Assembly (NCBI GenBank): GCA_010093605.1
Contig: MU004182.1
Span: 2,821,229-2,841,228 of the forward strand
Source: Lophium mytilinum
Lineage: Eukaryota
Reading direction: 5' to 3'
DNA length: 20,000 nt
The notes beneath the pieces are model-generated. The model had not been told where the DNA came from. It was given only the letters and a program-made list of their open reading frames with translations, and made no database searches. Both the position numbers and the translations under genes were made by a program. Positions 1 to 20,000 of the stretch are shown piece by piece. Every line of letters starts with the position of its first letter. Position 1 is the first letter of the stretch.

Positions 1-5
1 CCTAG

Positions 6-988
6 CACGATGCCCCCGGGAAAGGTTCTTACCGCACTACAGGCCTCAGACTTTGGCTTCTTCGGCGCCACATGGTGGCCCTGTGCTCCATTCCCCCAGC
101 TGCGCATCGTGACCTATCTTGTCGTCTGGCTCTTCATCTGGGACGATGAGATTGACCTCTCTGACGGAACCATGTGGAATGCCTTCAGCGCCGCTCAGCT
201 CTACCGAGATCAGACTCTCTCCTATGTACGCTATACACTGGGTATCGATGCTACCCGCCCGCTGGTTACAAATCACATCATTCTGATGTTCGCCCCCATC
301 GGGGAAGCAGTCAGAGAGCGGTACTCGCTCGCACAACGAATGATGTTTTACAACGAAATTCGCTACTTCATGGAGATGAGCGAGAGGGAACAGCGATTGC
401 GGCTCGCGGGCCCGATTCCTAATCTCGAGGAGTTCTGGCGGTATAGGCTAGGGAGTAGCGCCGTTACGGTTTGCCTTGCGCTGAACGAGTTCTCATGGGA
501 AGCGATGGATCTCCCGCTGGAATTTTATGCGGATGATGACGTGAAAAGTATCTTTAGATACACGAACACGATTATCTCGGCGACAAACGATCTCGTGTCG
601 ATTAAGAAGGAAGTGGTGAGTGGTTCGTACATTTACGATCCGAGATTCGGTCGTTAGACTCAGAATGTGGAGCTAATGGTGTTACTAGAAACGTGACGCG
701 ATTGATTCTCTCATCCCAATCATATATTCCCACGTGGGAGATGTCCAAATTGCTGTAGCTGAAGTCATTGCGTTTATAGCGGCTGAGATTGGGAACCTAG
801 ACGATGCGGCTGAGAACTTAGTCATGCGGTATGCGTCCGCCGACGACAAAACGCAGGCCCAAGTGAGAGATTTCGTGGACGGATGCAAGCACTATAGCAC
901 CGGGAACTTCATCTGGTCCCTGGAGACGGACCGATATGATGTTGATTATGCGACCGATGGGTCAGGGGATATTCTCATGACACTTTGA
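6..988 (+). CDS. Class I terpene synthase (probable sesquiterpene cyclase); 5' part probably off-window; exons ~6-615 and 689-988
   Basis: DDxxD motif (WDDEID), YRxxS effector region (YRLGSSAV), NSE/DTE triad (NDLVSIKKE) and C-terminal WxxxxxRY (WSLETDRY). Removing intron 616-688 joins ORF 10..657 to ORF 734..988 in frame (SIKKEV|KRDAIDSLIPII). TAG at 3-5 may be an acceptor of an upstream intron. Confidence 0.92.
616..688 (+). other. Spliceosomal intron of terpene synthase (73 bp)
   Basis: GTGAGT donor at 616, GCTAAT branch site at 672-677, TAG acceptor at 686-688; restores the reading frame. Confidence 0.88.
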
Positions 989-1268
989 GAGCGATAATGG
1001 AAAGAGGAGCAGGTTGGTGAAAGGACTCGAGATATTCAAGATTGCGACCTGTAAGGTGGGCTTAGGTGATTGTACGCGTTCGGAGGAACCTTATAAATAT
1101 TTTTTGAGTCTAGAAAATGTTATAATACTGCTGCACATTCTTTGTGGTCTCGGTTCTAAAGCTGCGTTCAAACTACGGTGTAGCGCTGTTGTCTATGCTG
1201 TTGTCTTTCTATGCCTTAAGAAAATAGGATTAAATATTATCACAACCTTCTCATCTAAACGTGAAGAA

Positions 1269-3181
1269 CTACTTCCTCTTAATGATTGCATCCGCGATTT
1301 TCTCGGCCAGCATGTACACAGTACTCTGTGGATGCCCTGGCACCATAAACGGAAATGCACTCGCGTCTACAACCCGAAGCCCATCTACCCCGAACACCTT
1401 TGCCTTGGAATCCACAACAGCGTTCTTATCCCCTTTCTTTCCCATCGAACAAGTCGCACCCGCATGCCAGATCTGGGTCGCGGCATTCTTCACGAACGCG
1501 AGTATCTGTGCATCCGTCTTGACTGCGTCCCCAGGCGCAACCTCGGGCCCAACTTTGATGCTTGATATGCCGTTGAAGGCTTGTCGTGCCCGCTTCAATC
1601 CAGCCACAGCAACCTCGCCGTCTGCGGGGTTTGTAAACCACCCTAGATCAATGACTGGAGGTATCGCCGAGTCGGCGCTTTGGATGGTGACGCTTCCACG
1701 AGACAATGGCGCCGTGAGACAGGCACTCAAGACACCCAACGTGCTTCCATTCGGGCCTGCAGCCGCACCAGCAACATACTCGACTTCCGGCCAATCAGCT
1801 GGAAACCAGTCAAGAGCGACTTTGGTGGCGCTGGAGAAAGTCTTGCGGAGCGTGCTGGGAATTTTCTCGAAGGAGATGTAGGCTGAGATTGAGCTCAGCG
1901 GACCCCACTGCTGCTCATAGTACTGCTTGTTGGCCTTTTCTGGGTCGAGGGCTATCTCTTGACCTCCGGAGGGCGTGCTGACGACGTTGATGATTTGGAA
2001 GTAGAGCTGGTCCCATAAATTCTGACCGACGCCGGCAAGGTTCGAGATGACGGGGATATTGTACTTGCTCAGTGTTGCTGCAGGACCGATTCCAGATACC
2101 AATAGGAGATGCGGAGAACCGAAGACACCGGCTGAGAGTATGACCTCCCTCTTAGCAGTGAGAATGTACGACTTTTCATTGGCAGTGACCTGGACACCCT
2201 TTGCACGTTTGGAGCTGAAGAGGATCCTCGTCGCGCGTGTGTGGTGGTAGACCTGCAAGCCGGCTGGCACCCCAATCTGCTCCATGTAGCTGGTTCGCGA
2301 CGATGATCGAGTCGCGTCGCACGGGTCGACCGACGTGGTGACGTACGCGCTGGTGCCAGTCAGGAGTCCACTGTTCAGGCCAAGTACACTCTGGGGCAGG
2401 CCGAGAGATCGGATGCCCTTAGCGAGCCAAGTGATGGTTGGATCAACCCATTGCGCCCACGAAACCTGGACTGGGCCTTTGAGAGAATCACTGAAGGCTG
2501 TGGGGTCGTAGATGAAAGTAGCGTTTGGTGTATTGCGTTTGGGGAAGTTAGGAGGATAAGAGAATGCCGATCTTTTGAAGAAAGGGAGGATGTTCCAGTA
2601 CGTGTAGGAAGGATCGCCCACTACATCTGCCCATTTTTGATACGCTCCATACGTTGCGCGATGGAAGGCCAAAGTATTGATCGCAGATGAACCTCCGAGA
2701 GTCTTGCCTTGCGCGTAGTGGATTTGGCGACCTCCAGCCGCTTTTTGAGGGACCGAGACATAGTCCCAATCCATCAATGAGTTTCGAGGGTAAGAGGGAG
2801 TCGTGTCGAGGAACGGCATCGCCGTCGCGTAACCCGGCACTGTGCTGAGATTGCCATTGTCCTGCTCGTAGAAGCCACCAGCCTCAATCACGGCCACGGA
2901 GGCAACTTGAGCTAGACGAGAGGCTATGGCTAGGCCAGCAGTACCGCCTCCAATGACTACAGTCATGGTATTAGTCAAGCAGGCTCAATCGACAAAAGGG
3001 ACGACTGGAAAACAGGATGGCTCATACCAACATAGTCGTAAGTACCGGCTTGTCCAAAGGCTGGCTGCGCGAGAGCCTCGCCGATGACGAGCTGCAAGAA
3101 CAGCAGTGCCGCAGCCACTTGTCCCCCCGAACGCTGTGCAGCCGTCACGATGCCCGCATATATTGGCCCCGAAAAACGCAT
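1269..3181 (-). CDS. GMC oxidoreductase (FAD-dependent, AA3-like; resembles the patE/versicolorin-B-synthase-like group), probably secreted; exons 3181-3028 and 2956-1269, 613 aa
   Basis: Spliced N-terminus gives YDYVVIGGGTAG (Rossmann GxGxxG). Also GKTLGGSSAIN, EVILSAGVFGSPHLL, WHAGATCSMG, LRVVDAS and PGHPQSTVYMLAEKIA (His/His catalytic pair). Hydrophobic N-terminal segment (AAALLFLQLVIG). Confidence 0.93.
2957..3027 (-). other. Spliceosomal intron of GMC oxidoreductase (71 bp, phase 1)
   Basis: GTATGA donor at 3027, ACTAAT branch-like site, TAG acceptor ending at 2957; joins YDYV to VIGGG. Confidence 0.88.
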
Positions 3182-3754
3182 TGCTTTCTCGATCGCCCGA
3201 CGACGAATTGGCGGAAAATCGGGTAAAGAGGTAAGAAAAGCGCCAGCCAGGTGCTAAGAAATGAGGGCCGAGGACACAGCTCGAGCGATGGTACTCGGTA
3301 CCTGCATACCAGCAATCAAACCCATCACGTGAAGAAGGAAGCGCAAGGTTGCGTAGGAGTGCAGGAGTGGCGTCCCTGCGATGCCGGACGAGATGAAGAT
3401 AGTCTAGCGTGCTTGGTTTGCTGTTGGAATGGTGAAGGGACGGCACGGGGCGAGCTCTCCTTGCAACCCGACACCCCGATGTTCTAGGGCTCTGCGGGTG
3501 AACCAAGTCCGTGGATCTGCGTGGGCATATCCCCTGTTAAACTCGGCACGGCATAGCAGCTACCTCCTCGGTCTTCCCGACGTCGAAAATCCTAACTAGG
3601 CATTATTCTCCTGTAAATTTATGCCCCGTCTTCTAGCTATACTATAGTAAGGTAGATAAGTAGTAATATAGTAGTAGAAGATAGAATAGTTATAAAAGTA
3701 AAAATTATATTTACTAAAAGAAAGAAAAAGTAGAAAAGAATAGCCTTAATTATA

Positions 3755-5799
3755 GAGTACTACTAAATATATACTCTATATTTACTTAGTATATACTTTT
3801 TTTCTACTCTATATATACTCTTTTTATATCTAATCTTCTAATTAGTTTAAAGAGCTTAAAGAAAGCTCTAGTACTTAATTCTTATATATATCTATATAAA
3901 ATAAGAAGGCTATATAGCCTTACTATTTTATTATATATTTTTACTATTTTTATAAAGCTATATATATAGGCTAGCTATATATAAGGCCTTATATAAGGCT
4001 ATATATAAGGCTATAGTTATAATAAGGCTATATAGTATATCTATTTTACTATATATACTTTCTATTTTCTATATATATAGGCTATTATATTACTATATAT
4101 ATATCTATATATCTAAAAGTATACTAAAATAGTTAAATTCTTATCTTATTATAGCCTCTCTATATTAAACCTAGCCCCCCTATATTACTACTACGCCTTC
4201 TTAGCTATTTTAATCTATTAACCCCTCTATATACTAATTATATAATACTATCTAATATTAAAGCTCTTTAATAGAAAGTAGTATAGATACTATCTAAGGC
4301 TAAAAAGTTAACTAAGGCTAAGAAGCTAGCTAAGGCTTAGAATAAGCGCTATTATAATACTGCGTAGCCCCTTTCTCTAGTACTATCTTCTTTTTAAATA
4401 CTTTATTCTTTATACTAGGTAGCTAGCTATACTTTTTAAATATAGTAGTAGATATAGTAGTAGATATAGGTATAAATATAGTAGTAGAAAGAGGCCTAGA
4501 TATTACTATATAGTTAAACTTAGGTAGATTAGTAAGTAAATTATTAAATTCTATAATAGCTAGTATAGTAGCTAACTAAGAAGTACTCTAAGTAATAGAA
4601 GCTAGATAGGGGGCTATAAAAATAGGCGGTTCTAGTAGTAGAACTATTAGCGTATATTCTATAGATATATTTATAGGTCTAGCTACTATATCTATATTTA
4701 TAGTAATTTTAAATCTTAATAGCTTTTACTATATATTATTATATATATAATAGCCTCTCCTTATAATAGTAGGCTAGCCGCGCTAGTACTTAATAATAGT
4801 AGAATTCTCTATATCCTTAAAAGGCCTAAAAGAAATAGCTAGCTAATATTCTTCTAGCTAAATAAACTACTAATAGTAATCTATTTCTTCTAGTTATATA
4901 TAGAGCACTAGATCTAGCTAATTTATAAGCGCTTAGTATAGAGAATTATATAGTTTATATATATATAGAATACTATAGATAGACTTAAATATTTAAGTAT
5001 AATTAAGTAGGTTATATTTATTTAATTTAGCCTTTTAGAGCTACTTCTTAAGAAGAATAAGCGCCTATAATATTACCTTTTAATATAGGTTATAGAATTT
5101 AGGTTCTTTAATATTATATAGAGTATAGGTATAATATCTAGCTATTTTATCTCTAAACTTAGACCTAGAGTTAAGAATAAGATTCTATATATTAAGAAGA
5201 ATATTAAATAGATAGCTAGTTAATATTTAAAGAAAGCTCTTAAGTAGGCTATATAAGCCCTTATTTTATAATATAACTCTATAAGAAATTAAATTAGTAT
5301 AATATATCTCTACTACTTTTTTATTTCTTAGTTATTCTTTAAGCTATACTCTTATTCTCTTTAGTACTACTTATTTAGTATATAAGTAGACCCTATATAA
5401 AGTTTAGGCATTTAATTTAAATATTTTAGTATTAAGAAAAATTACTTATATAGTACTAAAGTACTATACCTTATAAATATAGTAGGTAGCCTAATTCTAT
5501 CTATATAGCTACTACTTATTCTCTATATATATTACTAGATTAGGGCGCTTTTTATAGTTATTAAGTAGCTTTTTCTAAGCCTTATTAAATTAAGCTATAA
5601 CTTCTAGCTTTATTATAGTAGTCTAATAGGTAAGAAACTACTCTTTTTTCTTCTATTTCTTCTTCTAAATAGCTTTCTTCTCTTTATTTAATATAGGTAT
5701 AGGTAGCGCGCTATCTATAGTATATATAGGTTCCTCCTTATATATTTTAGCTAGTTTAGTAATAATATTTTTTTTAATATACTATATATAGAAAAGGCG
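3755..5799 (-). mobile_element. RIP-inactivated Mutator-like (MULE) DNA transposon, 3' half
   Basis: Minus strand from 5799 reads RLF-Y-I-*-Y-IKKN (de-RIP: RLFCIWHIEKN, MULE CxWH motif). Near 5260 it reads NKGLYSLLKSFL (NEGSHSLLKSFL, catalytic Glu). Near 4960-5000 it reads YT*IFKSIYSILYIY (CTQTFESIYGIPCMH, SWIM-like), followed by RGRP and TRREPSRFE-like segments. The left end at GAGTACTACT (3755) is a guess. Confidence 0.8.
3950..4095. repeat. Short degenerate AGGCTATATATA-like repeats, probably subterminal repeats of the MULE
   Basis: Multiple aggcta(ta)n units clustered between the presumed element end and the transposase C-terminus. Confidence 0.45.
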
Positions 5800-6222
5800 T
5801 GTAACTATAAGCTATTATTAATATAGTATATTTTTTAGAGCTTATTTTTTATCTATTAAGAAAATATATAGAATAAGAGAATAGTGCTTAAAGAGCTTAA
5901 AGAGCTATAGTACTACATAGTTATAGTTTATCTTCTTCTCTTTTAGTAGAAAATAATAGGTAATTTTAAAGTTATTACTAGTATATATAACGCTAGTAAT
6001 ATATAAAAAGAGTATACTAAATTATTAGGGCTTAAGGTTAGAACGTTAGAATTGTTAGATTAAATAGTATTAATATTAACAAAAGATAAATATAAGAGAG
6101 GAAGAGGTTTCTAGGATAAATATTATAATAACCTAAAGGGCGGAGTAATATTTACCCGTTCTATAGAGCCTCTATTACGTAACCTCTAGTTACGTGTTAT
6201 GCGTAATTATATGGCTATAATA
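5800..6222 (-). repeat. 3' LTR of the Gypsy element (~423 bp; alternative left boundary 5986)
   Basis: On the minus strand it starts TATTATAGCC (RIPed TGT(C/T)ACAGCC) right after the polypurine tract and ends GTTACA at 5800, exactly where MULE coding sequence begins. Confidence 0.7.
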
Positions 6223-6224
6223 CG

Positions 6225-6236
6225 TCTCCCCCCTCT
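6225..6236 (-). other. Polypurine tract (PPT) of the Gypsy element
   Basis: AGAGGGGGGAGA on the minus strand, 2 nt upstream of the LTR start. Confidence 0.75.
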
Positions 6237-6438
6237 AAAGAAGCCCCCTAATTAAAGCTTTTATAAGAGAGAGTCCTTTCTATACTAGAGTATCTATACC
6301 CGCTTAAATATCTATTAAATAAAGTGCCGATTTATGCTTTAGCCGTAAGTAAATAAAGAAAATAAATTAATTTATAGAGGATTACTTATCCTTTCTATTT
6401 TAGTGCAGCCTACTATAGCCTTACTATTTTAGTGCAGT

Positions 6439-6501
6439 AGTATTACTATGCGTAGTATTACTATGCGCAGTATTACTATACATAGTATTACTATGCGCAG
6501 T
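6439..6501. repeat. 15-bp tandem repeat x4 (AGTATTACTATGCGC) in the Gypsy 3' UTR
   Basis: Units start at 6439, 6454, 6469 and 6484 and differ only by C>T/G>A changes. Confidence 0.9.
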
Positions 6502-6679
6502 CTTATAAAGAGTAGCCTTATTTATTTAAACTAGGGCCGGCTATAATAGAGCTATAAGAAGCTATATAGCCTTTATAGCTACTATTCTACTACTAGGTAC
6601 TTATAATAATCTATACTATTATATTATATAATTATTGCGCACGTCCGCAGTTAGGCCTCCTTAATAAATTAATTTAACC

Positions 6680-9600
6680 GCCGGTCTAGTAATTAAATTA
6701 TATAGCTTTTGCAGTATTAGTTATATAGAGGTTTATAGCGGCAAGAATAGTAGCTAAGGTCGGCTTCTAGTCTAATAGTGGTCTAAATAAGGAATAAGGG
6801 CCTAGTTTCTTTAGGTATTAGTAGTGGAAGTCTACTATAAGGTATAGATAACTATTAGCGCAATTATAGTTATTCTATTAGGGTTTATTATTCTATCTAA
6901 TAAACTTAATCTTATATTATAGCATGCCTCTCTTACTAGTACTTAGATTAAGGCGTCTTCTATCTAGGCGGGAATTAATAACTTTCTTAGCGTCGCCTTT
7001 CTAGTATATAGGCGTAGTTTAAATAGATAGAGGCTTAGGATTATATTATCCTTTTATAGGAATAGCGTTAGCTAGGTAAAGAAGCTAAGAATAGAATACT
7101 AGGTATAAATTCTCTATACCTTTAGGTAAGTTAAGCTTATAGGTACTACTATTTTTATAGCTCTTAAGGATTCTAAAGGGGCCTAGCTTTTTAAAGTTAA
7201 GTTTCTTATTTAGGCGGTTTATTTTAATAAACCGTCTATTAAGTATAACTTAATTACCTAGATAATATATATAAGCTAGGCGTTGTCCTGCATTAGTATA
7301 TTTCTTTTACTTAGCCTAGGCCCATTTAATTTCTATATAGAGGAACGCGCGTAACTTATCTATTTTATTAATAAATTTATCCGCAAGTTTTATAAGATAA
7401 ACTATTAGTGCGTTTACGTTTATATTTATATTTACGTCCTTAGATAATCGCGCGGCTAGCGCGGTGCCTATACTAGAAATATAGCCCTTAGTAGCTATAA
7501 AGGGCGCCACTCTAGTAGAGGCGTTCTTAGATAAGTTAGCCTTAAATTTAGCAACCGCGAGGAAGTTAACCTAGTTATTTTGCTAGTAGTTAATATACGC
7601 TTAAAGGTACTACTTTAGGCCTATATTAGTAATTTCCATTTAACTATCTATTTCTAGATAAAAGATAGTAGAAAGTTTTAGTTTTATTCTAATATATTTA
7701 TATAGGTAAGACTAGAAAGTTAAGATAAATTATAATTCTTAGTTAGAAATAATAGACTATAGGTATTCTTTAGTGCACTATATCTATTTAAGGAAGGCTT
7801 AGGCTACTTTCTTAGCGTCTATTATTACTATTAGAATAAACTTACGCATCTTAGAAAGCCTATTAACAACTACTATAATATATTAATAGTCTTGTCTAAA
7901 TTATATATAGATTAGTAGGAGTCTAATAAAATTAACTATAAGATTAGTCTAATACCGTTTAGAAATTAAAAGCAGCTTAAGAAAGCCTTATTTTACTTTA
8001 CGCGCGTGCTTAATCTAATTACATAGCTAATAGGCTTTAATGTAATAATTAATATTAGATATTATTTATAGCTAAAAGTAGTATATTAAAATATAGTTAT
8101 AAGTAGATATAGTTCTACTGTAGCCGACTAGCGGAGGTTTATATAGATTTTTAATAATAGCTAATTAGAGTTCCTCTTTAGTAGGAATATATAATTAGTT
8201 CTTTTAAATAAAAATAAGGCTGTTATAGATTATATAGTTATAGAGTTTAAGCTTAACGCCGTAATTTTTAACTATATTAGTAGGCAGGCGGCGTAGCTTA
8301 GCTCTAATAGCGTCTTTAATAGTGTTAGTAATAGTATTATTAATAAGGGCCTCTTATATGTAATCTATAATATCTTACTCTATAGCACTATTAGTAGGGC
8401 TATTCTTTAACTCCCCCTATCTATTTAGTAACTTCTATAGTTTATTATTAAGGTTACTCTAAGACTCCCCTTAATTAAGTTCTACTTTACTAAGGTTATA
8501 TATTATTGCTGCAAGGGAGACTATATTATAAGTTACGCCGTTAGTTATAATATAAGCTAGTTTAATAGCGTAATGTATTTCTAGTTTAAGATTATAGTCT
8601 TTTAAGATAGTCTATTACTAAACCTTATAGCGCTTATTATTTTTATCTAGTATATTACCTAGGCGCCTAGTTAGTAAATTAGCCTTACTATTATCCTTAC
8701 CTAGCCTATATATAATCCGGAAGTTAAATTTAAAGAGAAATTTAGCCTATCTAGCTTATTATTAGTTAAGCTGCTTAGTCTCTATAAAGTATTATAGGGT
8801 CTAGTAATCTAAAAGAACTTTAATAGAATTACTATACCTATAGCTAGTAAGTTCTATACGCTATTTCTTAAAGGCGCATATAATTGCTAGAAGTTCTTTA
8901 TTATAGATTTAATAGTTAAGCTAGGCTGCGCTTATCTAATAAGATATAAAGGTAACTAGATAGAGGACGCCGTCTTATATTTAGGATAGTATAGTAGCTA
9001 TAATAGTATTAGATATATTATATTCTACCCACGTCTCTAGGTCTAGATTAAAGTAGGCTATCTAAGGAGCGTTAATAAACGCTTATTTTATTTATTTAAA
9101 GGAGAAGTCCTTTAAGCTACCTTCTTACTATAGAAAGGTAAACTACTTATAGACCTCTACCCTAGTAAGTCTTATAAGGGGTCCTGCGATATTAGAGTAG
9201 GCAATAATAAATTACTAGTAGAAGTTATAGAAGCCTAGAAAAGCTTATATATTACAGAGGTTCCGTAGTTATAGCTAGTTAATAACTATATTAACCTTAG
9301 CTAGATCTATTTTAAGGCTATTAACGCTAATAATAATGCCTAGATACTTAACCTCTTATTTATAGAATTTATATTTAGTAATATTAAGGAATAGGCCTAC
9401 CTTATAGAGTTACTAGAGGACCTTCTTAATGTGGCCTACGTGCTCCTCTAATGTCTCGCTAAAAATAAGAATATTATTAAGATAAGCTGTATAGAAATTA
9501 TCTAAGTATTCTAAGAGGATATTATTAATAAAGGCTTAAAACGTTGCTAGGGCATTATATAAGCTAAAGGGTAGGATAGTAAACTTAAATAGGCTGTATC

Positions 9601-11005
9601 TTATAAGAAACGCTGTGTACTTTTTATTGCCTTCTTATATTCTAATAGTGTTAAAAGTAGTAATAATATTAAACTTTATATAGTATTAAGCATACTTTAG
9701 AAGTGTAAGAGTATTCTTTATAGCGGGAGGTATATTACGGGCTTTAATAGTAACTATATTAAGTCTATAGTAGTTAATATAGATGTGGAGGCCTCCCCTA
9801 GGTTTATAAATAATAATAACTAGAGCAGTATACTAACTATTACTTTTTTTAATATAGCCTTTACTATATATTTTATTAATAAATATTTTAATAACTAGTA
9901 TCTTATCCTATAAGAGTCTATAAACTTTACGCGCTAGTACCTTTATCCCGGGTTTAATATTAATATAGTAGTTAATATTAGTATTATCTTTTACTTTATA
10001 ACGCAGTAGTAGCTTATTAGCTTCTTTTAGGTTCTATATATTAAGGAAGCCGTAATATTCTATAGGTACTAATGCTTTAAGTTTATTGCGGGTTATTAGT
10101 TTACGCTCTATCTTCTTAAAGAACTTCCGTTAGTTATCTTTTAATATAGTGTAGAGACTAATAGCTGCTAGGTTATTAGTAAAATTAGCTAAACCTAAGA
10201 TAATATTACTAGATTTATACAGGCGTCTATTAGCGCGCGCTTAAGCTTTAGCTTTCTTATTAGTAAGTATAAGCTTAAAGTGTTTAGGCTATATATAGAT
10301 AGTATCTTTCTCTAGTAACTACTAGAAGTTATATAAATACTCTTTACTAGATACTATATTAATATTAAGTACTTTAAAAGCAGTAAGCTAAGCATTAAGT
10401 TTCTACTTAAATAGGCGCTTGCTAGTGCGGGTAACAGGGTCTTTAAACTAGATATAGACTAGTTTATAATTAACTAGATATTAAGAATAGTAGTAGTTTA
10501 AATCTAGCTGCATTATTTAGGTGCTAAACTTTATATAGGCGTCGTGTATTATAAGCTAGCCTATGCCTAAAATAATATTATAGCCCTTAAGGTTGTAGAT
10601 TAGAGCCTAGAACTTATTATAGTGGCCTTTAATCTATATAGTAACTTTAGCTGCTTTATTAATAACTAACGTAGAACTATTTAGTAGTTTAATATTATAT
10701 AGAGTAGCTTTATAGATATTAAGCTTATACTATTTTATAAAGCTTATAGAAATAAATATAAAGCCGCTATATCTAGAATCTATAAAAATAGTTAATTTAA
10801 CTATTCTAGTTAAAGTAATAATCTTATAGTTAAAGTCTATTTATTTACTAGAGAGAGAAGTAAGACTAATAGCGCATGTAGATAGCTTAATATTAGGTGG
10901 TTTTAGAGGAGGTAGCTTAAGTTCTTAAATGCGTATAAGAACTTAAGCTAGCGTATCTTCTAACTATCTCTAACAACAACTTTTATTAGAGATTACGCGT
11001 TTTCT
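6680..11005 (-). pseudogene. pol: Gypsy pol (protease, reverse transcriptase, RNase H, integrase, chromodomain), many RIP stops
   Basis: Protease FIDSR (=FVDSG, Asp at 10778-10780). RT LPFSLYNALATF* (=LPFGLCNAPATFQ) and YLNN (=YLDD, 9473-9484). RNase H NY*IYNKELLAI. Integrase IISN* (=SDR) and GPF motif ending at 7183. Chromodomain ...VDFHY*YLKKLGP (~6800-6980). The protease, RT, GPF and chromodomain checkpoints all share one frame. Confidence 0.92.
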
Positions 11006-13629
11006 AACTTATTAAAATAGATAGCTTTATTATTATCTTAGTCTTAGTTATACTTATATTTATACTTATACTAGCACTCCTAATTACTACTATAGTTAAA
11101 TGCATTAAGTTTAATACTATTAATGCTAGCGGTAGTAAGGCGCTTATTACGCTAAGCCTCTAATATAGTCTTTCTAGCTATAGCGCATTTAGAGTTGCTA
11201 GCATAGTAGTTCTTCTTAAAGTAGCTAAAGTAATATTCTTTCTTACTAAGATGTAAGCAAATATATAGTAGGACGCTTAGTAATAAGACTATAGTAGTCT
11301 TTTTAACTATAATACAGTTATTAGTCTTAGTAATAGACTACTCTTATTAGACGCAGTTTAAATTATAATAGCTGTTCTACGCATATACATTATTAAGGCG
11401 GCGTGCTAAAATCTATGCAGTAAGAAGTTTTTTATTAGCTTATTTTTCGCGTTAAATATAATAATAGTCCTTATATAGAATATTATCTTTTATCTAGTAC
11501 TAGGTTAATAATCTAAAGTTAATATATTTAGCGAAATCTATGCGTAGTGTTTTCTTAAGGTAATAGTATTAAGTTGCAAGGCTGTTATTAATTTTACTGT
11601 ACTTAAGCCCGTTAAGAACTATATTAAGGCGTTATAGAAAGTTAGATATCTTTTTATTATATTACTATTTTATGCCCTTACTATTAAGCTAGTTAAGAAG
11701 GTAATTATAATAAACTACGTTACTCTTTTAGAATATAGCGTCTAGGTCTTAGATAAGTTCCTTAAGTAATTAGTACGGGTTAGTAGATATAAGAAAACTA
11801 TAGTCTTCTATAACCTTATATGCACGCCCCTTATAGTAGCTAACAGCAAGCTAAATTTAGGTTATAGTTATAGGGTAAGTCTATTAGTCTACTTAGACTA
11901 AGTAGATTAGGTAGTTCTTCTATACTATATATACTATAGCCCCTAATTTAAAATTCTATAGGTATATATACTTAGGGCGAGGGCCTTATTATTATCTATA
12001 TTAAGGATAGATAGGTCTAAATACCTATAGCTAAGTAAAACCGCCTAGTTAGCTTAGGTTTAGGTTATCTCTACCTCTACCTCCTATATTAGTAAAGTAT
12101 TAGCCTAGAATGCAATTATATTAGAAGTTATCTAGGTTAATAGTATATAGTCCTACTAGTGGCAAAGAAGAGGCATTATTAGTAGAGTTATAATTAGTAG
12201 GCTATTTATTAGGTTATTCTACTAATATCTTCTACTAGAGTTAAGCTTTAAGCTAGGTAATTTATATTAAGGCTTATTAGTATTTAGCTTCTAGATTATT
12301 AAGCTAGAGGGTTTAGGCTTAGAAGTTAGCGTGCTTTTTATTATATAGATAACGGACGCGGGCTAACTCTATTTATTTAGACTTAAGTTTATAGTTAAGA
12401 GTATAGACTTATATCTAGAGCTTAGTAAGTTTACTATTAGTAAGTAAATATTTCTTATTTAGCTCTTTAACGGTAGTATTAGCTATATCCTATTCTTAGG
12501 TGGCGATATTTATCCTATACTTATAGTTATTACTATCTTAGTAAGCTAGTATAATGCAGTTCTACTATTATTCTAGTATAAGTTAAATGTCTTTAATAAG
12601 GTCTTATAGACCTTATAGTTTATATTATTAGTAGACGCCTTCTCTATAGCGCATCTTAAAGATAGAGCCGTTAGCGCGCTATATAATTATAAGATATAAC
12701 CGCTAATAGTTCTCTACGCATATTATAGTATAGTGCCTACTACTCTATTCTATGCCCGCTACTTACTAGGCTAGGTTAGAAGTATTAAGTCTAGTAATAG
12801 ATTTAATATAGGTAGATTAGTATTATAATAGAGATATATTAGGTAAGGAAATACTATAAATAGGTAGTATTCTTAGATATTTAGAGTTGCGGGACTAATA
12901 TAGCTTAGAAACGGTATTATAGTACGCCGTGGCGTTAGAAGTATTAATAGTAACGCCTTAGTAAGCGGTTTTAAGCTTATTAACTTTATTATCCGCGTTA
13001 TTACTAAACTAATATTCCTTCTCTTAACGGTCGTGTTTATCGGCTAAATTAAAGTTAGAGGAGGAGTCCTTATTATAAGTAGTAGTTATATTATTAAGGC
13101 CGGCAGTTATATTATTAAGGCCTGCTATTATATTCTTAAGTTCTTTAGATAAATTAAAGTTGCCTAGTATATAGCTACTAACGCAGGAAAGCGGAAGTAT
13201 AGTCTTCTCTATAGTTAGAGAAGCTAGACTAACTAGTAGAGGCTTGCCTATAGTACTAAACTTATTCTAATAATATTAGAGGTTAGCTAGTATTACTAGA
13301 GGGACTAGTCTAATAGATAGAGCTAATTAAGAAGTAGTAGCTAATATCTGCGACTAGAATTAAGTTACTTAAAAGGGTAGATTTGCTAGCTAAATAAAAG
13401 AAGGCTGCAGGCCGTAATTAATCTATATTATATTATTATTATTATCTTCTATAAGAAGGTGCTATAGGTTTAGGGCGCCTTCTTAATATAATATAATGCG
13501 GCGGGGGTTAATAGAAATACTATTAGCGTTACTAAATAGGCGTCTAGTAGTAGAGCGTCTACTAGAGACAGAGTTACTAAACTATAGAGCTTTAGCGCGG
13601 TTAAAAGTATAGCGGTTAGGGTTAGCTAT
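10993..13629 (-). pseudogene. gag: Gypsy gag (~878 codons), many RIP stops
   Basis: Zinc knuckle YFSYFKKNYYASNSKC (=CFGCFEKNHHAGDSEC) near 11185-11235 and a capsid-like segment at 11650-11990. Ends LENA* at 10993. The putative RIPed start (ATA=ATG) at 13629 is in the same frame as the capsid segment, the knuckle and the stop. Confidence 0.7.
10999..11005 (-). promoter_or_regulatory. Putative -1 ribosomal frameshift site between gag and pol
   Basis: AGAAAAC (possibly GGAAAAC originally) one codon before the gag stop; the pol frame is -1 relative to gag by coordinate arithmetic. Confidence 0.6.
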
Positions 13630-13843
13630 ATAAAAAGGTAGAAAAAGTTAATATAGAAGAAAGAAAACTTAAAGAGGCGAGGTATTAAATTTATGTGCAA
13701 GAACCTATTAAATTTAGATTATTTACTACGCGCTCTTAAAGGCGTAGAAGGTTTAAGAGGGTAGTACTAGTAGCACTAGTTACGCCTAGCTGCGGAACTG
13801 CCTAGGGGGTTATAGTAAATAATAAGTTTAGTATTTATAAGGT

Positions 13844-13912
13844 ATAGGTAGTATATAGAAAATAGGTAGTATATAGAAAATAGGTAGTATATAGAAAATA
13901 GGTAGTATATAG
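13844..13912. repeat. 18-bp perfect tandem repeat x3.8 (ATAGGTAGTATATAGAAA)
   Basis: Units start at 13844, 13862, 13880 and 13898. Confidence 0.92.
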
Positions 13913-13950
13913 GTACTTATTCTATAATACTAGGTATATACTTAGGCTTA

Positions 13951-14084
13951 CTATTATTAATACTAAGCTTTCCGGGCGTTAGTCTCTATATAGTAATAGT
14001 AATTAATTAGTAACGCTAGGCGCGCGCACACGCTATTATTAATACTAAGCTTTCCGGGCATTAGTCTCTATATAGTAATAGTAA
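13951..14084. repeat. 52-bp direct repeat pair with a 30-bp spacer
   Basis: 13951-14002 and 14033-14084 (CTATTATTAATACTAAGCTTTCCGGGC[G/A]TTAGTCTCTATATAGTAATAGTAA), one mismatch. Confidence 0.92.
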
Positions 14085-14329
14085 AGTAGATAGAAGAAAA
14101 AGTTATAGAGCTATTAAAGTAATAGATAAGAATTTATAAGGACTTTCTAGGGTACTACTACTACCCCTCTATTATAGGGGCTTATTATAAGCGCTGCTAT
14201 AGTTATAAGGTCTACTATCTAGCTTTATATATAATAGCTGGATTACTTTATTAGGGGCCCGCGGCGCTGCTAATGGGTATACACAATACTACTGCCACTA
14301 GTAATAATACTATTAATGGTAGTAATACT

Positions 14330-15480
14330 AGTAGTAATAGAAATAATAGAATTTAATAGTAATTACTAGCTAATATTAAATATACTAATAAAACTAAGCT
14401 ATACTAAGCTAAAACTAGTAAAATTAGCTTATTTTATATAGCTACTAGCTTAGTAATATATATAAATAGTAGAAAAGTTAATAGTAATAATAAGCTAATA
14501 CTAAGCTTACTAATAAAACTATACTATAATAAGTAACTACTAGTAGTAATACTTAGAAAAAGAAAAAGATTAACTAGTAGTAATACTAGTAGTAATAGAA
14601 AAGTAAATAGTAGTAATAGAAAAGTAAATAGTAGTAATAGAAAAGTAAATAGTAGTAATAGAAATAATAAGATTTAATAGTAATAAGAAGTTATTATTAA
14701 GTATACTAATAAACCTAGGCTATATTAAGTTATAACTACTAGAAATAGTTTATTTTATATAGCTACTAGCATAGTAATAGTACTAAATAATAATAAAAGT
14801 ACTTAGTAGTAGAAAAATTAAACGGTAGTAATAGAAATACTAGGATATAATAATAATTACTAGCTAATATTATATATACTAGTAAAACTAAGCTATAATA
14901 AGTAGTAACTAGTATAATAAGCTTATAATATATAGATACTAGCTTAGTAATATACCTAAATAGTAAAAAAAGTACTAAATAATAGAAAAAGTAACTAGTA
15001 GTAATACTGGTAGTAATAGATATAATAAGATATACTTACTAATACTAACTATTACTAAGCTTACTAGTAGTACTAAGCCATAATAAGTTATAACTAGTAG
15101 ATTTATCTTATAATATATAGCTACTAGCCTAATAATAATACTAAATAGTAATAAAATAGAAAATAGTAGTAAAAGTAACTAGTAGTAATAGAAATAATAA
15201 GATATACTTATAAATACTAACTAATACTAAGTCTAATAGTAAGACTAATCTATAGAAAGTAATAAATAGTAGAGTTTAGCTATAATATATAGCTATTTAC
15301 TTAGTAGTAATACTTAATATAAATAGAAGTAAAAGTAACTAGTAGTAATATAAATAATAAAATATACTTATACTATATACCTAATACTAAGTCTACTAGT
15401 AATACTTACCTATACTAAGTAGTAGTAGAATAATTTTATAATATAAAGCTAGTAGTAAGAAATAATAATAAAATATAGAT
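14330..15480. repeat. Degenerate tandem array of ~160-185-bp units (6 clear units plus 1 partial)
   Basis: Units start (A/G)GTAGTAATAGAAATAATAAGA-like at 14330, 14651, 14824, 15009, 15181 and 15341. Each carries ACTAAG/CTATA blocks and a TATATAGCTACTAGC-like block. Confidence 0.85.
14588..14664. repeat. 21-bp perfect tandem repeat x3.7 (AGTAGTAATAGAAAAGTAAAT) nested in the large array
   Basis: Units start at 14588, 14609, 14630 and 14651 (partial). Confidence 0.9.
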
Positions 15481-15831
15481 ATATAATATAAATAACTACT
15501 TAGTAATAATATTAGTCTATATTTTAACTATTAATAGCTTATATCTTATTAATTAGCGCCTCTAAGTAAAATATATATACTAGATATAAAGTTAATAGTA
15601 CTCTAAACTCTAAAAATATATAGTTAGTAGTTAGTAAATAGAAATAGAATATATAAGTATAATAGCTTAAATTAAAAATCTATTTAAACTATATACTAGT
15701 TTTTTTTTCTTTCTTATAAAAACTTCTAGAAAAGTACTCTCTAACGCCTTAATAGTAATATAACCCTAAACTAAACCTTTAACTATATAGAATAAACTCT
15801 AATACTAAGTAGTTTTTAGAACTACTATATA

Positions 15832-18800
15832 TTAAACCTTTATCTTACTATAAATATAGTCTAGATTTAATTCTAGTATTAAATCTAAGCCTCTAATATA
15901 AGAAGTATCTTCTTTAATAGTAAAGATAGTTCTAGTAAAGTCTTCTACTAAGTAGTAAGTATCTTTATTACCTTCTAATAACTTAAAGCTATATAAATCT
16001 CTACCTTCTAGATTTCTAGCTAAATAAGTAGCTAATAGAATAATATCTTTATATATGCATATAATAGGCTCTATTCTATTAGCTAGGCATACTTCTAAAG
16101 GTAGGAAGCATTCTAAGCAGGTATTAGTATTATTTAATAAGCCTAAGTTAGATATTTCTTCTTTAATAGGTAGAATAGCTTTAAATATTAGTTTACTTTT
16201 AGAATTAGGGCAGTTATATATACTATGCCATTTATAATTACTATCTCTATTATTAAAGCAGTAAAAGCAGATTTCTTTTAAAGTATCTAGCCGTTCTAAT
16301 ATACTAATAATATAGCTATTATCTTCTTCTTTTTCTAGTTCTTCTAAGAATAAAAGCTTAGAACTAGACTTAGATTTAGTAGTAATATTCTCTTCTTCTT
16401 CTCTTTCTATATCTTCTAGAAAGCCTAGCTTTTTAGTAGGGCTAGTTAAAGTAGTACTAGTATTTTTTTTAGCTTTAGTATTAATAGAAAGCTTACTAGA
16501 ATAAGTATTAGGTACTCTACTAGTATTAGATAAGATAAACTCTTTATCTTTTCTAATAATACTACTAGGATAAGTATTAGGTACTATACTACTACTAGGT
16601 AATATAGTATCTTTATTTCTTTTAGTAATACTAGAAGAATAAGTATTAGATACTCTAGTAGAAGTAGGGCTATTACTAGGTAATATAGGTAGATTATTAC
16701 TAGAAGTAGAAGAAGAGTTATTAGAACTTATTTCTATATACTTTTTATCTTTACTTTTAAGTATATTTCTAGTAGTTCTACTAATAGATATATTATTACT
16801 AGAAGAAGAATCTTTTCTAGCTTTATCTTTAGATTTACTTTTCTTTTTTAAACTAGTAGGTATATTAATACTAGTATTATTAGAAGAACTATCTTCTATT
16901 TCTATATTTTTAAGCTTAGCTTTCTTAGTTATAGTAGAACTAGTAGGATTATTTATACTAGATTTCTGCCGTCTATGCTTTCTACTAGAGCTACTAGCTA
17001 TAGAATTAGTATTTTTATCTACTAGCTTAATAGGAGCTAAACTAGAAATAAAAGTAATATTAAAAGGGTTACCTTCTAGCTCTATTAGATTAAAGTAAGT
17101 TAAAAATCTAATACTAGCTAAAAAGAACTCTTCTTCTAAAGGCTTAGTAGTATTTCTAGCTAAGCTAAAAGGGCGGCCGTAGTTTCTATTACTAGTAATA
17201 GTATTTCTATTAGCTTATATATCTTCTATAGTAATAGTATCTTTAAAAGTATCTTTATTAATAGTTTTAGTACCTATTTTATACTTTAAAATATAATCTA
17301 TTAACTGCCTATAGTTACTAATATTAATTCCTACTTTAAAGAAGTTCTTAGTTTCTTTAACTAGTAGATTAGAGATAGAACTAGATTTAATAATACTATT
17401 ATTATACTCTAGTAAATAAGGACTAATAGTAGTAATTCCTAAGGCTTTAATAGATAGAAAGTTATAAAAAGGTAGTACTACTAGTAGATATAGCTTAAGT
17501 ATATTACTTAGCTTAGGCCCGAAGTATCTAGTACTTTTAGAACCTATATTAGTAGTATTTTGCATTTTATGCCACCTACTATTAAGTCTTATTAATCCTA
17601 ATCTAGGTTCTATAGTTAAGTCTCTTAAACCGGTTTCTATAGTATTTTTATAAGTAATTAATACTACTTCTTCTCCTCTTAAAGGGGAACCGCTAGTTAA
17701 ATAAATAGCTAGTGCTAAATACTCTATAAATCTTTTTCTAGCTTTTAGAAAAGTAGTAGTATTTTTAGTATTAAAAGTATACTCTAAAGTAGAACTTATA
17801 TCTTTAATATACTTCTTACTAAAAAAAGTTTCTCTATCTAGTACTTTATCTTCTAAAAGAGTAGTATATTTACTTAGATTATAATAAGAGCTAGTTTCTA
17901 TATAGTCTATAAAGTAATAGTCTTTTTTACTTTCTAAAGGTATATCTTTAAGAGAGTTAAAATCTATATTATATTCTCTTTTATTAATATCTACTAGTAG
18001 TTCTTTATAGAGTATATCCTCTAGAATATTTAAAATATACTTAAAGAACTTAGGTAGCTTAGTAATATTAAGAGTTTTATTATCTATAGCTATATTATCT
18101 TTATCTATTTCTACTATTTTACTATTAGTAGTATGCATAATAGATAGCTTTTTAATAAGTTTTCTATAGTATAAAATCTCTACAAAGCAATTTCTAGATT
18201 TAGTCTCTAATAGCTTAGACTTATTCTTATAGAATTCTACTTCTAAATTAAAGTTTCTACTTTTAGAATTATTATATATATCTTTTAAGAATAAAAGTCT
18301 AAAAGTATAAATTAAGTAGCTAGTATATTGCTGTATATTATCTTCTTTCTTAAATAGCTTAGTAGTAGAATCTATACTACTTAGAATAAGAAAAGTTATA
18401 ATAGGGCTATTAAATAAACTATTTTCTTCTAAAGAATGCTGCTTAATATCTTGCGCTAGAAGATTAATAGCTAGTAGTACTATAATATCCTCTATAATAA
18501 AGGTATCTTCTTCTTTTTCTATTAAGTCTATAATAGTTTTAATATTATTTACTACTCCTTTACTTAAGATAGGTTGTATATCTAAAGTATTATTAGAACT
18601 AGTATCTCTTACTAAATATAAGTATACTATATAAGTAATAAGATTAGTAAAATAGCTATAATAACGTCTTTTACTATTAGGCTGTAGTACTTTAAATTTA
18701 TTAAGAGATTTTTCTTTAGAGTCTTTATTTTCTACTACTAAGTCTAATAGAAATAAACTACTAAACTTTTCTATAATAGGTTCGCACTCTATTAAAGCTA

Positions 18801-19788
18801 GTATAGTAACTTTATATACTTCTAAAAGAAGCTTAATAGTAGAATTATTATTAGGGTTATTCTTATTAGGTTTTTCTACTAAAGGTAAATATAGAGTAAG
18901 ATCTTTATTCTCTATATATTTATTAAACTTAGTCTTCTCTAAGAATAAAGATATATTCTTAGAACTTAAGTTTTCTTTAATAGTACTATTAAGAATAAGA
19001 ATCTTTTCTTTTCTATAAAGATTAGCTAAGCTAGTTAAACTATCTTTATTATTACTAGTAGGTTTATTATTAATATCTTTAATAGCAAACCACTTAATAT
19101 ATCTAGGGCTAGTAAAGAAGGTTTGTAAAATATAGTTCTCTTTATAATAAGGCTTAAAGAAGGTAGTTCTACTAGCACTACTATCTCCTTTTAAATTATG
19201 TATAGTACTAAAGTGGGTTCTAAGAACTTTATAACTAGGCGTTGCAAAACTATTACATTTAAGGCAGATATAACCTAGAGTCTCTTCTAAGTCTTTAAAC
19301 CTATATTTATAGAAAGTAGGTATAGTAGGTTTACTATAATCTATAGTAATATCTAAGTCTTTAATACTATTAAGTAGTTCTTTTAATAAAGGGTCTAAAA
19401 TAGCTTTACTAAGAGTATTACTATCTTTACTACTATCTTTTAAAGTATTACTATATAGCTTTTTAAAGTGGCTAGTAATACTAGTAGAATCTTTAAAAAA
19501 TATAGCTACTTTACAGGTTTTACATATAATAATCTTAAAGTCCTTACTATAAATAAAGTTATTAGGTAATTCTAACACTTTAGTATACTTAGAACTACTA
19601 GTAATAGAATTACTAGTATTATTAGAACTAGTACTAGAACTAGAACTATCTTCTATAGAATCTTTATTAGCTTTCTTAGAAGTAGTAGAAGAGCAAATAA
19701 TAATAGGGTTATAGCTACTATTAAAACTAGAACTAGAACTAGTAAGAGAAGAAATACTAGTAGTAGATAACTCTATAGGAAACAACAT
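15832..19788 (-). pseudogene. C2H2/DUF3505(OrsD)-like zinc finger + tyrosine-recombinase-like + Cys-rich C-terminal protein (TLH-related, no helicase domain), ~1318 codons with a single internal TAA at 17215-17217
   Basis: The 857-aa ORF continues in the same frame past the TAA for ~460 codons to TAA at 15832. Motifs are IICKTCKVAI..SHFKKL(Y), CLKC..THFSTIH, LTSGSPLRGEE, RWHK, SNYRQ, EDI*ANRNT..RNYGR, FFLASIRFLTYF, CFYC..WHSIYNC and CLECFLPLEVC..CIYKDII. Confidence 0.8.
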
Positions 19789-20000
19789 TTTTTATAAATT
19801 TAATAGCTTTAAAACTTTAGGTAGTATTATAGCTTTTAATAAGTAGATAAATAAGTAAAATAGAGCGCGCTATAAAACTAGTTAGTAAAAAGAGTTAAGT
19901 AAGAAGAATAAGAAATTATAGAAATACTTTACTAAAAAGATAACTTATATTTTTTTAAGAGTTTATTAGATCTATAAATAGGTTAGTAGATATAATATAA

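Follow-up and report, generated by a model that had tools for sequence, protein, structure and literature searches.

How has a reading frame of 1318 codons stayed almost open within a 16-kb AT-rich block of the RIP type, and what might its product do? The question is raised by a locus on contig MU004182.1 of Lophium mytilinum (GCA_010093605.1), analysed here in a window of 20,000 nucleotides (positions 2,821,229 to 2,841,228). By homology the gene is placed as a helicase-less member of the fungal telomere-linked helicase (TLH) family, and its "TLH domain" is confidently modelled with the fold of tyrosine recombinases and type IB topoisomerases. The coordinates of all features are given in Table 1.

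Table 1 Features of the gene and its surroundings; positions are those of the window, residues those of the conceptual protein.
Feature	Position	Strand	Remark
Whole reading frame	15832..19788	-	1318 codons, one internal stop
OrsD-type double C2H2 zinc finger, aa 77-198	19195..19560	-	Pfam PF12013
Family-conserved middle region, aa 199-554	18127..19194	-	Aligns across relatives
"TLH domain", predicted tyrosine-recombinase / topoisomerase-IB fold, aa 555-902	17083..18126	-	
Arg704 in SGSPLRGEE, candidate catalytic Arg I	17677..17679	-	Invariant, 69/69
Lys741 in RWHK, candidate hairpin Lys	17566..17568	-	Invariant, 69/69
Arg827 in NYRQ, candidate catalytic Arg II	17308..17310	-	Invariant, 69/69
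In-frame TAA, codon 858	17215..17217	-	12 codons upstream of candidate catalytic Tyr
Arg861 at box III position	17206..17208	-	
Tyr870 in NYGR, candidate nucleophile	17179..17181	-	Invariant, 69/69
Low-complexity S/T/K/N linker, aa 903-1139	16372..17082	-	
C-terminal helical module, two presumed zinc sites (CCHC and CCCC)	15835..16371	-	Common to helicase-bearing TLH proteins
Tandem-repeat array, period about 160-185 bp	14299..15543	.	Just downstream of gene
Gypsy/Ty3-type pol relic (RVT_1, RNase H, Tf2 SH3)	7082..9724	-	Internal control

The frame runs from Met1 (ATG, 19788-19786) to a terminal TAA (15832-15834) and, as a preliminary description of the locus had it on translating past the stop, it is one frame with a single internal TAA. 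Over the length of the gene this frame holds two stops, against 45-317 in each of the other five, and it is open over runs of 858 and 460 codons; in 500 dinucleotide-preserving shuffles the open run averaged 54.6 codons and reached at most 100, which rules out an ORF arising by chance. The rest of the AT-rich block (12.3 kb) contains no open run of more than 89 codons. The stretch is contained in two contig-type DNA sequencing runs from one study, and no RNA run is listed for it.

At the N-terminus, the two C2H2-type fingers of the preliminary description are recovered as a Pfam OrsD match (E 1.2e-6; 29.3 bits vs a cut-off of 26.6). Finger 2 is intact; finger 1 reads C-x2-C-x12-H-x4-Y, its last ligand being Tyr (TAT) where relatives have His. 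OrsD was detected by Pfam in 20 of the 24 relatives scanned. The middle region, in which no Pfam family scores above its curated cut-off, may be a DNA-binding or core-binding part.

Behind the TLH domain, the RecQ helicase core of the relatives (roughly 450-600 aa) is replaced by a repeat-expanding low-complexity linker, estimated beforehand at about 250 aa and measured here at about 237 aa, with a 69-bp tandem repeat inside it at 16494-16661 and the junction motifs LTSPTKKLGF and FLEELEKE. Pfam found nothing in the C-terminal 460 aa, neither DEAD nor Helicase_C. When 12 relatives were compared with the window by tblastn, matches fell only in an N-terminal block (about 19590-16950) and in the Cys module (16320-15967), all in one frame; no frame gave a helicase match, so that a helicase displaced to another frame or to some other part of the window was rejected. 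The Cys-rich module reported earlier is real and is shared: among 21 sequences C1174, H1188, C1193, and P1230 are invariant, and C1177, C1224, C1227, C1234, and C1244 are conserved in at least 90%. The module matched no known fold.

A family profile built from the window gene and its six first matches retrieved 2895 representatives at E<=1e-3 and 129 at E<=1e-30; its helicase part matches BLM and RecQ (E 5.7e-61), and a helicase is present in 74 of the 174 family proteins collected. In the accessible part of 10.1101/2024.02.27.582403, citing Rehmeyer 2009, the TLH domain is described as a conserved stretch of about 250 residues that precedes the helicase. Homology of the window gene to helicase-bearing relatives is continuous through this region, and RecQ helicase motifs are absent from the gene, so that the relation to TLH proteins and the lack of a helicase both hold as first described, and membership of the family without the helicase is the assignment that the homology indicates. 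Longer fused forms were sought among proteins of 2311-5000 aa and none was found.

The helicase-less layout recurs. The Tyr is separated from the first Cys by 304 aa in the window gene, 258 aa in the uninterrupted 1173-aa protein P0004, and 160 aa in L001a, a decayed helicase-less copy at the metagenome locus L001, against 506-568 aa in the helicase-bearing P0164, P0009, and P0006. Among the 174 collected proteins and L001a, the motifs L[TS]SP..L.F and F[LI]E[ED][LF]EKE occur only in the window gene, P0004, and L001a, which are no more than 38-46% identical, with 38-44% given for the two relatives. In L001a the Cys module is degraded and three codons are stops, namely that of Arg I, that of the aromatic residue preceding the Lys, and the one that follows Arg II; L001b and L011 are further decayed copies, and at L001 helicase-less and helicase-bearing copies lie side by side. 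Because P0004 and L001a share both layout and junction motifs, the loss of the helicase is no one-off deletion.

In a first tree the window gene was paired with P0004 (SH-aLRT 92), with the helicase-bearing P0164 next nearest (98) and the pair nested among helicase-bearing rows. When L001a was added, P0164 fell among the three helicase-less rows, and a single loss of the helicase was not rejected (AU p 0.146); the trees are thus ambiguous as to a single origin. A second clade of eight rows (support 99) includes no helicase-bearing row, five being helicase-less and three too short to judge, and five of the eight rows end in RGRP AT-hooks. A distinct mobile family, as the preliminary description had proposed, is therefore not what the trees recover: they place a helicase-less lineage inside helicase-bearing TLH clades. 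Its other proposal, an internally deleted TLH element, stands as far as the missing helicase and the nesting are concerned; the deletion is not unique to this copy.

The window copy itself is almost intact, with one stop of the CAA-to-TAA type and one lost zinc ligand. At codon 858 relatives have Gln (P0004, P0005) or Leu (P0006), in line with the earlier treatment of the stop as CAA. Programmed read-through was considered since the gene call of the relative P0002 terminates at the same position as TAA 17215-17217, and was rejected because near-identical cluster mates of P0002 read Gln there (P0005) and the protein is full length, up to 1796 aa, in P0164; the stop at this position is accordingly read, from the aligned relatives, as a recurrent CAA-to-TAA hit. 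Both the stop and the lost ligand are derivable by C-to-T change at CpA (CAA to TAA; CAY to TAT) from the codons implied by relatives. The RIP indices of the ORF (TpA/ApT 1.9; (CpA+TpG)/(ApC+GpT) 0.11-0.14) are like those of the flanks. Stop-prone codons, Gln and Trp, are depleted (13 of 1318), and the frame would therefore be able to survive in RIP-active genomes.

It is improbable, in our judgement, that the gene is a decaying, internally deleted relic, in which loss of the helicase is mere damage and the window copy and its like are inactive. The premature stop, which leaves the Tyr-bearing part of the window copy unmakeable without read-through, and the lost zinc ligand would fit such a relic, as would the state of L001a, the unconstrained low-complexity linker with its tandem duplication, and the nesting of the lineage inside helicase-bearing clades. 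Against this, three sequences of only 38-46% identity, one of them uninterrupted, retain the layout and the junction motifs; no invariant or near-invariant residue has been lost from the window copy, either in the recombinase domain or in the Cys module; and its single stop in 1318 codons compares with 65 in-frame stops in the 881 codons of the Gypsy relic nearby.

Within the TLH domain, motif codons were placed from the translation of 16999-18171 and from invariant alignment columns, and agree with the codons given earlier for Arg, Lys, Arg, and Tyr. These four residues, in the order expected of tyrosine recombinases as had been noticed, are the only invariant columns among 69 sequences (R165, K202, R288, and Y331 of a 391-aa segment). 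The AF2 model of the domain (pLDDT 88.7) places all four in the expected secondary-structure contexts, Arg704 at the start of helix 166-169 and Lys741 between strands 194-200 and 211-216 (model numbering). In Foldseek the best 14 matches were all Xer, Cre, or integrase proteins, bearing out the suspected fold; the structural alignment covers 164 of about 347 domain residues, the fold having large insertions. Cre residues 131-307 align with model residues 17-303, an offset that would bring Cre R292 onto R288. In the ESM-Atlas, the named clusters nearest to P0004 455-835 were Phage_integrase, NDC10_II, Integrase_2, and ResT-TelK (0.83-0.86, below 0.9, and thus a lead only). The domain is thus predicted with confidence to have a tyrosine recombinase / type IB topoisomerase fold, and R704-K741-R827-(R861)-Y870 form a candidate active-site set.

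None of the sequence methods used ties the domain to any recombinase family: Pfam recombinase families matched 0 of 28 domain members at E<=10, a profile search of PDB sequences with the domain gave 0 hits at E<=10, integrase families of PHROGs and NCBIfam matched 0 of 28 members, and hhalign of the family profile against single sequences of Cre and lambda Int gave probabilities of 0.15 and 0.10%. The caveat raised beforehand about the box II and box III His positions, which read Ser and Arg, holds, and it extends to the family: of 69 sequences only 6 have His at the HxxR position, where the window gene has Ser; at box III, 52 of the 69 have His and 15 have Arg, as does the window gene. The position after Arg II is His in 39 and Gln in 19 of the 69 (window Gln828).

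The family-wide absence of the HxxR His, together with the lack of a sequence match to active recombinase families, would also suit a domain that only binds DNA, as in Ndc10/Cbf2 or the Crypton-derived DUF3504 proteins. We regard a non-catalytic module as very improbable: across 69 diverse sequences no column is invariant but those of R, K, R, and Y, active enzymes head the structural matches, and type IB topoisomerases are likewise not known to have the HxxR His. In addition, domesticated forms have lost their catalytic residues, according to the accessible part of Kojima and Jurka 2011 (PMC3212892).

No telomere repeat (TTAGGG) occurs in the 20-kb window, the end of which the gene abuts; the relative L013 has about 19 CCCTAA telomere repeats at its start, and its family ORF begins 1.4 kb inside. 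The tandem array downstream of the window gene has counterparts of similar period, unrelated in sequence, that flank relatives in L001 and L003, and no DNA similarity was found between the flanks of the window gene and those of relatives. Upstream of P0164-type copies two unrelated contexts occur, and similarity begins about 10 bp before the ATG, a sharp 5' boundary seen in these relatives only.

A gene that serves the host at chromosome ends could account for part of this. Its domain would catalyse or guide recombination of subtelomeric repeats, for example in end repair or telomerase-independent maintenance, and the family would spread, with or without helicase, by ordinary subtelomeric recombination and duplication. 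TLH genes are treated as subtelomeric, with a possible part in telomere maintenance, in the accessible portions of 10.1101/2024.02.27.582403 and 10.1101/721753; L013 is telomere-adjacent, copies lie among tandem-repeat arrays, which favour recombination, and neither terminal repeats nor target duplications were found. We nevertheless judge this host role to be unlikely: at least two lineages can dispense with the helicase, in which the activity for telomere maintenance is supposed to reside, copies decay freely like selfish repeats (L001a, L001b, L011), those of the P0164 type are alike only from about 10 bp before the ATG, and the 2895 representatives make up many diverged lineages.

The explanation that we favour as a whole, and hold to be probable, is a helicase-less TLH member whose recombinase-fold enzyme acts on its own unit. 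Zinc fingers and middle region of intact relatives would bind DNA; the Tyr would attack the phosphodiester to form a 3'-phosphotyrosyl link, and the strands would be rejoined, as by Cre, Xer, and Crypton enzymes; the reaction would move or recombine the unit that carries the gene, within chromosome-end DNA that is AT-rich and full of repeats. Selection would keep the zinc-finger and recombinase part as the core, with the helicase as an accessory, and helicase-less lineages would act alone or borrow a co-resident helicase-bearing relative, as could be the case at L001. Persistence of the helicase-less form is in itself no proof of autonomous action.

A wider reading would extend this to the whole TLH family, as selfish elements moved by their own recombinase-fold enzyme, with zinc fingers and recombinase as an autonomous core and RecQ as an add-on; the helicase-less lineages (the window gene and the AT-hook clade) would then be free-standing and specialised for AT-rich, RIP-mutated DNA and for chromosome ends, with a composition that RIP hardly breaks. 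This we put forward tentatively, as possible yet rather doubtful.

The cataloguing of TLH genes at the ends of fungal chromosomes goes back to the late 1990s, to judge from citations in the accessible parts of TLH papers (including 10.1101/2024.02.27.582403 and PMC4522978). In the openly accessible literature we found no paper linking them to tyrosine recombinases. The modelled fold of the TLH domain suggests how chromosome-end genes might move or recombine, and with the invariant candidate active-site set it offers a testable mechanism for the spread of the unit or the reshuffling of chromosome ends. The helicase-less lineages suggest that what selection keeps is the recombinase part rather than the helicase, which, if true, would alter the supposed role of TLH genes. 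The survival of a long frame in RIP-mutated DNA bears on how repeats escape fungal genome defence.

Among known systems the gene is nearest to the TLH genes, compared here as Magnaporthe TLH1, S. pombe Tlh1/2, Ustilago UTASa, Fusarium and Botrytis TLHs, and the low-GC telomeric RecQ genes of Zymoseptoria. It shares with them the OrsD C2H2 pair, the TLH domain, and the C-terminal Cys module, with homology over about 900 aa; it differs in being without any RecQ helicase and in the absence of a telomere repeat from the window. Frames that are AT-rich yet open have already been reported for the Zymoseptoria telomeric RecQ copies (34.7% GC; PMC4522978). The TLH domain is given no function in the accessible part of the TLH literature (10.1101/2024.02.27.582403), whereas a recombinase fold is assigned to it here by modelling.

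From Xer, Cre, lambda Int, Flp, and the vaccinia and human type IB topoisomerases the TLH domain is set apart by the lack of detectable sequence similarity and by its place within a protein of 1300-1900 aa with zinc fingers, usually a helicase, and a Cys module; its activity is predicted. With Cryptons and Starship captains the gene has in common a single large ORF, an enzyme of (predicted) recombinase fold, fungal repeat-rich DNA, and multi-copy diverged lineages. It is unlike them in its association with telomeres or AT-rich blocks, in having no defined ends, target sites, or cargo, and in that Pfam found no DUF3435 or GCR1_C match in the window protein or its relatives; the earlier statement that no Starship captain is present is borne out by the absence of DUF3435, and of every other recombinase family of Pfam, from the window protein, 24 relatives, and 28 domain members. 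The word "helicase" does not occur in the accessible part of Kojima and Jurka 2011 (PMC3212892) on Cryptons. Long subtelomeric proteins with OrsD only, e.g. a 1,463-residue Pyrenochaeta protein, have been reported in Fusarium and Pyrenochaeta by Pfam hit alone, as far as the accessible part of 10.1101/721753 goes, and may be of the same helicase-less kind as the gene described here.

The gene lies on the minus strand as a frame of 1318 codons, running from an ATG at 19788 to a TAA at 15832-15834 and interrupted once, by a TAA at 17215-17217; these are its 2 stops, and the remaining five frames hold 45-317. The two open stretches of this frame are 858 and 460 codons long, while none in 500 dinucleotide-preserving shuffles was longer than 100, and the single long frame that the preliminary description had read past the stop is thereby borne out; all motif coordinates given there were correct. 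The ORF has a composition typical of repeat-induced point mutation (RIP), equal to that of its flanks. Its codons shun CpA and TpG (Pro, CCT in 42/42; Thr, ACT in 106/114), and 10 Gln and 3 Trp codons, each one RIP step from a stop, are left among the 1318.

Positions 1-3500 have about 53% G+C and hold a GMC oxidoreductase gene made of two open frames (571 and 183 aa) with one stop between them, which presumably reflects an intron or a break in the gene model. This gene directly adjoins an AT-rich block that extends from ~3540 to the end of the window, with 20-31% G+C and the dinucleotide signature of RIP [TpA/ApT, 1.7-1.9; (CpA+TpG)/(ApC+GpT), 0.10-0.27]. The longest open run in the 12.3 kb of the block outside the window gene is at most 89 codons, and the window gene is nearly intact within this RIP-mutated DNA. 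The Gypsy/Ty3-type pol relic, by contrast, is RIP-degraded, its 881 codons containing 65 in-frame stops, and so serves well as an internal comparison for the open TLH-like frame.

Features located around and within the window gene (window positions)
Feature	Position	Strand	Description
GMC oxidoreductase gene	1269-3536	minus	Pfam GMC_oxred_N, E 2e-30; GMC_oxred_C, E 2e-37; in 53% G+C part
Gypsy/Ty3-type pol relic	~7082-9724	minus	RVT_1, E 1.4e-14; RNase H; Tf2-type SH3; in AT-rich block
Tandem array	14299-15543		period ~160-185 bp; just downstream of window gene
69-bp tandem repeat	16494-16661		in linker; 2.4 copies; encodes repeated ~23-aa PNTY..SSI motif

Pfam gave OrsD (PF12013) at aa 77-198 of the window protein and nothing else credible. 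A word-indexed search returned six relatives, every one N/K/I/S-rich, one of which has a DEAD helicase and the source name RecQ; a profile built on these sequences reached 2895 cluster representatives at a cut-off of E<=1e-3, of which 1017 remained at E<=1e-10 and 129 remained at E<=1e-30. Five family helicase queries detected a helicase in 74 of 174 relatives, the family profile's helicase portion hits BLM, RecQ5, and RecQ1 with E values as low as 5.7e-61, and OrsD was reported in 20 of the 24 relatives scanned. The architecture is that of the telomere-linked helicases (TLH), described in 10.1101/2024.02.27.582403, which cites Rehmeyer et al. 2009, and in 10.1101/2022.03.07.483234 as comprising a pair of C2H2 motifs, a "TLH domain", and motifs of RecQ. 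One family ORF (L013, 1548-2720) begins 1.4 kb inside about 19 CCCTAA telomere repeats at a contig end (1-116) and reads away from that end. Telomeric RecQ genes that are low in GC yet open (34.7% GC, 13 copies) are reported for Zymoseptoria in PMC4522978.

Proteins of ordinary composition (P0014, P0025, P0031; FYMINK 0.21-0.26) are tree sisters of the strongly AT-biased P0006 and P0017 (0.40-0.43), and the composition shift has therefore been repeated within the family. Another contig (L010) carries both an AT-rich helicase-bearing copy (1770-6008; ~20-27% G+C) and, in DNA of 46-60% G+C, a very distant family member (11725-14229; 20% identity).

When 12 relatives were searched against the window by tblastn, two blocks aligned in one frame, one (~19590-16950) covering the N-terminal ~860 aa and the other (16320-15967) the C-terminal Cys module, and no helicase-like match was found in any frame. 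Together with OrsD and the profile homology, this agrees with the earlier description of the gene as TLH-related without a helicase. In the alignment after the Tyr, the window protein and P0004, an uninterrupted protein of 1173 aa with the same layout, are gapped from the pre-helicase motif through the RecQ zinc-binding Cys cluster, and alignment resumes before the Cys module. The Tyr and the first Cys are 304 aa apart in the window protein, 258 in P0004, and 160 in L001a, a helicase-less metagenome copy; in P0164, P0009, and P0006 they are separated by 506-568 aa. The window linker is S/T/K/N-rich and grows by duplication.

L001a lies at 4452-7832 of a 14-kb metagenome locus (L001; 19-38% G+C), shares 44% identity with the window protein, has a degraded second zinc site, and is interrupted by three in-frame stops, which take the place of Arg I, of the aromatic residue preceding the Lys, and of the residue following Arg II. 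About 2.6 kb downstream, head-to-tail in the same orientation, lies L001b (10427-14067), a helicase-bearing copy of the P0164 type damaged by a frameshift and an ATG-to-ATA change. Between linker and Cys module, the window protein, P0004, and L001a share two motifs, L[TS]SP..L.F and F[LI]E[ED][LF]EKE, found in 0 of the 172 other relatives in the set. The preliminary description had also considered an internally deleted TLH element: the helicase is indeed absent, but a deletion unique to this copy is contradicted by P0004 and L001a, which share layout and junction motifs. The window gene is thus a member of a persistent helicase-less lineage, not a one-off deletion.

A tree of 51 rows pairs the window protein with P0004 (SH-aLRT 92), places the helicase-bearing P0164 nearest to them (98), and nests the group among helicase-bearing rows. 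With L001a added, P0164, the window protein, and L001a form an unresolved trio with P0004 just outside (97 for all four), and one clade of window protein, P0004, and L001a is not rejected by the AU test (p 0.146); both trees carry composition-heterogeneity warnings. A single helicase loss is favoured because the junction is shared; the tree does not prove it. A separate clade of eight rows (P0024, P0028, P0029, P0030, P0034, P0039, P0040, P0050; support 99) has no helicase-bearing member, and five of the eight are long enough to show that the helicase is absent. In P0028, P0029, P0034, P0039, and P0050 an acidic tail rich in Ser leads into terminal AT-hook motifs of the RGRP type, which stand instead of the Cys module. 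P0015 makes a third case without a helicase. P0012, P0016, P0095, P0121, and P0141 were rejected as such, their gene calls being merely truncated inside the helicase.

In the window copy every invariant or near-invariant residue of the recombinase domain and Cys module is preserved. Two defects were found: codon 858 is the TAA, a position at which P0004 and P0005 have Gln and P0006 has Leu, and zinc finger 1 has a Tyr (TAT) instead of its last His. Because relatives read Gln and His, the simplest route to each would be a C-to-T change at CpA, of RIP type (CAA to TAA; CAY to TAT). The gene call of P0002 ends at the same codon, but P0005 and P0164 of its cluster are open there, which makes this Gln codon a recurrent casualty. 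Probably, then, the window copy was disabled recently, within a lineage otherwise kept open.

Copies of the P0164 type in six metagenome records are 86-99.8% identical in DNA and occur in two unrelated upstream contexts (L001b and L002 versus L003 and L004); the point from which these are similar, some 10 bp ahead of the ATG, may mark a conserved 5' end of the unit. Tandem arrays of a period similar to that in the window flank family copies at L001 (2661-3398, 7821-8461) and L003 (3416-6386, 7867-9753); no sequence similarity of the window array to these was found. Contexts and arrays bear weakly on mobility. The window gene may reasonably be taken for a putative transposase gene.

The window protein's segment aa 540-930, with X put for the stop, was aligned with 68 relatives at 16-45% identity. 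The only invariant columns in the 69 sequences are R165, K202, R288, and Y331 of this segment (R704, K741, R827, and Y870 of the whole protein), exactly the four residues picked beforehand as catalytic candidates. The residue following Arg II is His in 39/69 and Gln in 19/69 (window, Gln); box III is His in 52/69 and Arg in 15/69 (window, Arg); and the HxxR His position varies, only 6/69 having His. From this alignment, AlphaFold2 modelled the domain with a mean pLDDT of 88.7 and a pTM of 0.88. In a structure search of 48,161 PDB representatives, independent of Foldseek, every one of the best 26 rows was a tyrosine recombinase, a type IB topoisomerase, or Ndc10 [archaeal Xer, 10.8 (164 aa aligned at rmsd 3.0); XerH, 9.9; XerD, 9.3; XerA, 9.2; Cre, 8.6; integron integrase, 8.5; Leishmania TopIB, 8.3]. 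At the level of a predicted model, the tyrosine-recombinase fold proposed for this domain, the "TLH domain" of the family, is upheld.

The relationship is invisible to every sequence method used: Pfam gave a recombinase link for 0/28 domain members, PHROGs and NCBIfam gave integrase matches for 0/28, a profile search of PDB sequences gave 0 matches at E<=10, and hhalign of the family against Cre and lambda Int gave a probability of at most 0.2%. An ESM-Atlas feature search with the intact P0004 pointed to Phage_integrase, NDC10_II, Integrase_2, and ResT-TelK clusters (0.83-0.86, below the trust line and a lead only). No paper linking TLH, Tlh1/2, or the TLH domain to tyrosine recombinases or Cryptons was found by full-text search, subscription journals and database annotations lying outside its scope. 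The word "helicase" does not occur in Kojima and Jurka 2011 (PMC3212892); helicase, telomer, OrsD, and zinc are all absent from the 2026 Glomhopper paper (PMC13465315); and 10.1101/721753 lists subtelomeric proteins with an OrsD match only, without interpretation.

The window gene is a helicase-less member of the TLH family, whose conserved core is a zinc finger and an enzyme of predicted tyrosine-recombinase fold. In the model, a long helix precedes the short one that R165 starts, K202 is flanked by two strands, R288 is within a helix, and Y331 comes after the last short helix, contexts known for Cre and Xer; Cre 131-307 aligns to model 17-303, and the offset of this range would set Cre R292 on R288.
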